Below are positions 1-64,000 of a stretch of 64,000 bases of DNA, one piece after another. Made by a program: the position numbers and the translations under genes. This DNA is from Escherichia phage vB_EcoM_SQ17, in the sequence record MW882907. One strand, 5' to 3'. How positions within the stretch are numbered: the stretch's first letter is position 1; every line of letters begins with the position of its first letter. Under the pieces are notes generated by a model. The model saw only the letters and a program-made list of their open reading frames with translations. It did no database searches and was not told the DNA's origin.

Positions 1-2214
1 TTATTTGGCCGCTTCCACGGCCTTCATGAATTTAACGATTTGAGCGACCTGTTCTTTAGAAAGAGTACCACGTCGTCCCATGTATTCTGACACAATATGA
101 TAATTGGTTTCAAATTCAATAACCATTTTATCATCATTATCGTAAGCATTATCTTTAAGCTTATCGAAAATTTTAGCACACAATTCTAACTTCCTGTTCA
201 GTTCTCTGTTAGTAGCACCTGAGAATCGATTCCATCCCCAACGATTATTTACTGTTGAAAGTTTTGCAAAATCTTTACTGATTTCTTTGTTCTTAGAGCT
301 AAAATACTTACTAAGGAAGTTAAGCTCTTCATTACGAGTAATATGATTCAAATAAGGCTGTGCTCTACGACTTGGTGATACATACTCATCATAATCCACT
401 TTATCAATTAGCGTAATATAGTCATTAATTGATTTTTCGAACAAGCATTCTACTTCGCCAAGTTTACGAACTTTCTTAGCAATCTGTGGACGGACCACAG
501 TGAACTCTTTAATACCTGACAAATCAGCAATACGGGTCAAGAAATTGGAGTCATAGTTCAACCAACCTTTATCTGCGTCAAGACATTCAGCATTAGAACG
601 ATTACGAACTATAGCATAACCTTGGATTTCATCAGCTTCACTCGCTGGAATAAAGAGATCTTCTGATACCCAAACATCGTTTTCATTCTTAAAGAACCGA
701 TGAGCACTTGGGGATTTAGGACGAGGCCCATTAGAACGAGTTTTGACTTCAATCCATGGCTTAACGATTTGTAAAAGCTCTGAAGTCTTGTACATGTTAA
801 TGTTGTCGCCATCAAAGATAACTTTAAGGCGTTCCAGAAGTTTCATTGCATCTTCGTCTGTAGGGTCAACGAATAGTACGCTTTTACCAAAACCGCGTGG
901 AACTTTACCGGTTAATTTAACCTCGTCTTTAGACATTTCAATTGAATTAAGAGCTCGCATTAATGGAACACGTCCCTTAACGTCGTCAATAACAATTTCA
1001 ACGTTTTTAATATTGATGCCAATCAGACTGTTAATTGAAATAGTTGCAGATGAGCTACCACTTTCACGAATACGACGAAGACGAGGGTCTTCAATGATAT
1101 CGTATACGACGCCGAGATTACACCATTCGGGTCCCATTTTAAAACGTTTGTACAACTCAGAATAAGTTAGTTGTTCTTTAGAATATTTCAGAGATTCAAT
1201 ATTAGACCCAGCCTTTTCCATGTATTTACGAGCGGTATAGCCAAGAGAATCAATTTCACGGAACACATGACGCGGGTATTTACAATCAATCCATTTCTTA
1301 GAATCTTCAGCAAATAATTTTGCATCGATTTCTGCAACGCGTTTATGGATATTTGCTACTGTACGTTTATCAAATGACAATGCTTCACGAGACGGGGCTA
1401 CATCTAGTTCACCCATAGGGAATTTAATATAAGCTGTAGTGCATCGCGTCATCATCCATGTTTGTTCTTTAATAACACTTCCGATTGGATATACAATACC
1501 ACCATAAACAGCCATGATATTACCACGTTCACCCCATGGAGCTTCCTTGGCTAAATAAACATCATCGAATTCCGGGAAGTATTTGATATCTTTAACACCA
1601 CGAACTTCTGCAATATCGCCGAGAGGACGCATAACATAAGCAATTTCGGATGCGAACTTTTCAAAATCTTCTGGGTTAACTGGTACAACTACTTCTACAC
1701 CCGTACGGTCATCAGGACCCATCTTATCTACGAAGGTTGGCTTAATCTGTGGACCGCTGTCATCTTGATAAATTACATAACCACGAACTTCACCATTGTG
1801 ATAAGACGTAAGGTTAAACGTATCGGTATATGCTAGTGGAGCTTTAGAGCCGAGTCCGAATCCACCAATGAAATCGTTACTCGATGTTTTAGTTGAAGCA
1901 AAATATGAGTTATAAATTCCTGGCTCTTCGTCATTACCTCGAATGGTGAAATCACTCATACCAGGACCAAAGTCTCGAACTACAAAACGTGGGTCTAAAC
2001 GACCTGGAGCCTGAACAATAAACTTATCAGTGCAACCATTAAGAATTTGACCATCGATACAGTTTGTGATTAATTCACGTACACAAGCCAATTCTTTGTT
2101 TGTATAAAGGTCATTAGACAAAATCTTATAAACTTTGCTATTGCCTTGAATAGTAAATGCTGTGCTCTTACCGCCTGAACCAATAATCGTTTCTTTAGCC
2201 GTTTCAATAATCAT
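1..2214 (-). CDS. rIIA: rIIA protein (GHKL/Bergerat-fold ATPase-like N-terminus)
   Basis: 737 aa; translation aligns along its length with remembered T4 rIIA (MIITTEKETILGNGSK..., ...GGFGLGSK...); TAA stop at 1-3, ATG at 2212-2214; followed by rIIA.1-like ORF and gene 39 as in T4. Confidence 0.9.
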   Translation of the reverse strand: MIIETAKETIIGSGGKSTAFTIQGNSKVYKILSNDLYTNKELACVRELITNCIDGQILNGCTDKFIVQAPGRLDPRFVVRDFGPGMSDFTIRGNDEEPGIYNSYFASTKTSSNDFIGGFGLGSKAPLAYTDTFNLTSYHNGEVRGYVIYQDDSGPQIKPTFVDKMGPDDRTGVEVVVPVNPEDFEKFASEIAYVMRPLGDIAEVRGVKDIKYFPEFDDVYLAKEAPWGERGNIMAVYGGIVYPIGSVIKEQTWMMTRCTTAYIKFPMGELDVAPSREALSFDKRTVANIHKRVAEIDAKLFAEDSKKWIDCKYPRHVFREIDSLGYTARKYMEKAGSNIESLKYSKEQLTYSELYKRFKMGPEWCNLGVVYDIIEDPRLRRIRESGSSSATISINSLIGINIKNVEIVIDDVKGRVPLMRALNSIEMSKDEVKLTGKVPRGFGKSVLFVDPTDEDAMKLLERLKVIFDGDNINMYKTSELLQIVKPWIEVKTRSNGPRPKSPSAHRFFKNENDVWVSEDLFIPASEADEIQGYAIVRNRSNAECLDADKGWLNYDSNFLTRIADLSGIKEFTVVRPQIAKKVRKLGEVECLFEKSINDYITLIDKVDYDEYVSPSRRAQPYLNHITRNEELNFLSKYFSSKNKEISKDFAKLSTVNNRWGWNRFSGATNRELNRKLELCAKIFDKLKDNAYDNDDKMVIEFETNYHIVSEYMGRRGTLSKEQVAQIVKFMKAVEAAK

Positions 2215-2226
2215 ATTTTTCTCTCA

Positions 2227-2427
2227 TCACAAGTTACGTTTAAAAATTTCTGCTACTTCAAGAAGTTCTTCTTTAGTAGCTGTATCGGTTTGTATTTTAT
2301 ATCGAATTTCTTTAAAGCGTTCTTTAAAGGACTCTGCTGACTCGATATCAAAAAATCTTTGGATAAGCCGGAATTCCCGGAGCACAGCTTTATCAAAAAG
2401 TTCCAAGTCCACGTTATATGTTCTCAT
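2227..2427 (-). CDS. small conserved protein, rIIA.1-like by position
   Basis: 66 aa ORF immediately downstream of rIIA on the same strand; size and position match T4 rIIA.1. Confidence 0.45.
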   Translation of the reverse strand: MRTYNVDLELFDKAVLREFRLIQRFFDIESAESFKERFKEIRYKIQTDTATKEELLEVAEIFKRNL

Positions 2428-2519
2428 AATATTCTCTTCAGTAGATTCCTAGGGCACTATTACTAAAGACCATATAATCCATCATCTTATGTGTAATAGT
2501 ACCTCAGGCTATTCAGGAT

Positions 2520-3620
2520 TTACGCTGTGAAGATTTTATCCCACATCGCAACAACTGCATCTCGGTTATACTTCTTCCATACTGCTTCAGCACGTTTAAC
2601 TCGAGCTTCGTATGTGTCGGTGAATTCTAATACAGCTTTTGTGTAAAGCGCAACTACTTCTTTCTTAGGAGTAGAGGAATCAATTTCTACACGCACAGTA
2701 TCTGGGTCGTATTCGAATGTCGCATGAGGATAATCCTTAAAAACTAACTGGATTACAGGGACACCTTTAGAGATGGCTTCAATAGAACTATTCTCTACTG
2801 TACCTGTGTCAGGACATGTATTAATAAGTGCTTTAGCTGTTTTAAGACGTTCCATGATTTCACTGTGTGGAGCATCAATAATAACAGGATATTTAGCTGG
2901 TGGGGCCCATTTACTAGGACAGTATCCTACACCATTTTCGCCTAGTGCTTTAATAGCTTCAAGAGCAACATCAGTACGACGCATTTTAGTGTCATAACGT
3001 TGTGCACTAATAATCAGATCAGTCGCCGGGAGAACTTCAGGTTTCTCATTCAAACAAATAACCGGATAATCTTCGGCTTCAAACAAAGGATTTGCTCGCC
3101 AATAATCATAATCAATTTTGTCAGTCAGAGCTGAAGTCATATGGCAATATTTACGTTCAAATTCACGGAAGGCTTTAGTAGGAGCATAACTCTTACCACC
3201 ATTCTTATGAATTTGAATAGTCTGGTCCCAAATTTGAACAATGCCACGAGATACCGGTTCAAATGGTGTTGCCATAAAATTCTTATGAACTTTAGAGAGA
3301 CCTGCGTCTTTAATTGCCTGAACGGTTAGTTTAGTCGGTTCCATAGTAACAACAAAATCGTATTCATGGATGCCGGCTAGTTCAACAATCTTACGAGCCA
3401 TAGTATAACTCATACCTAGACTGAATTTAGTCAGATGACCAACAGGATGGTGTGTAACTTTCCAGTCACCAAACGTGTCATTATCAAAGCCGATATAATC
3501 AATATCAGCACCGATGGACACAAGATATTTTAACACATTTAAATGTACTGCTTCAAGGCCACCTTGTACACGGTCAGGATTAAATGGGACTGCACGAGAT
3601 GGGATAAACATAACTTTCAT
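2520..3620 (-). CDS. GT-B fold glycosyltransferase; candidate hydroxymethylcytosine-DNA arabinosyltransferase
   Basis: 366 aa; N-terminus MKVMFIPSRAVPFNPDRVQGGLEAVHLNVLKYL resembles GT4-type N-terminal nucleotide-sugar fold; C-terminal TGTVENSSIEAISKGVPVI resembles the GT4 ExxxxxxxE region; sits where T4 carries gene 60/mobA; transferase substrate is inference. Confidence 0.6.
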   Translation of the reverse strand: MKVMFIPSRAVPFNPDRVQGGLEAVHLNVLKYLVSIGADIDYIGFDNDTFGDWKVTHHPVGHLTKFSLGMSYTMARKIVELAGIHEYDFVVTMEPTKLTVQAIKDAGLSKVHKNFMATPFEPVSRGIVQIWDQTIQIHKNGGKSYAPTKAFREFERKYCHMTSALTDKIDYDYWRANPLFEAEDYPVICLNEKPEVLPATDLIISAQRYDTKMRRTDVALEAIKALGENGVGYCPSKWAPPAKYPVIIDAPHSEIMERLKTAKALINTCPDTGTVENSSIEAISKGVPVIQLVFKDYPHATFEYDPDTVRVEIDSSTPKKEVVALYTKAVLEFTDTYEARVKRAEAVWKKYNRDAVVAMWDKIFTA

Positions 3621-3629
3621 AATTAAGCC

Positions 3630-3665
3630 TTATTAAAATTAAAATGAAGCTCCCGAAGGAGCTTA
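3630..3665 (-). terminator. putative rho-independent terminator (hairpin AAGCTCC-TTCG-GGAGCTT, then U-rich tract on minus strand)
   Basis: inverted repeat at 3646-3664 read on minus strand, followed by cattttaatttt; overlaps stop of the HNH gene. Confidence 0.4.
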
Positions 3666-4475
3666 GGACATCCAACACATTTTATAACCTTTGCAGGTTC
3701 TATTAGGATTATTTAATGCTTTCAATATATTAGAAGACCCTATATCTAAATACTCCCTTAATTCATAAAGATAGTTAAAATCAATAGTTTCGCCTGTTTT
3801 TACACTTGTGATTCTTATAGGCCTTCTTTCATATTTAGATTTATACAACTCTCTAGTCTTGGCTTTAGTTTCTTCTGACCTAGGAGTGTATGGTTTAAAT
3901 CCTTTTGTTTTAAATGTTTCCATTCTTGATTTAGTTATTTTATCCTGGTGTTCTTTTGTTTTTACAGGTGCTTTTCGCCCATTCTCCCAAGATAACTTGT
4001 TGGCCTGTATTATTTTATCTATTGCTTCTTGCGTATGAGTTTTACCATAAAATGGATTTAATTCGCCTATACGTTGTGAAGCAATATGTGACATTAATTC
4101 TCTTGTTGCTTTAGTATGTTTTTTACCTTTAAACGGGTTGCCATTTTTAGCAATCCATTCTTTCATAAATCTAGAGTGCTCTTTAGAGAATTCTTGTTTA
4201 AGCCAATCATAATCTCTAGAATTTCTAGCTCCCATGTAAAAAGCTCTAATAGCCATAAGCATAGAACGGTTCTTATGAATTTTATAAAGCAATAAATGGG
4301 CGATAAAATGCTCTCTAGGGGTCATTTTAACTAGATTTGATTTAGCATTACTCCCGCCCATAGATTTAGGCAAAATATGGTGAGTTTCAGTATAATTAGG
4401 AATAATGCTGCGGTTTTTAGCCGCAGCGATAAGTTTATCATAAATTTTACGGTAATTCATTATCCTAGCATCCAA
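3663..4475 (-). CDS. HNH homing endonuclease, Mob-like, free-standing
   Basis: 270 aa; HHILPKSMGGSNAKSNLVKMTPREHFIAHLLL is a typical HNH core; lies between the glycosyltransferase and gene 39 where T4 has mobA; true start may be the internal ATG at 4458-4460. Confidence 0.75.
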   Translation of the reverse strand: MDARIMNYRKIYDKLIAAAKNRSIIPNYTETHHILPKSMGGSNAKSNLVKMTPREHFIAHLLLYKIHKNRSMLMAIRAFYMGARNSRDYDWLKQEFSKEHSRFMKEWIAKNGNPFKGKKHTKATRELMSHIASQRIGELNPFYGKTHTQEAIDKIIQANKLSWENGRKAPVKTKEHQDKITKSRMETFKTKGFKPYTPRSEETKAKTRELYKSKYERRPIRITSVKTGETIDFNYLYELREYLDIGSSNILKALNNPNRTCKGYKMCWMS

Positions 4476-6280
4476 TCTTTACGGAGTTCAGGGTCGTTAC
4501 CCATGAGCATTTCAAATAGTTCTTTCCAATTTTCAGGAAGTTTAACTACGTCGTACACAGGGTTTTGAATCATTTCTTTATATTCATCCCGCTGAAGTGA
4601 GCCCAATCCCTTGATGTATCGAATACTATGCTTAGGCAGTGTATCTTTAGCTTCTTCATACTCAGCTACAGTATAAAACCATTTTTGAGTTTTGCCAATT
4701 TGTGCAATAATTACAGGCGTTTTAACAAAGCGAATACGTCCTTGTTCAAACAATTCAGGCCAATTACTAAAGAAAGCAAGCAAAGCCGGGTAAATACTTC
4801 CAAGACCATCATGATCGGCATCGGTCATAATTGCAATATTACGATAGTTCGTATTCTCAGCCTTTTCACCAAGAATAAGACCTGTGATAGCACAGATATC
4901 AAAGAGCTCTTTGTTCTTCATCATATCAGCATATGACATACCCCAGCTATTCATCACCTTACCACGTAATGGGAATCCGCCGTGTAGTTCACGGTCACGA
5001 ACATCAATGAGATAACCAATTGCCGAATCACCTTCTGTTAAAAACAATGTCGTATCTGCATCTTTACCGCATTGGTTAGCTTTAATATGCTTATGAACCT
5101 TAGCTTTAGTTGCCTTTTTAGCTGCTTTAGTTTCTGCAGCCTTTTCTGCCGCCAATTTACGAGCTAATGCTGCTTCAACAATAGGCATAATCAAGGCTTC
5201 GTTTTTAAGAAGTGCCTGAGCAATTTTCTTAGCATCTAATTGGATATGATTACGAATATCACCATACGTCGACGTTAAACGTTCTTTAGTCTGAGAATCA
5301 AAACGCATGTTGCTCATGTCTCTAATAAACATCAACATTGTGAGGCATTCTTTAACACGAGCTTTAGTGACTTCAATACCCTTATATTTCTTTTTAATGC
5401 CGGGCAAAAGATGTTCGCAGATATCATCCATTACACATTCAACATGATGACCACCATTTTTAGTATGAATGTTATTCACATAAGTTAAATGACGGAAGCC
5501 GTCTGGTGATGTTGTGAATGCTATAGAGACTTTATCATTTTCTTGAATGATGTTATCTTCGCCAAATTGTTTAGCAAATCGTTTAAAATTACCATCAACC
5601 TTTTTACCATTAAATGTGAACTTGATATCAGGATAAACGACTGCCAATGTTTGAAGTCGGTCCAAAGTAATATCTAAATAAATTTGAGATAAATTATGCT
5701 CTTCAAATGAAGAGAAATCAGGAGTGAAGATTACTTTAGTGCCTTTACCTTTAGATTTCTTAGAAGACCATGATTTGTTTTCCATTCCGTTTGAACAGTT
5801 AACAGTGATTTCATTTTCGCCATCTGATGTGATGCCTGTAAACAACGTAGAGAAGATATTAGTTAAACTACTCCCGACGCCGTTCATACCACCGGTCTTA
5901 CGTTCAGAGTCATCACCAAAGTTACCACCGGCCTTTGGAATAGTCCAGGCAGCTACAGGACCTGGAATCTGTTCACCATTTTGGTCGGTGACCATTGCTT
6001 GAGGAATACCACGTCCGTTATCTTCAACAGAAACTTGATTATTTTTAATTTGCACATCAATTTTATTTGCAAACTTAAATGATGTACGAATAGCTTCATC
6101 AACCGAGTTGTCAATAATCTCATCGATTAATTTAACCAGACCAGGAACATATTCAACTTGTTGATATTTACCAAACAAAAAACGCTCGTGGGCTTCTTTA
6201 GCAGAAGAACCAATATACATACCACTACGTTTCTTAATATGTTCTACATCCGACAATACCTTAATTTCATTTTTAATCAT
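4460..6280 (-). CDS. 39: DNA topoisomerase II large subunit (GyrB-like), uninterrupted 39+60 fusion
   Basis: 606 aa; N-terminal KKRSGMYIGS GyrB signature, GHKL ATPase region, Toprim FLTEGDSAIGYL; length equals T4 gp39 plus gp60 without the bypass element. Confidence 0.9.
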   Translation of the reverse strand: MIKNEIKVLSDVEHIKKRSGMYIGSSAKEAHERFLFGKYQQVEYVPGLVKLIDEIIDNSVDEAIRTSFKFANKIDVQIKNNQVSVEDNGRGIPQAMVTDQNGEQIPGPVAAWTIPKAGGNFGDDSERKTGGMNGVGSSLTNIFSTLFTGITSDGENEITVNCSNGMENKSWSSKKSKGKGTKVIFTPDFSSFEEHNLSQIYLDITLDRLQTLAVVYPDIKFTFNGKKVDGNFKRFAKQFGEDNIIQENDKVSIAFTTSPDGFRHLTYVNNIHTKNGGHHVECVMDDICEHLLPGIKKKYKGIEVTKARVKECLTMLMFIRDMSNMRFDSQTKERLTSTYGDIRNHIQLDAKKIAQALLKNEALIMPIVEAALARKLAAEKAAETKAAKKATKAKVHKHIKANQCGKDADTTLFLTEGDSAIGYLIDVRDRELHGGFPLRGKVMNSWGMSYADMMKNKELFDICAITGLILGEKAENTNYRNIAIMTDADHDGLGSIYPALLAFFSNWPELFEQGRIRFVKTPVIIAQIGKTQKWFYTVAEYEEAKDTLPKHSIRYIKGLGSLQRDEYKEMIQNPVYDVVKLPENWKELFEMLMGNDPELRKDWMLG

Positions 6281-6323
6281 GTTGTCTCCTCGTTATGAAG
6301 GTATTCTATCATCCGAAATCTAA

Positions 6324-6346
6324 AGCAAAAAGGGCCGAAGCCCTTA
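6324..6346 (-). terminator. rho-independent terminator (AAGGGC-TTCG-GCCCTT + U-run on minus strand)
   Basis: perfect 6-bp stem with GNRA-like loop at 6330-6345 followed by T-run when read on minus strand; directly after stop of ORF 6344-6769. Confidence 0.5.
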
Positions 6347-6769
6347 TTTAAATTTAATTTTCTGAAGTGCATCAATTGCAGCCAAACGCCCTTGTTCACT
6401 TTTAACTGTAATGACCACATCACCTGATACGATCACCGAACCATCAACGAATTCTATAGAGCCTTTTTTGAAATCGACAGTTGTATCTGGTTCCGGAACT
6501 TCTTCAAAGAATTTAAATTCTGCACCATAAAGCAGAATATCACCTTGCATACTATGAATAGTTCGGCCATAATCGCCTACGGCTTCTACAGCAATAATCG
6601 AAACGCCGTAACCAATCATCTCTTCCACAATAAAATCTTTGGACAATAAAGTAGTATGCAGATTAGTATTAAGACGTTTACCAGTCGTATTAAGAAGTCT
6701 CAAGAAATTATCTTCCTGTCCTTTGATAATACGATATTTCTTACCAACTTCAAAACCTTTAAAAGCCAT
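6344..6769 (-). CDS. hypothetical protein (T4 goF/39.x region)
   Basis: 141 aa ORF in the conserved minus-strand array; no motif recognised. Confidence 0.5.
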   Translation of the reverse strand: MAFKGFEVGKKYRIIKGQEDNFLRLLNTTGKRLNTNLHTTLLSKDFIVEEMIGYGVSIIAVEAVGDYGRTIHSMQGDILLYGAEFKFFEEVPEPDTTVDFKKGSIEFVDGSVIVSGDVVITVKSEQGRLAAIDALQKIKFK

Positions 6770-6771
6770 AA

Positions 6772-6951
6772 TTAACCCTTCTTAAGTAAGTCGTAAAAAC
6801 CACCGTTCACATGTTTAGGAGCAGAAACCCGACGAGTAGACAGACGATGACATTCAGGGCAAACATCGTTTTCTCGTTCAGAAATCCTTTTAATTTTTTC
6901 ATATTCATGACCACAATCTTCAGATTGACATTTATAGTCGTATAACGGCAT
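6772..6951 (-). CDS. small zinc-ribbon protein (CxxC-x17-CPxC), 59 aa, absent from the ORF track
   Basis: hand translation MPLYDYKCQSEDCGHEYEKIKRISERENDVCPECHRLSTRRVSAPKHVNGGFYDLLKKG; fills the gap between two annotated ORFs; FmdB-like zinc ribbon pattern. Confidence 0.5.
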   Translation of the reverse strand: MPLYDYKCQSEDCGHEYEKIKRISERENDVCPECHRLSTRRVSAPKHVNGGFYDLLKKG

Positions 6952-6953
6952 TA

Positions 6954-7364
6954 TTATTCCTTAAAATGTGCTTTCAACATTTGATACAAAGACCATGCCT
7001 GGTCGTTATTTTCGATAGTAATCGTCATCACCGGAAATTCAGACAATTCGTCAAGTTCACTAGAATCTTGCTCTTCAGACGCTTGATATGGATTTTCAAC
7101 TTCGTCAAAGAACTCTGCTTCATTCGTGGAGAGCCAGATAAAGTTTTCATCAAGGATATCACCGCCTGTTGCGTATCCAACCGTGCCAGTAGATGTTAAA
7201 ATTTTAGTAGGACGTCCGAGATGGTCAACATCTAAAATTTTAAAAGGTTCCATACCTAAACGTCGTGCATAAATCCCATTATCAGTGTGGTCTTTAATAA
7301 ACTCTTCTTGGGCACGTTTATCTATAAATTGGTACCATGAGTTAACGCGGAATTTATTAGCCAT
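6954..7364 (-). CDS. hypothetical protein
   Basis: ORF track start at 7382 is a TTG; ATG at 7362-7364 is preceded by GGAAGGAAAC and overlaps the upstream stop as TAATG. Confidence 0.5.
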
Positions 7365-7591
7365 TAGTAAGTTTCCTTCCAATAAGTTGTACCGTTTTCA
7401 GTGATTTCACGGAAGATACCATAGATAGGCATTTCATCGCCGAGTTTTTCGTAAACGTAAACCACTTCAGTGTAGCATAAAAATTCGGTCCAGTTTTTCT
7501 GTACAACAACTAAATCAGGATTAAACAGAACATCTTCAAACTCATCGATGTTTGAATCAGTAGTTACGTTTTTAATGATTTGACGTTTCAT
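7364..7591 (-). CDS. hypothetical protein (75 aa)
   Basis: start reassigned to internal ATG at 7589-7591 preceded by AAGAGGAGAA; the longer ORF-track N-terminus reads through the promoter. Confidence 0.5.
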
Positions 7592-7648
7592 AATATTCTC
7601 CTCTTGTTTTGATAGGTCTATAGTATCATAGACCATAGTTGTTGTACA

Positions 7649-8173
7649 TCATTTTAGCAAAATAAAATCAACTTGTTCTGCCAATGAACGTCTAAACATT
7701 AATTGACAACTTCCGAGGATGAAATCAGGTGCTTCATAGACCGCGATGTAGTATCCTTTAGCTTTCAAGAGTTCAACATCCACCTGGTCATCAAACCATG
7801 CATAAACCGCGTCAACACTTTCAAATCCAAAATAGAACCCTTGAGCCCAATCTTCACTCAATTCAAATGTGTGCTCAATTCTATAGTATCTTAAGATATT
7901 TTGTTCAAGGAGTTTGTCTTCATTTACTGTAGGACGATTAGGGACATTATAGTTGTCGCCGTGATGGTAGAAGTTACCTGAGAGTATTCCATGCTTATCA
8001 AGGAACTCCCATGTTTCTTCAGAGTTGTCGGTGCCCGACCAACCATACGGCGAACGAGGTTCTTTATTCCAAGAGGTTTCCCAAATTCTGACGGCTTTAC
8101 CATCTTCGATAGCAATTCCTGGTAATGATTCACGTTGAGTACAAAAACTACGTTCTACGCGGTAAACTAACAT
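7649..8173 (-). CDS. hypothetical protein
   Basis: 174 aa; ATG at 8171-8173 preceded by CAACCAGAGGAGAA and an early promoter. Confidence 0.55.
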   Translation of the reverse strand: MLVYRVERSFCTQRESLPGIAIEDGKAVRIWETSWNKEPRSPYGWSGTDNSEETWEFLDKHGILSGNFYHHGDNYNVPNRPTVNEDKLLEQNILRYYRIEHTFELSEDWAQGFYFGFESVDAVYAWFDDQVDVELLKAKGYYIAVYEAPDFILGSCQLMFRRSLAEQVDFILLK

Positions 8174-8199
8174 ATTATTCTCCTCTGGTTGATATGGTT

Positions 8200-8228
8200 A
8201 TAATATCAAAACCGGAGGAGAAGTAAAC
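8200..8228 (-). promoter_or_regulatory. T4-type early sigma70 promoter (-35 GTTTAC, 17-nt spacer, -10 TATTAT)
   Basis: minus strand reads GTTTAC-ttctcctccggttttga-TATTAT; about 30 nt upstream of the ATG at 8173. Confidence 0.55.
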
Positions 8229-8232
8229 AACT

Positions 8233-8652
8233 TTATGCAAAAGATGCTGGACAATATTTTTTGATTTGGAACTCAGGAACTACCATGAACTGCCCAGCGA
8301 AAACAATGTTATAAAGCTTAACACCATCTTCTACCCATTGGTCCGAAATAAAACCAGCAACTTGATTCGTTGTCCACGGTGTTCCATCTGTCGCAGCGGC
8401 AATGGTGAACTCGTAGTCTTTTACAACTAAAACTGATCTGCCCAGTTTCCATTTGAACGCTTTTTCTTCTGGTTCAATAAATTGGCTTTTAACGTAACCA
8501 ATGTTACCATCGGCGTCACGAACTTTAACTTGGTTACGACCAAAAACCGGATCACTCACAGAAAGAACTTCAACCAACTTCCCGGCAACTTTAGAGCGAG
8601 AAGCAACAGATACATATACGTAATCACCTGTAGAGAGATTTACAATATTCAT
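8233..8652 (-). CDS. hypothetical protein, member A of a tandem paralog triplet
   Basis: 139 aa; C-terminal GFISDQWVEDGVKLYNIVFAGQFMVVPE shared with the two ORFs upstream. Confidence 0.6.
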   Translation of the reverse strand: MNIVNLSTGDYVYVSVASRSKVAGKLVEVLSVSDPVFGRNQVKVRDADGNIGYVKSQFIEPEEKAFKWKLGRSVLVVKDYEFTIAAATDGTPWTTNQVAGFISDQWVEDGVKLYNIVFAGQFMVVPEFQIKKYCPASFA

Positions 8653-8661
8653 AATAATTCC

Positions 8662-9117
8662 TTAAGCTTTACGAGGAGACACATAACGAGTGATTTCAGA
8701 TTCTTTAACAACTCGGAAGTCACCTAAGAATACGATATTGTATAACTTTTCACCATCTTCAACCCATTGGTCACTAATGAAGCCACACATAGTATCAGTT
8801 TTGCTTGGATAACCGTATTCATCGATGAAGTCAAATTCTTTATCAGTCTGGAATTCAACACCTTTACACAAGGCCCATTTGAACTGTGCATTAGGTTCAG
8901 TAGAAGCAAAATGAGCGCTCACAGGAGTTTCCAAGAATTTAGGACTTACGTAAGCGTGCTGAGTATCCTGACGTCCAAAACTAGGAATGATTCGAACTTT
9001 AACTTCTTTAATGCGTCCCATGCCATTTGTGCGAAGTCCTACCACTTCAACCAGACGACCTGCGGCTTTAGACCGGGATGCAGTTGATACACGCTTAATT
9101 TCACCAATAGTAATCAT
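8662..9117 (-). CDS. hypothetical protein, member B of a tandem paralog triplet
   Basis: 151 aa; GFISDQWVEDGEKLYNIVFLGDFRVVKE; N-terminal STASRSKAAGRLVEV also similar to member A. Confidence 0.6.
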   Translation of the reverse strand: MITIGEIKRVSTASRSKAAGRLVEVVGLRTNGMGRIKEVKVRIIPSFGRQDTQHAYVSPKFLETPVSAHFASTEPNAQFKWALCKGVEFQTDKEFDFIDEYGYPSKTDTMCGFISDQWVEDGEKLYNIVFLGDFRVVKESEITRYVSPRKA

Positions 9118-9146
9118 AATTTTTCTCTCTTTGTTAAATTGAATTC

Positions 9147-9176
9147 ATTATACTCCATCCATCCTTGGATGTACAA
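9147..9176 (-). promoter_or_regulatory. early promoter with inverted-repeat spacer (-35 TTGTAC, -10 TATAAT)
   Basis: minus strand TTGTAC-atccaaggatggatgga-gTATAAT upstream of ORF 8662-9117. Confidence 0.5.
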
Positions 9177-9178
9177 CA

Positions 9179-9673
9179 TTAATTTAGAATATTAACTACT
9201 GCACTACGTGGAACCACACTAAAATCACCGGCATGAACAACGTTCAGAAGTTCAACCCCATCTTCAATCCACTGGTCAGTTACCCATCCATTTACTGGAC
9301 CATCGAATGGGCGTCGAATTGAAACATATTTACACAATAAATCAGTAGGCTCAATAGGCTTAATCAGAGTACCGTACATACAAACGATATCCATATCAAA
9401 GTGGAGACCATCTTTAACAGGTGCTTCTTCAATCAACAGTTCAAAGTCGGTGCTTGGGATGGCAGTAGTAGAAATTGTACCGTATGAATTTTTAATTTCT
9501 AAGAATAACCAAGGGCCTTCAACTTGTTTAATGAAGTTAACAATAGTGAAACTATTACCTTGAGTGGCACCTAAAATTTCACAAAACTTTTCATAAGCTC
9601 GCACTGAAGCACCGTACCAGTTGATTTGTTTTTCGTCTTTCAGGATGTAAGTAGCCATAGTATTGATATTCAT
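9179..9673 (-). CDS. hypothetical protein, member C of a tandem paralog triplet
   Basis: 164 aa; GWVTDQWIEDGVELLNVVHAGDFSVVPR matches the shared C-terminal motif. Confidence 0.6.
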   Translation of the reverse strand: MNINTMATYILKDEKQINWYGASVRAYEKFCEILGATQGNSFTIVNFIKQVEGPWLFLEIKNSYGTISTTAIPSTDFELLIEEAPVKDGLHFDMDIVCMYGTLIKPIEPTDLLCKYVSIRRPFDGPVNGWVTDQWIEDGVELLNVVHAGDFSVVPRSAVVNILN

Positions 9674-9704
9674 AATGTTTTTCCTGTTTGGTTAAGATAG
9701 AAAG

Positions 9705-9734
9705 ATTATACTCCAACCATCCTTGGTTGTAAAC
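9705..9734 (-). promoter_or_regulatory. early promoter (-35 GTTTAC, -10 TATAAT) with CAACCA-N4-TGGTTG inverted repeat in spacer
   Basis: minus strand GTTTAC-aaccaaggatggttggag-TATAAT; about 48 nt nearly identical to the cassette at 52405-52455. Confidence 0.55.
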
Positions 9735-9739
9735 TGGTT

Positions 9740-10417
9740 TTATCGCTGTTTTACACTTAACGGGTCAGGATTCTCAGGGACATCTTCAAGGCCAAGCGCA
9801 TAACGCTGAGCATATTTTAACATCAAAATATCTTTAGCACAATCATGAATACTATCATGGGCAACGAATCCTTTTAGCGTACCCATCGGTAATGGACACA
9901 TACTTAATCCTCGTGTCAACGAGTAAGCTTCGATTGCCGTACGAATATCACGTTGAGCCCAGAATTTAACCGGTTCTAATTTATCAGTATCAATCTCTGG
10001 TTCAGGAACACCTTCATCACGATAGAGGTCACGAATCAAATCGACCAATATCGGGAAGTCAAAGCTCATACCACGGCACCACATCTGTGATTTCCATTGG
10101 TCAACTTTATTAGCTCGGCAATAATCTAAAAAGATTTTAATGCCTTCAAGCGTAGTGACATCGTCTTCAGACGGAGCCAAGTTTTTACGTGCTTCAGCCG
10201 ATTGTTCTTTCCACCATTTCATAGTGGATTTAGCGAAAACTCGCTTACCTTTCTGAGAAGCTAAATTAAATTTAATTCGCTTACCTCGTTGAACAAGTTC
10301 TTCAAATGATTCAACAACTTCAGGGTCGGAATTATATGCAATAACCGCAAGGTCAATAACAGCCGCTTTTGATGTATTGCCGAATGTTTCAAAATCTATA
10401 ATAACATCAGTGCTCAT
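9740..10417 (-). CDS. dexA: exonuclease A (DEDDh 3'-5' exonuclease)
   Basis: 225 aa; N-terminal VIIDFETFG exonuclease motif I; size and position immediately downstream of dda match T4 DexA. Confidence 0.85.
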   Translation of the reverse strand: MSTDVIIDFETFGNTSKAAVIDLAVIAYNSDPEVVESFEELVQRGKRIKFNLASQKGKRVFAKSTMKWWKEQSAEARKNLAPSEDDVTTLEGIKIFLDYCRANKVDQWKSQMWCRGMSFDFPILVDLIRDLYRDEGVPEPEIDTDKLEPVKFWAQRDIRTAIEAYSLTRGLSMCPLPMGTLKGFVAHDSIHDCAKDILMLKYAQRYALGLEDVPENPDPLSVKQR

Positions 10418-10426
10418 AATTTTCTC

Positions 10427-11740
10427 TCAAATAAAATGGACGTCAAACCGACCACGAGTTGTGCCAACATACAATAACTGTTTAGCTAATTCTGAATCAG
10501 CGTAATGGATACACGGTGTATAAACAAAGGCCGTGTCAACAGACATACCCTGGGCCTTATGGAAGGTTGATACTGGTAGTGCCTTCACCTTAGTGAACAT
10601 ACGTTTAGCATCCCAGAATTCGCTCCATGGGGCTTTACCACCTTTATTCCAAAATTTGTATGTTTCTGCGGTCTTAGCCAAAAACAAATTGAATTTATAA
10701 AGCTCTTCTTCAGAAGAAATAACCTTTATATCTTCGCGGATGTATTCTTCATCATCCCCATATGTTTCTACTGTAAGATTCCAGTATCGTATCATATATT
10801 CGCCTGAAACACCACGTGCTTTAACGAATGTAGACGTTTCTACAGCATCTCGAATACGAACGAATTGGCCGTTATTGAAAAGCATTTCGGTCATATTTTT
10901 ACCATCTAGCTTATATGTCTTAGTAAACGGCTCTTGTAGAACAATGACTTCGTCTTTAATAAATGGTTTTTCTGTTTCAAGAAGTTTTCGGCGAATAATT
11001 GAATTTAACTTGTCCACCGACTTATTTGTGAATGCCATCATTCGATTTTCGAAAAGGTCTTCAGGAGTTTTAACGACGTTAAAATAGTTCATCATATACG
11101 ATTTAAGGTCTGTATATCCGTGAACACCATGTCCATCAACTACTTTATCATAAATCCATTTGCCATTACGAATATCAGTCGCAACATCAATAATCGGTGC
11201 ATTGCTACGTTTAACTTCTGTAAGGTTGCATTGCACGAAGTCTTTGTGGGTGAAGAAAGGACTTAGATACGCAGTTGATTCACCTGGGTCTACCGGACGA
11301 ATCTGGCATCGGTCGCCGATTCCAATTACTGTACACCATTTAGGGATACTAGCTAACATTATTTTAAACAGAGAACGGTCGCACATTGACGCTTCATCAA
11401 ATAACAGTACACGGCACAAGGCTAAGTCGGGAACCTTTTTCTGTTCAAACAGTACGTTTTCTTCGTATGTAGTTGGGTTGATTTTAAGAATGCTATGAAT
11501 AGTCGATGCTTCTTGACCCGCAAGTTTGCTTAGAACCTTTTTAGCAGCATGTGTAGGGGCTGCTAAAATAATACCTGATTCTCCAGAAGAAATAAGGGCT
11601 TCAACGATGAATCTAGTAAGGGTTGTTTTACCTGTACCAGCAGGTCCATTAATAGTTACATGATGTTTCTTTTCTTTAATAGCTTCCATAACAACGTTGA
11701 AGGCGTTTTTCTGGCCTTCAGTCAAATCATCAAATGTCAT
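10427..11740 (-). CDS. dda: Dda DNA helicase (SF1B)
   Basis: 437 aa; Walker A GPAGTGKTT, Walker B LLFDEASM; N-terminus matches remembered T4 Dda. Confidence 0.9.
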   Translation of the reverse strand: MTFDDLTEGQKNAFNVVMEAIKEKKHHVTINGPAGTGKTTLTRFIVEALISSGESGIILAAPTHAAKKVLSKLAGQEASTIHSILKINPTTYEENVLFEQKKVPDLALCRVLLFDEASMCDRSLFKIMLASIPKWCTVIGIGDRCQIRPVDPGESTAYLSPFFTHKDFVQCNLTEVKRSNAPIIDVATDIRNGKWIYDKVVDGHGVHGYTDLKSYMMNYFNVVKTPEDLFENRMMAFTNKSVDKLNSIIRRKLLETEKPFIKDEVIVLQEPFTKTYKLDGKNMTEMLFNNGQFVRIRDAVETSTFVKARGVSGEYMIRYWNLTVETYGDDEEYIREDIKVISSEEELYKFNLFLAKTAETYKFWNKGGKAPWSEFWDAKRMFTKVKALPVSTFHKAQGMSVDTAFVYTPCIHYADSELAKQLLYVGTTRGRFDVHFI

Positions 11741-12048
11741 CGTAAAGTCCCTGCAATTGGAATACTAACAATACGTCCTGTGTCCAGGATTCGTTGATAC
11801 AATTTTTGCGTCTCCGCATCTAGTTTAACGTGTTTCATTTCAAGCTTATTAAACCAGAACTTACGCGGAGTTTCGACCATTCTTAGAACTCCCATTTTTA
11901 AATCCGTTTTATACTGTGTTTTCAAAGTATCGAAAACTTTATCTGCAATATCTTTTCTAAAAAATACTGCAGGACGATGCTCATCAAGTGGAACCGGGAC
12001 AGTAAATCCTTCCATATCTCGATAAACTATTGCATATACATAAACCAT
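11737..12048 (-). CDS. hypothetical protein (dda.1 position)
   Basis: 103 aa ORF, start overlapping the dda stop. Confidence 0.5.
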   Translation of the reverse strand: MVYVYAIVYRDMEGFTVPVPLDEHRPAVFFRKDIADKVFDTLKTQYKTDLKMGVLRMVETPRKFWFNKLEMKHVKLDAETQKLYQRILDTGRIVSIPIAGTLR

Positions 12049-12050
12049 AA

Positions 12051-12797
12051 TTAACCTTTAATCAGTTGGAATAATGATGCGCTAAGTGGTAAGCCACGTT
12101 TCAATTTTAATTTACCAATGAAACCAATCTTTTTAAAACGTTGCAGACCTTGGATAACTTTATCATATGTATCGAAAAGCGATTCAGCGTCAGTTAATTT
12201 AGTTTTAGTTTTCCAGTCAGAGCCTTTAAGAAGAACGTTGAGTTTAGTAAGTTCATGGCCTTCTGCTTGATGTGAGCCATTAATGCGTGCTTTCAAAGCA
12301 ACAATTCTAAGTTTAGATTCGTTAGATAAAGGTTGATTTTTCATCATGTTTGCCATATGCTTAACACGATTTTCACGTTTTGCTCGGATTTTTAAAATAG
12401 TACCATAAACCTTTTTAATTTGGGCCCATTTCTTCTCGTCGAGATTAAGTTTCTCTACTTTACGGGCAGAAGGATTAGCGATACGTCTTGCAATGGCATC
12501 ACGTTTCTCAATAAGTTCTTCTAATGTTAAATCAGAACGAGCCGTGTTATATTTTTTCTTAACTGGGATAACATTACCTTTAATGTAGCCGATATCATTA
12601 TTAAAACGTTCTAAGGATAATTTCTCACCTTCAACAGAGTTATTAAAAGATTCACCTGAGTAAGCGCAGACCTTTTGATCAAGAATGTTTTTAAGGTAAT
12701 TAAAGTCTAAGTTAAAATCCTTAGAGCGTCTCTTCGCAGAAGCTCTGGTGTGGTCAAGACGACGATTGATTTTGTTAATTTTATTATTTGACAACAT
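12051..12797 (-). CDS. basic hypothetical protein; Srd-like by size and position
   Basis: 248 aa, Lys/Arg-rich; T4 carries srd (about 251 aa) between dda.1 and modA; sequence identity not verified; weak HNH-like LERFNNDIGYIKGNV pattern noted. Confidence 0.4.
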   Translation of the reverse strand: MLSNNKINKINRRLDHTRASAKRRSKDFNLDFNYLKNILDQKVCAYSGESFNNSVEGEKLSLERFNNDIGYIKGNVIPVKKKYNTARSDLTLEELIEKRDAIARRIANPSARKVEKLNLDEKKWAQIKKVYGTILKIRAKRENRVKHMANMMKNQPLSNESKLRIVALKARINGSHQAEGHELTKLNVLLKGSDWKTKTKLTDAESLFDTYDKVIQGLQRFKKIGFIGKLKLKRGLPLSASLFQLIKG

Positions 12798-12949
12798 AAT
12801 ATTTTCCTCTGTCTTACGGACGTTAGGTCATTTAGCTGATAAGCTTATAATATCATGCCCTCAGGTAGTGTACACTCTTTTTTCATAAAATGCTTTAATT
12901 TTTTATGTGTTATAATGGTTCTGAGTTCCATCCGGTTATTCCAATTCAG

Positions 12950-13558
12950 TCAGTAACTGACAATAGACAGATTCCAGATTGTATAACGTCCATCTTGAAT
13001 AATAGAATCTACACGCAGTGTAGTCCCTATAGGGAGCATAAATTCACATTCGTCAGATATAAGTCTAGCATTAGACCGTCTTGTCGCTTCAGGGAAAGCT
13101 CCATTGAACTCACAAGATGGTGCAGCCAGAATCATATTAAGCATATGTTCACGGAAGTTGAAAGCAAATGGTGCATCTTTGATGCAGAACATATTAAATG
13201 TTCCGTAAAAATTATACGAAGCAAAGTTACGTGCTACACCGAACACTGGGCTGAAGCTCATTACTCTGTCAAATTTAATAATACTACCAATACCTTTATC
13301 ATCGAGTGTGGCCATAGTTTTCTTAGAGATTCCACGATACATTGTCTCAGGAACAGAAGACGTCCAATTTCTACGAACGATTGAACTTAACTCCTGTTGA
13401 ATACAGTCTGGCTTGTTTTCCATACACTGCCACAGTACACTTTGTTCAATGTCGCTGAATTGACTATCAATTTCGTACTGCAATACATCTTGATATTCGG
13501 GGTTTTGAGCACGACGAACCATTTCTTCAATTTCACACTCGTTATACGGCATAAACAT
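12950..13558 (-). CDS. modA: ADP-ribosyltransferase, ModA/ModB family (ModA position)
   Basis: 202 aa; paralog of the adjacent ORF; conserved YRG arginine motif and S-x-S region typical of R-S-E ADP-ribosyltransferases; ATG at 13556-13558 preceded by CCAGAGGAGAA. Confidence 0.6.
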   Translation of the reverse strand: MFMPYNECEIEEMVRRAQNPEYQDVLQYEIDSQFSDIEQSVLWQCMENKPDCIQQELSSIVRRNWTSSVPETMYRGISKKTMATLDDKGIGSIIKFDRVMSFSPVFGVARNFASYNFYGTFNMFCIKDAPFAFNFREHMLNMILAAPSCEFNGAFPEATRRSNARLISDECEFMLPIGTTLRVDSIIQDGRYTIWNLSIVSY

Positions 13559-13615
13559 TTAGGTTTCTCCTCTGGTTGATAAAAGTATAGTATCATCGTC
13601 GGTAGAGTTTGTACA

Positions 13616-14197
13616 CTAAAAATTCAACATTTTTAAATGAATGATTTTGTATAACCGAGATAAAGGGTCATATTCTAAGTCTTCAATTTCCACAATCTCA
13701 AATCTAGAGATACCTGAGACCATGTACTCTTGTTCAGATTCAATCATATCTAGGACGTCAACACGCTTTTCTTCCATAACATGCTTAGGGTTCTTCCCGG
13801 CAAGTACAATGTTAACCATGTTTTGGTAGTAATCAAAAATGAATGGAGCATTCCTGAGACTAAGAATAGTGTACGTCTGATATTCCCATCTCCCAGAGAA
13901 TTGACGAGCTGTACTGAAATCAGTTGTGAACGATGTTACTCGTCCAGGAGACCAATGACATCCAACAGAAAGAAGGGAAAGACGTTCTACTTCTTCTGGA
14001 GTTACACCACGGTAGAGTTCTACTGGTACTGTAGAAGTCATATGCTTACGAACAAGATGGTCTAATTCATAGTGGAAATCCGGGTCTTCCTTAGAATCGG
14101 TGCAAGCCCAGAGAATGTTTTGTTCTTGGCGGGTGAATTTGCTATCAATCAGATTTGTTAGGTATTCGCGTTCTTGAAGTTCAGATTGACATGTCAT
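13616..14197 (-). CDS. modB: ADP-ribosyltransferase, ModA/ModB family (ModB position)
   Basis: 193 aa; ELYRGV and FSTARQF motifs; paralogous to 12950-13558; A versus B assignment is positional only. Confidence 0.6.
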   Translation of the reverse strand: MTCQSELQEREYLTNLIDSKFTRQEQNILWACTDSKEDPDFHYELDHLVRKHMTSTVPVELYRGVTPEEVERLSLLSVGCHWSPGRVTSFTTDFSTARQFSGRWEYQTYTILSLRNAPFIFDYYQNMVNIVLAGKNPKHVMEEKRVDVLDMIESEQEYMVSGISRFEIVEIEDLEYDPLSRLYKIIHLKMLNF

Positions 14198-14413
14198 GAT
14201 AGACCTCCATTTAAAGATAAGCCTATCATAACACGAGAGGAGGGAATGTAAACTACTTTTTAAGCTTTCCTACTAAAGGTCCATCAGGACCAGGTTGTTC
14301 TAACATGAATAAGGATGCTTTAAAAAGCAATGTCAACCCTTTCACCATTCGATACCATGTCTCAAAGTCTTTTTCCTTGATTTCTAGTAAGAATTTCTCT
14401 TTAAATTTCTCTT

Positions 14414-14602
14414 TCATTTCCAAGGACTCCATGGTGGAGGGTCGTCATAATAAGAGGCAAGGTCTTTCAGGGCTTCAACAGGTAAACTAAAGCCGTGACG
14501 TTGTATAATACTATCTAGTTCATCAACAAGTTCACTACGATGCACTTTAGGAGCCTCAACTTCAGGCTCATCAAACATACTCATCAAGTCCATATTATTC
14601 AC
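14414..14602 (-). CDS. hypothetical protein
   Basis: 62 aa acidic ORF in the array. Confidence 0.4.
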   Translation of the reverse strand: MNNMDLMSMFDEPEVEAPKVHRSELVDELDSIIQRHGFSLPVEALKDLASYYDDPPPWSPWK

Positions 14603-15059
14603 CGAGATAAAAACTAGCAGGTTCAGAGAATGTTTCTAGTGCTACACCTTTTGTCTTAAAAAATTTCCAAATAGCCCGTTGCAAGTGGATTAAATCTGCT
14701 AATGATGTAATAAAGTATTTTTTGGCAAAATACTTATGGTCTCGCTTTTCAAACAAGTCTAAACGCTTTTCAGGATTCACATAAACTGCATTTTCCGTGG
14801 ATTCATAACCTAAGTCCTTTATGCCTTCTTCAAGACTAAACGGAGAATTTTTAGAATGAGTAATAGCTCCAACTCGCTCTACACGAATTTTGTAACCTTT
14901 AGGAATCTGCAATTTGCAGAATTCTTCTACGATATATTGCGGATTATTTAGACTTTTGTTAATGAGAATAGCTATTTCTAGTGGAGTCTTATCTTCCACT
15001 GGTATATGTTTAAATGACTTGGCTTCAAGCAAATACATTTTAAATAGCATAGCATCCAT
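14595..15059 (-). CDS. hypothetical protein (mrh region by position)
   Basis: 154 aa ORF; positional analogy to T4 mrh only. Confidence 0.45.
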   Translation of the reverse strand: MDAMLFKMYLLEAKSFKHIPVEDKTPLEIAILINKSLNNPQYIVEEFCKLQIPKGYKIRVERVGAITHSKNSPFSLEEGIKDLGYESTENAVYVNPEKRLDLFEKRDHKYFAKKYFITSLADLIHLQRAIWKFFKTKGVALETFSEPASFYLGE

Positions 15060-15265
15060 TATAATTTCCTCGATGGTTCACCCATATAAAGTTTTACAAT
15101 ACGTTCGCCTTCATCTTCGACGAGCTTTTCTTCATGTTTCTGGAATTCTTTAGCCATATTCTCTTCAAGAACATCCAACCAATCTTCTGGTTCGACTCCA
15201 TCATTCCAGCTTTTAAACCATCTTACCACTCTGTTCATTCGCAGCTCCCTGAGCTTGAACCACAA
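15059..15265 (-). CDS. hypothetical protein (srh region by position)
   Basis: 68 aa ORF. Confidence 0.4.
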   Translation of the reverse strand: MWFKLRELRMNRVVRWFKSWNDGVEPEDWLDVLEENMAKEFQKHEEKLVEDEGERIVKLYMGEPSRKL

Positions 15266-15483
15266 TCAGAATAACTTGACCCAGAATCACCAGGCCAAGA
15301 CGATACGTATGAATGATTATAATCGGAAGAGCTTGAAGCATTAACCTGTTTTGTTTTTGGACGAACAACTTCTTCCATCATTCCATCACCGATATATTCC
15401 CAACTTTTTTCGTGTGTATCAGGAATAGGCACCATGCCTTCGCCTGGTTTAGCAGCAAACAACTTCTTCAGTATCGTAAGCAT
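15235..15483 (-). CDS. hypothetical protein
   Basis: start reassigned to ATG at 15481-15483 preceded by GAGGAA; the longer ORF-track version overlaps the upstream gene by 110 nt. Confidence 0.4.
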   Translation of the reverse strand: MLTILKKLFAAKPGEGMVPIPDTHEKSWEYIGDGMMEEVVRPKTKQVNASSSSDYNHSYVSSWPGDSGSSYSDCGSSSGSCE

Positions 15484-15676
15484 TAATTGTTCCTCGAACA
15501 AAACGAACACCGCCGTCGTCCCAACGGATTTCGGCGTTAAATTTGATGTCTTCACCATCCATCATGAATGAGTGTACGACTACATCATCATAATATCCAA
15601 GACCGTATTTCAACGAAACTTCTTGAGCAATTAAAGCACCTAATGTGTTATTAGGTTTAATCCAACGATTTAACAT
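15449..15676 (-). CDS. hypothetical protein (75 aa)
   Basis: start reassigned to ATG at 15674-15676 preceded by CAAGAGGAGAA; early promoter -35 GTTTAC at 15729-15734. Confidence 0.45.
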   Translation of the reverse strand: MLNRWIKPNNTLGALIAQEVSLKYGLGYYDDVVVHSFMMDGEDIKFNAEIRWDDGGVRFVRGTINAYDTEEVVCC

Positions 15677-15743
15677 ATTGTTCTCCTCTTGAGTAAGTAA
15701 GAATATCTTAACACAGTTTTTAGTGGTTGTAAACTGTAGAAAC

Positions 15744-15772
15744 AAAAAAAAAAAGGAATCCCGAAGGATTCC
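15744..15772 (-). terminator. rho-independent terminator (GGAATCC-TTCG-GGATTCC + U11)
   Basis: perfect 7-bp stem with tetraloop followed by an 11-nt T-run on minus strand, directly downstream of soc. Confidence 0.65.
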
Positions 15773-15780
15773 TTGAATTA

Positions 15781-16017
15781 TTAACCACCTATTTGTGTAG
15801 GCGTAAACATTGCTGCGTTCTTGGTCTTCCAGTCAGCAGCATCAGAAACTACAGTAGAATATGCTGCCTTTTCTGATGGAAAGATTTGGTAATGAGAATC
15901 CGCAATCCGATGTTCGTTTGAATAAATCTCAAACGGCACAGAAACTTCCATACCTTTAACTTCTTTGCCTTCACCGGCAGGATGCGTAAAGGTTTTGATG
16001 TTTACATAACCACCCAT
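15781..16017 (-). CDS. soc: small outer capsid protein Soc
   Basis: 78 aa; GYVNIKTF ... HYQIFPSEKAAYSTV matches remembered T4 Soc. Confidence 0.85.
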   Translation of the reverse strand: MGGYVNIKTFTHPAGEGKEVKGMEVSVPFEIYSNEHRIADSHYQIFPSEKAAYSTVVSDAADWKTKNAAMFTPTQIGG

Positions 16018-16048
16018 AATTAACTCCTTTGTTGTTTAATTACAGGTG

Positions 16049-16056
16049 TATTTATA
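16049..16056 (-). promoter_or_regulatory. T4 late promoter TATAAATA upstream of soc
   Basis: minus strand TATAAATA about 32 nt upstream of the soc ATG, followed by AAAGGAG ribosome-binding site. Confidence 0.5.
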
Positions 16057-16062
16057 ACTTAA

Positions 16063-16584
16063 TCAGTAACCATTATCTTGGCGTTCAAAGTTGTGTTGGT
16101 TTTTCAAGTAGTAAAGTTTAAAGATTTCTTCAGCAGTAAGACCCAGACCTTGGAACATATTTAGAACGAAATGTAGGATATCAATCATCTCGAATTTAAT
16201 TTCAAGCTGGTCTTCAGGAGACAGTTCATCGATACGACGATTTCGATATTCAGCATGTTGTGCCTTCCATGGCTTCCATACAGAGCTAGCGGCTTTTTCA
16301 CCATTGCTCATACCACCAAGTGAAGTCAGCAGTTCACGGAATTCATCATCAATATAATCTTTCTGATTACGCAGCCAATCAACAACATCACCAGCAGTAG
16401 CCAATTCATCAGGATGTTTGTTATGTTCAGGCTTGTCATTTGCCAGACGAACCTGTAAAGATTTCTGCATATCAAGCATTACCTGCAGTGGGTCTTTATC
16501 TTCGTGAATCAGAGCATTAAAATAAGCTTCTTCTGCTTTATCAACACCAGAAATAAGTTGTGAACATTCGTTAAAGTGCGCCAT
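16063..16584 (-). CDS. 56: dCTP pyrophosphatase (MazG-like dCTPase/dUTPase)
   Basis: start reset to MAHFNEC (ATG 16582-16584, upstream AAAGGAAA); N-terminus and DPLQVMLDMQ block match remembered T4 gp56. Confidence 0.85.
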   Translation of the reverse strand: MAHFNECSQLISGVDKAEEAYFNALIHEDKDPLQVMLDMQKSLQVRLANDKPEHNKHPDELATAGDVVDWLRNQKDYIDDEFRELLTSLGGMSNGEKAASSVWKPWKAQHAEYRNRRIDELSPEDQLEIKFEMIDILHFVLNMFQGLGLTAEEIFKLYYLKNQHNFERQDNGY

Positions 16585-16673
16585 TATTTTTCCTTTCAAT
16601 TCAGTATAAGAGAGTTTAATTCTAACATTAATTTTATAAAGCGTAATAAATAATAGGTAACTAAGGAGATATT

Positions 16674-16871
16674 ATGTTTAAACTTCCATCGTTAATCAAC
16701 GCTATTAAAGGCAATAAAAAGAAAACTGCTATCGCTGCAATAGTTGTAGGTGGCATTATTTCATGGAACTTCGGGATTGCGCCATTGTTAGTTGCCCATG
16801 GTGTTATGGTTCCTTCTGTTCCATTGGATACTGTAGTTGATTTGGCCTTTGCTATTATAGGGCTTGTTTAA
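16674..16871 (+). CDS. small hydrophobic protein, the only convincing plus-strand gene
   Basis: 65 aa with two predicted membrane-spanning segments; AAGGAG six nt upstream of ATG; lies in the minus-strand intergenic gap between gene 56 start and gene 61 stop. Confidence 0.45.
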   Translation: MFKLPSLINAIKGNKKKTAIAAIVVGGIISWNFGIAPLLVAHGVMVPSVPLDTVVDLAFAIIGLV

Positions 16872-17890
16872 ATCTTCGAATAACGAGATAATCTCATTTT
16901 AGCATGCAACCCACTTGAAATATTCTGTTTCATATATTCTAAAATTTCTTGTGGTGTTGCATTTTCTTTCATTACCATATCATTCACATCCTTTGATCTC
17001 CATGGAGCTCGGTCCCAGAACATGACACGTTCGCCTGCATCAACTAATCGCTTCATGCGAGCTATAGTATCCGGATGCCTAGGTTCATTATCCATTACCC
17101 ATACCCGACGTTCTTTAAATGGTACCACATCTAAATCTATTGAGCCGCCTGTAATAGCGATTGCATTGGGTATGAATAAACTATCAATAGGGCCTTCCAT
17201 TACCCAGACGTCTCCTTCCTTAACACGTTCAACACCATAAATTTTTGTTGCAGACTCAAACGCTTTAATAGTGATATATTTCTGAGGAGCATCTTTACGA
17301 AGTGCACGTCCTTGGAATGACTCGGCCTTCCCGTCTTTATTAAAAATAGGAATCACTAAACGTGGTTCGGGAATCTCTTTCTTATACGTACCAGGTTGAA
17401 TCTTATTGACCAATTTAGGCCATTCTAATGTGAACCATAGTCTATTCCATGATTCTTTAGGAATACACCGAGACTTAACATATTTCACAATAGGATGCTC
17501 TTCAGGCAGTTTGTCCAGACGAGAACAAGACGGCAAAGAATTTATAGTCTTTTTCTCTGGCTCCGGCTTAGCTTCAGGAACCTTTTCAATCTTTGGTTCC
17601 ATTCTAGTTTTTTCTTTACGGACTTCCATTAGATATTCGCGATAAAGCTCTTCATCATACTCTTTTAAGTATCCTGAAATTGTATTGTGGTATTGACAGT
17701 TATAGCAATGTACATTACCAGGAGTACCGCCATAATACCATCCACGAGCTTTCATTGCATCTGTCTGGGAGTCGCCACAAACTGGACATCGAAATGTTAA
17801 TTTAAATGTGCTTGAATTATTGATTTGTCTAAAACGAGGTAGGTGAGAAAACGCACGATAAGCAAATTCATTATCTATCCATTCAGCCAT
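16868..17890 (-). CDS. 61: DNA primase
   Basis: 340 aa; zinc finger CPVCGDS...CYNC and Toprim region; collinear with remembered T4 gp61. Confidence 0.9.
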   Translation of the reverse strand: MAEWIDNEFAYRAFSHLPRFRQINNSSTFKLTFRCPVCGDSQTDAMKARGWYYGGTPGNVHCYNCQYHNTISGYLKEYDEELYREYLMEVRKEKTRMEPKIEKVPEAKPEPEKKTINSLPSCSRLDKLPEEHPIVKYVKSRCIPKESWNRLWFTLEWPKLVNKIQPGTYKKEIPEPRLVIPIFNKDGKAESFQGRALRKDAPQKYITIKAFESATKIYGVERVKEGDVWVMEGPIDSLFIPNAIAITGGSIDLDVVPFKERRVWVMDNEPRHPDTIARMKRLVDAGERVMFWDRAPWRSKDVNDMVMKENATPQEILEYMKQNISSGLHAKMRLSRYSKI

Positions 17891-17929
17891 AGTATTCTCC
17901 AGAGGCCTTAAATTAATAAGGCCATCATA

Positions 17930-18424
17930 TCACAACTTATTAATATTTACTTTAATTCGCTTTCTTTTCTTGGAAGGAATTTGTTCTGGACCTTTATTTA
18001 CGACTGCACCTGTAGTTGTTCCTGATGCAATAGCTTGAGGACTACCGCCTGAATCACCAGCAACCATATCCTCAAATAAAGGGAGTTCTTTAAATATTTC
18101 TTTCTGTTGTTCTTCCGTAATGTTATAGCGTGAAGCTACAGCACTCCAGGCAGACATCATTGAGGCCATTCCATTAAGACCCGGAACAGTGCTCATCATT
18201 CGCTTCATTGAACGAACTGAAGCATGAAAAGGTGTATACGCCGCTTTCTCTTCGGGAGTAGAAGGACGTTTAAGAACACTTCCACGTTCATCGATGATTT
18301 TGGCTTCGTATGCTTTCCATTCGGTAAAAGGTTTTTGCATTAGTCGAATAAACTTATATGCATAAACAGAATCTATTGCAGTGTTAATAATACCCATAGG
18401 TACCTCCTGAGTATATTTAATCAA
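17930..18424 (-). CDS. hypothetical protein (61.1 position)
   Basis: 164 aa ORF. Confidence 0.5.
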   Translation of the reverse strand: MIKYTQEVPMGIINTAIDSVYAYKFIRLMQKPFTEWKAYEAKIIDERGSVLKRPSTPEEKAAYTPFHASVRSMKRMMSTVPGLNGMASMMSAWSAVASRYNITEEQQKEIFKELPLFEDMVAGDSGGSPQAIASGTTTGAVVNKGPEQIPSKKRKRIKVNINKL

Positions 18425-18614
18425 TTACAAAGATTGCTTTGTCACCATTTATATCTGTGACTTCATATGTAGTGCCTTCATACTGTGGAATATTCCAAAT
18501 TACACCATCATTAGCTTTTACGCTAATATGGCATTGGTGTTTTGAAACAACTTCATAATCTTCAAAACTTGTAAAAACACTAATTTTAGAACCAGTGCAA
18601 ATTGCAGTAGTCAT
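18417..18614 (-). CDS. hypothetical protein
   Basis: 65 aa ORF. Confidence 0.4.
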   Translation of the reverse strand: MTTAICTGSKISVFTSFEDYEVVSKHQCHISVKANDGVIWNIPQYEGTTYEVTDINGDKAIFVID

Positions 18615-18615
18615 T

Positions 18616-19275
18616 TTAACCTCGATTCATAAATGCATTAAATATTTGGTCATCAACAGAAATTTCTAATTCGACTTCAATTGCTTCAGCCTTTTCTTCA
18701 GGTGGTAATTCGTATCCACACACTACAATTTTTTCATCGATATCAAAATACACAGAAGCAATATGATTAATGTTATTTTCGGTTAAGTCTAAATCAACAT
18801 CAACATCTTTTTGACCTACACTTAAAGGATAACTAATACGGGTTATTTTATTATCTTTAACAAAGAGTCCACCAACATACTCTGTACTACGTTTGAAGTT
18901 TACACGTTTCCGAAATGAAAGATATGATGCATCTTTACCGTGAGCTCGGCTCATAGGACATAATGAATAACTAGAATAAGAGATGTCAAATCCTACACCT
19001 TCAATATGAGCCAACGTGTCATGATTAAACCAATTATAATCATATGCCAAATCCATTATATTGTAATATGTGAAAGGCACCGGATTAACATCATATGTTG
19101 TACCTTTAAAATCTGCCCAGGCAACGATTTCGTTATCTTTAACAATTACAAAAATTACACCAATATGATATCCGTTATTATTTTCATTCGGCGTTATATT
19201 ATAACATTGTGCATTAGGAAATTTACCATATTTAAATGGCGCATTTTTGTGCATATAATAAATCATATTATTCAC
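18616..19275 (-). CDS. hypothetical protein (61.2 position)
   Basis: 219 aa ORF. Confidence 0.5.
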   Translation of the reverse strand: MNNMIYYMHKNAPFKYGKFPNAQCYNITPNENNNGYHIGVIFVIVKDNEIVAWADFKGTTYDVNPVPFTYYNIMDLAYDYNWFNHDTLAHIEGVGFDISYSSYSLCPMSRAHGKDASYLSFRKRVNFKRSTEYVGGLFVKDNKITRISYPLSVGQKDVDVDLDLTENNINHIASVYFDIDEKIVVCGYELPPEEKAEAIEVELEISVDDQIFNAFMNRG

Positions 19276-19561
19276 CTGTGATTTCGGTTACGATATCTTT
19301 GTTATCGAAATTAGGGTCACAATACAAAACATAATTGTACTGCATGATACCGCCAGACTTAAGTTGTTCAACAACTTTATTAACCATATTAGGACGGTCT
19401 CGTTTAGTGATGTTCATGATATCAGAGAAGATTTGTTGTTCAACATCTTCTTGATTTGCAGTCATTGACCACTCACAGAGGTCTTTATCATAACCTGCCG
19501 TAACTGGAGCTGGTGCACATGATACTGCGAGTAAGATTGCTGCCAATGATAACCTTTTCAT
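19268..19561 (-). CDS. sp: Spackle periplasmic protein (superinfection exclusion, gp5 lysozyme inhibitor)
   Basis: 97 aa; signal peptide then AGYDKDLCEWSMTA ... SGGIMQYNYVLYCD matching remembered T4 Sp. Confidence 0.85.
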   Translation of the reverse strand: MKRLSLAAILLAVSCAPAPVTAGYDKDLCEWSMTANQEDVEQQIFSDIMNITKRDRPNMVNKVVEQLKSGGIMQYNYVLYCDPNFDNKDIVTEITGE

Positions 19562-19624
19562 TTTAACTCCTTAGTTGATTTGATAGGACTACTATACTAT
19601 AGTCCATCTATAATGTAAACAAGT

Positions 19625-19873
19625 TTATTCTTTTTCGCGAATAATAATTACTTGTTGAGGCTGCTGAGCAGATTTCTTTTCGGCAACGATAGACCAAATT
19701 AAAGTTCCAATCCAACCAACCATCGTCCAGTTAAAGAGTAAAGCTACAAAGAAGATTGCTGTTGTGCTTTTTGTGCCACGAATAAGTGCGATTACCCAAG
19801 GCAACATGTAAATGATGATTGAACCAATACCTGCGATTAAAACTGCTACTGAACTAGCCACGAATAATTCCAT
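19625..19873 (-). CDS. small integral membrane protein
   Basis: 82 aa with three hydrophobic segments. Confidence 0.5.
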   Translation of the reverse strand: MELFVASSVAVLIAGIGSIIIYMLPWVIALIRGTKSTTAIFFVALLFNWTMVGWIGTLIWSIVAEKKSAQQPQQVIIIREKE

Positions 19874-19934
19874 GTTAATTTCCTCTTGATTTGTTATGTT
19901 TATAGTATCTTATTTTAACTTTGGTGTAAACCAA

Positions 19935-20303
19935 TTAATTAAATTTGTTTAAACGTTCAATACACTGGACGTAGCTATTTGCGATTTGTTTCTGGGTAGG
20001 CTCTTTACCAGTTGTTTCAACATAGCGAATGAATGCGATTTCAGTAGCCTGTAGACAATGTTCTTTAACGCGTTGTTCTTTTGACAATGCTACAGTATCA
20101 GAATCACGATAACGTTGAGCATGGGCATCAGCTTGAATCATTCGATTACCTACAGTAACCGGGTCTTCCACTTCAACTTTAGGTTGTTCATATTGTTTAA
20201 CATTCGGATTGTAAATCAGTTGGCCGACGTTATTAGGAATAAAGCCGTGGGCACCACATCCGGTTAATCCAAATACCATTGCTAAAGCGATTAATTTTTT
20301 CAT
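19935..20303 (-). CDS. predicted lipoprotein
   Basis: 122 aa; signal peptide with lipobox LTGC. Confidence 0.55.
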   Translation of the reverse strand: MKKLIALAMVFGLTGCGAHGFIPNNVGQLIYNPNVKQYEQPKVEVEDPVTVGNRMIQADAHAQRYRDSDTVALSKEQRVKEHCLQATEIAFIRYVETTGKEPTQKQIANSYVQCIERLNKFN

Positions 20304-20373
20304 TTCAATTTCCTCTGTAGTTGATAGAAAGATAGTAACACAGTATGTGGTGCTTGTAAACAGTTATTTAAAA

Positions 20374-20562
20374 TTATTGAAAATCTGCTTCGAAAACTTT
20401 CTCGTCATTAACAAATGCTTTAACTAATGCGTTGTTCACTTCAGCAAGTTGTACCGTAACCCACTCGATTTCTTCGCGATCACCTGATAACATGATATCT
20501 TTAGTGAACATCTCACCGCTTTTAAACCAACCGATAAAAGTAACTTTAGTTAATTTGTTCAT
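20374..20562 (-). CDS. dmd: Dmd, antitoxin against RnlA/LsoA mRNA endoribonucleases
   Basis: 62 aa; VTFIGWFKSGEMFTKDIM ... NNALVKAFVNDEKV matches remembered T4 Dmd (gene 61.5). Confidence 0.8.
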   Translation of the reverse strand: MNKLTKVTFIGWFKSGEMFTKDIMLSGDREEIEWVTVQLAEVNNALVKAFVNDEKVFEADFQ

Positions 20563-20876
20563 ATTTCCTCACAAAATGCCCATTCAGCGTGATAAACTGT
20601 AGCACCTTTAGTATTATTCATTTGAACTACGTCTACCGGAGAAATTACTCGATAGAGACGTGGTTCACCTCCATAAGAGCGTGCTGCTCGTCCTGCATAA
20701 ATCTTTGCTAAACCGATATCTTCAGTAAAGAATACACGATCCAAGTTTTTCTTACGTCCGGTTTCAGACAGAACTCCTGTTTCCTCAGGAGGACAAAGCA
20801 TGTTTTCGATGTTAGCTGAACTACTTGAACCGTGATAAAAAATCTTAAATTCTGCTTTACAATCGATGGTTTTCAT
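20559..20876 (-). CDS. hypothetical protein
   Basis: 105 aa; contains FYHGSSS motif; ATG preceded by CCAAGAGGAGAA. Confidence 0.5.
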   Translation of the reverse strand: MKTIDCKAEFKIFYHGSSSSANIENMLCPPEETGVLSETGRKKNLDRVFFTEDIGLAKIYAGRAARSYGGEPRLYRVISPVDVVQMNNTKGATVYHAEWAFCEEI

Positions 20877-20964
20877 TTTGTTCTCCTCTTGGTTGGTGTA
20901 AGTACATCATATCATGCCTAGAGGAAGATGTAAACCCCGAAAGGAGACCGAAGTCTCCTTTTTA

Positions 20965-22407
20965 TTAAAATTTTAACTCATTGGCTAAGCTATCTAGGTC
21001 AGCACGTGTTGCTTTGGCTTTACCTACGCGTTCCGTACGATTCATCTCTGCCTGACGCATCTGAGCACCTGCGTTTTCATTTACTGTGTTAGATGTGTTC
21101 ATGCCTTCTTGCTCAATCTCAATCCATTTTTGGTTGCCTTTACGTACACCCATCAGGAATTTATTCCACTTATTCTTATCACCGTATCGTGATTTGATTT
21201 GTTTGATAAGTTGTTGTTCAGCTTGTGCAAGTTCTTCGGTTTCAATTACAGCCAACATGAAATCTGCTGTTGCTGGTAAACCTGCTGATTCTGCAATATC
21301 GCTCATGTTCATATCCGAAGCATCCCATGCTGCACGTCCTACTTGAGCTGCAGTCCATAGAACTGTTTCAGATTCTACTGCTAATGCACGAAGTTCTTCT
21401 GCGATAGCTTTAACTAATGTGTAGCTATTTTCAGTGTAAACTCTGATACGACAAGACCCACAAATACCTAAGTAATCAACCATGATTACAGATGGCACAA
21501 AGTTCTTCTTGAGTTTCAATTCATTAAGCAATGCACGGAATGTATTAGCATTAGCTCCGCCAGTAGGATACTGTTTAACTACTAAACGTCCTAATGTTGT
21601 TTTTGAACGCCATTTTTCCATCTTGGCTTTATATTCGGCATAAGATACGTTACCATCATCGATATCATCGAGCGATACGTCAAGCATGTTTGCATCTATA
21701 CGCTTAGCACAAACTTCTTCAGCCATTTCCATGGAAATATAAAGAACATTATGGCCTGTTTGAAGATAATCTGCAGCAAGTGAACAAAGGCCTAAAGATT
21801 TACCGACGTTAACACCAGCCATTAAAACGTTTAGTGTACCGGTTTCAGCACCACCTTTAGTGATTTTATTCAAAATGTTTAATTTGAACGGGACCTTACG
21901 TGCTTTGTTCAGATAAGAAAGCCAGCGGGCTTCATAGTCTTCCATCCAGTCATGTCCAACATAACTATCAAACGAAATTGAAAGTGCTTGACGCATAATA
22001 TCAGGAATAGCTCCTACATCAGGCATTTTCTTGTTACGTTGTTCTGGAGGTAGTTCAGCATTAGACTGAATCTCAATGATTTTGGATGTAGCATTATACA
22101 TCGCTTTTTGCTGGACGTATTTCTCAGTTTCTTTAACCAACCATTCGTGGTCTTCAGGAGTATCAGCCAATTTTTCAATTAGGTCTGAAGTTCCTTTATA
22201 TTCGGCTTCAGTTAAAGAACTGTTATCTAAAGCCACCTTTAATGCGTTGATAGACGGCATTGCATTATATTCGTTAACGTGGCTCTTTATAATTTTAAAG
22301 ACATTTTTTGCCGGTCCACGCTCAAAATACTCAGAATCCATATAAGGCCAGACCTTAGAAAAATAAGCCTGGTCATATACTAGATGAGACAAAATAATTT
22401 CTACCAC
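20965..22407 (-). CDS. 41: replicative DNA helicase (DnaB-like)
   Basis: 480 aa; Walker A GVNVGKS, DnaB-family architecture; position between gene 40 and dmd as in T4. Confidence 0.9.
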   Translation of the reverse strand: MVEIILSHLVYDQAYFSKVWPYMDSEYFERGPAKNVFKIIKSHVNEYNAMPSINALKVALDNSSLTEAEYKGTSDLIEKLADTPEDHEWLVKETEKYVQQKAMYNATSKIIEIQSNAELPPEQRNKKMPDVGAIPDIMRQALSISFDSYVGHDWMEDYEARWLSYLNKARKVPFKLNILNKITKGGAETGTLNVLMAGVNVGKSLGLCSLAADYLQTGHNVLYISMEMAEEVCAKRIDANMLDVSLDDIDDGNVSYAEYKAKMEKWRSKTTLGRLVVKQYPTGGANANTFRALLNELKLKKNFVPSVIMVDYLGICGSCRIRVYTENSYTLVKAIAEELRALAVESETVLWTAAQVGRAAWDASDMNMSDIAESAGLPATADFMLAVIETEELAQAEQQLIKQIKSRYGDKNKWNKFLMGVRKGNQKWIEIEQEGMNTSNTVNENAGAQMRQAEMNRTERVGKAKATRADLDSLANELKF

Positions 22408-22416
22408 GATAACTCC

Positions 22417-22779
22417 TTAAAAGAATTTAAATTTTTTCTTGGTCCGTTCATTAAAAGCTTGTTGTACTTGCATTGTAACACATTTTTCAACATGTGGCGC
22501 AAGTTCTGCTTTTCTGTCCTGGTCAAGAACTGCAAAGTCCATTACGATTTTACCATCAACCCAGTCTAGTTTTGTAATATAGACTATATGATGGGAACCG
22601 TCTTCAAGTGTAATCAGAATCTCTTGAATGACATTTTCCATTGCTGAACGGACAATTTTAAGAGATTCATTAAACACTCGTTCTTTGCGAATGTCCTCCC
22701 CTTCCAAAGAAGGGGATTCATCAACGATTTCTAGATTTAAATCATCGAGATTATTCATCGAAATCTTCCATTTCGTCAA
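22417..22779 (-). CDS. 40: head vertex assembly chaperone gp40 (by size and position)
   Basis: 120 aa ORF between uvsX and 41. Confidence 0.6.
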   Translation of the reverse strand: MTKWKISMNNLDDLNLEIVDESPSLEGEDIRKERVFNESLKIVRSAMENVIQEILITLEDGSHHIVYITKLDWVDGKIVMDFAVLDQDRKAELAPHVEKCVTMQVQQAFNERTKKKFKFF

Positions 22780-23923
22780 GGTCGTTTTCTATATCTGCTG
22801 CAGACGGAGCATCAGAAGTTTTAACCGGAACTTTAGTTGTTGCTTTGCAATTAATAAGGTCGTTAACAGCGTCATCAACTTCTTTAATAGAAGAGATAGC
22901 ACCTAGTTTATATTTAGTTTCAATTGCATCTCGGAAAGGTTTGTGTTTAAACAACGGTCCCCAGAATTCTACACAATCAGTAGCTTTAGCACGCCATGAT
23001 TTTTCTTCACGAATCATTTCGCCTGTTTCTTCGTCAAGGAATTCTCGAGCATACCACCCTGCTTTAGGCTTAACTACAAAACCAATTTCAGTTGCCATTT
23101 CTAACAAGCCACTGAATGGGTCAATACCGCCATCAAAATTAACCGTGATCGGGAAAGTAGATTTTTCTTTAACGGTGCGAGATTTTTCTGCTTTCAACGT
23201 GAAGTCATAACCGGTCAATTCTGTACCTTCTTTAACCTGACGTTTAGAGATAAAGAATACAGTGTTAGCAGAGTAAAGAATACCTGTGCCACCGCCCATA
23301 ATCTCTTTAGGATATAGTCCGCCGATTTCCATTGCTGTATGGTTGATTGCAACACATGGAATATCTTTAATAGTCAGATAAGGAGTCACAATGCGGAACA
23401 GAGATTTAAGTGCCTTAGCACGAGACATATCACCTACAACTTTCTCGTTCAACGCATCTTCGGTTTCTTTCTTAGATGCAGTATTACCAATCGAGTCGAT
23501 AAAGATAATAACTTTATCACCGCGTTCAATCGCGTCAAGCTGATTAGTCATATCAACTTTAAGTTGTTCGACAGATTGAATCGGAGTATGAACTACACGG
23601 TCTAAATCAACACCCATTGAACGAAAATAAGATTCTGAAGCACCAAATTCTGAATCATAGAACAAACAAATTGCATCTTTATATTTCTTCATATACGCTG
23701 CAACCATAGTTAGTCCAAACAACGTTTTAAAGTGTTTAGAAGGAGCAGCAAAAATAGTTAAGCCTGATTGCAACCCGGCATTCAGTGCACCACCTAATGC
23801 AATATTCAACATCGGAATACGAGTAGGGACTTCATCGCGATTATTAAACAACTTAGACTTAGTCAAGTCTGCAGTCATTTTAGAAGTAGAAGCTTTAATC
23901 AGACGAGATTTTAAATCAGACAT
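22751..23923 (-). CDS. uvsX: UvsX recombinase (RecA-like)
   Basis: 390 aa; N-terminus MSDLKSRLIKASTSK... matches remembered T4 UvsX; RecA core motifs present. Confidence 0.9.
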   Translation of the reverse strand: MSDLKSRLIKASTSKMTADLTKSKLFNNRDEVPTRIPMLNIALGGALNAGLQSGLTIFAAPSKHFKTLFGLTMVAAYMKKYKDAICLFYDSEFGASESYFRSMGVDLDRVVHTPIQSVEQLKVDMTNQLDAIERGDKVIIFIDSIGNTASKKETEDALNEKVVGDMSRAKALKSLFRIVTPYLTIKDIPCVAINHTAMEIGGLYPKEIMGGGTGILYSANTVFFISKRQVKEGTELTGYDFTLKAEKSRTVKEKSTFPITVNFDGGIDPFSGLLEMATEIGFVVKPKAGWYAREFLDEETGEMIREEKSWRAKATDCVEFWGPLFKHKPFRDAIETKYKLGAISSIKEVDDAVNDLINCKATTKVPVKTSDAPSAADIENDLDEMEDFDE

Positions 23924-24022
23924 TGTATTTTTCCATAGGCATCATTATATTTTACTCATGTTTAAAAGATAAGACGATTATATACTAAGGGTTATACAGC
24001 ATTTAAAACTTTAAACAGGCTC

Positions 24023-24571
24023 TTAACGAGCCCATTTGATAATTTCTGTAATCAAATAATTACGTTCGCTTGCATTAAATCCTATAACTTTGTTAGCACC
24101 GTCATGATTAAGTAATTGATACGTTTGGATTTTGTTATGAATTGCAAACTCTTCAAAATATGAAATGACTGTATTAAAACCGAATGAAGACAAAGTAATA
24201 AGGTCGTCTTCAAAACTTTCAGTCATTTCGTTACGTGTTAAAATAATTGTGAACACATCATGGTTTTGGCAAAGACGAACATAATCCTGTTCATAAACGT
24301 CAAGAACCGAGTCCGCATCTTGTCGAATACGTCCATAAACCCAGTTACTAATATATCCACGGTCTAACAGATAAATCTTAGTAGAGTCTAAATAATTCAA
24401 CATCGTTTCGAAACAGCCAACTTCATTTCGAGACTTAACATCGAAACGTCCATCAACTGTTCGTTTAGGGAAATCAATCTTTATATATCTTTCACTAATT
24501 TCCATTATGTCATTAATGAAAGTTGTTTTACCAGCATTATCCGGGCCATCTACTAAAATAATTTTAGCCAT
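24023..24571 (-). CDS. P-loop nucleoside/nucleotide kinase-like protein at the beta-gt locus
   Basis: 182 aa; Walker A GPDNAGKTT and LLDRGYIS resembling the thymidylate-kinase DRY motif; occupies the position of T4 beta-glucosyltransferase. Confidence 0.55.
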   Translation of the reverse strand: MAKIILVDGPDNAGKTTFINDIMEISERYIKIDFPKRTVDGRFDVKSRNEVGCFETMLNYLDSTKIYLLDRGYISNWVYGRIRQDADSVLDVYEQDYVRLCQNHDVFTIILTRNEMTESFEDDLITLSSFGFNTVISYFEEFAIHNKIQTYQLLNHDGANKVIGFNASERNYLITEIIKWAR

Positions 24572-24572
24572 T

Positions 24573-25472
24573 TTATTCCTCGATTACGACATCTTCATAT
24601 TTAGGTATATTATACGGTGAAGAAATTAAAGCGTTAAAGTAGATGAACTCGCCAAGACCTGGATGGAATACTTCTTCAGGATTTTCGAAATATTGAATCT
24701 TCGGCCGTCCTTTAAGAATTTGATAGTACTCAGTTTTAGTTGGATTAAAAATTCGAATCAGCGCTTCTTCAGGATACTTATTTCTGTCGAAGCTATTATT
24801 TGGATCGGTTATATAAAGCGGTTGACCTAATTGAATTGCACATTCAACCACTTGTTCAAAACGATAACACGGGTCACTAATTCGAAATGGATGAAAAATA
24901 CCATCTAGATGAATAGGAGCCAAATCACCTACAAGACGCTGCATGATGGAAGGACGTATAACTTTCTGCGTTACGATAATCTTATTACCATCTGCACCTG
25001 CGTTAACCAGCACTTCTTTTTGACGTTCATTCAACACAGTAGTTTGAAGTGAACGATTAACAGACAACATGTCGGTTTTTAAGAATTCGTCAATATAAAA
25101 ACGTGGTTTATTAGGGTCTGCAGTGATATTGAAATTGAATTCTACGTCAAAAGTGCCGTCATATCCAGTGATATCTGTGATTAGAAAATCACAATCATAA
25201 TAATCAATTAATGAATCAACCACAAATTCATTTTCAGACCAGAAATATTTACGAGTGTTATATGCGTTATCTTTATACCATAATGGAACAAACTTAAATT
25301 CTGGGAAAAGACGTTCACATTCTTTAATATCAGATGCATTACGTGGATATGTAATCACATCACCCGGATTAGCACGGTGCAAATGAAGTTGGAAGTTGCC
25401 ATCCTTAAGGATAGCATACTGTCCAGTTTCATAAGACCGCATACTCAAGATAGGTACGCGGAAAATAGCCAT
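24573..25472 (-). CDS. hypothetical protein at the beta-gt locus
   Basis: 299 aa ORF with no recognised motif. Confidence 0.5.
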   Translation of the reverse strand: MAIFRVPILSMRSYETGQYAILKDGNFQLHLHRANPGDVITYPRNASDIKECERLFPEFKFVPLWYKDNAYNTRKYFWSENEFVVDSLIDYYDCDFLITDITGYDGTFDVEFNFNITADPNKPRFYIDEFLKTDMLSVNRSLQTTVLNERQKEVLVNAGADGNKIIVTQKVIRPSIMQRLVGDLAPIHLDGIFHPFRISDPCYRFEQVVECAIQLGQPLYITDPNNSFDRNKYPEEALIRIFNPTKTEYYQILKGRPKIQYFENPEEVFHPGLGEFIYFNALISSPYNIPKYEDVVIEE

Positions 25473-26188
25473 TAGTCAAGGAATCCTTTAACATAATCAA
25501 AATCACGTTCAAACACATGGGCACTTACCATGGTATGAGTATAATCACCAACTTCTACACCACATTCGTTAGCGATATAATGAAGTAATTTTCCTTGGAG
25601 ATAAAAATCCAGCTGCATAACAACAGCACAGTTCTGAGAACGCATATGACAGTGGGTATAAAGCTTACCATCACGAATATAATAAGTCACTGAGTCAGTA
25701 CATGGATATTCAAGCGTTTCATCCGAATCAAGCAAAGCCTGATCTGAACTTTCTAGAATTTGGAACACAACTCTTCGAGAGTTAGGTTTCTCTTTAAGTT
25801 CTTTGAGAAGAGCTGGTAACTGGGCCGCAATTCGTGGACCATAGAAAGTGTTGAAGTTTGCAGGCAAAGCATCTGATTTAGGTTTAGAAATAAATTTAGC
25901 AACGTTAGGATATGCCTTAAATGCTTCTTCTGCATCAGTACCACCAGAAATCATAAACTTCCAGAAATCTTCAGCATATCCATAAGAGATGCGATTAATA
26001 CGTGGGTCGGTCATTTTGAATGATGATGGAGTGTCAACAACTACTGTCATAGACCCAATTTCATTACAACGTCCAATACGAGAATCAGTTACGAATTCCG
26101 GGTTTTCTAAAATTTCACGATTGACTGCTTTAAATGCGGTTTGAAAATCTGCGGCTTTGATATATTTCATTGTGTTATGTTTTCCCAT
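25472..26188 (-). CDS. 42: dCMP hydroxymethylase (thymidylate-synthase family)
   Basis: 238 aa; EYPCTDSVTYYIRDGKLYTHCHMRSQNCAVVMQLDFY aligns with remembered T4 gp42 active-site region DFMCTNTVQYLIRDKKINAVVNMRSNDVVFGFRNDY. Confidence 0.8.
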   Translation of the reverse strand: MGKHNTMKYIKAADFQTAFKAVNREILENPEFVTDSRIGRCNEIGSMTVVVDTPSSFKMTDPRINRISYGYAEDFWKFMISGGTDAEEAFKAYPNVAKFISKPKSDALPANFNTFYGPRIAAQLPALLKELKEKPNSRRVVFQILESSDQALLDSDETLEYPCTDSVTYYIRDGKLYTHCHMRSQNCAVVMQLDFYLQGKLLHYIANECGVEVGDYTHTMVSAHVFERDFDYVKGFLD

Positions 26189-26204
26189 GTTTACCTCAAT
26201 ACAA

Positions 26205-26232
26205 TTTATTATATACTCAATTCGTAAAGCTT
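26205..26232 (-). promoter_or_regulatory. possible MotA-type middle promoter upstream of gene 42
   Basis: minus strand AGCTTTAC about 11 nt upstream of TATATAAT; approximates the MotA box TGCTTtA plus -10 geometry. Confidence 0.3.
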
Positions 26233-26466
26233 ATTTGAATTTCTTGACAATGTTGATATAACGTAAAGCTTCAGCATCGATACTTCCAAGAACACTATGA
26301 AGAAATGCATCAGCGTAGTATTCCAATTAAACAGGTTCTTTAATCACTTTAGCCGCTTTAGTTTCAAACAGGCCCATCAGGGCCTTTTTAAGAATTTGTT
26401 CGTTGCTGTTAATTTTCGTAGTCAAAATCTCTTCATTAAGTTGGTGGTTAAAAGTTTTTCTAGAAA

Positions 26467-27627
26467 TCATTCTGGGTACCTCAAAGCGTCGTCAGAGTTA
26501 GTTATATCAATAATAGATATAGAGTTTTCTGATAACCCATTTTTAGATAACTGACGTTTATAATATCTTTCACAATATGTACACGTCGTCCCGCAGATTT
26601 CATTAGCACAATCGAAATCTGGATGTTTGAACCACCTTTTTTCTAAAAAGCCATCTAACAAAGAGGTTTCAATATTTACCGTATGTGAAAACTCAGTCTC
26701 ATTTTCAAGAGTGAAAATGGTCTCTAAAGGCTTCCATAATTCTAACAAATTACCTTCAAATTTTTCAGAAGCATAAGCTTCAAGAACTTTCAAAATGTAG
26801 TCTGTGCTACCTGTACGTCCTGAAACTTTGAATTGAGTGATACCAATATCATTATAAAGTTTCAAATCTTGAGGACGAACAAAACGAGTTCTCAACCAGT
26901 TAAATGGGTCTGTATCACGAGCTTTAATACAATGTTGCATTGGATATCCATTTAAAGATTTGGCATCATCTACTGTAACATCGGTGCTATGGAAAATATA
27001 GCAAGAGTCACGATAACTACAATGTGTTGTATACCCTTTACCAGCATTAGAACAGAACTCATTTACAAGAACTTCAAATATTATATTGTTCTTATTACAA
27101 AACTCTGCTGCACGCTTCAGGAAAGAAACTGAACGGTTCTTATGAATTCCGCAGCAGACCTTTTTGATATTATACTGGTCATGCAAGTATTTGATTTGAG
27201 TTACAGCATCGACATGTAGAATTGTTGAAACTTCAATCTCAATGTCTTTATTGACTTCACGAACAATTTCCATAACAACAGGGTTAGCGATAGTAATACG
27301 CCATACGCCTATTGACCAAAGATACTGAACATAATCCTGAATAGCTTTCTTCTTCCACTCAACTAGTTCTCTTTTTGAACCAGGATTTATCGTGTTGAGT
27401 GTATAGTTAAAGCAAATACCTAATTCGTTACAACGTTTAACGTAATCTTCTAACATCTTTTTGTCAACGTCAGGAAGCCTAAAATCAGGTCTGGCTGCTA
27501 CAAAAGCCATTTCTCTTGTAGAGCCGTATACTTCGTTTATCAAGCTATTAGGATAAGTTTTATTGAGCTCTACGATTTTATCAAGAAGAGCTAAATCAAA
27601 ATTCGTTCCGATTTTAAAAGTATTCAT
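26467..27627 (-). CDS. Cys-rich protein of unknown function, first gene of the sugar-nucleotide cassette
   Basis: 386 aa; clusters NEFCSNAGKGYTTHCSYRDSC and FDCANEICGTTCTYC suggest metal or Fe-S binding; faint resemblance to peptidase U32 signature; no T4 counterpart here. Confidence 0.55.
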   Translation of the reverse strand: MNTFKIGTNFDLALLDKIVELNKTYPNSLINEVYGSTREMAFVAARPDFRLPDVDKKMLEDYVKRCNELGICFNYTLNTINPGSKRELVEWKKKAIQDYVQYLWSIGVWRITIANPVVMEIVREVNKDIEIEVSTILHVDAVTQIKYLHDQYNIKKVCCGIHKNRSVSFLKRAAEFCNKNNIIFEVLVNEFCSNAGKGYTTHCSYRDSCYIFHSTDVTVDDAKSLNGYPMQHCIKARDTDPFNWLRTRFVRPQDLKLYNDIGITQFKVSGRTGSTDYILKVLEAYASEKFEGNLLELWKPLETIFTLENETEFSHTVNIETSLLDGFLEKRWFKHPDFDCANEICGTTCTYCERYYKRQLSKNGLSENSISIIDITNSDDALRYPE

Positions 27628-27682
27628 TTTTTACATCTCGCGTTAATTGATGCGATGGTTTTTGCAGGTCTTACTTAAATTA

Positions 27683-28084
27683 TTATAGATTCGGTTTATA
27701 TGATTTAAATGTTTCGAATTCGCCTTTATTCATAAGAGCTTTGAATTCGTCAGGACGCATAGCTTTGTCATCGATAATCCAATCATATACTGGTTTATGT
27801 GTTAGCAAATTATGGTACTTCAATCCAATGTTTGCCAAGTTCTGAATCAGACTCGGGAGAATGTCAATTGCTATACGACCAGGACCGACTGACTTCATAC
27901 CGCGAGCAGTGTAAAGCGTTATTGTATGCCCTGCATCATACAGGGCATTAATGGCAGACACCATTTCGACGTCTGGTTTGAAGTTCACGTAATCACGATT
28001 GTTATTCCACTCTGTTATACAATCATCGACATCAAAACAAAGATTAAGCATGTTTTCTACACGGTGCATTAGATTCGTTCCCAT
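27683..28084 (-). CDS. HAD-superfamily phosphatase (KdsC/GmhB-like small sugar-phosphate phosphatase)
   Basis: 133 aa; motif I FDVDDCIT (DxDxT), motif II TLYTARG, C-terminal DWIIDDK; alternative ATG at 28067-28069. Confidence 0.65.
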   Translation of the reverse strand: MGTNLMHRVENMLNLCFDVDDCITEWNNNRDYVNFKPDVEMVSAINALYDAGHTITLYTARGMKSVGPGRIAIDILPSLIQNLANIGLKYHNLLTHKPVYDWIIDDKAMRPDEFKALMNKGEFETFKSYKPNL

Positions 28085-29754
28085 TGATGAGTGATATCGC
28101 CACCGATTGGACGATAGGAAACACCAGTTTCTTTATCAGTTAGTACCCATTTACCAGGATTTTTTGTAATCAGAGTAGCCGTTACAGGTTCTGCTACGTC
28201 ATAACTAATAGAACCGTCCTGAAGTACACGGCCCATGTTACGTAATTGCTTAGTCAGAAGTTCCATACCTTTATAATATGCGGCTACCGCTTTAAGTGGA
28301 TTATTCTTGAAATAACCACCTAATGCAATCCAGATAATTGCTACAGCCAAATGATGATACTCGTTAAACGAACTCATCTTTCCATATTTGTAAACTAATG
28401 GATTGATGTTAATAGTCACATTACAAGTTGTTTCATCAATAGTAAACTGCCCCCAGGTCGGATTAGCGTTGAATTCATCATAACCTGAAACAGCATAAAG
28501 CACTTTAGCTTCATCATACAATTTTGGCCCATAAATCTTGGTTTCGCCAAAATATCCACGAGGGTCGATAAACTTGACTTCGCCATTATCAGTAATCATA
28601 GTATTACTGAAGTTCGGGTCACCATGAATAACAGAGTACTGTCCCTGAGAACGGTTATGATAACGAATAAGGTGTTCTAAAGCTTGTTTCAGCATTGGCT
28701 TCAGACGCCCAATCTTAGTGTAGTTCACATGTGTGATTTTACCAAATGAATCAATCAATGGTTGAATACTTTCACAACGATCAATAACTTTAGTATAGAA
28801 TTCTTTAGTGAAATCACGACGAACAGTTTCAGGACTTACAAAATAAGTGTCTGTGCTGAATTTCAGTGCATCTAAAATTGCATCAACAATTTGTGGACGA
28901 GCAAGACTCGATTTGGATTTAATATATTCAAATGCCGGCTTACCTTTAATGCGTTCCATTTCAAAGTTATTTTCATTAACAGAAACTAACTGAGGAACTG
29001 AATCTGATTTCACTTTAAGATACCATGAAATCTCATCTTTCTGAAGAGCTCGGCCTTGTTCGGTTAATGCGAATTTAGTTACAGTTTCTTCACCAATTTC
29101 AACGGCATTAAAACTACGATTAAGTTCACGAACTTCATGAGCCTTTTCAAGTTTAGGCATATCACCTAAATCAATTAGATTCATAAGCTCTGATTTATTG
29201 AATGCGCTGCCGTAAAGGAATTCTACGAAATCACGTCCTTTGCAGTATTCATGAATTTCCTCATCAGTAGAACCCATATAGAATTCCCAGTCTTTGAACT
29301 GATAAATTCCTACAACATTACCACCTGTTGAACCTACGTTAGTGATATTTTCGCCGTCGAAATTATATCGACATTCGTCACCCTTAACATAGATTGCGTT
29401 AACATTCCAAGACCATGAACCAAAATCAGGAATAATATCACACCAGTTAACAATTACATTATGGCCGTCTAAATCTTTGTGTAATTTAGCAAGAGCATAA
29501 GCAGAACCATACGCTTCATCAACTGTACGAATAGTCACATTGAACCCTTCTTGCTCACAATAAGCTCGAACAGTTTCAGCAAATTTTGAATGAACTACTA
29601 CAATAATTTCATCTGCGCCAAGGTCAGAATAAATTGTATACAAATTGCTCAGAATAGTGTCTTGTTTATAGTTAACAAGCACCTTAGGAATATGATGCGT
29701 TATTGGATACAAACGAGTTGCCAGTCCAGCACCAAGAATAACAGCTTTTTTCAT
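28069..29754 (-). CDS. bifunctional sugar-1-phosphate nucleotidyltransferase (N-terminal) and APH/choline-kinase-like sugar kinase (C-terminal)
   Basis: 561 aa; N-terminal ILGAGLATRL sugar nucleotidyltransferase signature; C-terminal IHGDPNFSNTMITDNGEVKFIDPRG kinase catalytic loop (HGD...N, IDxx). Confidence 0.75.
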   Translation of the reverse strand: MKKAVILGAGLATRLYPITHHIPKVLVNYKQDTILSNLYTIYSDLGADEIIVVVHSKFAETVRAYCEQEGFNVTIRTVDEAYGSAYALAKLHKDLDGHNVIVNWCDIIPDFGSWSWNVNAIYVKGDECRYNFDGENITNVGSTGGNVVGIYQFKDWEFYMGSTDEEIHEYCKGRDFVEFLYGSAFNKSELMNLIDLGDMPKLEKAHEVRELNRSFNAVEIGEETVTKFALTEQGRALQKDEISWYLKVKSDSVPQLVSVNENNFEMERIKGKPAFEYIKSKSSLARPQIVDAILDALKFSTDTYFVSPETVRRDFTKEFYTKVIDRCESIQPLIDSFGKITHVNYTKIGRLKPMLKQALEHLIRYHNRSQGQYSVIHGDPNFSNTMITDNGEVKFIDPRGYFGETKIYGPKLYDEAKVLYAVSGYDEFNANPTWGQFTIDETTCNVTININPLVYKYGKMSSFNEYHHLAVAIIWIALGGYFKNNPLKAVAAYYKGMELLTKQLRNMGRVLQDGSISYDVAEPVTATLITKNPGKWVLTDKETGVSYRPIGGDITHQWERI

Positions 29755-29795
29755 GTTGTGGTCCTCATTGGTAAGTAGGAGTATTGTACACTATT

Positions 29796-29939
29796 CTAGT
29801 TAAAGCATTCATACTTTGCTTGTAGTCCAATCATAATCCATCCGATTACAAGTGTTGGAATCATTACTGGAGCCGTTAAGCTCCAGTAGATAGTCATGAC
29901 AAGCATCAATAGTAAAAGTCCTATTGTTATTGCTTTCAT
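29796..29939 (-). CDS. small membrane peptide (47 aa), translationally coupled, absent from ORF track
   Basis: ATG overlaps the TAA of the isomerase gene (TAATG); translation MKAITIGLLLLMLVMTIYWSLTAPVMIPTLVIGWIMIGLQAKYECFN is strongly hydrophobic. Confidence 0.35.
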   Translation of the reverse strand: MKAITIGLLLLMLVMTIYWSLTAPVMIPTLVIGWIMIGLQAKYECFN

Positions 29940-30571
29940 TATTCGCCTCGTAACATGGCACCTAGTGCACCACCAGGGTGGAACTTAAGGAAGTCATTAG
30001 AGGTAAATCCACGCTCAGATGAAAGGTTGATAGCAAAAGTATCGATAAGCGCTAACAACAATGTAGTGGACATGGTCGGAGCCAGAGAATTCTCATCAAC
30101 CTCTACTGCGATGCCTGTACAGAAAGAGTAATCAAAAAGGGCTTCATTTTCTTGTGGAATGTCTGGGTTACAATGCAACAGAATCTGTTTGACGTTCGGA
30201 CGAATCATTTTAAGATGCTTAGCCACGCCTATCATTTCTTCAGTTTTACCGGAACGACTAATATGAATCAACACATCATTAGGCGCAATGAATCCTGCAT
30301 CACCGTGAGAATAATGCCCAGTGTTCAAGTACATACTCGGGATACCGAGTGAAGCAAATGTCTCAGAAGCTTTAGTTGCAATATTAGCATTCTTACCAAC
30401 ACCTGTAATAATTACTCGGCTTTCATAATTACTAAGTCCTGGGCGTCGAAGAGTTTCTAGAATAGCATTATAACGAGCAGGGTTTTGACTAATTACTTTG
30501 GCCATAGCGGCCAAAGAAGAAGCTTGTTTTATGATTGCGTCAATAGCGATAGTAATAGGAGTAGTTTTCAT
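29939..30571 (-). CDS. D-arabinose-5-phosphate isomerase, KdsD/GutQ-like single SIS domain
   Basis: 210 aa; ITGVGKNANIATKASETFASLG, HISRSGKTEE, LAPTMSTT and FHPGGALG align with the KdsD SIS domain hallmarks (GxGKSG, SNSG, LAPTSSTT, HPGGALG). Confidence 0.8.
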   Translation of the reverse strand: MKTTPITIAIDAIIKQASSLAAMAKVISQNPARYNAILETLRRPGLSNYESRVIITGVGKNANIATKASETFASLGIPSMYLNTGHYSHGDAGFIAPNDVLIHISRSGKTEEMIGVAKHLKMIRPNVKQILLHCNPDIPQENEALFDYSFCTGIAVEVDENSLAPTMSTTLLLALIDTFAINLSSERGFTSNDFLKFHPGGALGAMLRGE

Positions 30572-30611
30572 ATTTCTCTCATTTAATTAGTTTACCGTCC
30601 ATGTCATTATA

Positions 30612-33323
30612 TCAAAAATCGAACATATCGAACAGAGATGCTTTCTTCTCGTAATCGAGTTTCGCTGCTGATGTGAATCCTTCAAGTGGTTTAATAAATG
30701 TTTTCTCAAGGAGAACAGTGTAGTCCATCCAATGAAGTACATCGTCTTTAATTAAATCTGTGATTTCAGTACCAGAAGGCCATGCGATACATTTATCACC
30801 GAATGGGTTTCCTTCACGTAAAGGCAGAACATATACTTTTTCACCTTCTACAACTTGCGGTGCATCGATATTACCTTTGATAGCCCGGTTATACGTCAGA
30901 ATTCCACGAATATGGAACGGGCATTTGGGACCAGGGAATCCACCTACATCATATTTAGCAATGTTATTCGCAGAAGATACCGACGCGATGCTAATATAAT
31001 TCAATTGACGGAATTCTTTTTCAAACTCTTTAAAATATTCTTGTAATGATTCTTCACCTTCTTGAAGCATACGACGAATACATTCTTTAAGAGCTTTCTG
31101 TACTGCTTTAGGAGTCGAAGATTTCTGAGTCTCTAGACCCATGATTTTGAGTTTAGGCTCAGCGTAACGAGTACCTTCCATATCCCACACGTTTAATGCA
31201 TAACGTTTCTTACCAGTCCAGAATCCACCAATACCTTTAGAACCGAGTGGAGGCCCAGCGATAGCTTCTCGGTCCATGAACATTAAGTGTTGTTTATTGT
31301 TCATGTATTCACACATTTCACGGAAACCTCTATCAATAGCAGGTTCCATACGTTCACGTGCAAACTTATCTAAGAAGTCTACCCAATGGTTGGTATCACG
31401 GAATTTAGATTCACCAACCTTATCGATAATTTTATCAGCAGATACGTAAATAGAGTCTGTATCACCATAAAGAACGAAAGCTTCACCTTCTGTACCGCAA
31501 ACTTCATTCAGATATTCATTAACTTTACGTTCAATCCACTGTAAAGCCATTTGCCCGAATGTTGTGATTGCAGTAGCATTACGCAAATCATAATAACGGA
31601 ACCAAACGTTGCCAAGTGCACCATAAAGTGAGTTGATAAGCAATTTACGGTTAATTTGGGCAGTCATACCTGCAACTTCAGTACGTTGAGCTCTAAACAA
31701 CATTTCATTAAGAGATTTAGCAGACAACTTTTTAATCTTTTCTTTAATCTCATCGCTGAAGTCGAAACGATAATCAACATCTAATGGTTCGTCAACAGAA
31801 AGATTAGGATTATGCAATGCCTCTTTAATTATTTCACCATTACGTTGAGCTGCAAGCATGTAACCTTTATGTTCTTTACGTTGATTAAAGACTTTAGTGA
31901 TTTCAGTTGGAACTACACCATCACGGTCTTTATAATACATCATGCCGTTAGGAGAACAACTGTACACATCAGAAGGACGTTCAGCAACAGCGTTAATATA
32001 ATCATGCAATGGAGCTACTTTAAACGTTCCTGCTATTGTTTCTGGGCTAATATTCACTTGGCGAATAATACTTGGATACAGAGATGTAAGGTCGAAACTC
32101 ATTACATATTTGTATCGATTTGGAATAGGTTCCTTAACAAAAGCGCCGGGATAAGGTTGAACCGGGTGAGAACGACCTTGTGGAATCACCTTGTTCTGCT
32201 CTTTAAGGCTATTAAAAATAATAGCATCCCATGTTTTAATTGGGCTAAACACAGATTGAATCTGTATCTTAGCATAATAACCCATGTCCAAACTCAAGTT
32301 GATGAACTGACGCTTAGCATCAATTTGCAATACACGATACACGTCGATAATGTTATAAGAAATATATCGTTGGTGATTGCTTTCACGAAGCTTAGAAATA
32401 GGGCCGTCATATTTCAGTTTACCAACGTTCAATTCAAATTCTGAAATGTAATCCAGAGAATATGACGGTTGATTGGTAAAAGAGAATTTTTTGTAAAGGT
32501 CAATGTAATCAAGAACAGAGATACCGAACAATGTAATGATTTCACGAGAACCATACATGTTTTCAATAACTTTAACACGAGTTTTACGATGTGGTGATAA
32601 ACGTTTCGCAGTAGATTCGCCAAAAATATTCTTGATTCGGTTATACACATATGGAATATCAAATGACTCAACGTTCCATCCAGTCAAAATGACAGGAGTT
32701 TTCTGTTGCCAGAAGTTGAGATATTCCATCAACAATTCTTTTTCGTTATAGAACGGCATATAAATGATTTTATCGATAATTTCAGATGGAACTTCATCTC
32801 CACCTTGTTCTTGAAGCTTAGCCGCAATTTCGATAGACCATTCTTCTACATTACCATATGGAGAATTCAATAGATCAAATACGTAGAACCTGTCGTCAAT
32901 TGAGTCATAATGGGTGATAGCATCAATCGGATGTTTTGCTTGTGATGGCTCAGGGAACCCATCCGGAGATGTTACTTCGATGTCGAAGTTAGCCACACGA
33001 ATTTTTGTATGGTCGTATTTGATTTCATAGTTATAAGTGTCAGACAAATACGCCAATTTGAAATCGTCCATGCCAAGTGCTTCAAGACCGATATCTTCCA
33101 TGCGTTTAATCCATTGTGAGGCATCACGCATATTAGCGAACAACTTACGAGTACACGGCTTACCGTAGATATCGAAATATTTCGTAGCCTGACTTTCCGG
33201 ACAATGAGCAAACAGTGATGGTTTATATTCTACTTCACGAGTACGTTCACGGCCGTTAGAATCGATGTAACGTTCAAAAATTGAATCACCAATCTGTTCA
33301 ACCGTTAAGTAAAATTCTTTCAT
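30612..33323 (-). CDS. 43: DNA polymerase (family B) with 3'-5' exonuclease
   Basis: 903 aa; exo motifs FDIE and YNIIDV, polymerase motifs DxxSLYPS, KxxxNSxYG, YGDTDS; position upstream of regA. Confidence 0.95.
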   Translation of the reverse strand: MKEFYLTVEQIGDSIFERYIDSNGRERTREVEYKPSLFAHCPESQATKYFDIYGKPCTRKLFANMRDASQWIKRMEDIGLEALGMDDFKLAYLSDTYNYEIKYDHTKIRVANFDIEVTSPDGFPEPSQAKHPIDAITHYDSIDDRFYVFDLLNSPYGNVEEWSIEIAAKLQEQGGDEVPSEIIDKIIYMPFYNEKELLMEYLNFWQQKTPVILTGWNVESFDIPYVYNRIKNIFGESTAKRLSPHRKTRVKVIENMYGSREIITLFGISVLDYIDLYKKFSFTNQPSYSLDYISEFELNVGKLKYDGPISKLRESNHQRYISYNIIDVYRVLQIDAKRQFINLSLDMGYYAKIQIQSVFSPIKTWDAIIFNSLKEQNKVIPQGRSHPVQPYPGAFVKEPIPNRYKYVMSFDLTSLYPSIIRQVNISPETIAGTFKVAPLHDYINAVAERPSDVYSCSPNGMMYYKDRDGVVPTEITKVFNQRKEHKGYMLAAQRNGEIIKEALHNPNLSVDEPLDVDYRFDFSDEIKEKIKKLSAKSLNEMLFRAQRTEVAGMTAQINRKLLINSLYGALGNVWFRYYDLRNATAITTFGQMALQWIERKVNEYLNEVCGTEGEAFVLYGDTDSIYVSADKIIDKVGESKFRDTNHWVDFLDKFARERMEPAIDRGFREMCEYMNNKQHLMFMDREAIAGPPLGSKGIGGFWTGKKRYALNVWDMEGTRYAEPKLKIMGLETQKSSTPKAVQKALKECIRRMLQEGEESLQEYFKEFEKEFRQLNYISIASVSSANNIAKYDVGGFPGPKCPFHIRGILTYNRAIKGNIDAPQVVEGEKVYVLPLREGNPFGDKCIAWPSGTEITDLIKDDVLHWMDYTVLLEKTFIKPLEGFTSAAKLDYEKKASLFDMFDF

Positions 33324-33404
33324 TTAATTTCCTTTAGACGAGTTATTGTCTTTTGTTTGTTGATGAACTTATTATACTCCAAATGGGACCGAAGTCCCAT
33401 TGCT

Positions 33405-33773
33405 TTAATTACCAATTGTATATTTTGCTTTCAAAGTCCAGTCATCTTTCTGTTTAAAAGAGATAACACGGAAGTTATTAGTCAGGCCAAACAGATCTTC
33501 ACGAGCAGAGTCTTCAATAACAATCAATCCCCAGTCTTCAAGCAACTGAGCAATCGAATCACGTCGCTGATAGTCTTCACCGTCAATATCAACCTGACGT
33601 CCGTCCATACGCAACATTTCTTTAAAGTGGACGATGTAATATTTACCCTGCTTTTGGAGGATATGACAAGACTGGTAAAGGACTTTATCCTTGTTATTAG
33701 CGATGCCCATACGGGTCAAAGTCTCTTTGACTTTCAGAAAATCTTCAGGGTTCTTCAATTTAATTTCAATCAT
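33405..33773 (-). CDS. regA: RegA translational repressor
   Basis: start set to MIEIKLK (ATG at 33771-33773); near-identical to remembered T4 RegA across most of its length. Confidence 0.9.
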   Translation of the reverse strand: MIEIKLKNPEDFLKVKETLTRMGIANNKDKVLYQSCHILQKQGKYYIVHFKEMLRMDGRQVDIDGEDYQRRDSIAQLLEDWGLIVIEDSAREDLFGLTNNFRVISFKQKDDWTLKAKYTIGN

Positions 33774-33775
33774 TT

Positions 33776-34339
33776 TTACCATTCCAATGCTAATTTTTTA
33801 AATTGTTTTTGTTCTTTCACATTTTTTGTAACTTCTTTGAGAAACTCATCAGTGACCATGGCCTTCAGTTCTTTAAGGACTATTGGCAACTTGTTATTTT
33901 TTTCAAGGAGCCGCTTATACTCAGTAGCATCATTCATGTTGATTGTGTAATGTTTCATCAACAGTTTGATAACTAGTAACTCTGAAGTGTCTTCGACTAG
34001 TTTAGCCCATTTAGAGAATCGACGACCACGTGGAATTGCCGCCATCATATAGTTGAAGTGCGCTTCATCACTTAATTCAGAACCGACTAAGTTCATCATG
34101 TAAACAGCTGGCATACATTCTGGGAACTGGGATAATGAGTTCTCAACCATAAATTTTGAGTAGTCGACCTGAGCAATTGACATAGATTTCTTTTCATTAA
34201 TAGCATTAATGATTTTAAAGAATTCATTCTCAGGTTTTTCTTTAAACATATCAGCACATTTTTGAATCGCATCAGCGTCATTAGACTTCCATGCAATTTG
34301 GTGCTCGTTAAGCTGGACGTCATCATCGAATAAGTTCAT
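33776..34339 (-). CDS. 62: clamp loader small subunit
   Basis: 187 aa, same length as T4 gp62; position between 44 and regA. Confidence 0.8.
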
Positions 34340-34340
34340 A

Positions 34341-35303
34341 TTATTTCCAAGTCAGTTCGCAGGTCAGTTGAAGAAGCATATACATAACATGTAATTCAAT
34401 ATTACTTGCTAATCCATGAAACTTATTGTTTTCGCCTGCAATTTCGTAAAGCGAAATAATACTTTTACCAGGTGCAACTTGGTCATAACATTCTGAAACT
34501 AATTTATCGATGAACCATGAATAATCTGCGGCATATTTTGGAGCTAATGCACGAAGTTGTTTGATATCTTTGTTCTTCATTGCTTCGATAACATCAGAGA
34601 CTGTGCCACGGTCATTAGTTACGATAGACAAAATACCCGCATCAAGAACACCTTTAGACGAGTACTGGTCTAATTGACCAATTGTACGACGAAAGTCCGG
34701 GAAGTTCTTTTTAACCAGAGCTGCAACAACTTTCATATCAGCGATTTCGATATTTTCATTCTTACAGATTTCAACCATACGATGAATCATTTTCTTCATC
34801 ATCGAGATTTTATCTTCTTCGGTTGGACGACCGAATTCGATAACTCGGCAACGACTACGTAATGGTTCAATAATTCCATCGATGTTGTTAGCAGTAATAA
34901 CAATAGAGCAGTTACTAGAGAATTCTTCCATAAACGTACGAAGGTGACGTTGTGATTCGGCGAGGCCACTACGGTCAAATTCATCAATAACAATAACTTT
35001 AGGCTTGCCTTCCATTGAGACTGAACGAGCGAATGCAGTTAACGGTCCCCGTACAAAATCAATCTTACAATCAGAACCGTTGACGAACATCATTTCAGCG
35101 TTGATATCATTACATAATGCTTTTGCTACGGTTGTTTTACCTGTACCAGGAGAAGGAGAGTGCAAAATAATATGAGGAAGTTTTCCTTTAGATACTAAAG
35201 ACTTGAATGTTTCATGGTCATACGCAGGCAGAATACATTCGTCAATGGAAGAAGGACGATATTTCTGTTCTAGAATGTGTTCTTTGGAATTGATAGTAAT
35301 CAT
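34341..35303 (-). CDS. 44: clamp loader ATPase subunit (AAA+)
   Basis: 320 aa; Walker [11 protein letters not shown], Walker B IVIDEFD, SRC motif LRSRCR. Confidence 0.9.
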
Positions 35304-35378
35304 GTAATTTTCCTCATTATCATTAAACTGGAGGATTTCTCCTCCATAATCGTATCACAATAAACGTAAAGCTTTGAC

Positions 35379-36065
35379 TTAGAAGTCGTGAGTAGAATCG
35401 GCTTCCATCGCAATAACATAACTTACTTGAGAGCTTTCAAACTTGGCTGCAACTTTATCACCAGCTCCCCACAACATTACTTTATAGTTACCTGGCTGGA
35501 TTTTCATATTAGCCATATTGATTACGAAGTTAAAATTGTTAGAACCGTCATAATCGGTAAGAGTCAAAGAATACTTAGGACGAGTTAGTCCAGAATCTTC
35601 AACTTTATTGTAACCATTGATAACAATTTTACCATCTTTATTTGTAATAGCAATTGTATCAATCTGAAGACCACGTGAAACTCGAAGCAATTGTTGAAGG
35701 TCTTCAGCTTTAATTTCAGTAATCACAGAAGCCACTGGGAATTGAATTGGCTTATTAGGAAAAACAATGGTGCTCTTGTCAGCGGCAGGCCAATAAACCG
35801 TGGAACGTGTATCTGCAATTTTAATATTGCCATCAGTGTGCATTGAAATTTCAGCATCATCAGACACTAGACTCAAAATGCTTAAGAAGCTATTCAAATC
35901 ATAAAGTGCTACGTCAAAATCAATTTCATCAGAGATATTTGCTTCCGCATAAGTGGTGCCATTAACTGCACGAGTCATAATAAATTTACCTTGACTCAGC
36001 AGAATGCCGGAGTTAATAGAGGCAAAGTTTTTCAGAATAGCGATAGTATCTTTAGACAGTTTCAT
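35379..36065 (-). CDS. 45: sliding clamp
   Basis: start set to MKLSKDT (ATG at 36063-36065); 228 aa closely matching remembered T4 gp45. Confidence 0.9.
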   Translation of the reverse strand: MKLSKDTIAILKNFASINSGILLSQGKFIMTRAVNGTTYAEANISDEIDFDVALYDLNSFLSILSLVSDDAEISMHTDGNIKIADTRSTVYWPAADKSTIVFPNKPIQFPVASVITEIKAEDLQQLLRVSRGLQIDTIAITNKDGKIVINGYNKVEDSGLTRPKYSLTLTDYDGSNNFNFVINMANMKIQPGNYKVMLWGAGDKVAAKFESSQVSYVIAMEADSTHDF

Positions 36066-36107
36066 TTTATTTCCTTTCAAGACAATTCAAAGTTTATAAC
36101 AAATTTA

Positions 36108-36524
36108 TTATGCAGCAACCATCTGCTTTTTAATAGCTTCAGGCAGTGATTCAATATATTCTGGAATTTTAGAAGCAACAATTTCACCAGCTGCAATTAG
36201 TTGTTCGTCGGCATCAACACAGTAGAAATCTTCCAGACGCTCAGAACCATCTTTATCAAGAACGATTTTTCCGCCAGCTTCAATAGAATCTTTATAGTGC
36301 TTACGCATCAGATGAATCCACATATCAGATACATCGTTATCAATAAAACCATAAATCATAAAACGAGTTTCTTGTGGCAAAGATTGGAGTTTTTTGGCAC
36401 TTGCGTCATCACAATGCAGGACCCATGCTTTACGAACACGATTATGGTTATGTGGGTTAGCGTCAGTACGGATAGAAGTAACTTTCAGATCAGCAGCAGT
36501 GAAACCTTTAGCAGTAGTAAACAT
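36108..36524 (-). CDS. rpbA: RpbA-like RNA polymerase-binding protein (by position)
   Basis: 138 aa ORF between genes 46 and 45. Confidence 0.5.
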   Translation of the reverse strand: MFTTAKGFTAADLKVTSIRTDANPHNHNRVRKAWVLHCDDASAKKLQSLPQETRFMIYGFIDNDVSDMWIHLMRKHYKDSIEAGGKIVLDKDGSERLEDFYCVDADEQLIAAGEIVASKIPEYIESLPEAIKKQMVAA

Positions 36525-36536
36525 ATTATTTCTCTC

Positions 36537-36737
36537 TTATTCGTAGAAGTCGGTAACTGTCCATGCGGAATTGCGATTAGACATTATTTTATTATACTCA
36601 TCTTTAAAAGCAGATTTGAGCATTTGTTCAGTAACAATATGTTCTTCACCTGAAAACGTATTGGTCAAAACATATTTTTTAATTTCAGGGACAACGAGAA
36701 GATGTTGTCCGGTTGAATACTCCATGTTGTTCTCCAT
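36537..36737 (-). CDS. hypothetical protein (45.2 position)
   Basis: 66 aa ORF. Confidence 0.45.
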   Translation of the reverse strand: MENNMEYSTGQHLLVVPEIKKYVLTNTFSGEEHIVTEQMLKSAFKDEYNKIMSNRNSAWTVTDFYE

Positions 36738-36779
36738 TTAATTTGATGTGGTCATTATAACCACATCGTGTTAAAGCGT

Positions 36780-38468
36780 TTATGAAACAGTCATTACAGT
36801 AAATCGTCCAACTTTGCTCATTTGAAGATGTTGTCCATAAGCTTGTGGGTCATGGTCTCTGTGACTAATTATAAACACGTTTGCATCGGTTAGAGAGTTA
36901 AGAATTGTTGAAATAGCTTTAATACCTTCAGAATCAGTCGCGGAATCCATGACTTCGTCCATAATTAATGTATTGATTCTAACACCAGAGACCTTTTCAG
37001 CAATATCTCGCCATGTAAACAACAATGCGATATCGATACGCGCTTTTTCGCCTTGACTAAATGAAGCATAACTGAACTCTTCACGGCCACGTGATTTTAT
37101 AGATTCATTGAATTCTTCATCAATAGAAAACACGTAATCAGCTTCCATGATTTTAAGATAATGGTTAATCTGCTTGTTGAACAGAGGCACATATTTTTTA
37201 ATGATAGCACCTTTAATACCAGAATCTTTTAACATATCTGTGATAATACCACGATGGTATTTTTCAAGAACGATATCAGATTTTGTTTTAATGATTTTAT
37301 CAAGTTCTTTTTGAAGCAAAGCTATCTCATCGGCATGGTCGATAAATTCCGCTGAGGCTTGTTCTATTGCAGCTTTAACTTTCTTAGCTTTATCAATAGT
37401 GGCAATCATTGCTTGTTTCTTGGTACGAATATCAGATGCAAGGTCCTGTTTAGTCTTAACATTAGCTCTATATTCGTCCACTAGGACACTCAGATTATCT
37501 CTGTGACATGTAAGTTGCTCGAATGAGTGATTACATTCGTGAAGCTTATCGGTAATCTTAGAGACAATAGGATCACCCTGGTGCAACTGTGATGCACAAG
37601 TAGGACATGTGCCACCGTCATGATACATCTTAATAACTTTGTTATATGAGTCGATTTTAGATTTAATCAAGAATGCTTCTTGTCCGATCTTGTTGAATGC
37701 CTCAGTAGGGTCTTCATCAAGAACGATATTAAGTAGACGCTCGTTAGCTTCTTCGATTTCTGCTTTTAATGAACGAGCTTCTTTGGCTAGGTCGTCATAC
37801 ATATTCTGTAGACGCGCTACATTATCACCAGATAATTTCTTTTGACGTTCGATATTCTCGTTATAAATCTTAATTTGTTGGATAATACCATCTTTCTTGG
37901 CGTCGAGAACTTGTCCCTGGGAATTAAGTTCTCGAACTTGAGACTTATTGATTTTATCCATTTCAGCGAGTGTGCCGACTTCTAAAAGGTCTTCGACAAG
38001 TTTTCTACGAGCAGGGGTGCTAAGAGCCATGAAAGGGGTATACCCTGCCGTCCCAAGCACAACGATTTGTTTAAAAGACGCGTATGACATTCCGATGCTA
38101 CGTTCAAATTCTTCTTGGAAGTCACGACTGCTGGCAGATTCATCGAGACGAACACCGTCAACGGAGATTTCGAAAATATTGGGCTTTTGGCCACGTTTAA
38201 TGAAGTATTTTTTACCATCGAATTCCATCCAAAGCTCAACTAAGAGCTCTTTCTTGTTCGTGCTATTAATGATTTGCCCTTTCTTAACATCACGAAATGG
38301 TTTACCGAAAAGTCCGAAAGTAATGGCTTCTAACATCGTAGATTTACCACCACCATTTTTACCTGTGATTAAGGTCTTTTGGACTTTATCTAATTGGATA
38401 TCGATAAAATTTTGCCCAACAGACATTATATTTTTATAACGAACACGATTTAATTTAAATGTTTTCAC
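36780..38468 (-). CDS. 46: recombination endonuclease subunit (Rad50/SbcC-like ATPase)
   Basis: 562 aa; Walker A GKNGGGKST, coiled-coil middle with CPTC zinc hook, C-terminal signature and Walker B LIMDEV. Confidence 0.9.
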   Translation of the reverse strand: MKTFKLNRVRYKNIMSVGQNFIDIQLDKVQKTLITGKNGGGKSTMLEAITFGLFGKPFRDVKKGQIINSTNKKELLVELWMEFDGKKYFIKRGQKPNIFEISVDGVRLDESASSRDFQEEFERSIGMSYASFKQIVVLGTAGYTPFMALSTPARRKLVEDLLEVGTLAEMDKINKSQVRELNSQGQVLDAKKDGIIQQIKIYNENIERQKKLSGDNVARLQNMYDDLAKEARSLKAEIEEANERLLNIVLDEDPTEAFNKIGQEAFLIKSKIDSYNKVIKMYHDGGTCPTCASQLHQGDPIVSKITDKLHECNHSFEQLTCHRDNLSVLVDEYRANVKTKQDLASDIRTKKQAMIATIDKAKKVKAAIEQASAEFIDHADEIALLQKELDKIIKTKSDIVLEKYHRGIITDMLKDSGIKGAIIKKYVPLFNKQINHYLKIMEADYVFSIDEEFNESIKSRGREEFSYASFSQGEKARIDIALLFTWRDIAEKVSGVRINTLIMDEVMDSATDSEGIKAISTILNSLTDANVFIISHRDHDPQAYGQHLQMSKVGRFTVMTVS

Positions 38469-39330
38469 TTAAATTTTTCCTCATGAATTCAGAAACTAAA
38501 GCCTGTAAAGAACTTTGTATAGGATATCCTAAATTGACTAAATTTTTAGAAAAAGTCACATATTTAGGTTTGTTCATTTTAACCCATTCAACGTAAAGCA
38601 TATCAAAATTTTCCCAATGATATCCTTTTCTTCTAGATTTCAAATGAGTGTCTCTAACTTTAGGATTTTTCCAACTGCGTGAAACTCCAGCCGATAATGA
38701 TTCTCTATATTCGGCTGTTTTAGATATTTTACGACAAGCATCCAAATGTTTTTGTTTATTAATAGGGTCACTAAACCACTTTTGGGTCATAATAGAGACG
38801 GTTTCTTTAAATTCCTTTGAACTTGTCATAATTCTGTGTTTCTTTAAATTTTCCGGATTTTTAAACCATGCTTTTAAAGCTTGACTAATCTTAATTCTAT
38901 TATCCTGATTGGAATAGTATAATGTCATTTTTATAGAATTAACTTTACAAACATTTTCGAATTCTAAAGAATACACCTCGGCTATATTATTTAGTTCATG
39001 CGTTGTACAATTTAAATTAAATCGCCCGGTATACATTCTTTGAAGCGCGTTAATCATCTTGTGGTTGCCAGTTTTTGCCAAAATGCTATGTGCAATAAAA
39101 TGGTTATAATGACTTAAATGACACAAGTTCCATTTACATGTTTTAAAATCTGGAAAAATAGATTTTGGTAGTATATGGTGAACCTGAGTCAGTCCTTTTA
39201 CTTTATTAGTGGAATTAGTTTTTATAAAGTTTAAATACTCATCAAGTCCTTCCCACGAAGGGAAGGAGGTTTTAAGAATTTTATAAATTTGAGTTTCATA
39301 ATCAGTCTTCGTCATTATACGCGTCCTCAA
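38455..39330 (-). CDS. HNH homing endonuclease with NUMOD-like repeats, inserted between genes 47 and 46
   Basis: 291 aa; VHHILPKSIF ... NHFIAHSILA HNH core; repeated basic modules (KNPENLKKH, KWFSDPINKQKH, SWKNPKVRDTH). Confidence 0.75.
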   Translation of the reverse strand: MRTRIMTKTDYETQIYKILKTSFPSWEGLDEYLNFIKTNSTNKVKGLTQVHHILPKSIFPDFKTCKWNLCHLSHYNHFIAHSILAKTGNHKMINALQRMYTGRFNLNCTTHELNNIAEVYSLEFENVCKVNSIKMTLYYSNQDNRIKISQALKAWFKNPENLKKHRIMTSSKEFKETVSIMTQKWFSDPINKQKHLDACRKISKTAEYRESLSAGVSRSWKNPKVRDTHLKSRRKGYHWENFDMLYVEWVKMNKPKYVTFSKNLVNLGYPIQSSLQALVSEFMRKNLSENI

Positions 39331-39559
39331 TACATGCTTCAGCCATTTTAAGAATAGAGCCAGGAGTATCGTTGTCCATTATATTAAAGCTAAATTCAAT
39401 AGCCCAGTCGGTGCAGACATGAACTGCTTTAACTTCATTGCCTTCAACGCGTAATGGCTCAATCCAATACTTGATAGTGTTCTCGAATCCATCATCGTCT
39501 TTAACGTCCATTTCAACTTCAAGTCGAAGCCCAGCATTATTAAATTCATCTAAAGTCAT
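39302..39559 (-). CDS. hypothetical protein
   Basis: 85 aa acidic ORF between gene 47 and the HNH gene. Confidence 0.45.
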   Translation of the reverse strand: MTLDEFNNAGLRLEVEMDVKDDDGFENTIKYWIEPLRVEGNEVKAVHVCTDWAIEFSFNIMDNDTPGSILKMAEACIEDAYNDED

Positions 39560-40575
39560 TGTGTTGCCTCAATATAAAGTTCGTTGGAATATTTGACCAG
39601 CGCTTCTCTGTCTTCGTCTGAGATATCTGGAATCGCGTCAATATATTCTTTAATGATATCTTGAAGTGATTTAATCTCGATTTCCTGGTCGTCATCAGAT
39701 TCAACACTGTTATCAACTTTAGAAACCATACGAAGAGAGTGAACTACTTTTTCAAGTTCGGATTCAAACTTAGTCAACTCTAAATCAATTTCTGATACTA
39801 TAACACGTAAGGCTAGATTAGTATAATCAGAATAATTGATTTTGCCTTTAAACGGATAAGTGATTCGTCGATGCCATGTTGTTTCATTAGGAATAAATTC
39901 CATACGTTCAACATCAGTGTCAAATACCCAGAATCCGCGTGGGTCGTTTTCATCACCTGCAGTAAGGGTCCATGGTGTCCCAATATATTTAACGTTAGCA
40001 GCTTCAGAGATTGTGTGGAAGTGGCCGGACCAGACTTGTTTATAGGTCTTTAAGAAATCAGGTTCAAGCCCATGAGACTTCATTCCTTTATAGAAATAAA
40101 AACCATTCAGTTCCCAGTGCCCAACACAATACGCTGCGGAAGAAGTCTTGATGTGCTCTAAGATTTCACCTGTATTTTCTTCGCACATCCATGGAACGAT
40201 ATCAATCAGACATCCGTCAAAATCTACGGTAGTTGGATGCTCGTAAATAGTAAAGTTTTCAAATTGAGTTAACAATTCAGAAACAGTGTTAGGTGTTATT
40301 GTATTCTTAAACGCCATGTCATGGTTTCCTATCGTGACATGAACGTGAATGCCTGCTTTAGAAATCATATCAACGATTTCACGATTGAATTCCATTGTAC
40401 GATGTGTTATTGCTTTACGGACGTCAAACCAATCACCGTACTGAATCCAAGTTTTAATCCCGTGTTTCTTAGAGTATTCAATTGCTTGACGAATACCATC
40501 ACGTTGAATATCTTGAACCCATGGGTCATCTTGTTTGACTCCGATATGGAAGTCGCCTAAGTGCAAAATTTTCAT
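39556..40575 (-). CDS. 47: recombination endonuclease subunit (Mre11/SbcD-like phosphoesterase)
   Basis: 339 aa; calcineurin-like motifs LGDFH, GDWFD, GNHD, GHWE..GH. Confidence 0.9.
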   Translation of the reverse strand: MKILHLGDFHIGVKQDDPWVQDIQRDGIRQAIEYSKKHGIKTWIQYGDWFDVRKAITHRTMEFNREIVDMISKAGIHVHVTIGNHDMAFKNTITPNTVSELLTQFENFTIYEHPTTVDFDGCLIDIVPWMCEENTGEILEHIKTSSAAYCVGHWELNGFYFYKGMKSHGLEPDFLKTYKQVWSGHFHTISEAANVKYIGTPWTLTAGDENDPRGFWVFDTDVERMEFIPNETTWHRRITYPFKGKINYSDYTNLALRVIVSEIDLELTKFESELEKVVHSLRMVSKVDNSVESDDDQEIEIKSLQDIIKEYIDAIPDISDEDREALVKYSNELYIEATQ

Positions 40576-40621
40576 ATTATTTCCTCATTAGTTAATTCAT
40601 TCTATCATCCGTTTATAAAGC

Positions 40622-40646
40622 AAAAAAAGGAACTCCGAAGAGTTCC
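40622..40646 (-). terminator. rho-independent terminator (GGAACTC-TTCG-GAGTTCC + U7)
   Basis: perfect 7-bp stem and tetraloop followed by a T7 run on minus strand, upstream of gene 47. Confidence 0.55.
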
Positions 40647-40858
40647 TATCCACATAGTACACCGTACAGAGGCTCATTTGAACTTTTAAATCGAATGGGC
40701 TTGTATGTAATAGTTCCTTCGGCTTTAGCTTTATCATAAGACTCTTTAAAACGTCTCATTCTTTCTGCTTTGCCTTTACGGATTTTATCGAAATTTTCAG
40801 AAGTCGGGATGTTCGTCATGCATAAGCACCTCTCAGAAAATACCTAAATCGATTTCTC

Positions 40859-41080
40859 TCATCGTTTCCACCATTTCTTAACTTGAAATGAATCAACCCA
40901 CACGAGTTGTTTTGGGTCTGCCTTTACAATAGGCGGACAAATTTCTGTAATAGAACCGTCGTGATATTCCTTTTCAGAGATTTTAACACAAAGAGGACCT
41001 CCCAATTTAAGGGTGAACCCTGCGTTCAGCTTCAGTCGTTTAAACTTTGTTTGAACTAGCGCCATTAATGATGTCCTCAA
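40859..41080 (-). CDS. hypothetical protein
   Basis: 73 aa ORF in the region where T4 carries alpha-gt. Confidence 0.4.
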   Translation of the reverse strand: MRTSLMALVQTKFKRLKLNAGFTLKLGGPLCVKISEKEYHDGSITEICPPIVKADPKQLVWVDSFQVKKWWKR

Positions 41081-41363
41081 TAGCCTGACGAGTAGTAACC
41101 CACTGGATTTTAATTAACTTGTCATTGTATGGTTGTCGTAGAATATCCCGAGATTTCTTAATAGCATATTCGTAAGCTTCGAAGTTGTTTTGAATTGCTG
41201 CTTCTTGAGCATGAGCATAAAGACGGTTTAGTTCAAAACGATTCTTTTTAAGAATCTTTTCGGATTTTTTACGTGCTTCAGCTTCATTTTTCTTTTGGAT
41301 TTCTTGTAGCATTTTAGCTACTGCATCTTCTGCTTCTTTATTTTCAATAATCTCGGTAGTCAT
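41040..41363 (-). CDS. hypothetical protein
   Basis: 107 aa ORF, Lys/Glu-rich. Confidence 0.4.
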   Translation of the reverse strand: MTTEIIENKEAEDAVAKMLQEIQKKNEAEARKKSEKILKKNRFELNRLYAHAQEAAIQNNFEAYEYAIKKSRDILRQPYNDKLIKIQWVTTRQAIEDIINGASSNKV

Positions 41364-41364
41364 A

Positions 41365-41574
41365 TTATCTCATTAAATTAAAATAAAAACGTCCATCCTC
41401 TTCAATACAGAACTCATACTCAACCGGAGTCCCATTTATCGAAAATGACACGTCATGTGGGTTCAAAGGGTCGATGTCAAAATTAATTTTAAATTCACGA
41501 CCCAACAGTTTTACCAAATAAGGGATTGCTTCGTCAAAAGGTTCTTCTAAGTAGTTAGAGATGTCAATTGTCAT
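41365..41574 (-). CDS. hypothetical protein
   Basis: start moved to internal ATG to limit overlap with gene 55. Confidence 0.4.
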
Positions 41575-42139
41575 CCTCATATAAAAAATCCAAACTAGGC
41601 GAATCGCTAACAACTTCCTTCTTTTCAGCCCCAGGAGCTTTATAAGCGGATTCTTCATAATGCGTCATTTTATCGTAGATGTCTTGAATAAACGTTTCAT
41701 CTACCAACGCTACCATATCATCGTCATGACTGTCGTAGACATTATGAACGAAGTAACTATATTTCTTTGCAACTTCCTTACGTTCTTTTTTGATACGTTG
41801 GACAAAAGCATTAAAACAAGCTCGAGTTATGTATGCATGTGGGTTATTGTACTTAGTTTCGTCGAAATTATGAAGTCCCTTAATAGAGGCTTCAATCCCA
41901 TCTGCAATCATCTCCTGCTTCCAAGACTGGGTATATCCTGAAAAGTTGAAACGTTTGGACAGGCCTTCGGCGATAAGCATAATTGCTAAACCGATGGTAT
42001 CATTCTGACGAATAATTTTGTTTGGGTCTTTATTATTTAAGAGCTCCTTTTTCCACTCGATTATAGCGGCGAGAAGCTCTTTATTATTCACATAGTTATT
42101 TTTAGGTTTTTGTTCAGTCATAAGTACCTCTTGGCTCAA
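41564..42139 (-). CDS. 55: late-transcription sigma factor
   Basis: 191 aa; NYVNNKELL ... [33 protein letters not shown] matches remembered T4 gp55. Confidence 0.85.
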
Positions 42140-42193
42140 TTCATAGGTCTATTATATCATAATATTTAGAGACCTATCTTAAAGCACGAGATA

Positions 42194-42463
42194 CTATCGG
42201 AGCAAACAATAAGCCTGAAACACTTTTTCCATTAAACGTTTGAACTCATGGATATCGATATAAAGCTCAGTAAGACCGGCATTATAAAGAAAATCTAAAA
42301 AGTTCTCATGTGTTTCGTTATAGTCGCCTTCGTTTAATTGAGATACATGAGTTTCCCAAAAACCAACACCTTTAACGAATGGAAAATACGTGACTTTCAT
42401 GTATTCGTCAACATAAAATTCGCCCAGCTTTTCTTCAGTTATACTGATTCGAGTTAATTTCAT
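42194..42463 (-). CDS. hypothetical protein
   Basis: 89 aa ORF in the array. Confidence 0.4.
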   Translation of the reverse strand: MKLTRISITEEKLGEFYVDEYMKVTYFPFVKGVGFWETHVSQLNEGDYNETHENFLDFLYNAGLTELYIDIHEFKRLMEKVFQAYCLLR

Positions 42464-42687
42464 TCTAGTTCCTTTGCTGCTTCAAGAGCAGCATCCAACG
42501 AATCAAATTGGTCAACGAAATCAATATTCAACGCATCGTCAACCGTAGCATATAACCACCATTGTTTGAATTCGTATTCTAGAATAAATCCAGGACCTTC
42601 AATCTGAGGAAGACCTAGACTATTTGTACCAACTTCGTAACCAGCTAGACGCAGGTCATTAATCAAAGTTTCTGTTAATACGCTCAT
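42460..42687 (-). CDS. hypothetical protein
   Basis: 75 aa ORF; start overlaps upstream stop. Confidence 0.4.
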   Translation of the reverse strand: MSVLTETLINDLRLAGYEVGTNSLGLPQIEGPGFILEYEFKQWWLYATVDDALNIDFVDQFDSLDAALEAAKELE

Positions 42688-43055
42688 TTTACCGCCTTAA
42701 CAATTTTCAGGTCAACGAATTTTTTCTTACGTTGATTTTTCATACGACGGATAGTTTTTTCAGAGATTTCATGTTTCTGATAAGCTTTAGATTCAACACC
42801 AAATGCAGCAACGTCAAATTCAGAAAGAATATATTGTACTAGAATTTCGCGAATAGAATTACGTCCAATTTTCTGGTCGTGTTTTTGCATGATTTCATAA
42901 AGACGGAATTCCCACGCGTCAAGAACTTGAGGAGTAACAATATTGCCGGATTCAAGAAGAGCAACAACTTTATCGAAAGCGAAAGAATTAACTACATTTT
43001 TGATTTTAGTAGACATATTATTTTCCTCGGTTGTTTTATTATCCAATGAGAGCAT
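42684..43055 (-). CDS. hypothetical protein
   Basis: 123 aa ORF. Confidence 0.4.
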   Translation of the reverse strand: MLSLDNKTTEENNMSTKIKNVVNSFAFDKVVALLESGNIVTPQVLDAWEFRLYEIMQKHDQKIGRNSIREILVQYILSEFDVAAFGVESKAYQKHEISEKTIRRMKNQRKKKFVDLKIVKAVK

Positions 43056-43082
43056 TATACTCTGCTCTCAAGAGTTTGTGCA

Positions 43083-43322
43083 TTATTTCGTGATAAGATA
43101 ATGTAAATAGTTTGCTTGACGAACACTGATATCAACACCCATATCAAAGATACCTTTATAGAACGGGTATTTGTTTTCAGTAGAATCTAGACTAAAAGCC
43201 TTTCCACCACAACTAACGGTAATAGCATCAGTTAAAGTGTCATATACAAACTTAATAGTTGAACCATTCACTACGACTTCAAGACGTTTTTTCGATGTAG
43301 TAATGTCTAATTCTTGTTCCAT
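43083..43322 (-). CDS. hypothetical protein
   Basis: 79 aa ORF. Confidence 0.4.
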   Translation of the reverse strand: MEQELDITTSKKRLEVVVNGSTIKFVYDTLTDAITVSCGGKAFSLDSTENKYPFYKGIFDMGVDISVRQANYLHYLITK

Positions 43323-43385
43323 GATATTTTCCTCATTTTAAGACGATAGGAAGATAATAACATGTCTTCCTATCGTTGTACATTA

Positions 43386-43598
43386 TTAACCGAACTTTTT
43401 AGCGCCTTTCCAGCCTTCGTACATAACTGCACAAGTCAGTAATACAGCGTGCTGGCATTCTTTGTATTTGTAAATCCAGAACCAGCGTAAGAAGTCTTCG
43501 TCCTCAACGCCGTTGAGTTTCATATTGGCAAAGAATTCGGCACGTTCTTCACGAAGTTGCCATGACACAATATTTTCAGGATTCATTTTGTGTTCCAC
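43386..43598 (-). CDS. hypothetical protein
   Basis: 70 aa ORF. Confidence 0.4.
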   Translation of the reverse strand: MEHKMNPENIVSWQLREERAEFFANMKLNGVEDEDFLRWFWIYKYKECQHAVLLTCAVMYEGWKGAKKFG

Positions 43599-43810
43599 GC
43601 CCCATTTTCATCGATGAACTTAATCCAGTCATTTACAGACCATTTAGTTGTATCACCCTTTGGATTAGCATTTAAAGTATATAATCCCTGCTTAAAAAGC
43701 ATTCGTTTGATATTCATAATTTCCTCAACTGTAACGATAACATTCGTTAGCTTTACGTTTGGCTTCAGTATGAGAAGTATTATAATCATAATCTTCTTTA
43801 CTGTAAACAT
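43583..43810 (-). CDS. hypothetical protein
   Basis: 75 aa ORF. Confidence 0.35.
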   Translation of the reverse strand: MFTVKKIMIIILLILKPNVKLTNVIVTVEEIMNIKRMLFKQGLYTLNANPKGDTTKWSVNDWIKFIDENGAWNTK

Positions 43811-44045
43811 CCTTTTTCAACTTACGAACTTCTTTGCGAAGTTGTCGATTCATTTCATTCTTGACTTCAGAATCAACGCCTTTCATACGTTTCCATTTAT
43901 CTGAGCGGAAAATGTTTTCAACCATGTCTTTGTGGCTAACACCGTCAGGAGCTTTACGTTTACCAAAATAGTCGTAATCACGAACTTTCAAATCTTTACG
44001 ACGATACGTTTTACCCATAAGTACCTCAGAGGTTGATTGATACAA
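43725..44045 (-). CDS. basic hypothetical protein
   Basis: 106 aa Lys/Arg-rich ORF; likely starts at an internal Met. Confidence 0.35.
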   Translation of the reverse strand: MYQSTSEVLMGKTYRRKDLKVRDYDYFGKRKAPDGVSHKDMVENIFRSDKWKRMKGVDSEVKNEMNRQLRKEVRKLKKDVYSKEDYDYNTSHTEAKRKANECYRYS

Positions 44046-44394
44046 TGCGTTTGATAAAATTCACTTCACTTACTGAAAGGTCTTTAAGACCGATTGATTC
44101 TAAACGCTGAGTAAGCGTCAACATTGGGATATAGTCCCAATGTGTTTTAGACGTTTGATAAGTACGGACGCCATTAGCAATTTCAACGTTCAAATCAGAA
44201 ATGGTAATGAACACCAGACGTTCGTTGTTTACATTAAGAGTTAGAACAACTTTCTTTGAATCCAAACTAATCATTTTATTTTCCTCTATAGTAGATGGTT
44301 TAATCTTAACACATCTATTGAGGATGTAAACTGTTTTATGAAAATATTTTCGATTTGAGAGGGGCACAAGGAGATAGTGAAGTGAAGATTCCAA
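44026..44394 (-). CDS. hypothetical protein
   Basis: 122 aa ORF. Confidence 0.4.
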   Translation of the reverse strand: MESSLHYLLVPLSNRKYFHKTVYILNRCVKIKPSTIEENKMISLDSKKVVLTLNVNNERLVFITISDLNVEIANGVRTYQTSKTHWDYIPMLTLTQRLESIGLKDLSVSEVNFIKRIVSINL

Positions 44395-44439
44395 TGGATT
44401 ATATTAGAAGTGAGATAAAGAAGACCAGGCGGCACCTGG

Positions 44440-44766
44440 TCAATCTTCTATGATATCAGAGTCATATCCTAATGAAATCAAGGACTTTTTAAACTCTGCA
44501 ATATTCTTTTGTTTCTTATCATTTAAAAATATGACAGGATAACGAATATTAAGTGAAGTGAATCCTGCACGTTTAGCAAGAGATACGATTAAAGGACGGT
44601 CATATTCAATCTTACCATTATTAGTGAGGACTTTATAAAATGTATAAGGAGCATTGAGCTCCTTTAAAAGTTTTGTAACAGTATAACATCCTGGACAACG
44701 TCCTACTTCTTCAGGGATGCCATAAATTTCAATCTTGTTCTTTAAGTTCGAGTTTTGTTCCACGAG
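44440..44766 (-). CDS. glutaredoxin/NrdH-like redoxin with CPGC active site
   Basis: redoxin fold motif IEIYGIPEEVGRCPGCY; no in-frame ATG anywhere in the domain; proposed GTG start at 44764-44766 preceded by AAGGA; overlaps upstream ORF. Confidence 0.5.
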   Translation of the reverse strand, partial: LVEQNSNLKNKIEIYGIPEEVGRCPGCYTVTKLLKELNAPYTFYKVLTNNGKIEYDRPLIVSLAKRAGFTSLNIRYPVIFLNDKKQKNIAEFKKSLISLGYDSDIIED

Positions 44767-45046
44767 AAATAATTCCTTGGTAAGCCCAATAAGGAGGATT
44801 AACAGAATCCTCGCCAGAGTTTTCTTCAGGAAAATAAACCTGGATAACAAATCCGGATTCATCAAAGGTAAAATAAACCGTAGGCAGTTCACCTAACAAT
44901 TCGGCACGAGCATTAATTTCTTCGAGATCTCGTTCACGTCCGGCCCAAAAACTAGGATTTAGACTACATTCATAAAAATAATAGTCATTACCGAACATAT
45001 CAAAACCTTTCCAACTCTCTACCACATACTGCTCAAAACTAATCAT
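44729..45046 (-). CDS. hypothetical protein
   Basis: 105 aa acidic ORF. Confidence 0.45.
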   Translation of the reverse strand: MISFEQYVVESWKGFDMFGNDYYFYECSLNPSFWAGRERDLEEINARAELLGELPTVYFTFDESGFVIQVYFPEENSGEDSVNPPYWAYQGIISRGTKLELKEQD

Positions 45047-45048
45047 AA

Positions 45049-45264
45049 TTAAGCCTTTTTATCAAGAACAGAATTCAGTTTATTAGTAATTTTGTCCAAA
45101 CGTTCATTGAATTCGCTGGAGGATAAACCCTTTTCAGGAGAAATTAAACTAATCACGAAAAATACAGCAGTAAAAGGAATAAGAAAAATAGCTCCAACTG
45201 CCATAAACAGAAAGAATGTTACAGTTGTAAGAAAATCAGCTAAACCTTTACGAAATTTATACAT
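45049..45264 (-). CDS. small membrane protein
   Basis: 71 aa with two hydrophobic segments. Confidence 0.4.
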   Translation of the reverse strand: MYKFRKGLADFLTTVTFFLFMAVGAIFLIPFTAVFFVISLISPEKGLSSSEFNERLDKITNKLNSVLDKKA

Positions 45265-45374
45265 ATTTACCCTTAATTAACTAAGCATTGATAAGCACTA
45301 AACTATATTGCGAATAAAATTCTGGACCAAAACGAAAAATCATATCATTTATAGTATCCATAATGTAATTCAAT

Positions 45375-45845
45375 TTAATCATGTTTCCACACCCCATCGG
45401 TATTTGACCAAAGTCGCTGATTATCTGATCCTCGCCACAGCTTTTTAGTCGGAAGATTTTTCTCATACTTCCCATCAATAATAACATCAACATATTTAAG
45501 CATTTCTAGTTGTTTAATATCTTCAAACTTATATCCTGTCCACAACCAAATGCTTTTATTAGGATAAAGATTTTTTACTGTTTGAACGATGCAATGAACA
45601 ACATCTCGGTTATCAGGATAGAGAGGGTCACCTCCGGTTATAGTCAATCCTTCTATATAATCATTATTCAAGCATTCAATTAATTGTTCTAGTGTCTCTC
45701 CAGTGAATGGAATGCCATTTCTAGCATTCCATGTTGATTTATTATAACACCCTTCGCATTTATGCAAACAACCTGTAACGAAAAGAACGACCCTGCATCC
45801 AGGGCCATTCACAAAATCGCAAGGATAAAATCTATCATAATTCAT
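45375..45845 (-). CDS. nrdG: anaerobic ribonucleotide reductase activating protein (radical SAM)
   Basis: 156 aa; CDFVNGPGCRVVLFVTGCLHKCEGCYN with the CxxxCxxC radical-SAM cluster motif; directly downstream of nrdD. Confidence 0.85.
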   Translation of the reverse strand: MNYDRFYPCDFVNGPGCRVVLFVTGCLHKCEGCYNKSTWNARNGIPFTGETLEQLIECLNNDYIEGLTITGGDPLYPDNRDVVHCIVQTVKNLYPNKSIWLWTGYKFEDIKQLEMLKYVDVIIDGKYEKNLPTKKLWRGSDNQRLWSNTDGVWKHD

Positions 45846-47150
45846 TGGTGTTTAACCCTATGCATGATTTCTTTATTTTTACCGAGATTAAATCCGCGTT
45901 CGTTCGGATTTCCCAAATAACCGCATGTTCTTCTTATAGTATTCATCTTTTTAGGATCACTTTCTCCACAAACTGAACAAACAAATCCGTTTTCAGTAGG
46001 AGTCATTTCATGGGTACTTCCACATGTAAAACATTTATCTACTGGCATATTAACACCAAAATAATCTAAATGTTGTGCAGCATAATCCCACACGGCCTCA
46101 AGACCTTTTAGGTTATTTTTCATATCAGGAAGTTCAACATAAGAAATGTGACCGCCTGTCGCAATGAAATGATATGGGGCTTCGCGAGAAATCTTTTCAA
46201 ACGGAGTAATATTTTCTTCTACTGAAACATGGAAACTATTAGTGTACCAGCCTTTATCAGTAACATCTTTTACACTTCCATATTTTTCGGTATCAAGTTT
46301 ACAGAAGCGATAGCACAGGTTTTCAGCAGGAGTAGAATACAAACTAAAAGCGAATCCGGTTCTTTCAGTCCATTGTTTAAGATGAATATTCATTTTAGTT
46401 AAAATTTCTTGTCCAATATCACGACCGACAAGAATATTCAATTCGTGAATACCAATGTATCCCAAAGACACTGAACTTCTACCGTTTTTAAATAACTCAA
46501 TTATATCGTCATCAGGTTTAAGACGAACACCGAATGCACCTTCTTGGTAAAGAATAGGAGCAACAGTAGCTTTAACACCCTTTAAAGAACTAATTCTGCA
46601 CATCAATGCTTCAAAACACAGATCCATTCGTTCATTGAATAATTCAACAAATTTCTGTTCATTGAATTGTGTTCCAATATAAGAATCTAACGCAATACGA
46701 GGAAGATTCAGTGTTACAACACCAAGATTATTACGTCCATCAAGAATTTCATTACCAGTCGAATCTTTCCATACACTCAAGAAACTACGGCAACCCATTG
46801 GAGAAACAGGAACAGATGAACCAGTGATAGCTTTATTATTCTTAACTGAAATAATATCAGGATACATTCTTTTGCTTGCACACTCTAGAGCAAGCTGCTT
46901 AATATCGTAGTTCGGGTCGTCTTTATAAAGATTGACACCCTCTTCAACGAACATAACAAGTTTAGGGAAAATAGGAGATATCCCATTGCGACCAAGACCT
47001 TTAATACGATTTTTCAGAATTGCTTTTTGAATCATTCGTTCAGTCCAGTCAGTTCCCGTACCAAATGTAATTGTTACAAAAGGCGTTTGTCCATTAGAGC
47101 TGAAAAGTGTATTTACTTCATCATTATATTCAGCATGAGTCGCAAATTCA
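45842..47150 (-). CDS. nrdD: anaerobic ribonucleotide reductase NrdD, exon 2 (3' splice boundary approximate)
   Basis: about 440 aa of class III RNR C-terminal region including the C-terminal zinc site CFTCGSTHEM...CSVCGE and glycyl-radical tail RTCGYLGNP; upstream limit set near the homing endonuclease stop. Confidence 0.7.
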
Positions 47151-47918
47151 TGCCCGTTTATATGAAACAACAAAATTTGGATAGTCCATAGATATGCAAC
47201 GTTCTTTTATAGTGCTAGGATGAAAATTTAGCGCTTTAGCTGCTTCTATATAAGACGTATACTTAATACCGTCAACAACCACATATTCAGGAACTTTATG
47301 AATAGTAGTCTTAATACTCAAAACAAGAGGATGAGTTTCGACTTCACTTTCAGTGCAATTTAAATATTCCGCTGCTTTTTTAAAACTTCTAAAAGTTTTA
47401 TTTTTAAGCTTTATCGATACTTGTTTTTTACTTTTTCGACTATTGATATTATTTTGCACATGTTCCTTAGATCTTCCGTTTTTAGCATAATATTCAGCTA
47501 CAGAAGATTTTATATTGTTTTTATGAGATTCGGATAACACTTTACCCTTATGAGCATCTCTTAATTTTTGAATATGTTCTTCAGTATCCGGATGCTTATA
47601 AAACTTTTTACCGCCTATGGATTTATTTAAACACTTTTTGCTATAAAAATATTTACGTATGACCTCTTCTTCATGTTTTAATGCATCTTTATAACTATCA
47701 AATGTTTTTAAAATTATCCATTTAGTAGGTGTATCAGTTTTTAAGCGTTCATTTATATACTTAGATGACGTTGTGTAAGTTTTCCAGTTTGTGGGCTTGT
47801 TTTTAATTGTTCTAAATTTTTTATAACCGATATAAATGTCACCATTAGAAAACTTAACTAAGTATGTAAATGCGTCTTTATCTTTTATTTTAGTACAACG
47901 TCTTTTTATCCATTTCAT
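47148..47918 (-). CDS. GIY-YIG homing endonuclease encoded within the nrdD group I intron (I-TevII-like)
   Basis: 256 aa; YLVKFSNGDIYIGY GIY-YIG motif; NUMOD3-like basic repeats; ATG preceded by GAGGTGAAACA; T4 has an intron ORF of similar size at this position. Confidence 0.75.
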   Translation of the reverse strand: MKWIKRRCTKIKDKDAFTYLVKFSNGDIYIGYKKFRTIKNKPTNWKTYTTSSKYINERLKTDTPTKWIILKTFDSYKDALKHEEEVIRKYFYSKKCLNKSIGGKKFYKHPDTEEHIQKLRDAHKGKVLSESHKNNIKSSVAEYYAKNGRSKEHVQNNINSRKSKKQVSIKLKNKTFRSFKKAAEYLNCTESEVETHPLVLSIKTTIHKVPEYVVVDGIKYTSYIEAAKALNFHPSTIKERCISMDYPNFVVSYKRA

Positions 47919-48165
47919 TGTTTCACCTCGTATTCATAAGATAATCTTATTTATACAAGATGACTGCTGCATGTCGCCATGCAGATTAGACTATATCTTC
48001 ATCTTTCGATGCCGGCCGTTTCGAATAGCATTAGCTTCTATTCTACACCGCTACATTCATCACGGTTAGTCGTTAGGCATTTAGTTCAAAAGAACATTTA
48101 GCACGGGATTGTCTACTAGAGAGGTTCCCCGTTTAGACCGGTTTTACATGAGCCTGAATTAAATT
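47150..48165 (-). mobile_element. group I self-splicing intron interrupting nrdD (boundaries approximate)
   Basis: nrdD reading frame is split into two ORFs separated by about 1 kb that contains about 240 nt of non-coding structured sequence (47920-48160) plus a homing endonuclease ORF; same arrangement as the T4 nrdD intron. Confidence 0.6.
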
Positions 48166-48704
48166 AACTCATACGCCTGGAATGCATCGTATACGTCTTT
48201 TTCTGTTTTAGATTGGGCGTAATTCAACGCATCAGCGATTTGCCATTTTTCTGCATCTTCAACATGTTTAGCGTATGTGCGTTTAACATAAGGAGAAAGT
48301 ACTTTATCTACATTAGCAAATGTAGTTCCGCCGTACTGGTGTGAAGCAACTTGTGCAGTAATTTGTGCCATAATTGCAGTAGCAACACCAATCGATTTAG
48401 GCGTTTCAATTTGAGCATTACCTAGCTTAAATCCGTTTTCAAGCATTCCTTTTAAATCTACTAAACAACAATTAGTAAATGGAAGAGCAGGGGAATAATC
48501 AATATCATGGAAATGGATAATTCCACTTTCATGTGCTTTCATAATAAAAGACGGGACCATATTTTTGGCAATGTGCTTAGACACAATACCAGCCATAAGG
48601 TCCCGTTGAGTTGGAAAAACACGAGAATCTTTATTAGCATTCTCGTTCAAAAGATCTTTATTAGTTTTATGAATTAATCCTTCAATTTCTTTTTCAATTT
48701 TCAT
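48159..48704 (-). CDS. nrdD: anaerobic ribonucleotide reductase NrdD, exon 1 (5' splice boundary approximate)
   Basis: 181 aa N-terminal segment; in-frame stop at 48159-48161 lies inside the intron; start abuts gene 49 stop. Confidence 0.7.
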   Translation of the reverse strand: MKIEKEIEGLIHKTNKDLLNENANKDSRVFPTQRDLMAGIVSKHIAKNMVPSFIMKAHESGIIHFHDIDYSPALPFTNCCLVDLKGMLENGFKLGNAQIETPKSIGVATAIMAQITAQVASHQYGGTTFANVDKVLSPYVKRTYAKHVEDAEKWQIADALNYAQSKTEKDVYDAFQAYELI

Positions 48705-49174
48705 TTTAAACTCTTTTTAAGCTGCTTTTTGAATGAAGCTATTAATTGTGTTTTGGTATCAGATTCATTATATTCAAATCCTCTTTGAAGCATCTCAGCC
48801 ATCATTTCCTCTTTACCTAGTCTTGAGAACTCTTTAGTTTTGTCTGGAACAAAATTAGGATGGATATTATTATCAGAATAATCTTGTTTCAAATAAGCAA
48901 GAAGAGCTTCAAGCCATTCGAGGTAGTCGACATCACGTCCTTTAAGACCGGAACGGTTGAACTTATGCTTCATTTGACCTTCTGCTGCATTGCACAGATT
49001 ACAGAGTAACCCACGAACTCTACCTGCTTTTGGCCCGTTTAATTCATGGTCGTGGTCAAGATGGTTACCTTGAACATCAGGGTCTAATTCACGGTGGCAA
49101 ATAGGACACTTACCATTCTGTGCATCATAAAATTTTTGTTTTTCTTCTTTGTATAATTTGCCAGATAATAACAT
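48701..49174 (-). CDS. 49: endonuclease VII (Holliday junction resolvase)
   Basis: 157 aa; nearly identical to remembered T4 gp49 (MLLTGKLYKEEKQKFYDAQNGKC..., zinc-binding CxxC pairs). Confidence 0.9.
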   Translation of the reverse strand: MLLSGKLYKEEKQKFYDAQNGKCPICHRELDPDVQGNHLDHDHELNGPKAGRVRGLLCNLCNAAEGQMKHKFNRSGLKGRDVDYLEWLEALLAYLKQDYSDNNIHPNFVPDKTKEFSRLGKEEMMAEMLQRGFEYNESDTKTQLIASFKKQLKKSLK

Positions 49175-49202
49175 AATAAACCCTTACCATATTAGATAAG
49201 GG

Positions 49203-49210
49203 TATTTATA
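49203..49210 (-). promoter_or_regulatory. T4 late promoter TATAAATA upstream of gene 49
   Basis: minus strand TATAAATA about 30 nt upstream of the gene 49 ATG. Confidence 0.45.
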
Positions 49211-49212
49211 AT

Positions 49213-49392
49213 TTAATAAATGTTATAAAAGTCACGATGGAAACGTTTGTATTGGCGAATCATTCTTTTAGTAGGACGTGTTACCGAAATGATTGAAGTC
49301 CTCATGTTCGGATTGTTTGGAGCACCAATTATAACAAATTTCCAAGATTTTTGTCCGTTTGTTCTTTCGCCAAAAAATAATGCAGTTTTCAT
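49213..49392 (-). CDS. small basic protein (59 aa), paralog of 49817-49987; absent from ORF track
   Basis: hand translation MKTALFFGERTNGQKSWKFVIIGAPNNPNMRTSIISVTRPTKRMIRQYKRFHRDFYNIY; shares TNG/KNG ... RPTKR..R..KR.HR.FY with its paralog. Confidence 0.45.
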   Translation of the reverse strand: MKTALFFGERTNGQKSWKFVIIGAPNNPNMRTSIISVTRPTKRMIRQYKRFHRDFYNIY

Positions 49393-49401
49393 AATAAGCC
49401 C

Positions 49402-49815
49402 TTAACTTAAACGTCTTTCTAAATATTCAATGTATTCCGCTGCGGCTTGCATCAGATTACCTTCATAACCGTCATTATTTTCTTGGGCGGCTAATTTAGC
49501 TAAAGCATAAGAAATACGTTCACCTTCGAATTCGCCAAGTCCACCATCACAAACTACTTGGTCAATTTCTTCGAGTTCATCTATTGAATGGGATTCCCAG
49601 AAGCACCAAAGAGAAGTATCACGGTCATAGATGCAAAGTTTCTCACCTGTGTTCAACATCACTTCGATAATGCCATGGTCGCCATAACCATCTTCGGTAG
49701 TAGTACCAATTACCTTGATGATCGTATCTTTCTTTAATTCAGGAAACTTATCTTGGAGTTCTTCGTCTTCTTTAACAATCTTGAACCATTTACCGCGAGT
49801 TTCAGAAATATTCAT
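49402..49815 (-). CDS. hypothetical acidic protein
   Basis: start set to internal ATG at 49813-49815 (MNISETRGKWFK...); flanked by the two small basic paralogs. Confidence 0.5.
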   Translation of the reverse strand: MNISETRGKWFKIVKEDEELQDKFPELKKDTIIKVIGTTTEDGYGDHGIIEVMLNTGEKLCIYDRDTSLWCFWESHSIDELEEIDQVVCDGGLGEFEGERISYALAKLAAQENNDGYEGNLMQAAAEYIEYLERRLS

Positions 49816-49816
49816 A

Positions 49817-49987
49817 TCAATATTCTCTATAAAAGTTACGATGAGAACGTTTAGCTTTGCGAAGCTGACGTTTAGTAGGACGAACTGTAAATGGTTGTCC
49901 AGAGAAAAAATTCGGATCGGTTTTAATAAGCAAATACCAATCATGCTTGCCATTTTTTAATAAACGGTATAATAATTTAACTTGCAT
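49817..49987 (-). CDS. small basic protein (56 aa), paralog of 49213-49392
   Basis: start set to ATG at 49985-49987 (MQVKLLYRLLKNGKHDWYLLIKTDPNFFSGQPFTVRPTKRQLRKAKRSHRNFYREY). Confidence 0.45.
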   Translation of the reverse strand: MQVKLLYRLLKNGKHDWYLLIKTDPNFFSGQPFTVRPTKRQLRKAKRSHRNFYREY

Positions 49988-50115
49988 AATAATCTCTTCC
50001 CATTTCCATATCAATTAATTCATTTATTGAAGGTTCATCATAACACGTTTCTTCGTCATTGTAAACTGTTTCGACGTCTGGCTCGACTGTCTCCCATCGA
50101 GCCGAATACCACGGT

Positions 50116-50472
50116 TTAACCCCGGAGTTTATTGAGCTCTTCATAATCAATCCAGGATTCTAGCCCTGACGGCAGGTCACATTCAATGTTCCACAGAAGC
50201 TCTTCAATGGCTTGCAGGCGATTATATTCTTCAACGGTAATGGTAACCATTGGTGCAACCGGTTCTGCCTTTTTAACCATCATATCGTTCATCAGGACGT
50301 AAAGGTCATCACGAACAACAGTGTCGCTCCAACCCCATGATTTGGCTTCGTAAGCTAATGATGAAGGGAGCACATTTAAAACTTCAATAATAGTTGGAGC
50401 ATCAGGACCAAGTTCATTGGCACAAACTTCGTATACATCTTGGAAATCTTTAAGATTTAATGAATATGTCAT
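50116..50472 (-). CDS. hypothetical protein
   Basis: 118 aa ORF directly downstream of nrdC. Confidence 0.5.
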   Translation of the reverse strand: MTYSLNLKDFQDVYEVCANELGPDAPTIIEVLNVLPSSLAYEAKSWGWSDTVVRDDLYVLMNDMMVKKAEPVAPMVTITVEEYNRLQAIEELLWNIECDLPSGLESWIDYEELNKLRG

Positions 50473-50732
50473 TTAAAATATTCTCGTAGTTGGTCAAAGC
50501 CACCGATCGAAGTTCCATCAGGAGCAAACACTTGAGGCATAGTCAATCCGACTTGTGATTCACGTCCAAGCTTAACCAGAAGCTCAGCAATTTTCTCATC
50601 ATCAAAAACACCTTTTTCCGGCATAACATTAATGAATTCGAATGGTTGTTTCTTAACAGTCAGCAATCGTTTCGCATTATCACAATAAATGCATTTATGA
50701 ATAGTAGAGTCATACCCGTACACTTTAAACAT
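50469..50732 (-). CDS. nrdC: phage thioredoxin/glutaredoxin NrdC
   Basis: start set to MFKVYGYD; near-identical to remembered T4 NrdC including the CIYC active site. Confidence 0.85.
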   Translation of the reverse strand: MFKVYGYDSTIHKCIYCDNAKRLLTVKKQPFEFINVMPEKGVFDDEKIAELLVKLGRESQVGLTMPQVFAPDGTSIGGFDQLREYFK

Positions 50733-51138
50733 TATTTTTCCTTTCATCGATTAAATATGCAATGCCAAATACAATACATGTAATAAAACCTGTGATACAG
50801 ATAGAAACCAACAACACTGTACCAAAGAACCAAATCAAGTTATCTTTAGTAGTTTGTTTGATATCCATCTCACGAATTTCTATAGCTATCGTATCACCTT
50901 TATTCAGAAGCGTATAAAACGATGGCGATACACGCATGTCAAAAACTCGTCCTTGCTCATCTTTATAGACTGCAATAAATTCTAATTTAGAATATTTTCC
51001 TGTAGATTGGCCTGAGATTAATTCCACTACCTCCACAGGAATTACTTTAGTTTCCATGTAAGTATTCTGGCTGTTCCAAATGAATGGAATGATGGCAAAA
51101 ACTAAAGCTGCAATAAAACAACGAAGGCTATATCTCAT
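50725..51138 (-). CDS. membrane protein
   Basis: 137 aa with N- and C-terminal hydrophobic segments. Confidence 0.5.
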   Translation of the reverse strand: MRYSLRCFIAALVFAIIPFIWNSQNTYMETKVIPVEVVELISGQSTGKYSKLEFIAVYKDEQGRVFDMRVSPSFYTLLNKGDTIAIEIREMDIKQTTKDNLIWFFGTVLLVSICITGFITCIVFGIAYLIDERKNNV

Positions 51139-51443
51139 TATAATGTTCTCTCAAATTTGTGGAAGCATTTACGGCATTTCAATTTCAAGTTATCGGTGGT
51201 CCAGTTAACCAGCTGGACTTGGATAGTTCCACATTCCGGGCATGGATGTTTTGCTGCCGATTTGGCAGCATTTTCACGTCGTTCAACCATTTTCATTATT
51301 TCGTTCCATGCCGGAGGAACGAACTCTTCTTCACCGTGGATTTTATCTCGCTGAACAAATTCAATCTTTGAACTATCGTCAATAAACTTAACCAAGCCAT
51401 GATTAGTGCTCATATCAATATCCTCTAAAAGACGTAGTTTCAT
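51138..51443 (-). CDS. zinc-ribbon protein
   Basis: 101 aa; CPECG ... CRKC four-cysteine ribbon at the C-terminus. Confidence 0.5.
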   Translation of the reverse strand: MKLRLLEDIDMSTNHGLVKFIDDSSKIEFVQRDKIHGEEEFVPPAWNEIMKMVERRENAAKSAAKHPCPECGTIQVQLVNWTTDNLKLKCRKCFHKFERTL

Positions 51444-52393
51444 TATAACACCTCAATGACATTTCGTAAACCATCAGCTTTTGCATTCAGAGCTTTTAAT
51501 GATTTAGTTTGTTTTGCAATCTGGGCTTCGACTTCTTTCAGACGAGATTTGAGATATTCGCGTTCTTCTCTTAAATTATCAACTTTTTCTACTTTAGGTT
51601 CTTTAATAGGCTTAGGCTTATACTCGTTAGGGTTCTTCAACTTAATTTGAATGCGAGAACTGTATAACATTGAATCGTTATCTTCGGATTCGTCGAACGT
51701 TTCAACAACATCCATAGTCTCTAACAATGTAATAAGTTTATAAGACAACGAACGAATAGTTTTGTTGTGCTTATTAATTTCTTCGGCTTTCATGGTACCG
51801 AGATTACGTGAGTAGTAATAAGGAACCTGGATATCAATTGACAATGATGCGTTACCATTACCAGTTGGTTTGAATACTGCAGTAACCCAATCTTTAACAT
51901 GAACTTTATTTGTACGACCATCACCGCCTGTGAATAATTTACGTGAATGTTTAAAAAGCATATTCACTTGATTATTAAATTCACAAGCAAATTTATCAGC
52001 AAATTTAGTTTCAGGAATGGTAGATAACCAATCAGCCAAATGAGTCTTTTTAACATCATTAACAATAGTGAATTCAACCAAATCGGTTTTAGATGTCACA
52101 GATTTAATAAAGCTCGGCTTCATAAAGTTTTTAATGTTATCGCGAGCTACAGTAGAAGATAATAAACGAGAACGTTTGAACCATTGAAGCAGTGTCCCTA
52201 ATGAATGAGAATATGCATTCTGAGTATCTTTACAGATATGATTTTCTTGGCCTGTGTATGTACCAAAATCGCGAAGAATACCACTTACTACAACTCGGTG
52301 TGGAACATCAAATCCTAATGAACCAGAAGCACGTTGGGCATGAACGTTAGCGATAAGACCTGCAAAATAATCAATGTAATGTGAACGTGTCAT
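51443..52393 (-). CDS. hypothetical protein with C-terminal coiled coil
   Basis: 316 aa; heptad-rich C-terminal 60 aa; own early promoter. Confidence 0.5.
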   Translation of the reverse strand: MTRSHYIDYFAGLIANVHAQRASGSLGFDVPHRVVVSGILRDFGTYTGQENHICKDTQNAYSHSLGTLLQWFKRSRLLSSTVARDNIKNFMKPSFIKSVTSKTDLVEFTIVNDVKKTHLADWLSTIPETKFADKFACEFNNQVNMLFKHSRKLFTGGDGRTNKVHVKDWVTAVFKPTGNGNASLSIDIQVPYYYSRNLGTMKAEEINKHNKTIRSLSYKLITLLETMDVVETFDESEDNDSMLYSSRIQIKLKNPNEYKPKPIKEPKVEKVDNLREEREYLKSRLKEVEAQIAKQTKSLKALNAKADGLRNVIEVL

Positions 52394-52420
52394 AATATTT
52401 TCCTCTCGTTAAGATAGAAA

Positions 52421-52450
52421 GATTATACTCCAACCATCCTTGGTTGTAAA
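52421..52450 (-). promoter_or_regulatory. early promoter cassette, near-identical copy of 9705-9734
   Basis: minus strand GTTTAC-aaccaaggatggttggag-TATAAT with the same flanking leader as the copy at 9.7 kb. Confidence 0.55.
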
Positions 52451-52455
52451 CTGAT

Positions 52456-53391
52456 TTATGATTTTAATGCATTCATTGCGTTAAAAAGTTTAGAGTACTG
52501 CAACTGGAGCTTGGTAACTACTTGTTGAGCATCACGAAGCTTAGCTTGTGCTTTGTCAAGTTCAACAGACAGTTGGTCCACAGTGGCTTTGATTTGATTA
52601 TAATAGTAATCTTCGGCAGGAAGAAGACCGTTAGAGATTTCCAGTTTAGTCGACGGTGAAGTGTATATAGATGGAGCAGTAAAATATGCACCTTGAACTT
52701 CAGCATTGCCAATTGGGGTTGTAGTAATTGACGCTTCGAACGTTGCATTTTCCTTTTTAAGATTTTGATAGTATTCAGAGTCTTTGTGCCACCATGGCGC
52801 AGGAACCTTTTTACCAATAGATACACGAGCCTGGATAGCGATATGGCCCTTATTCTTGATAGGGTTGATAATATTAAGCTCACGAGAATAAATTGCTTTA
52901 ATCTGGTGGATATTATCACCTAACACTTCCAACGCTTGGTGGAATACACGAGCAACGTTATCATTCTTAGGTTTATACGTAAGAGTGAACTCGTTCTCAC
53001 TGATAACCATGATTTCTAACTTATCGTAAGTATATTTCAAATGTTTCATGTTAATTGCTTGAGGACGAATACGAGAAGCAATGGCCATCAGATTGTTAAG
53101 GTTATTCCTGAACTGCTTAGCGAAATATTGTCCTTCACCGCCAATACAAAAATTACGAAGTTTCTGTTTGGCTAATAAACGGCTGAACTCACCATTTTTA
53201 ATGAACTCTTTAACGGGTGTGTTAGTAACGCATTCAAATTGAGTAAACTTACGAGAATTAATCCCATAATATGAACAGATTTCCTCAATCTCTTCAGGAG
53301 TCTTTACAGGCATACGGATAGGATTAGGTCCTGGGGTATATGCGTTCGAGGTAAATTCTTTGATAAGTTCTCTACGTGTAATAGAAGCCAT
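52456..53391 (-). CDS. hypothetical protein with C-terminal coiled coil
   Basis: 311 aa; C-terminal VDQLSVELDKAQAKLRDAQQVVTKLQLQYSKL. Confidence 0.5.
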   Translation of the reverse strand: MASITRRELIKEFTSNAYTPGPNPIRMPVKTPEEIEEICSYYGINSRKFTQFECVTNTPVKEFIKNGEFSRLLAKQKLRNFCIGGEGQYFAKQFRNNLNNLMAIASRIRPQAINMKHLKYTYDKLEIMVISENEFTLTYKPKNDNVARVFHQALEVLGDNIHQIKAIYSRELNIINPIKNKGHIAIQARVSIGKKVPAPWWHKDSEYYQNLKKENATFEASITTTPIGNAEVQGAYFTAPSIYTSPSTKLEISNGLLPAEDYYYNQIKATVDQLSVELDKAQAKLRDAQQVVTKLQLQYSKLFNAMNALKS

Positions 53392-53417
53392 TTTATATTC
53401 CTCATGTTGAAAAATTT

Positions 53418-53446
53418 ATTATACTCCAACCATCCTTGGTTGTACA
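53418..53446 (-). promoter_or_regulatory. early promoter cassette with inverted-repeat spacer (-35 TGTACA, -10 TATAAT)
   Basis: minus strand TGTACA-accaaggatggttggag-TATAAT upstream of ORF 52456-53391. Confidence 0.5.
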
Positions 53447-54442
53447 TCATTCCTTAAGAAGTTTTACTACTTGAATAAGATTAGCTCGTTCCGTTTTATT
53501 TTTACCATTTAAGCCTGCTAATCGTGAGATTTCATCGTCAGTCTGTTGAATAGTTACATTAAGTTCGTTAATCAAAGCTTCAAAGTATTTGATTTGCTCA
53601 GCATGTTTTGATTCAAATTTCTGAACCGGAATAACGTCTTGGTTTAGTTCATCAATAAGGTCTTTAAGAGCATCTTCTTGGTTGATATCATATTCAACTT
53701 CTTTTATTTCTTCAACGAGCTCGTCTTTATATCTAACGTCTTTTAGTCCTGGTGCTGGTCCTGAAATCTCTTCTTTAAGAGTACAAACATATCCAATACG
53801 GTATCCAATGCCGTCTCGCTTGATAACAACTTCGTCGATAAATCCACAATGTTTAAGACCAGAGCCGATTAGGTCAAAATATCCTTGACGTCGTCCTTCA
53901 AACGTTACACGAACTACTAAGACAGTTTTACCTGCAACCTTTTGAAGCTCACATTTATAAAAGTCTGTTGAACCTGAATAACGTGGATGAGTTTTAAAGT
54001 TCATCTGACGATCTAGGCCCATTTGTAAGCGTGCTGATACGGCCATAAAACGTGTTTGGTTCTCGTTAAGATGAGCAACAATCCATTTCAAAGGCATTTT
54101 ACACTGTTCACGACCGAACAAATCAGTACGTCCTAGATTACGCAGAATGTTGTTAGAGTTAATCATCGACAGAACGTTAAGTTTATTCAGCGCGCTGAAG
54201 ATTCCATCGGCCATTGATTTTCCGTAACCTTTACACGCTTTAATAAGCGCTCGCGGTAGATTAGTATAAATTTCAGACGGCATATGAAAATCAAATTTAC
54301 TAGTCAGTAATTGATGAACTTGGATAGCAATTTGCTCATAATTAAGTGCTCTGCGATCATTATGGTCTTTAAACCATACTTTAATCTGTGAAGCACATAA
54401 ACCGTTAATTTCATGTTTTACCGCATCAGATGTAATGCTCAT
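53447..54442 (-). CDS. hypothetical protein with C-terminal coiled coil
   Basis: 331 aa ORF. Confidence 0.5.
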   Translation of the reverse strand: MSITSDAVKHEINGLCASQIKVWFKDHNDRRALNYEQIAIQVHQLLTSKFDFHMPSEIYTNLPRALIKACKGYGKSMADGIFSALNKLNVLSMINSNNILRNLGRTDLFGREQCKMPLKWIVAHLNENQTRFMAVSARLQMGLDRQMNFKTHPRYSGSTDFYKCELQKVAGKTVLVVRVTFEGRRQGYFDLIGSGLKHCGFIDEVVIKRDGIGYRIGYVCTLKEEISGPAPGLKDVRYKDELVEEIKEVEYDINQEDALKDLIDELNQDVIPVQKFESKHAEQIKYFEALINELNVTIQQTDDEISRLAGLNGKNKTERANLIQVVKLLKE

Positions 54443-54504
54443 AACTATTTCCTCAGATTGAATTGGAACTCAAAACCATTATAACCCGTCCTTGGGTAAA
54501 GCGT

Positions 54505-55032
54505 TTATGCGTGAACCGTCTTTAAACGTTCTTCAAATTTCCGAAGAGTACTAATACGTTCTGCTTTCTGTTTTGTATAGTTTGCAATACGTTCTGAAGT
54601 GAGAGCGTATCGTTCATTTACTGTTTCTTTCATGAAGTCAGGGATTTCACGAGAAGCTTTAATTTCATCAAACTTATCGAGTACTGCCTGGTCTTCAGCG
54701 ATTAAATTTTCGTACATCTCGATATCTTTCTTGATAAACTCGATATCTTCCTGTGTTACTTTGGATAAACGAGATGCTTTATCCTTTTTGTACTGCTCGT
54801 TAGTTTCACGAGACCAGAATAATGTACGTTTTTTGTTAGTGTTTTTGTAGACTTCCACAATTCCAACTGAATCGATGATAGCAATCCAATTCCAGCGAGA
54901 TTTGAAAATCTGACCTCCGTCCACGGTAATCTCGTTACCATAAGCAACGTCATTAAAGAACTTGCTTTGTGCTTCAGATTTAAATTTACCGTCGTTATAA
55001 TTTACCAGGTTGAAAATATCTTTAGCGTTCAT
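54505..55032 (-). CDS. hypothetical protein
   Basis: 175 aa ORF. Confidence 0.5.
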   Translation of the reverse strand: MNAKDIFNLVNYNDGKFKSEAQSKFFNDVAYGNEITVDGGQIFKSRWNWIAIIDSVGIVEVYKNTNKKRTLFWSRETNEQYKKDKASRLSKVTQEDIEFIKKDIEMYENLIAEDQAVLDKFDEIKASREIPDFMKETVNERYALTSERIANYTKQKAERISTLRKFEERLKTVHA

Positions 55033-55090
55033 GTTTTACCTCCAGTAGTTGATAGGTCTATAATAACATAACCATAGACCTTGTAAACAA

Positions 55091-55480
55091 CTAAAAGAAA
55101 CTTTTTTCGGTATTTTTTCCACTGAACCAAACCGATTTAGGAATTTTCTGTAATTTTTCAGATTTAAGTTTCTCTTCCTGTTCTTTCTTGTATGCATCCT
55201 TGTCGTACTGGAACAACTCTAGGGCATTCTTTTGTAGACGGTCTAAGGTAATTAAGGCTTTAGTTTTTCCTTTCAAGGAAGAGTCCTGGCGAACCTCCTC
55301 GCTATATTGCATCGTAGAACTAACCATACGATGAGCATACAGTTCGACTGCGGCTTTAATTTTTTGCATAAAATCCATAACATAGCCCTCTTTGATTTGT
55401 ACAACATTATTTTTAAATATTTCTATGCCCTCAGTAGGTTCCTGGTGTCCTTCTTTGAGGTAAGCCATATGATTATTCAT
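55091..55480 (-). CDS. hypothetical protein
   Basis: 129 aa ORF. Confidence 0.45.
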   Translation of the reverse strand: MNNHMAYLKEGHQEPTEGIEIFKNNVVQIKEGYVMDFMQKIKAAVELYAHRMVSSTMQYSEEVRQDSSLKGKTKALITLDRLQKNALELFQYDKDAYKKEQEEKLKSEKLQKIPKSVWFSGKNTEKSFF

Positions 55481-55517
55481 CTTTATGGCTTTTGTTACCT
55501 CAGAACTTCCTATAAGC

Positions 55518-56519
55518 TTATTTCAGTAAAGTAACTTCAGAGATTTCCTCCCAACCATCTTTATCAGTTGAAATAAAATCTGCTACGTAAAGAGCCGTAC
55601 GTAATGATACATTGCGAAGACGAGATACGTTAGCCTTCATCCAGGACAATGCTTTATACGTTTCTGCATCTGTCAGACCACGTTTCTGCATCATGTCAGT
55701 AGATAATATTACATCTTCAACTCGAACCATAATCTCTTCATTAGAGTGTACTCCAAGGTCGAGATACACTGAACGAGATACTAAAGCTTGAAGGTGTGGG
55801 GCAAGTTTCGAACCGCGTTCTAACTCTTTATCGATATCAACGTTTGTAATGAAAACGATAGTACCTTCAAACTCAAATTCTTTATCAATACCCTTATCAT
55901 CGAGATAAGATGACGCAGTGCTCCAACAAACTTTGCGTTTATCTCCAGTATCTAATGCTGCTTTAAGAAGGTTCAAGATGTCCATATCTGAGAATACGTC
56001 AACGTCGTCGATTAAGAGAACGCTGTCTGCATCACGGTTGAGCCAAAGTTGTTCGTAAAGGCCAATACCAGAGATTTTACCATTAATGCTTTTGTATTTG
56101 ATGAAACCGTTATCATTAGCATTATTAAGTGCTTTATCCAGAGAATACGTCTTACCAATACCAGCTGCACCTGAAATAATGAGTGAACGAATTTTGCCAT
56201 CGATAATGCCATTCGTCATCATGTTCATTACTTTAAAGCGTTTGTTGATACGAGTTTTCATATCTTCAGTGCTTTCAACAACTGCAACTGGTGATGTCTC
56301 AGCTCCTTCCATTATGATGTCTGATTTGAAGACCCATACTCCACGTTCAGAACCATCGATCATAACGAAAATTTTACCGTCACCTAAGTGGGAACATTCA
56401 GGATTAAGCTTTGCCGGGAACCATGTCTTTGTGGCAACATAAGAACCAGAGATTTCGTTATTACGATAGATACCTTTTTTGATTTGAACGTTGAACATTT
56501 TATTCTCCAATTTACTCAT
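55518..56519 (-). CDS. P-loop ATPase (AAA-like)
   Basis: 333 aa; Walker A GAAGIGKT and Walker B LLIDDVD. Confidence 0.6.
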   Translation of the reverse strand: MSKLENKMFNVQIKKGIYRNNEISGSYVATKTWFPAKLNPECSHLGDGKIFVMIDGSERGVWVFKSDIIMEGAETSPVAVVESTEDMKTRINKRFKVMNMMTNGIIDGKIRSLIISGAAGIGKTYSLDKALNNANDNGFIKYKSINGKISGIGLYEQLWLNRDADSVLLIDDVDVFSDMDILNLLKAALDTGDKRKVCWSTASSYLDDKGIDKEFEFEGTIVFITNVDIDKELERGSKLAPHLQALVSRSVYLDLGVHSNEEIMVRVEDVILSTDMMQKRGLTDAETYKALSWMKANVSRLRNVSLRTALYVADFISTDKDGWEEISEVTLLK

Positions 56520-56567
56520 TTCGTTTCGATAGGTCTATAATAACATGTTTAAAGCAAAAGTAAACAA

Positions 56568-56783
56568 TTATTTGCGACGAGATTTTTTGGTAAGAGGTTG
56601 AAAGAACACTGCTTTACCTGCAGGAGTCAAAGTAACTCGTAATGCATTACCTATTCCCAAGGATGCTTTAACTAAACCTTTAGCTTTCAGTTCACCGAAT
56701 GCTTGACGCTGGTCTGCATCACGAGTGTTAACCATAAGACCTTTATCACCTGCTTCACGAATCATTTCTAACATTTTGGTTTT
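56568..56783 (-). CDS. hypothetical protein (71 aa)
   Basis: start set to internal ATG (MKTKMLEMIREAG...) preceded by CAAGAGGAGAA; the ORF-track extension runs through the promoter. Confidence 0.45.
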   Translation of the reverse strand, partial: KTKMLEMIREAGDKGLMVNTRDADQRQAFGELKAKGLVKASLGIGNALRVTLTPAGKAVFFQPLTKKSRRK

Positions 56784-56871
56784 CATTTTGTTCTCCTCTT
56801 GTTTTGATAGGTCTATAATAACATATCCTAAAAGCATGTACACTACTTTTTAAAAATATTTTGACCCCCTA

Positions 56872-56889
56872 AAGGGCCCGAAGGCCCTT
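56872..56889 (-). terminator. terminator-like hairpin (AAGGGCC-TTCG-GGCCCTT) without an immediate U-run
   Basis: perfect 7-bp stem and tetraloop immediately after the stop of ORF 56891-57880. Confidence 0.35.
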
Positions 56890-56890
56890 A

Positions 56891-57880
56891 TCATTTATAG
56901 TATGAATTGTGGTTTTCTAAGTAGACTTGCTCAAGGAAATCATCCCAGAAACTCATATCTACTTTTTGTTGCATACAGTTCTTAGCGGCTTGTTCTGACG
57001 CATGTTCAACTTGGTCAACTATATCTTCTAAGAATTCCTGTACGGTTTTAAACGTATGTTTACCAAGCTTAACATCGAGAATAAATGGAGCATCCTGAAG
57101 TGGGTAAACCAGGTCTCCGGTTTTGTAAATTTCCAATAGTTGAAGTCCACCGCGACATGCATGACTCAGTGCTTTCCAGTCAATACCTTCGTTAGCTTCT
57201 GCCTTACGAGCACGTTCACCATAGTTCTCTTCTAGTTTAACAAGGATGGCATTGAACTCTTTATTGGTTAACGTGTCTTGGAATTTACGGTCCAACAGAT
57301 TATAGAATGTTTGCTTACCTGTTTTCTCGTTTTCGGTTTCAACCCATGAAGCAAATTCACCTACAGGCAGAACATTCTTCATATGTGATAAACGAATTAC
57401 TGCACCATTATCAAAGTATTGTCCCCATTCATTAGAACGTTTAAGGGCTTGACGAAGAACAGCCAGTCGAGAACCCTTGACACCGTATTTAGAAGCTTGC
57501 TTACGGACATACCCTAAATAAGATTTCATGTTAGTGGTATAGAAACGAGACCTGTTATCTTGAATATACTTCCATACATCAGGCAAATCAGATTTAACTA
57601 CTAAACTTGGTGGAGTGTGAAGCATATCTAATGCGACAGTTTCGCCATCCGCAGCTAGTTTAAAGAAATATTTGAGACTATACAACTCATGGTCCACGTC
57701 GTCTTTTGTGTTCTTCGAAGCGGTGTTGTTAGTGTTCTTGCTCATATGTTCTTTAACGTTACCTGTCAAGATATCACGAGCATGAGGGACGTAAATTTCT
57801 TTAAAATCAACGTCAGATTCAGGAGTAGACGTTCCATAAAGGTGGCTACCAAAGTAGCCTTTCATAATTGTTTTCATCAT
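56891..57880 (-). CDS. Pol-beta-superfamily nucleotidyltransferase of unknown specificity
   Basis: 329 aa; N-terminal GS-x9-SDVDF nucleotidyltransferase motif (FGSHLYGTSTPESDVDFKEIYV). Confidence 0.55.
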   Translation of the reverse strand: MMKTIMKGYFGSHLYGTSTPESDVDFKEIYVPHARDILTGNVKEHMSKNTNNTASKNTKDDVDHELYSLKYFFKLAADGETVALDMLHTPPSLVVKSDLPDVWKYIQDNRSRFYTTNMKSYLGYVRKQASKYGVKGSRLAVLRQALKRSNEWGQYFDNGAVIRLSHMKNVLPVGEFASWVETENEKTGKQTFYNLLDRKFQDTLTNKEFNAILVKLEENYGERARKAEANEGIDWKALSHACRGGLQLLEIYKTGDLVYPLQDAPFILDVKLGKHTFKTVQEFLEDIVDQVEHASEQAAKNCMQQKVDMSFWDDFLEQVYLENHNSYYK

Positions 57881-58350
57881 TTAGCCTTATATTCAAGAGT
57901 AGGACAGACTTTTTCTTTACGAGCTTTAAGGTATTCACCTATTAATGATTTCTTACGTTCAATAGGCTCTAGTCCATTTTTAATTCGTTCTTGGTTTTGT
58001 GCAATGAACTCAATTTCTTTATAATATTTTCTGTCGTTATATTTGTCTAACAACCAAGACGGACCAATTACCAACCCGGCAGCAATAAAAGCCATGACTG
58101 CTACAATTAAAATGCCTACACCAATTGAGGCTGGAACTAATGTCCATAGACTGCTAAAAACAAAGAATTTAGTTAAAATTTCCTGGCCAATGATTACGAC
58201 TGCTGCTAAAATCGCAAATCCAATAATTGAAACAGCCAATACTGGGATTAACGTTTTCCAAAAATAAGCACACAATGTTTTCGGGCGATTCCATGTACTA
58301 TTGAACGCGGCATAAATTTTAAAGTGCCAAGAGTTTTCATTGATAATCAT
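57877..58350 (-). CDS. integral membrane protein
   Basis: 157 aa with about four hydrophobic segments. Confidence 0.5.
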   Translation of the reverse strand: MIINENSWHFKIYAAFNSTWNRPKTLCAYFWKTLIPVLAVSIIGFAILAAVVIIGQEILTKFFVFSSLWTLVPASIGVGILIVAVMAFIAAGLVIGPSWLLDKYNDRKYYKEIEFIAQNQERIKNGLEPIERKKSLIGEYLKARKEKVCPTLEYKAK

Positions 58351-58359
58351 AATAATTCC

Positions 58360-58902
58360 TTATTTCAAAGTCGGGATAATAGAATCAAGATAAGCTTTAA
58401 GAGCAACTGCTTCATCTTTGTCTAATGTAATGATATGTTGACGAAGGTCATCAATTTGACGAATAACTACGACATCACCATCTTCATAAGAAGGATTAAC
58501 GCCTAGGACTGTTGTAGAGTCAGGGTTGGCCAGATTTGTAATAAAAGCATTACGGCATTTAGCCCATTGAAGTTTGGCCTTTTTGGCTGTTTCAGATTCC
58601 ATTAATTCTTTCACCTTAGTGACGAATGTTTTCCAATTATTAATAGAAAAACATTCGTCTTCAGTTTCGATATTAACCCCACTATAAAGTCCATGATAAA
58701 AACGAACTTGAAGGTCTTCGTCAATGTTAATTACAGATGCATGGCCCGGTGGATTGAGTTTCAAAATCTTGTCCAGTTCCATAGGAAGAATAGTAACCGC
58801 ATCATCTTCTTGTGTCAGAACGTAAGCACAACCACGTTTTTCTATACATAAATCACCAAACAACTCAGTCGTTTCAATTACAGTTTTCATATTATTCACC
58901 AA
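58360..58902 (-). CDS. hypothetical protein
   Basis: 180 aa ORF. Confidence 0.5.
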   Translation of the reverse strand: MVNNMKTVIETTELFGDLCIEKRGCAYVLTQEDDAVTILPMELDKILKLNPPGHASVINIDEDLQVRFYHGLYSGVNIETEDECFSINNWKTFVTKVKELMESETAKKAKLQWAKCRNAFITNLANPDSTTVLGVNPSYEDGDVVVIRQIDDLRQHIITLDKDEAVALKAYLDSIIPTLK

Positions 58903-59235
58903 TTAAAGTTTCAACAAAATTCACCAAAGCATTCTGGCAAGCATCAACCTGATTTTCATAAAAGTCTCCGCTATCATTTACCGCATGATAAGCTACATCA
59001 TTCAAATCTGAATCGGCTTCACGTAAGTCACGGATAAGGTCCATCAATTTATTAGCTTGTTCACGGGTCATTTTACCATACTCGTTTCAATAAGATTCAC
59101 CATGCCGTTTACCATGTTATAAGTAAACATCGGATAATTGTATTGTACTACAATATAAGCGATAAGCAAAAGTTTCATTTTGTTCTCCATTTGTTTTGGT
59201 AGGACTACTATAACATAGTCCTATCAAGTTGTAAA

Positions 59236-59469
59236 CTACCGATTATGTTTTAAATGTTGATAAAGTTCTTCAACTTGTTTAGGGTCCAAAACAATTAAGT
59301 CATTTTCTTGGCGAAGATAAATCCATCCCTTATCCCCAGGACCATTTTTACAAAACATCACCACCATATCATCATCTTCAGCGCTTTCAGGTAAAAGTTC
59401 AAGTACACCGTCTTCAGATTTTCCAGTATAATCGTAAAGCATAATGTCCTCACATAATCTCGTTAACAT
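59236..59469 (-). CDS. hypothetical protein
   Basis: 77 aa acidic ORF. Confidence 0.45.
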   Translation of the reverse strand: MLTRLCEDIMLYDYTGKSEDGVLELLPESAEDDDMVVMFCKNGPGDKGWIYLRQENDLIVLDPKQVEELYQHLKHNR

Positions 59470-59629
59470 ACATTTGCAATTCAGTGTGCGTATCAGCCAT
59501 CTTTTTCATAGCTCTGTTAATATCGATGTCTCCATCTTCGCAACCATGAGCATTTTCCCAATCAGACACCGCATTAGCATACTCTTCAATCAAAAACATT
59601 AACTTAGAAATTTTTTCTTTACGTGACAT
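59450..59629 (-). CDS. hypothetical protein (60 aa)
   Basis: start set to ATG at 59627-59629 preceded by GGAGAA. Confidence 0.4.
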   Translation of the reverse strand: MSRKEKISKLMFLIEEYANAVSDWENAHGCEDGDIDINRAMKKMADTHTELQMYVNEIM

Positions 59630-59656
59630 AACGTTCTCCTCTAGTAAGTAAGGTCT

Positions 59657-59685
59657 ACTATAACACAACCTGAGGAGAAGTAAAC
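59657..59685 (-). promoter_or_regulatory. early promoter (-35 GTTTAC, -10 TATAGT)
   Basis: minus strand GTTTAC-ttctcctcaggttgtgt-TATAGT upstream of ORF 59450-59629. Confidence 0.45.
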
Positions 59686-59693
59686 TGCTAAAT

Positions 59694-59724
59694 GCAAAAA
59701 AGCCCCAACCTTTCGGAAGGGGCA
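59694..59724 (-). terminator. rho-independent terminator downstream of rI
   Basis: minus strand GCCCCTTCC-gaaa-GGTTGGGGC hairpin followed by TTTTTT. Confidence 0.5.
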
Positions 59725-59730
59725 GGTAAA

Positions 59731-60033
59731 TTAGATAGATTTAGGCTCTAATTTTATTTTCATGAACTCTGCAAATTGTCTGGCAGTTTTTATGCCTTGT
59801 TCATGACATTCAAATGCATCATCACAGGGGCTATTTTTGTAATGCTTTGCCATATACTTATAAAATTTTTCAGAATTCTCAACATTTTGAATTTCGAACA
59901 AAGTATATACGTTTTTAATCCCTGATTCCATAAAGTTGTCAAAGTACGGGTCTACATATGCAGTGCCAACGATAGGAGTTGTTGCTGCAAAAAACCCCAG
60001 CATCGCCACAATGGCTATCGCTCTTAAGGCCAT
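59731..60033 (-). CDS. rI: RI lysis-inhibition regulator (antiholin partner)
   Basis: 100 aa; N-terminal signal-anchor then DPYFDNFMESGIKNVYTLFE ... SPCDDAFECHEQG matching remembered T4 RI. Confidence 0.85.
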   Translation of the reverse strand: MALRAIAIVAMLGFFAATTPIVGTAYVDPYFDNFMESGIKNVYTLFEIQNVENSEKFYKYMAKHYKNSPCDDAFECHEQGIKTARQFAEFMKIKLEPKSI

Positions 60034-60045
60034 ATAGGCCTCCTG

Positions 60046-60258
60046 TTAATTTTGGCCAGTATTTATTTTTCGCCTTTGGACGGCCTTAACATCTGCGAGG
60101 TATTTTTCCAGCTTGCGCTTGCGTGTATAATCTGCTTTAGAACCGGTTTGACGGATATCCTCATTTAAATGAGAAATAGAATGTCCTAATTCTCTTCGGA
60201 TTTCATCCAATTGGGTTACAGTAAGATTACGAAGTTGTCTTTCGTTTAATTGCTGCAT
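60046..60258 (-). CDS. hypothetical protein
   Basis: 70 aa basic ORF. Confidence 0.45.
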
Positions 60259-60285
60259 ATATACCTCTTGGTTAGATATTAGTAT

Positions 60286-60867
60286 TTATAACAACCCTGT
60301 CAAATCATTCCAATGCTTCCGGCATAATGACACATATCTATCGGTGTCACCAATTTCAATTTGACTGCCATCTGTAATTGGAAGTCCGTCTTCCGTGACT
60401 CTAGCTACCATTGTGGCCTTTTTACCACAATGACAGACACCTTTAAGTTCAACAAGCTTATCAGCAATAGCCATTAATGCTTGAGAACCTTCAAATAGAT
60501 TACCTTTAAAATCTGTTCGTAGTCCATATGCCATTACCGGCACATTGTATACGTCAACAATACGACTAAGTTGATACACCTTTTCAGTAGTTAAGAACTG
60601 AGCTTCGTCAACAAATACACAATGAATATCCTTTTGTGCTGCAGCCCATTTATAGAATTCAAAGATATCCATGTCTTTTGTAATTATATTGGCGTCCTGA
60701 CGAATACCAATACGGGAGACTATTTCACCTTTTGAATCGCGAGTATCAATAGCCGGTTTAAGAACTAATACACCCATGCCACGTTCTTTATAGTTATGTG
60801 CGGCAGTAAGTAATGAAGCAGACTTACCAGCGTTCATAGCGGCATATGTAAAAATTAAACTAGCCAT
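60286..60867 (-). CDS. tk: thymidine kinase
   Basis: 193 aa; near-identical to remembered T4 Tk; P-loop AAMNAGKS and C-terminal zinc ribbon. Confidence 0.9.
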   Translation of the reverse strand: MASLIFTYAAMNAGKSASLLTAAHNYKERGMGVLVLKPAIDTRDSKGEIVSRIGIRQDANIITKDMDIFEFYKWAAAQKDIHCVFVDEAQFLTTEKVYQLSRIVDVYNVPVMAYGLRTDFKGNLFEGSQALMAIADKLVELKGVCHCGKKATMVARVTEDGLPITDGSQIEIGDTDRYVSLCRKHWNDLTGLL

Positions 60868-61057
60868 AAGAGTCCTTAGTTAAATTTTCTAAATATGTTT
60901 CTAAATCATTTTCAGCTTTATCGATAGATTTTACTAATTCGTAGTATGTTTCAGCATCTCCATAATCCGAAGCCAATTCAAAAGATAAATCTCGTTCTAA
61001 ACTAATAATTTCGCTGATTAAAAATCGTATTTCATTCTTTTGTTCGCGAGTAATCAT
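60860..61057 (-). CDS. hypothetical protein
   Basis: 65 aa acidic ORF. Confidence 0.4.
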   Translation of the reverse strand: MITREQKNEIRFLISEIISLERDLSFELASDYGDAETYYELVKSIDKAENDLETYLENLTKDSYG

Positions 61058-61260
61058 AAGGAATTTATATAATCAATAAGTTCTTGTTCTTTATCGTCGA
61101 AATCTTTACACAGTTCTTCGTATTCGTCGGTATTAAAAGGACCGCATTCATCGCAAACTTTTTCCAATTCACTATTTTTATCCATAACTTCGTGAATAAG
61201 AGAAAATAGTCTGTCTTTTTGTTCTTTACTTAAACTCATAACCATGTAACCTTTAAGCAA
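61054..61260 (-). CDS. hypothetical protein
   Basis: 68 aa acidic ORF. Confidence 0.4.
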   Translation of the reverse strand: MLKGYMVMSLSKEQKDRLFSLIHEVMDKNSELEKVCDECGPFNTDEYEELCKDFDDKEQELIDYINSL

Positions 61261-61463
61261 TATTCTTCTACATGTTGTTTACGACCTTTCTTATCAATAA
61301 AGGTATATTCAACGAATGTTCCGATGTAGTCTTTATCTACATCATGTGGACTATTAATTGGGCATTTAGTACGGCAAATGCGTTCCCATTGACGAATAAT
61401 TACTGCCTTATTCTTTGGGTCATATGGATGTGGATAATGTATATTCATAATAATGGTTCCCAA
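61236..61463 (-). CDS. hypothetical protein
   Basis: 75 aa ORF. Confidence 0.4.
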   Translation of the reverse strand: MGTIIMNIHYPHPYDPKNKAVIIRQWERICRTKCPINSPHDVDKDYIGTFVEYTFIDKKGRKQHVEEYCLKVTWL

Positions 61464-61942
61464 TCAACAATCACAATTTCTAGTTTAGTGGAATACGTAT
61501 CTAAAATCTCTTCGATGATATCCCAGTTTCCGCCACCGATACCTGCACCAATTCTTGGCATATAAATTACAGGCTTTGTTATCTTATTCTTTCCGAATTC
61601 ATTTAATTCTATTATACAATTCATTAAAGCAGAGTACTCAAAATTAGGTCCTGGCTCAAACTGTGTATAAAGATTAAAGCAATAAGCTTTATGTGTCTTA
61701 AAATATTTTTCATAAACCGAATAAGTCCCGAGTTTAGACTCGTCTCCGAATTCGGTTTGAAGTTTATCGGCTTCCAGAATTTTTGGATAAGCCTTTGCTA
61801 ATTGTCCTGCCACACCAGCGCCCATTGTATGAAAACAATTACACCCATGAGCGATATTATTACCTTTAGAAAACAGGGCGACAATATCGCCCTTGATATA
61901 GTTTTTAATCACTTGCTGCAAGTCCTCTAGTATAAGAGTCAA
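61445..61942 (-). CDS. macro-domain protein (ADP-ribose binding or hydrolysing)
   Basis: 165 aa; HGCNCFHTMGAGVAGQLA and RIGAGIGGGNW match macro-domain signature blocks. Confidence 0.6.
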   Translation of the reverse strand: MTLILEDLQQVIKNYIKGDIVALFSKGNNIAHGCNCFHTMGAGVAGQLAKAYPKILEADKLQTEFGDESKLGTYSVYEKYFKTHKAYCFNLYTQFEPGPNFEYSALMNCIIELNEFGKNKITKPVIYMPRIGAGIGGGNWDIIEEILDTYSTKLEIVIVDWEPLL

Positions 61943-62252
61943 CTAGGCGGTCCACCATAGAATTGCATGCTGCCTTATCTTTAGGTTCCGCCACCGAGCA
62001 TTCTAATATTTGCCATTTTTTATAGTATCTTTTAATTAAGGTAGACGCCTTGAACCTACTAGACGCCCCATCTTTTTCTCCGTCTTTATACGCATATAAC
62101 AATTTTTGTGAAAAATCTACTTTACACTCTTGACTTTTACCACAATAATCAGACGCTGTTCTGTTTGTATACTCCGTTACATCAGTATATGTAGTATTAG
62201 CAAGAGCGTTAAATGAAACCAAGCCAACTATTAAAGCCAACATTTTGGTCAT
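61905..62252 (-). CDS. secreted or periplasmic protein
   Basis: 115 aa with N-terminal signal peptide. Confidence 0.45.
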   Translation of the reverse strand: MTKMLALIVGLVSFNALANTTYTDVTEYTNRTASDYCGKSQECKVDFSQKLLYAYKDGEKDGASSRFKASTLIKRYYKKWQILECSVAEPKDKAACNSMVDRLVDSYTRGLAASD

Positions 62253-62791
62253 TCTTTTATTTCCAGTAGTTTGGTTGATTTAAGGTAATTAGCCTTTTCT
62301 AGGACTTCAGAAGCATATTTACTTCCAGCACTTGTCTTCCATCCCGCATTATATGAGGATATAGCTTTTCTTATATCCCCGTTATGTATATTTAACCAAT
62401 AAGAAAATTCGATATAAGCCCATCTGGCTGAATTAGACCGCTTAGATAGCATTTTCTTAATTTGGGCATCAGTCATATTATAACCAAGCTGGTTAATTCT
62501 TGCCCTCATTGTTGGTAGATAATTTTGGAACATTCCATACGCATGGTGACCTTTCTTATCTTTAAGATTAATACCGGCAGATGATTCCTGCCATAGTATT
62601 GCGGCCATTATGTATCCAAGTCCTTTCTTATGCATATTTTCATGCGTTTTAAATTTTCCATCCTTAGAAAACTGTTCCCCAAACTGATAAGCATAATTCA
62701 AGTTATCGAGTTGGACATTACTAAAAGTATGCTCGGAGCTATGTGCTGATAACGAAAGAGCAAATAGACCAGCGAGTAGTGCTTTTCTCAT
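62249..62791 (-). CDS. periplasmic lytic transglycosylase (SLT domain)
   Basis: 180 aa; signal peptide; catalytic ES-motif LWQESS and downstream SYNAG. Confidence 0.6.
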   Translation of the reverse strand: MRKALLAGLFALSLSAHSSEHTFSNVQLDNLNYAYQFGEQFSKDGKFKTHENMHKKGLGYIMAAILWQESSAGINLKDKKGHHAYGMFQNYLPTMRARINQLGYNMTDAQIKKMLSKRSNSARWAYIEFSYWLNIHNGDIRKAISSYNAGWKTSAGSKYASEVLEKANYLKSTKLLEIKE

Positions 62792-62799
62792 GTTTACCT

Positions 62800-63258
62800 C
62801 TAGATTTTAATCACTGCTTTAGAAGCTTTTCCTGGTAGTCGTTTACTGTTAATAATAGCCATTCTGCATTGAAGAGTCTTCATTTTGAATGCTGGATTTT
62901 CGCGACAAACTGTAAGTCCTAACCAAAGATTTCCGTCAGTTATTTCTAAACGGCCTGGACGATATTCGACACCTTCGACAAAATCTTCGTCAACATCTGG
63001 ACGTGCCGGCATTGATAAAAATTCTGCAACTTCTTTAACATGATTTTTTACTTTACGAAATAATTCAAAAACGTAGTTCTCATCTATTTCTCTCTGGATA
63101 GCACGATCTAAGAGATGTTGAGAATACTTGATATGAAAGCCTGGTAGTCCAAGAGACTTTGCAGCATCTTTTATACCGGCATTTATTTTGCGGAACTCCG
63201 TTTCAAAGATTCGACGGAGTTTATTACGGCGGATAAAAACGTCAGAATTGATAGTCAT
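62800..63258 (-). CDS. regB: RegB sequence-specific endoribonuclease
   Basis: 152 aa; near-identical to remembered T4 RegB (MTINTEVFIRRNKLRR ... RMAIINS.RLPGKASKAVIK). Confidence 0.85.
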   Translation of the reverse strand: MTINSDVFIRRNKLRRIFETEFRKINAGIKDAAKSLGLPGFHIKYSQHLLDRAIQREIDENYVFELFRKVKNHVKEVAEFLSMPARPDVDEDFVEGVEYRPGRLEITDGNLWLGLTVCRENPAFKMKTLQCRMAIINSKRLPGKASKAVIKI

Positions 63259-63287
63259 TTTTGATTTCTCCTCTAGTTGACAGGACT

Positions 63288-63316
63288 ATAGTAACACATC
63301 TAGAGGAGAAGTAAAC
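63288..63316 (-). promoter_or_regulatory. early promoter upstream of regB (-35 GTTTAC, -10 TACTAT)
   Basis: minus strand GTTTAC-ttctcctctagatgtgt-TACTAT, followed by GAGGAGA ribosome-binding site. Confidence 0.5.
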
Positions 63317-63320
63317 AACT

Positions 63321-63536
63321 TTATTGATAAAATGGAGTTAAAGCCCAAGATTCTTTAGATACCATATCGGCGAAATGCCTCATCTCTTCGATTTGGCGCC
63401 GACGCTGGTCGGCATAGTCTTCTTCGCCTTCTTCCTTACAATCTTCAAGGTCTTCTTCAAGATACTTTAAGTATTCACTACAAATTTTGTTGACCTTTTC
63501 TTGAAAGTCCAATAACCCAGTAATAGTAGAAGCCAT
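63321..63536 (-). CDS. hypothetical protein
   Basis: 71 aa acidic ORF. Confidence 0.45.
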   Translation of the reverse strand: MASTITGLLDFQEKVNKICSEYLKYLEEDLEDCKEEGEEDYADQRRRQIEEMRHFADMVSKESWALTPFYQ

Positions 63537-63802
63537 TAGTATTTTTCCTCAGGTCGAAATACTGCACGACATGCCCACATACTGGCTTCTTTTAGATGTT
63601 GCTTAGCATACTTAAGAGCCTGCACTGCATCCATATCTTCTTTGGTTTGTTGCTCTGTTTCATTTTCTTTCAAGATATACGCTTCTTCAATCAGAGCATC
63701 AAACATCAATCCAAGACGGACTTCGGCATCTTTAATAGCGTTCACTTTACCGATTTTATCGTCGGTATGCGGCTTGTAGCCTTTGATGTCTTCAATCGAC
63801 AT
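63536..63802 (-). CDS. hypothetical protein (88 aa)
   Basis: start set to ATG at 63800-63802 preceded by GAGGAA; the ORF-track N-terminal extension looks non-coding. Confidence 0.4.
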   Translation of the reverse strand: MSIEDIKGYKPHTDDKIGKVNAIKDAEVRLGLMFDALIEEAYILKENETEQQTKEDMDAVQALKYAKQHLKEASMWACRAVFRPEEKY

Positions 63803-64000
63803 AAGGAATTTCCTCATCGGTGGCAAGGTCATATTCGACCAATTGGATAGGCTCATTAATACCATATCCACGTACAGTGATATCAGTTGTCGGATAGTTT
63901 CCAGTAATATCACCCATTCTAAATGCTTCAGTGAATGATTGCTCGCCTGAGCAACTAAACCAGGCGGCAAAACATTTTAAAACATCTTCAGACCCTTCTA

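What the first reader, a model, noticed from the sequence alone, without database searches (positions are those of the whole stretch)
61445..61942. Macro-domain protein in the tk to regB interval
The 165-aa protein carries macro-domain signature blocks. In a phage that also encodes ModA/ModB ADP-ribosyltransferases, a macro domain could reverse or read ADP-ribosylation, or counter host defences that act through ADP-ribose signals or DNA ADP-ribosylation.
Basis: partly seen in the sequence, partly recalled or inferred. Interest (0 to 1): 0.6.

Follow-up and report, generated by a model that had tools for sequence, protein, structure and literature searches.

The report
Phage macrodomain that counters DarT2 defence
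This gene is the RB69-type copy of phage T4 gene tk.4 (AdfM), a small macrodomain enzyme already reported to protect T4 from the bacterial DarTG2 defence that ADP-ribosylates phage DNA. The finding is real but already known.

Summary

The true start is most likely GTG at 61912 (155 aa), not the TTG at 61942 (165 aa).

A November 2025 preprint named it adfM: its deletion sensitises T4 to DarTG2.

The most likely mechanism is removal of ADP-ribose from thymidines that DarT2 modifies in phage single-stranded DNA.

One detail is added here. The catalytic position holds an invariant Gln (Gln84), as in Streptomyces SCO6735 (Gln85) and BT1257. It is not the Lys found in DarG, TARG1 and PhiKZ AdfM. 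The protein fails the DarG family cut-off.

Reversal of the phage's own ModA/ModB modification is not supported.

Verdict: already known, low interest. Biochemistry of the T4-type enzyme is still unpublished in the library searched.

The parts
61445..61912 (-). tk.4 / adfM coding sequence, 155 aa from GTG (stop TGA 61447..61445): a single macro domain
   Evidence: ORF. 85% identical over 155 aa to T4 Tk.4. Start aligned with the ATG of T4, teqdroes and Klebsiella EI. Database clusters at 97% identity are 155 aa long. Pfam Macro. AF2 model and fold searches.
61913..61942 (-). It lies inside the 3' end of vs and holds the GAGGA ribosome-binding motif at 61927..61923
   Evidence: tblastn matches to all but the closest relatives begin at residue 11. 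GAGG is invariant in four phages. Sequence read.
61838..61840 (-). Codon of Asn25 (in HGCNC), invariant in the family; it aligns with SCO6735 Asn27 and PhiKZ AdfM Asn23
   Evidence: Invariant column. Alignment A3. SCO6735 Asn27 is described as conserved in almost all enzymatically active macrodomains, and mutating it in DarG greatly reduced turnover (PMC9411070). A conserved-Asn mutant of PhiKZ AdfM has reduced activity, and the Methods list a gp104 N23A construct (PMC13309987).
61814..61822 (-). Codons of Gly31-Ala32-Gly33, the first glycine-rich loop of the macro fold
   Evidence: G31 and G33 are invariant across the eight reference macrodomains in A3.
61661..61663 (-). Codon CAG of Gln84 (in NLYTQ), at the position of the catalytic Lys of TARG1 (K84) and DarG (K80); equals SCO6735 Gln85
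   Evidence: Invariant in 62-64 family members. Profile alignment to TARG1 and BT1257. Alignment A3. SCO6735 Q85A is inactive (PMC9411070).
61529..61549 (-). Codons of Gly122-Ala-Gly124-Ile-Gly-Gly-Gly128, the second glycine-rich (diphosphate-binding) loop. G122 and G124 equal SCO6735 G126 and G128. TARG1 Asp125 is replaced by Gly126
   Evidence: Alignment A3. Family invariants P119, I121, G122, G124. SCO6735 G128E loses activity.
61446..61448 (-). ATG of the next gene (tk.3), overlapping the tk.4 stop as ATGA. With the GTGATTAA overlap at the 5' end this suggests translational coupling within the regB-vs.1-vs-tk.4-tk.3-tk.2-tk.1-tk gene string
   Evidence: Sequence. The same 4-base overlap is annotated in LH01, and the same gene order is annotated in T4.

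Best explanation
The gene is the orthologue of T4 tk.4 (adfM). It most likely encodes a free-standing ADP-ribosyl glycohydrolase that protects the phage from DarTG2-type toxin-antitoxin defence. On infection, DarT2 ADP-ribosylates thymidines in TNTC motifs of single-stranded phage DNA and blocks replication. The macrodomain binds the ADP-ribose moiety through its two glycine-rich loops and Asn25, hydrolyses the thymidine-ribose bond, and restores normal DNA. Chemically it should work like Streptomyces SCO6735 rather than like DarG: an invariant Gln84, not a Lys, positions the distal ribose, probably with a water-mediated step. Shown: macro fold, orthology and synteny with T4 tk.4, and conservation of the residues that matter in SCO6735. 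Shown by others for T4: the DarTG2-specific requirement for tk.4. Inferred: enzymatic removal of ADP-ribose from DNA by this protein, and the Gln-based mechanism.
Against: No biochemistry for the T4-type protein was found in the library searched. The preprint infers the enzymatic step from genetics and a predicted structure. This phage's own copy (15% different from T4) has not been tested. The catalytic Lys of DarG and TARG1 and the Asp of TARG1 are absent. The protein also lacks the 6-residue mobile-loop insertion after the Gln, and the strongly basic character (pI 5.6 versus 9.85) that the SCO6735 authors link to high DNA activity. However, the biochemically active PhiKZ AdfM is acidic too (pI 5.05). 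SCO6735 also inhibits DarT by binding, so protection need not be purely catalytic.
Confidence: 0.8

Rival explanations
1. The protein protects against DarT2 without catalysis, either by binding and inhibiting the toxin or by acting only as an ADP-ribose reader.
For: The catalytic Lys is replaced by Gln. The ALC1 macrodomain, which from general knowledge binds poly(ADP-ribose) without hydrolysing it, also shows Gln at this aligned position. Catalytically dead SCO6735 Q85A still inhibits DarT in vitro (PMC9411070). The phage factors AdfA and AdfB act by contacting DarT.
Against: Gln-type SCO6735 was the most efficient of SCO6735, DarG and TARG1 at removing ADP-ribose from modified DNA. The residues invariant across the phage family are the active-site ones (N25, Q84, G122, G124), not a surface patch. 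The protein has no counterpart of the C-terminal DarT-binding domain of DarG: it covers only profile positions 4-146 of 338.
Confidence: 0.08
2. It erases or tunes the phage's own ADP-ribosylation (Alt, ModA, ModB) of host proteins or RNA-protein adducts.
For: ModA/ModB-like genes are in the same window (12950..13558 and 13616..14197; PHROG 832). The macrodomain lies among prereplicative genes. Related enzymes of this class (TARG1, SCO6735) also act on ADP-ribosylated proteins.
Against: From general knowledge, the T4 transferases modify arginine, a linkage removed by ARH-type hydrolases rather than macrodomains. In T4, tk.4 reached significance specifically in the presence of DarTG2. Homologues occur widely in phage groups outside the T4-like phages, such as Pseudomonas, Vibrio, Campylobacter and Acinetobacter phages. 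Whether those phages carry Mod genes was not checked.
Confidence: 0.05
3. It is a small-molecule enzyme, as the database labels say: an ADP-ribose 1''-phosphate phosphatase (Poa1p-like, 'phosphatase') or an O-acetyl-ADP-ribose deacetylase.
Against: These labels are inherited from the domain name, not from tests. No source of ADP-ribose 1''-phosphate in T4-type infection is known to me. Poa1p has Ser, not Gln, at the position of Gln84 (alignment). This activity would not explain the DarTG2 phenotype of T4.
Confidence: 0.04
4. Besides DarT2, it counters other ADP-ribose-based immunity, such as RNA ADP-ribosylation or ADP-ribose-derived signals.
For: The family is frequent in phages (5.5% of records). 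From general knowledge, enzymes of this class accept several substrates.
Against: No data were found. From memory only, T4 carrying tk.4 is still restricted by the mRNA-ADP-ribosylating CmdTAC system. The HIDEN-SEQ screens reported tk.4 only for DarTG2.
Confidence: 0.03

Closest known systems
T4 Tk.4 = AdfM (anti-DarT factor Macrodomain), bioRxiv 10.1101/2025.11.20.689424
   Same: 85% identical over all 155 residues. Same length, same start position, and same place between vs and tk.3. Same invariant motifs HGCNC, NLYTQ and PRIGAGIG.
   Different: 24 substitutions, for example GIGGGNW here against GIGKGNW in T4. GTG instead of ATG as start codon. The host phage is a Mosigvirus (RB69-like), not a Tequatrovirus. 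This copy has not been tested.
Streptomyces coelicolor SCO6735 (PDB 5e3b) and Bacteroides BT1257 (2afc/2fg1): Gln-type ALC1-like macrodomains
   Different: Lacks the 6-residue loop insertion after the Gln. Acidic rather than strongly basic (pI 5.6 against 9.85 and 8.9). Only 22-31% identical. Phage-encoded rather than cellular.
DarG antitoxin macrodomain (Thermus 5m31/5m3e, Mycobacterium 5m3i, Thermosipho 7omu)
   Different: About 20% identity. Gln84 instead of the catalytic Lys80. No C-terminal DarT-binding domain and no adjacent darT gene. Scores 30.8 bits against the family cut-off of 250.
PhiKZ gp104 AdfM (Cell Rep 2026, PMC13309987)
   Same: A single-domain phage macrodomain with the same name and the same role against DarTG2. 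It shares the conserved Asn and is also acidic.
   Different: Only 19% identical in the multiple alignment, and BLASTP aligns just 23 residues. PhiKZ AdfM keeps the DarG-type Lys (FPTK) and scores 132.9 bits on the DarG profile against 32.6 here. It is imported into a phage nucleus. The two 'AdfM' proteins look like separate acquisitions.
Human TARG1/OARD1 (4j5r) and yeast Poa1p (6lfr)
   Same: Top Foldseek matches (E 3e-10 and 2e-9; TM 0.69-0.81). Poa1p shares the H-x-C-N-C motif.
   Different: The TARG1 Lys84/Asp125 dyad is Gln84/Gly126 here. Poa1p has Ser at that position and a different substrate.

Membership tests
Macro domain superfamily (Pfam PF01661) | Profile match above the curated gathering score | tested here: met
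   28.4 bits against 22, E 1.7e-6, profile positions 2-117 of 118.
Macro domain superfamily (Pfam PF01661) | Three-layer alpha/beta/alpha macro fold | tested here: met
Macro domain superfamily (Pfam PF01661) | ADP-ribose binding | not testable with these tools
   Only the conserved Asn25 and the two Gly-rich loops could be checked by alignment.
ALC1-like / TARG1-like class of macrodomains | Closest structural and sequence relatives belong to this class | tested here: met
ALC1-like / TARG1-like class of macrodomains | Catalytic Lys (TARG1 K84, DarG K80) and, for TARG1, Asp125 | tested here: not met
   Gln84 and Gly126 at these columns.
DarG antitoxin (NCBIfam NF048014; PADLOC PDLC02990) | Family-level profile score | tested here: not met
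   30.8 bits against a cut-off of 250. 32.6 bits in PADLOC against 132.9 for PhiKZ AdfM.
DarG antitoxin (NCBIfam NF048014; PADLOC PDLC02990) | C-terminal DarT-binding domain and an adjacent darT gene | tested here: not met
   The 155-aa protein covers only profile positions 4-146 of 329-338. Its neighbours are vs and tk.3.
SCO6735/BT1257 subclass (Gln-type DNA ADP-ribosyl hydrolases) | Gln at the catalytic position with the His/Asn/Gly/Gly set | tested here: met
   Q84, H22, N25, G122 and G124 align with Q85, H24, N27, G126 and G128. Their roles are described in PMC9411070.
SCO6735/BT1257 subclass (Gln-type DNA ADP-ribosyl hydrolases) | Extended mobile loop after the Gln and an electropositive DNA groove | tested here: not met
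   A 6-column gap where SCO6735 and BT1257 have KTGSKG / YKDSKG. pI 5.6 against 9.85 and 8.92. Surface charge itself was not computed.
T4 Tk.4 / AdfM orthologous group | Full-length high identity and conserved position between vs and tk.3 | tested here: met
   85% over 155 aa. Synteny shown.
T4 Tk.4 / AdfM orthologous group | Required for growth on a DarTG2 host | not testable with these tools
   Shown for T4 only.
Poa1p-type ADP-ribose 1''-phosphate phosphatase (source of the 'phosphatase' label) | Poa1p active-site residues probed by mutant structures (H23, S30, F152) | tested here: inconclusive
   In the alignment H23 aligns with H22 and S30 with T29, while the position of Gln84 is Ser in Poa1p. 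F152 was not mapped.

The most novel reading that the evidence does not exclude
The T4/RB69-type AdfM may not be a captured DarG. It could be a separate, phage-specialised lineage of Gln-type macrodomains, convergent with the Lys-type PhiKZ AdfM. It would use the water-mediated SCO6735-like mechanism on a stripped-down scaffold, with no mobile loop and an acidic surface. It might also have a wider substrate range than DarG, covering protein or nucleic-acid-end ADP-ribose, which would let one small gene cover several ADP-ribosylating defences.
Probability: 0.25. Interest if true: 0.45.

Novelty: already known. Interest (0 to 1): 0.2.

Why it matters
DarTG systems stop phage replication by ADP-ribosylating DNA. 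Knowing which phages carry erasers helps predict host range, for example when choosing therapeutic phages. This window adds no new kind of gene. It does show that an RB69-like phage carries the same eraser as T4, together with an AdfA allele that has His at the position of the known DarT1-neutralising substitution. It also shows that the widespread T4-type eraser has a Gln active site, unlike DarG. That difference matters for anyone designing mutants, inhibitors or activity assays.

Tried and rejected
1. The 165-aa TTG start was rejected in favour of GTG 61912. The alignment with T4, teqdroes and Klebsiella EI starts, the conserved GAGG, and database clusters of 155 aa all point there. The 126-aa internal-ATG model used in the LH01 record was also rejected, because it removes strands 1-2 and the invariant Asn25.

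2. Membership of the DarG family was tested and failed.

3. Pfam gave no hit for the two Mod-like ORFs or for the Srd-like ORF. PHROGs was needed to identify the Mod-like ORFs.

4. A terminator-like hairpin lies inside the gene's 5' end (61893..61875). It is identical in T4 and teqdroes but absent in Klebsiella EI. The count of such sites in the region is not above shuffles (4 against 2.2 +/- 1.5), so I treat it as a by-product of the KGDIVAL codons.

5. The promoter scan found fewer sigma-70-like sites than shuffles (8 against 14.3), so nothing was concluded from it.

6. Overall charge was considered as an argument against DNA binding and dropped, because the biochemically active PhiKZ AdfM is equally acidic.

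It was repeated without that row.

8. Two literature searches failed on terms that were too short.

Full report
**What is there**

The minus strand holds an ORF from 61942 (TTG) to 61445 (TGA), 165 aa. It lies in a string of closely packed or overlapping minus-strand genes. By comparison with T4, these are regB (62800..63258, 77% identical), vs.1 (62249..62791), vs (61905..62252, 67%), this gene, three small ORFs (tk.3, tk.2, tk.1) and tk (60286..60867, 81%).

The window as a whole is an RB69-like T-even phage. The best protein match is Escherichia phage LH01, a Mosigvirus, at 99.4%. The 9 kb around the gene is 96-97% identical to many such phages.

**Start codon**

The 165-aa length is the longest mechanical ORF. 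In T4 the orthologue tk.4 is 155 aa and starts at an ATG that overlaps the vs stop codon. An alignment of this region from the window, T4, phage teqdroes and Klebsiella phage EI puts their ATG on the window's GTG at 61912..61910. An invariant GAGG lies 10-11 bases upstream.

tblastn matches to everything but the nearest relatives begin at residue 11. The 97%-identical database cluster, with 184 member sequences, is 155 aa. I therefore place the gene at 61445..61912.

Its start overlaps the vs stop (GTGATTAA), and its stop overlaps the tk.3 start (ATGA). Some GenBank records, LH01 for example, start the gene at an internal ATG and give 126 aa. That version cuts off the first two strands and the invariant Asn25, so it is almost certainly wrong.

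**Is it a macro domain?**

Yes, on four lines of evidence:
- Pfam Macro scores 28.4 bits against a gathering score of 22 and covers nearly the whole model.
- A profile of 62 homologues hits solved macrodomains at 1e-17 (BT1257), 2e-16 (TARG1), 9e-15 (SCO6735), 1e-13 (Poa1p, Mycobacterium DarG) and 3e-11 (Thermus DarG).
- An AlphaFold2 model built on 64 sequences has mean pLDDT 95.9 and pTM 0.91.
- Foldseek against the PDB gives probability 1.00 and TM 0.68-0.81 to TARG1, Poa1p, DarG, BT1257 and SCO6735.

**What is already known**

The T4 orthologue is 85% identical over all 155 residues. The T4 reference record already notes an 'A1pp phosphatase motif', and many close relatives are annotated 'macro domain protein'.

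A preprint of November 2025 (10.1101/2025.11.20.689424) screened a T4 transposon library on a host expressing DarTG2. It found tk.4 as the single significant hit and showed that a clean knock-out is sensitised. It noted the predicted structural similarity to the Mycobacterium DarG macrodomain and renamed the gene adfM. The enzymatic step is stated there as likely, not shown.

Two other papers bear on this. An earlier one had shown that T4 lacking both adfA and adfN remains DarTG2-resistant, and predicted a further factor (PMC11825919). Independently, a macrodomain of PhiKZ (gp104), also named AdfM, was shown in vitro to remove DarT2-made ADP-ribose from DNA (PMC13309987).

**How it most likely works**

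DarT2 ADP-ribosylates thymidine in single-stranded DNA and blocks replication. The window protein is best explained as an eraser of that mark.

In a multiple alignment with T4 Tk.4, BT1257, SCO6735, TARG1, two DarG macrodomains and PhiKZ AdfM, the column holding the catalytic Lys of TARG1 (K84), DarG (K80) and PhiKZ AdfM (FPTK) is Gln in the window protein (NLYTQ, Gln84). It is also Gln in T4, BT1257 and SCO6735 (Gln85). TARG1 Asp125 is Gly126 here.

Gln84 is invariant in 62-64 homologues down to 34% identity, as are Asn25, Gly122 and Gly124. His22 is conserved in at least 90% of them. These positions correspond to SCO6735 Asn27, Gly126, Gly128 and His24.

The numbering was checked by counting along the 5e3b chain, which reproduces the paper's His24, Val25, Asn27 and Gln85.

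For SCO6735 the paper reports three things:
- it efficiently removes DarT-made thymidine ADP-ribose;
- it rescues cells from DarT;
- the Q85A and Q85E mutants lose all activity, and the authors propose a water-mediated mechanism.

So a Gln at this position is compatible with, and in that enzyme required for, this chemistry.

The window protein is not a full member of the SCO6735 subclass. It lacks the 6-residue loop insertion after the Gln and is acidic (pI 5.6 against 9.85). PhiKZ AdfM is acidic too (5.05) and is active on DNA, so charge is not an argument against the model.

**Relation to DarG**

DarG is the only defence-related profile the protein hits. The scores are 32.6 bits (PADLOC) and 30.8 bits (NCBIfam, cut-off 250), over the macro part only. 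There is no C-terminal DarT-binding domain and no darT neighbour.

PhiKZ AdfM scores 132.9 bits on the same profile and keeps the Lys. BLASTP aligns only 23 residues between it and the window protein. The two proteins called AdfM therefore look like different lineages with the same job. That inference is mine and has not been tested by phylogeny.

**Consistency checks**

- T5 is the DarTG2-sensitive control in both papers. Its whole genome was fetched in three pieces and searched with tblastn (E up to 10) and with two profiles over its six-frame translation. Nothing was found, while the family profile found exactly one ORF in the window, at 2e-67.
- Homologues are common in phages: 2798 of 50,697 records, across Escherichia, Klebsiella, Salmonella, Pseudomonas, Vibrio, Acinetobacter and Aeromonas phages. 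They are rare in plasmids: 27 of 72,556 records.
- Among the four genes compared with T4 (regB 77%, vs 67%, tk 81%), tk.4 is the best conserved at 85%.

**Rivals**

*Protection by binding rather than catalysis.* This cannot be excluded, since dead SCO6735 still inhibits DarT. However, the pattern of invariance is that of an active site.

It is not supported: in T4 the gene reached significance specifically under DarTG2. From general knowledge, those transferases make arginine linkages that macrodomains do not usually remove.

*The 'phosphatase' and 'O-acetyl-ADP-ribose deacetylase' labels*. These are inherited domain names and would not explain the phenotype.

**Verdict**

The gene and its role are already described for the 85%-identical T4 orthologue.

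What remains open is biochemical proof for the T4-type enzyme, its Gln-based mechanism and its substrate range. Interest is low (0.2). Novelty: already known.

Noticed in passing
window 18619..19266 (-), probable start at Met5 (19254): The gp61.2/AdfA homologue is 99% identical to RB69 AdfA with three differences. One is RB69 Arg164 replaced by His (NNINR to NNINH). This is the same substitution as the R164H escape allele reported to let RB69 AdfA bind and neutralise DarT1 (PMC11825919). This phage would then naturally carry counter-measures to both DarTG1 and DarTG2.
   Followed up: partly
window 61875..61893 (-), codons 7-13 of tk.4: A terminator-like hairpin (AGGGCGAT-ATT-GTCGCCCT followed by GTTTTCT) lies 20 bases after the start codon. 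It is identical in T4 and teqdroes but not formed in Klebsiella phage EI. The number of such sites in the region is not above shuffles, so it is probably a by-product of the KGDIVAL codons.
   Followed up: partly
L001 4118..4498 (Escherichia phage LH01, PP434429): In this and probably other records the tk.4 orthologue is annotated from an internal ATG (126 aa). That removes the first two strands and the invariant Asn25, so it looks like an annotation error.
   Followed up: yes
L004 601..1080 (phage teqdroes) against L002 3923..4390 (T4): Tequatroviruses carry two very different tk.4 alleles, about 84% and about 58% identical to the query. Yet the first 50 or so bases of the gene are almost identical between T4 and teqdroes. 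This suggests a recombination boundary inside the gene.
   Followed up: partly
window 12950..13558 (-) and 13616..14197 (-): Two adjacent ModB/ModA-like ADP-ribosyltransferase ORFs (PHROG 832, E about 1e-37; 97-99% identical to those of LH01) have no Pfam match at E<=0.01.
   Followed up: partly
window 27686..30571 (-): Three genes here are 98.6-100% identical to LH01 genes. Those are annotated as phosphoheptose isomerase, a hypothetical protein similar to a putative UDP-arabinose biosynthesis enzyme, and arabinose 5-phosphate isomerase. This fits the arabinosyl-hydroxymethylcytosine DNA modification of RB69-like phages, which I know only from general knowledge. It was not examined further.
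   Followed up: no
L007 6648..8295 (phage T5, genes T5.102 and T5.105): T5 has two genes annotated as Sir2 (NAD-dependent deacetylase/ADP-ribosylase) but no detectable ALC1-like macrodomain by tblastn or profile search. T5 is the phage both studies used as DarTG2-sensitive.
   Followed up: partly

Follow-up and report, generated by a model that had tools for sequence, protein, structure and literature searches.

The window analyzed here, a stretch of 64,000 nucleotides from Escherichia phage vB_EcoM_SQ17 (record MW882907), showed 99% DNA identity to Mosigvirus genomes, and the source phage is a T4-like Mosigvirus. Positions 61905-62791 were filled exactly by two minus-strand open reading frames. 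The one at 62249..62791 encodes a precursor of 180 amino acids that is the orthologue of T4 Vs.1 (about 83% identity; phrog_600, E = 6.8e-67), and the Pfam, AlphaFold2, and Foldseek analyses described below led us to predict that it is an exported lytic transglycosylase of the SLT/GH23 type. The other, at 61905..62252, encodes a precursor of 115 amino acids, the orthologue of T4 Vs, the 'valyl-tRNA synthetase modifier' (67% identity; phrog_1256, E = 5e-35), and it is a predicted exported protein with four helices in the AlphaFold2 model and four Cys. The sequence places it in the Vs family, whose members bear PF26829. When tblastn was used, the 180-amino acid protein was found in 2060 phage records and the 115-amino acid protein in 795. 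The T4 counterparts are close in every respect that was compared: T4 Vs.1 (UniProt P13311; PHROG 600) agrees in length, in its signal-peptide-like N-terminus, in its motifs, and in its place between regB and vs, with no difference of substance, and the present gene is its Mosigvirus copy; T4 Vs (UniProt P13310; PHROG 1256; Pfam PF26829) shares length, N-terminus, the four Cys, and the C-terminal helix.

Both genes belong to a regB-vs.1-vs-tk.4 run, an order shared with T4 and five further genera. The run opens with the endoribonuclease gene regB (62800..63258, minus strand; Pfam REGB_T4, E = 8.8e-69), and the junction sequence showed that the GAGG ribosome-binding site of vs.1 shares nucleotides with the regB stop codon. 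The earlier note placed the pair upstream of regB, and this is true in plus-strand coordinates only; since regB, on the minus strand, is transcribed first, vs.1 and vs are downstream of it as the transcript runs. At the junction of the pair, the start codon of vs and the stop codon of vs.1 overlap in the sequence ATGA (62249..62252, minus strand), by which the translation of both genes is probably coupled. This junction is just as close, its extremes being 8 nt of overlap and 2 nt of spacing, in T4, VR20, kv_tblp8, IME523, CBH8, and Acinetobacter phage DP45, and it is overlapping or abutting across Tevenvirinae and Twarogvirinae. A promoter-like sequence read by eye 5' of regB (GTTTAC, 17 nt, TACTAT; 63285..63316, minus strand) resembles T4 early promoters and is the likely start of the transcript carrying vs.1 and vs. 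A sigma-70 scan did not report this sequence and gave no better promoter on the minus strand from regB to vs; the number of sites found by the sigma-70 and terminator scans was not above that in shuffled sequence. The Rfam search of positions 61000-64000 gave no match.

The earlier note described the 180-amino acid product as an SLT-domain protein, and this description was borne out. The Pfam SLT profile (PF01464) gave the protein of this phage 18.8 bits (E = 0.0013), below the gathering score of 21.3, and matched 51 of the 57 Vs.1 homologues at E ≤ 0.01, with a best E-value of 1.3e-7; several homologues in the databases also bear a precomputed PF01464. The alignment of 57 Vs.1 sequences showed that E69, S71, G86, Q89, N90, Y147, N148, and G150 are invariant, and these residues lie in three motifs. 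Motif I, E69-S70-S71 (62579..62587, minus strand), contains the catalytic-type Glu69. Motif II, G86-M-F-Q89-N90 (62522..62536, minus strand), aligned with GLMQ of Slt70 and is the counterpart of that motif in family-1 lytic transglycosylases, and Y147-N148-A149-G150 (62342..62353, minus strand), which follows a Ser residue, is the counterpart of AYNAG, with which it aligned in EtgA. In the hhalign comparison, E69 was matched to E505 in the precursor of E. coli Slt70, at a low probability with Slt70 as a single sequence. This residue is the catalytic E478 of the mature enzyme. In addition, E69 aligned with the Glu of the EtgA NES motif. The catalytic-type glutamate on which the earlier note made its claim depend was thus found in place.

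The AlphaFold2 model of Vs.1 (pLDDT 91.1, pTM 0.84) put E69 at the end of a helix spanning residues 59-70. When this model was compared with the PDB by Foldseek, the top matches were all GH23 or lysozyme-like proteins, with probabilities of 0.97-1.00 (best about 1), TM values of about 0.45-0.58, and E-values that were all above 0.001 (about 0.02); they included a Ralstonia GH23 chitinase, MltD, Slt, LtgA, T7 gp16, and phi6 P5. The sequence search of Vs.1 against PDB chains returned nothing, the profile search against PDB gave sub-threshold matches only, to EtgA (E = 0.73) and goose lysozyme, and NCBIfam had no match for Vs.1 or Vs. A T4-lysozyme-type gene was absent from the window, and Vs.1 showed no similarity to T4 lysozyme. 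Vs.1 is most likely a lytic transglycosylase; sequence does not separate a transglycosylase from a goose-type lysozyme. The sub-threshold Pfam score of this copy, the Foldseek E-values, and the low hhalign probability count against the SLT/GH23 assignment. A marginal SLT similarity of T4 vs.1 was described in 2003 and 2006 (PMC1524935), and the assignment is therefore not new.

The N-terminus of Vs.1 reads MRKALLAGLFALSLSAHS followed by SE, with a positive n-region, a hydrophobic core of 11 residues, and small residues at -3 and -1. We predicted a Sec signal peptide over codons 1-18 (62738..62791, minus strand), with a putative cleavage site at AHS/SE. The criteria were a positive n-region, a hydrophobic core of 7-15 residues, small residues at -3/-1, and a polar start of the mature protein, and by this heuristic, which is crude and not a dedicated predictor, both Vs.1 and Vs have a Sec type I signal peptide. 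Fifty-four of the 57 Vs.1 homologues were positive, and the negatives among the Vs.1 and Vs homologues were truncated or mis-started gene calls. Among the minus-strand reading frames of the window, the heuristic also flagged Spackle and RI, which are known periplasmic proteins. The identity among the Vs.1 sequences was 0.26 in the signal peptide versus 0.50 in the mature part, with charge and hydrophobicity kept, and the pLDDT of the model was low over the signal peptide. Signal peptides were also found in the Vs.1-type proteins of Ackermannviridae and Felixounavirus. We infer that Vs.1 is exported and that its signal peptide is cleaved, as the earlier note had it; the N-terminus is canonical and of the cleavable type.

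The features of Vs were similar. Its N-terminus reads MTKMLALIVGLVSFNALA followed by NT, and a Sec signal peptide was predicted over codons 1-18 (62199..62252, minus strand), with a putative cleavage site at ALA/NT, by the heuristic and its conservation. The heuristic was positive for 35 of the 37 Vs homologues, and the signal peptide is kept even in the distant Vs proteins of Acinetobacter and Pseudotevenvirus phages, its sequence drifting while the property is retained; it had a pLDDT of 48-54. No in-frame start codon was found past the signal peptide within the first 50 codons, and a cytoplasmic isoform is therefore not available. Moreover, the charge distribution favors an N-in, C-out orientation. 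The predicted mature protein has 97 amino acids and 11.0 kDa, and AlphaFold2 modeled a four-helix bundle (pLDDT 87; helices 20-37, 41-64, 69-85, and 90-114) whose C-terminal helix carries an invariant SMVDRLVDSYxRGL. The four Cys are invariant in the 37 sequences, and the distant Acinetobacter and Pseudotevenvirus proteins have them as well. Judged from the helices of the model, Cys37 and Cys43 (C-x5-C; 62124..62144, minus strand) flank the turn between helices 1 and 2, and Cys85 and Cys96 (61965..62000, minus strand) that between helices 3 and 4, and each pair probably forms a disulfide. With a canonical signal peptide, four invariant Cys, and a four-helix bundle, Vs does not fit a cytoplasmic role; the cytoplasmic location that binding to valyl-tRNA synthetase in vivo requires is not the one predicted from the signal peptide, the invariant Cys, and the lack of an internal start.

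Relatives of Vs outside its own family were sought by several routes. The Foldseek search of the PDB gave no fold match at E ≤ 0.001, solved inhibitors included, the sequence search against PDB chains gave noise only, the profile search against PDB gave nothing meaningful, and the Vs alignment had no match in Pfam. Among viral models, Foldseek found other Vs proteins only, plus weak lipoprotein-like matches. An exhaustive HMMER search recovered 7 representatives among 1.84 billion proteins and no cellular relatives. We considered Vs as an LprI-like lysozyme inhibitor, on a weak DUF1311 match in Foldseek (probability 0.08), and rejected it, as no member of the Vs alignment matched the DUF1311 Pfam. 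Within the set of papers searched, none notes a signal peptide in Vs or its misfit with a cytoplasmic role, and neither vs nor vs.1 is mentioned in the main text of the CRISPRi-ART paper or in the review of T4-related genomes.

Published T4 data bear on both genes and count toward a link between them. Their RNAs have been classed as early, and both proteins were detected by proteomics (PMC9697503 supplement). In the HIDEN-SEQ transposon analysis, mean insertion values in LB were 26.6 for vs and 22.6 for vs.1, and 179-767 for regB, vs.3, vs.4, tk.3, and tk.4; insertions fell further in M9, with log2FC of -2.19 (vs) and -0.87 (vs.1). The effect of vs.1 insertions may reflect polarity on vs. Of the T4 genes, vs was the one most strongly depleted in minimal medium, the reason being left open, and a vs knockout was impaired specifically in this medium, a defect that the authors connect with limited nutrients (bioRxiv 10.1101/2025.11.20.689424). 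T4 vs.1 is classed as non-essential.

As to the enzyme chemistry of Vs.1, any contact between Vs and Vs.1, and the biological role of the pair, we infer the following. Both genes would be co-transcribed early downstream of regB and probably coupled through the ATGA overlap. Vs.1 would be made with its type-I Sec signal peptide and become a soluble periplasmic protein of about 18.7 kDa, in which Glu69, as the sole acid/base, would cut peptidoglycan at the MurNAc-GlcNAc bond; lytic transglycosylase activity is the most likely. Vs would follow by its own signal peptide and mature to the 11-kDa four-helix bundle with two disulfides, and, given these predicted features, it would act in the periplasm too. 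There, it may regulate or target Vs.1, or share an envelope pathway with it, and the outcome would be a limited, non-lytic remodeling of the cell wall early in infection. Our best guess is thus an early, periplasmic, non-lytic peptidoglycan-remodeling module, and we give the explanation as a whole, an exported and early co-transcribed Vs.1 and Vs in cell-wall remodeling, a probability of about 0.55. The further proposal that the vs reading frame of T4-like genomes specifies a periplasmic protein, exported and stapled by disulfides, which acts together with the Vs.1 transglycosylase is tentative, and we hold it to be possible but rather doubtful. The earlier note, which did not identify the genes as T4 vs.1 and vs, spoke of a secreted partner. 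The secreted part of this held, as Vs also looks exported; the partner part did so less well, as Vs is the classical 'valyl-tRNA synthetase modifier' and is not an obligate partner: enzymes of the Vs.1 type are found unaccompanied by Vs in Ackermannviridae, Felixounavirus, and an Aeromonas phage, and in Pseudotevenvirus vs lies two genes from vs.1, past a terminator. Any part in the control of lysis or in superinfection is speculation, hinted at by the early transcription in T4 and by the proximity to rI only; in T4-like genomes both genes are near rI, with vs.1 a few genes from it.

The annotated function of Vs offers a different account, in which Vs is tau, a cytoplasmic peptide binding and stabilizing the host valyl-tRNA synthetase, its N-terminus does not serve export or the protein is only partly exported, the adjacency to vs.1 is an accident of a packed early cluster, and Vs.1 is alone in the periplasm. 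Every GenBank record and the PHROG bear this annotation; PMC8076793 grounds it in the biochemistry of the 1970s, in which Vs is the tau peptide binding the cytoplasmic synthetase (citing Muller and Marchin 1975 and 1977). The impairment of the T4 knockout specifically in minimal medium is in its favor, as are the Vs.1 proteins found without Vs and the separated genes of Pseudotevenvirus. The size of the protein can be read both ways: tau has some 10 kDa, close to the 11.0 kDa predicted for mature Vs, but a Vs/tau of about 10-11 kDa would mean cleavage of the signal peptide and, therefore, export of the protein. To carry out its annotated function, Vs would have to be cytoplasmic, whereas the sequence features predict an exported protein with disulfide bonds, and it is difficult to explain from a cytoplasmic protein the signal peptide that persists despite sequence drift, the four invariant Cys in a helical protein, the N-in, C-out charge distribution, and the lack of an internal start codon. 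Furthermore, T4 Vs was insoluble when expressed with a blocked N-terminus, the N-terminally His-tagged protein going to inclusion bodies (PMC8076793). Collectively, we regard a cytoplasmic Vs as somewhat unlikely.

Two further accounts keep the envelope as the site of action. Vs may be a periplasmic inhibitor or immunity protein that restrains Vs.1 or another muramidase until the time of its use, as Spackle does with the gp5 tail lysozyme. T4 Spackle (gp61.3) is likewise a small, all-helical, disulfide-containing periplasmic protein whose signal peptide is cleaved and which binds its muramidase 1:1 (PMC7650644); translational coupling would match the amounts of enzyme and inhibitor, and insertions in vs were more harmful in M9 than those in vs.1 (log2FC -2.19 versus -0.87). 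However, both genes were alike under-represented in LB, and this counts against restraint because the loss of an enzyme that needs only to be restrained should be neutral. Moreover, many Vs.1-type enzymes occur without Vs, and Vs had neither homology to Spackle nor a fold match to a solved inhibitor or any Pfam match; the hhalign probability for Vs and Spackle was 3.3%, and no Spackle entry was among the Foldseek PDB matches of Vs. We therefore hold an inhibitor to be unlikely. It is highly improbable that Vs.1 contributes to lysis at the end of infection as an auxiliary endolysin, secreted or of the SAR type, even though some Felixounavirus homologues are annotated as 'lysin', exported muralytic enzymes have a precedent in the SAR endolysins of phages, and vs.1 is a few genes from rI. 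Its RNA is early in T4, and the gene sits with regB in the early regB-tk cluster, not in a lysis cassette; the T4 genes e and t are still needed (insertion counts near zero) while vs.1 is non-essential; and in its N-terminus a small-x-small site comes after a short hydrophobic core of some 11 residues, as in cleaved signal peptides and unlike SAR anchors.

The enzyme half of the module is ordinary, a further copy of T4 vs.1 in a family that spans more than 2000 phage genomes. The interest lies in vs, a classical T4 gene whose product bears all the predicted marks of a periplasmic protein, which are irreconcilable with binding to a cytoplasmic synthetase in vivo. If Vs is indeed periplasmic, the tau or synthetase-modifier assignment to this reading frame would be wrong, or tau would meet the synthetase only after cell breakage, and an annotation copied into more than 1000 phage genome records would be corrected upon confirmation. 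An action in the envelope would also offer an alternative account of the depletion of vs in minimal medium, the defect of the T4 mutants being then an envelope and not a translation phenotype.

Vs.1 shares with the family-1 lytic transglycosylases of GH23 (E. coli Slt70, P. aeruginosa Slt and MltD, and Neisseria LtgA) the lysozyme-like helical fold, the ES, G-x-x-Q, and YNxG motifs, and a periplasmic location, which for Vs.1 is predicted. Unlike these enzymes, to which its similarity is weak, it is a stand-alone domain of about 160 amino acids that adds a helix and a hairpin at the N-terminus, lacks superhelical, LysM, and lipoprotein modules, and comes from a phage gene expressed early. It resembles EtgA, VirB1, and the P19-type proteins, which are small, Sec-exported, single-domain SLT enzymes specialized for machines that span the envelope; EtgA was among its few sequence matches in the PDB, and the NES and AYNAG motifs aligned in that non-significant match. 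EtgA activity is enhanced by EscI, and this pair would provide an earlier example of such an enzyme under the control of a small partner. An EscI-EtgA fusion has been crystallized (8urn). Vs is unrelated to EscI. T4-like phages are not known to need early insertion of any secretion or assembly machine.

A Spackle orthologue is encoded in the window at 19268-19561, and Spackle is like the predicted Vs in being early, Sec-exported, small, all-helical, disulfide-containing, and periplasmic. It differs in its target, the GH24 lysozyme gp5 of the superinfecting phage, and in that its gene is not next to an enzyme gene. Finally, T7 gp16 and phi6 P5, the phage proteins with a GH23-type fold among the Foldseek matches of Vs.1, serve in the virion or as endolysins and lack Sec signal peptides, whereas Vs.1 is early, predicted to be exported, and, in T4, non-essential.

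The interval 61905-62791 was found to be exactly occupied by two minus-strand ORFs, one of 180 aa (62249-62791; phrog_600) and one of 115 aa (61905-62252; phrog_1256, 'valyl tRNA synthetase modifier'). On the coding strand, regB (152-aa ORF at 62800-63258, minus strand; REGB_T4 match) lies directly 5' of the pair and a macro-domain ORF directly 3'. Many Escherichia and Shigella phages shared 98-99% identity with the DNA of 61400-63300, and one relative with a complete annotation is assigned to Mosigvirus, Tevenvirinae. Comparison with T4 (NC_000866) gave the gene order regB - vs.1 - vs - tk.4, with about 83% identity between the 180-aa protein and T4 vs.1 and 67% between the 115-aa protein and T4 vs, indicating that the two ORFs are orthologues of these genes; the PHROG assignments were consistent with this. 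As all these genes share the minus strand, transcription passes through regB before it reaches the pair; the pair is downstream of regB, and the position 'upstream of regB' given in the earlier note applies solely to plus-strand coordinates. The interval adds one more copy of a phage gene pair that is known but has yet to be characterised, and what that note called a secreted partner is the product of the classical vs gene. Database labels for both proteins vary: Vs.1 appears inconsistently in GenBank as 'leucine aminopeptidase, subunit E, domain 1' or 'lysin' and in one UniRef name as 'endoribonuclease', many GenBank records give Vs the name of the enzyme itself, 'valyl-tRNA synthetase', and a feature adjoining vs is named 'C-type lysozyme/alpha-lactalbumin family protein' in some Klebsiella phage records.

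The description of Vs.1 as an SLT-domain protein was right, as judged from motifs, family-level Pfam matches and fold. The window protein matched Pfam SLT marginally (18.8 bits, cut-off 21.3), and the profile was matched by 51 of 57 diverse homologues (best E-value 1.3e-7). Invariant positions in the 57-sequence alignment included E69 and S71 (WQESS), G86, Q89 and N90 (GMFQN), and Y147, N148 and G150 (SYNAG); in family-1 lytic transglycosylases, their counterparts are the ES, GLMQ and AYNAG motifs. A profile alignment with the Slt70 C-terminal domain (from the E. coli MG1655 genome), of weak statistical support, placed E69 on precursor Glu505, which is catalytic Glu478 of the mature enzyme, and paired GMFQ with GLMQ; the catalytic-type glutamate, whose absence the earlier note had named as the refuting outcome, is therefore present. 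The AlphaFold2 model (pLDDT 91.1, pTM 0.84) was confident except for the first 20 residues, and the PDB entries that Foldseek matched best to it were all GH23 or lysozyme-like enzymes, i.e., a Ralstonia GH23 chitinase, P. aeruginosa MltD and Slt, Neisseria LtgA, T7 gp16, and phi6 P5 (the best with probability 0.97-1.00 and TM about 0.45-0.58; no E-value below 0.001). For Vs.1, sequence cannot separate a transglycosylase from a goose-type lysozyme. No T4-lysozyme-type gene was found in the window, and Vs.1 showed no similarity to T4 lysozyme. The SLT/GH23 call is not new: the similarity of T4 vs.1 to SLT was published by Nolan et al. (PMC1524935), and several GenBank records already name vs.1 'transglycosylase SLT domain-containing protein'.

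The N-termini of Vs.1 (MRKALLAGLFALSLSAHS/SEHTF) and Vs (MTKMLALIVGLVSFNALA/NTTY) both contain 1-2 basic residues and an 11-12-residue hydrophobic core, with small residues at -3 and -1 and no lipobox cysteine. Signal peptides were called with a crude heuristic and controls, not a dedicated predictor, and the result was positive in 54 of 57 Vs.1 and 35 of 37 Vs homologues, the five negatives being truncated or mis-started metagenomic gene calls. Both proteins are thus predicted to be exported, in agreement with the earlier proposal of a signal peptide on the SLT protein and of another secreted protein behind it. As a control, the heuristic was run on the minus-strand ATG-ORFs of the window with 60 aa or more, and it flagged six: Vs and Vs.1 themselves, the orthologues of Spackle (19268-19561, minus; phrog_1586) and of the RI antiholin (59731-60033, minus; phrog_1246), and two probable false positives. 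Spackle and RI are periplasmic in T4 and served as positive controls; cleavage of the Spackle signal peptide has been shown experimentally (PMC7650644), and the study of RI concludes that this protein has a cleavable signal peptide (PMC8385771). Mean pairwise identity was 0.26 in the N-terminal 18 residues versus 0.50 in the mature part for Vs.1, and 0.43 versus 0.59 for Vs, with positive charge and hydrophobicity kept throughout both N-termini despite the faster divergence. Such drift is typical of signal-peptide evolution. Similar N-termini were observed in Vs.1-type proteins from other families of phages, for example those of Kuttervirus SJ2, Felixounavirus Andreotti, Aeromonas phage 50AhydR13PP, and Pseudotevenvirus Margaery.

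The function cited for Vs is binding of valyl-tRNA synthetase (PMC8076793), and its features do not look like those of a cytoplasmic protein with this role. Residues C37, C43, C85 and C96 were invariant in all 37 aligned homologues, and distant phrog_1256 members (Acinetobacter phage DP45, Citrobacter phage Margaery) retain the signal peptide and a four-Cys pattern. The AlphaFold2 model (pLDDT 87; residues 1-19 disordered) is a four-helix bundle (helices 20-37, 41-64, 69-85, and 90-114) in which the two cysteines of each pair lie on either side of a turn between helices; this placement suits disulfide staples, which we infer from it. No in-frame start codon able to yield a cytoplasmic isoform was found past the signal peptide, and the residues beyond the hydrophobic core are net acidic, favouring a C-terminus-out orientation even without cleavage. 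N-terminally His-tagged T4 Vs went to inclusion bodies (PMC8076793), weak evidence that fits a mis-localised secretory protein. The predicted mature Vs has 97 aa and 11.0 kDa. An exhaustive search of 1.84 billion proteins returned 7 Vs representatives, a tiny phage-only family confined to Straboviridae; no PDB fold matched Vs, and Vs is unrelated to Spackle. No remark on its signal peptide was found in the literature searched. The remaining interest is the conflict between the annotation of vs and its strongly conserved secretory features.

Only 8 nt separate regB from vs.1, whose ribosome-binding site, GAGG, is overlapped by the regB stop codon, and the vs.1 stop and vs start overlap in ATGA (62249-62252, minus). 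At this junction, the genes overlap by 8 nt in T4 and by 1 nt in Serratia phage CBH8 and Acinetobacter phage DP45, abut in VR20 and IME523, and are 2 nt apart in a Klebsiella phage; the tightness of the junction across genera makes translational coupling of vs.1 and vs likely. A consensus promoter scan of the coding strand from regB to vs gave nothing convincing, and a T4-early-promoter-like GTTTAC-17 nt-TACTAT upstream of regB (63285-63316, minus) was read by eye and is absent from the scan output. In T4, the vs and vs.1 RNAs are both of the early class, and both proteins were detected (PMC9697503 supplement). The regB ribosome-binding site (63259-63285, minus) includes GGAG, the RegB cleavage motif; those of vs.1 (62792-62806, minus) and tk.4 are GAGG, and that of vs is no more than a weak GGAA. 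A terminator-like hairpin (61875-61893, minus; 8 pairs plus a T-run) lies 12 nt past the vs stop, within the tk.4 5' end, and may be a chance occurrence, as the scan yielded no excess of such sites over shuffled sequence.

The coupled junction across Tevenvirinae and Twarogvirinae speaks for a partnership, and T4 transposon data (HIDEN-SEQ; bioRxiv 10.1101/2025.11.20.689424) point the same way. There, vs and vs.1 are both classed as non-essential (Extended Data Table 6), and mean insertion counts in the liquid LB control were 26.6 and 22.6, respectively, with 179 for regB, 652 for vs.3, 265 for vs.4, 290 for tk.4, and 767 for tk.3. Both counts fell further in M9-glucose: vs was the strongest hit (log2FC -2.19, adjusted p 0), confirmed with a clean knockout, and vs.1 gave a log2FC of -0.87 (p = 0.0055, adjusted p = 0.155). 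In sheet S8 of the same table, the pair had about 7-30-fold fewer reads than its neighbours even in LB, though 'non-essential', and regB insertions rose in M9 (log2FC +1.17); of the two genes of the pair, only vs is discussed in the paper. Against a partnership, vs.1 insertions may simply be polar on vs, the Pseudotevenvirus vs lies two genes beyond vs.1, past a terminator, and Ackermannviridae, Felixounavirus, and an Aeromonas phage have Vs.1-type enzymes but no Vs. The last two observations indicate that Vs is not an obligatory subunit; a functional link is plausible but unproven. In the Aeromonas phage 50AhydR13PP record, which has vs.1 and lacks vs, a lipoprotein-like protein (MKKSIAAILALSIYGC..., phrog_9490; 2496-2936) is encoded by the gene immediately upstream of tk.4, a few genes past vs.1.

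The reading we favour, with a probability of about 0.55, is that both proteins would be exported early in infection, Vs.1 would cleave glycan strands in a limited, non-lytic manner with Glu69 as acid/base, and Vs, in the same compartment, would modulate Vs.1 or serve the same envelope pathway; the gain from the pair would be greater in slow-growing cells. Given the secretory features of Vs, it is rather unlikely that this protein acts in the cytoplasm as the tau peptide of its classical annotation and adjoins Vs.1 by coincidence. We consider even more doubtful a Spackle-like inhibition of Vs.1 by Vs, against which the under-representation of vs.1 insertions argues, and very improbable that Vs.1 is an auxiliary endolysin, as vs.1 is expressed early and e and t are still required. 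The lysis-control or superinfection role suggested in the earlier note is speculation, and its sole hint is gene position: vs.1 and vs are a few genes from rI, and in Acinetobacter phage DP45 they are within a short run of exported-protein genes near a 'lysis inhibition' gene. The run is compact: in that record (1438-3284), the gene after vs.1 and vs also encodes a signal-peptide-like N-terminus (phrog_4957, MKLKAALLSLLLVSPFAAA...), and the gene annotated 'lysis inhibition' is one gene beyond it.

The macro-domain ORF 3' of vs is the tk.4 orthologue (61445-61942, minus; Pfam Macro, E = 1.7e-6), and its T4 counterpart has recently received the name AdfM as an anti-DarTG2 factor (bioRxiv 10.1101/2025.11.20.689424). 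Its ORF-finder start is TTG 61942, 38 nt within vs; an alternative start, GTG 61912, preceded by GAGG, would give a 155-aa product that agrees with T4 Tk.4 in length and N-terminus, and in one related GenBank record the gene has only a shorter CDS of 126 aa. Elsewhere in the window, a 561-aa protein of unknown function (28069-29754, minus; phrog_4098) carries an N-terminal GAGLATR nucleotide-binding-like motif, and its gene adjoins an arabinose-5-phosphate isomerase-like gene (29939-30571, minus; phrog_5670). Together, these two genes may serve a sugar-modification pathway of Mosigvirus DNA, comparable to RB69-type arabinosylation.
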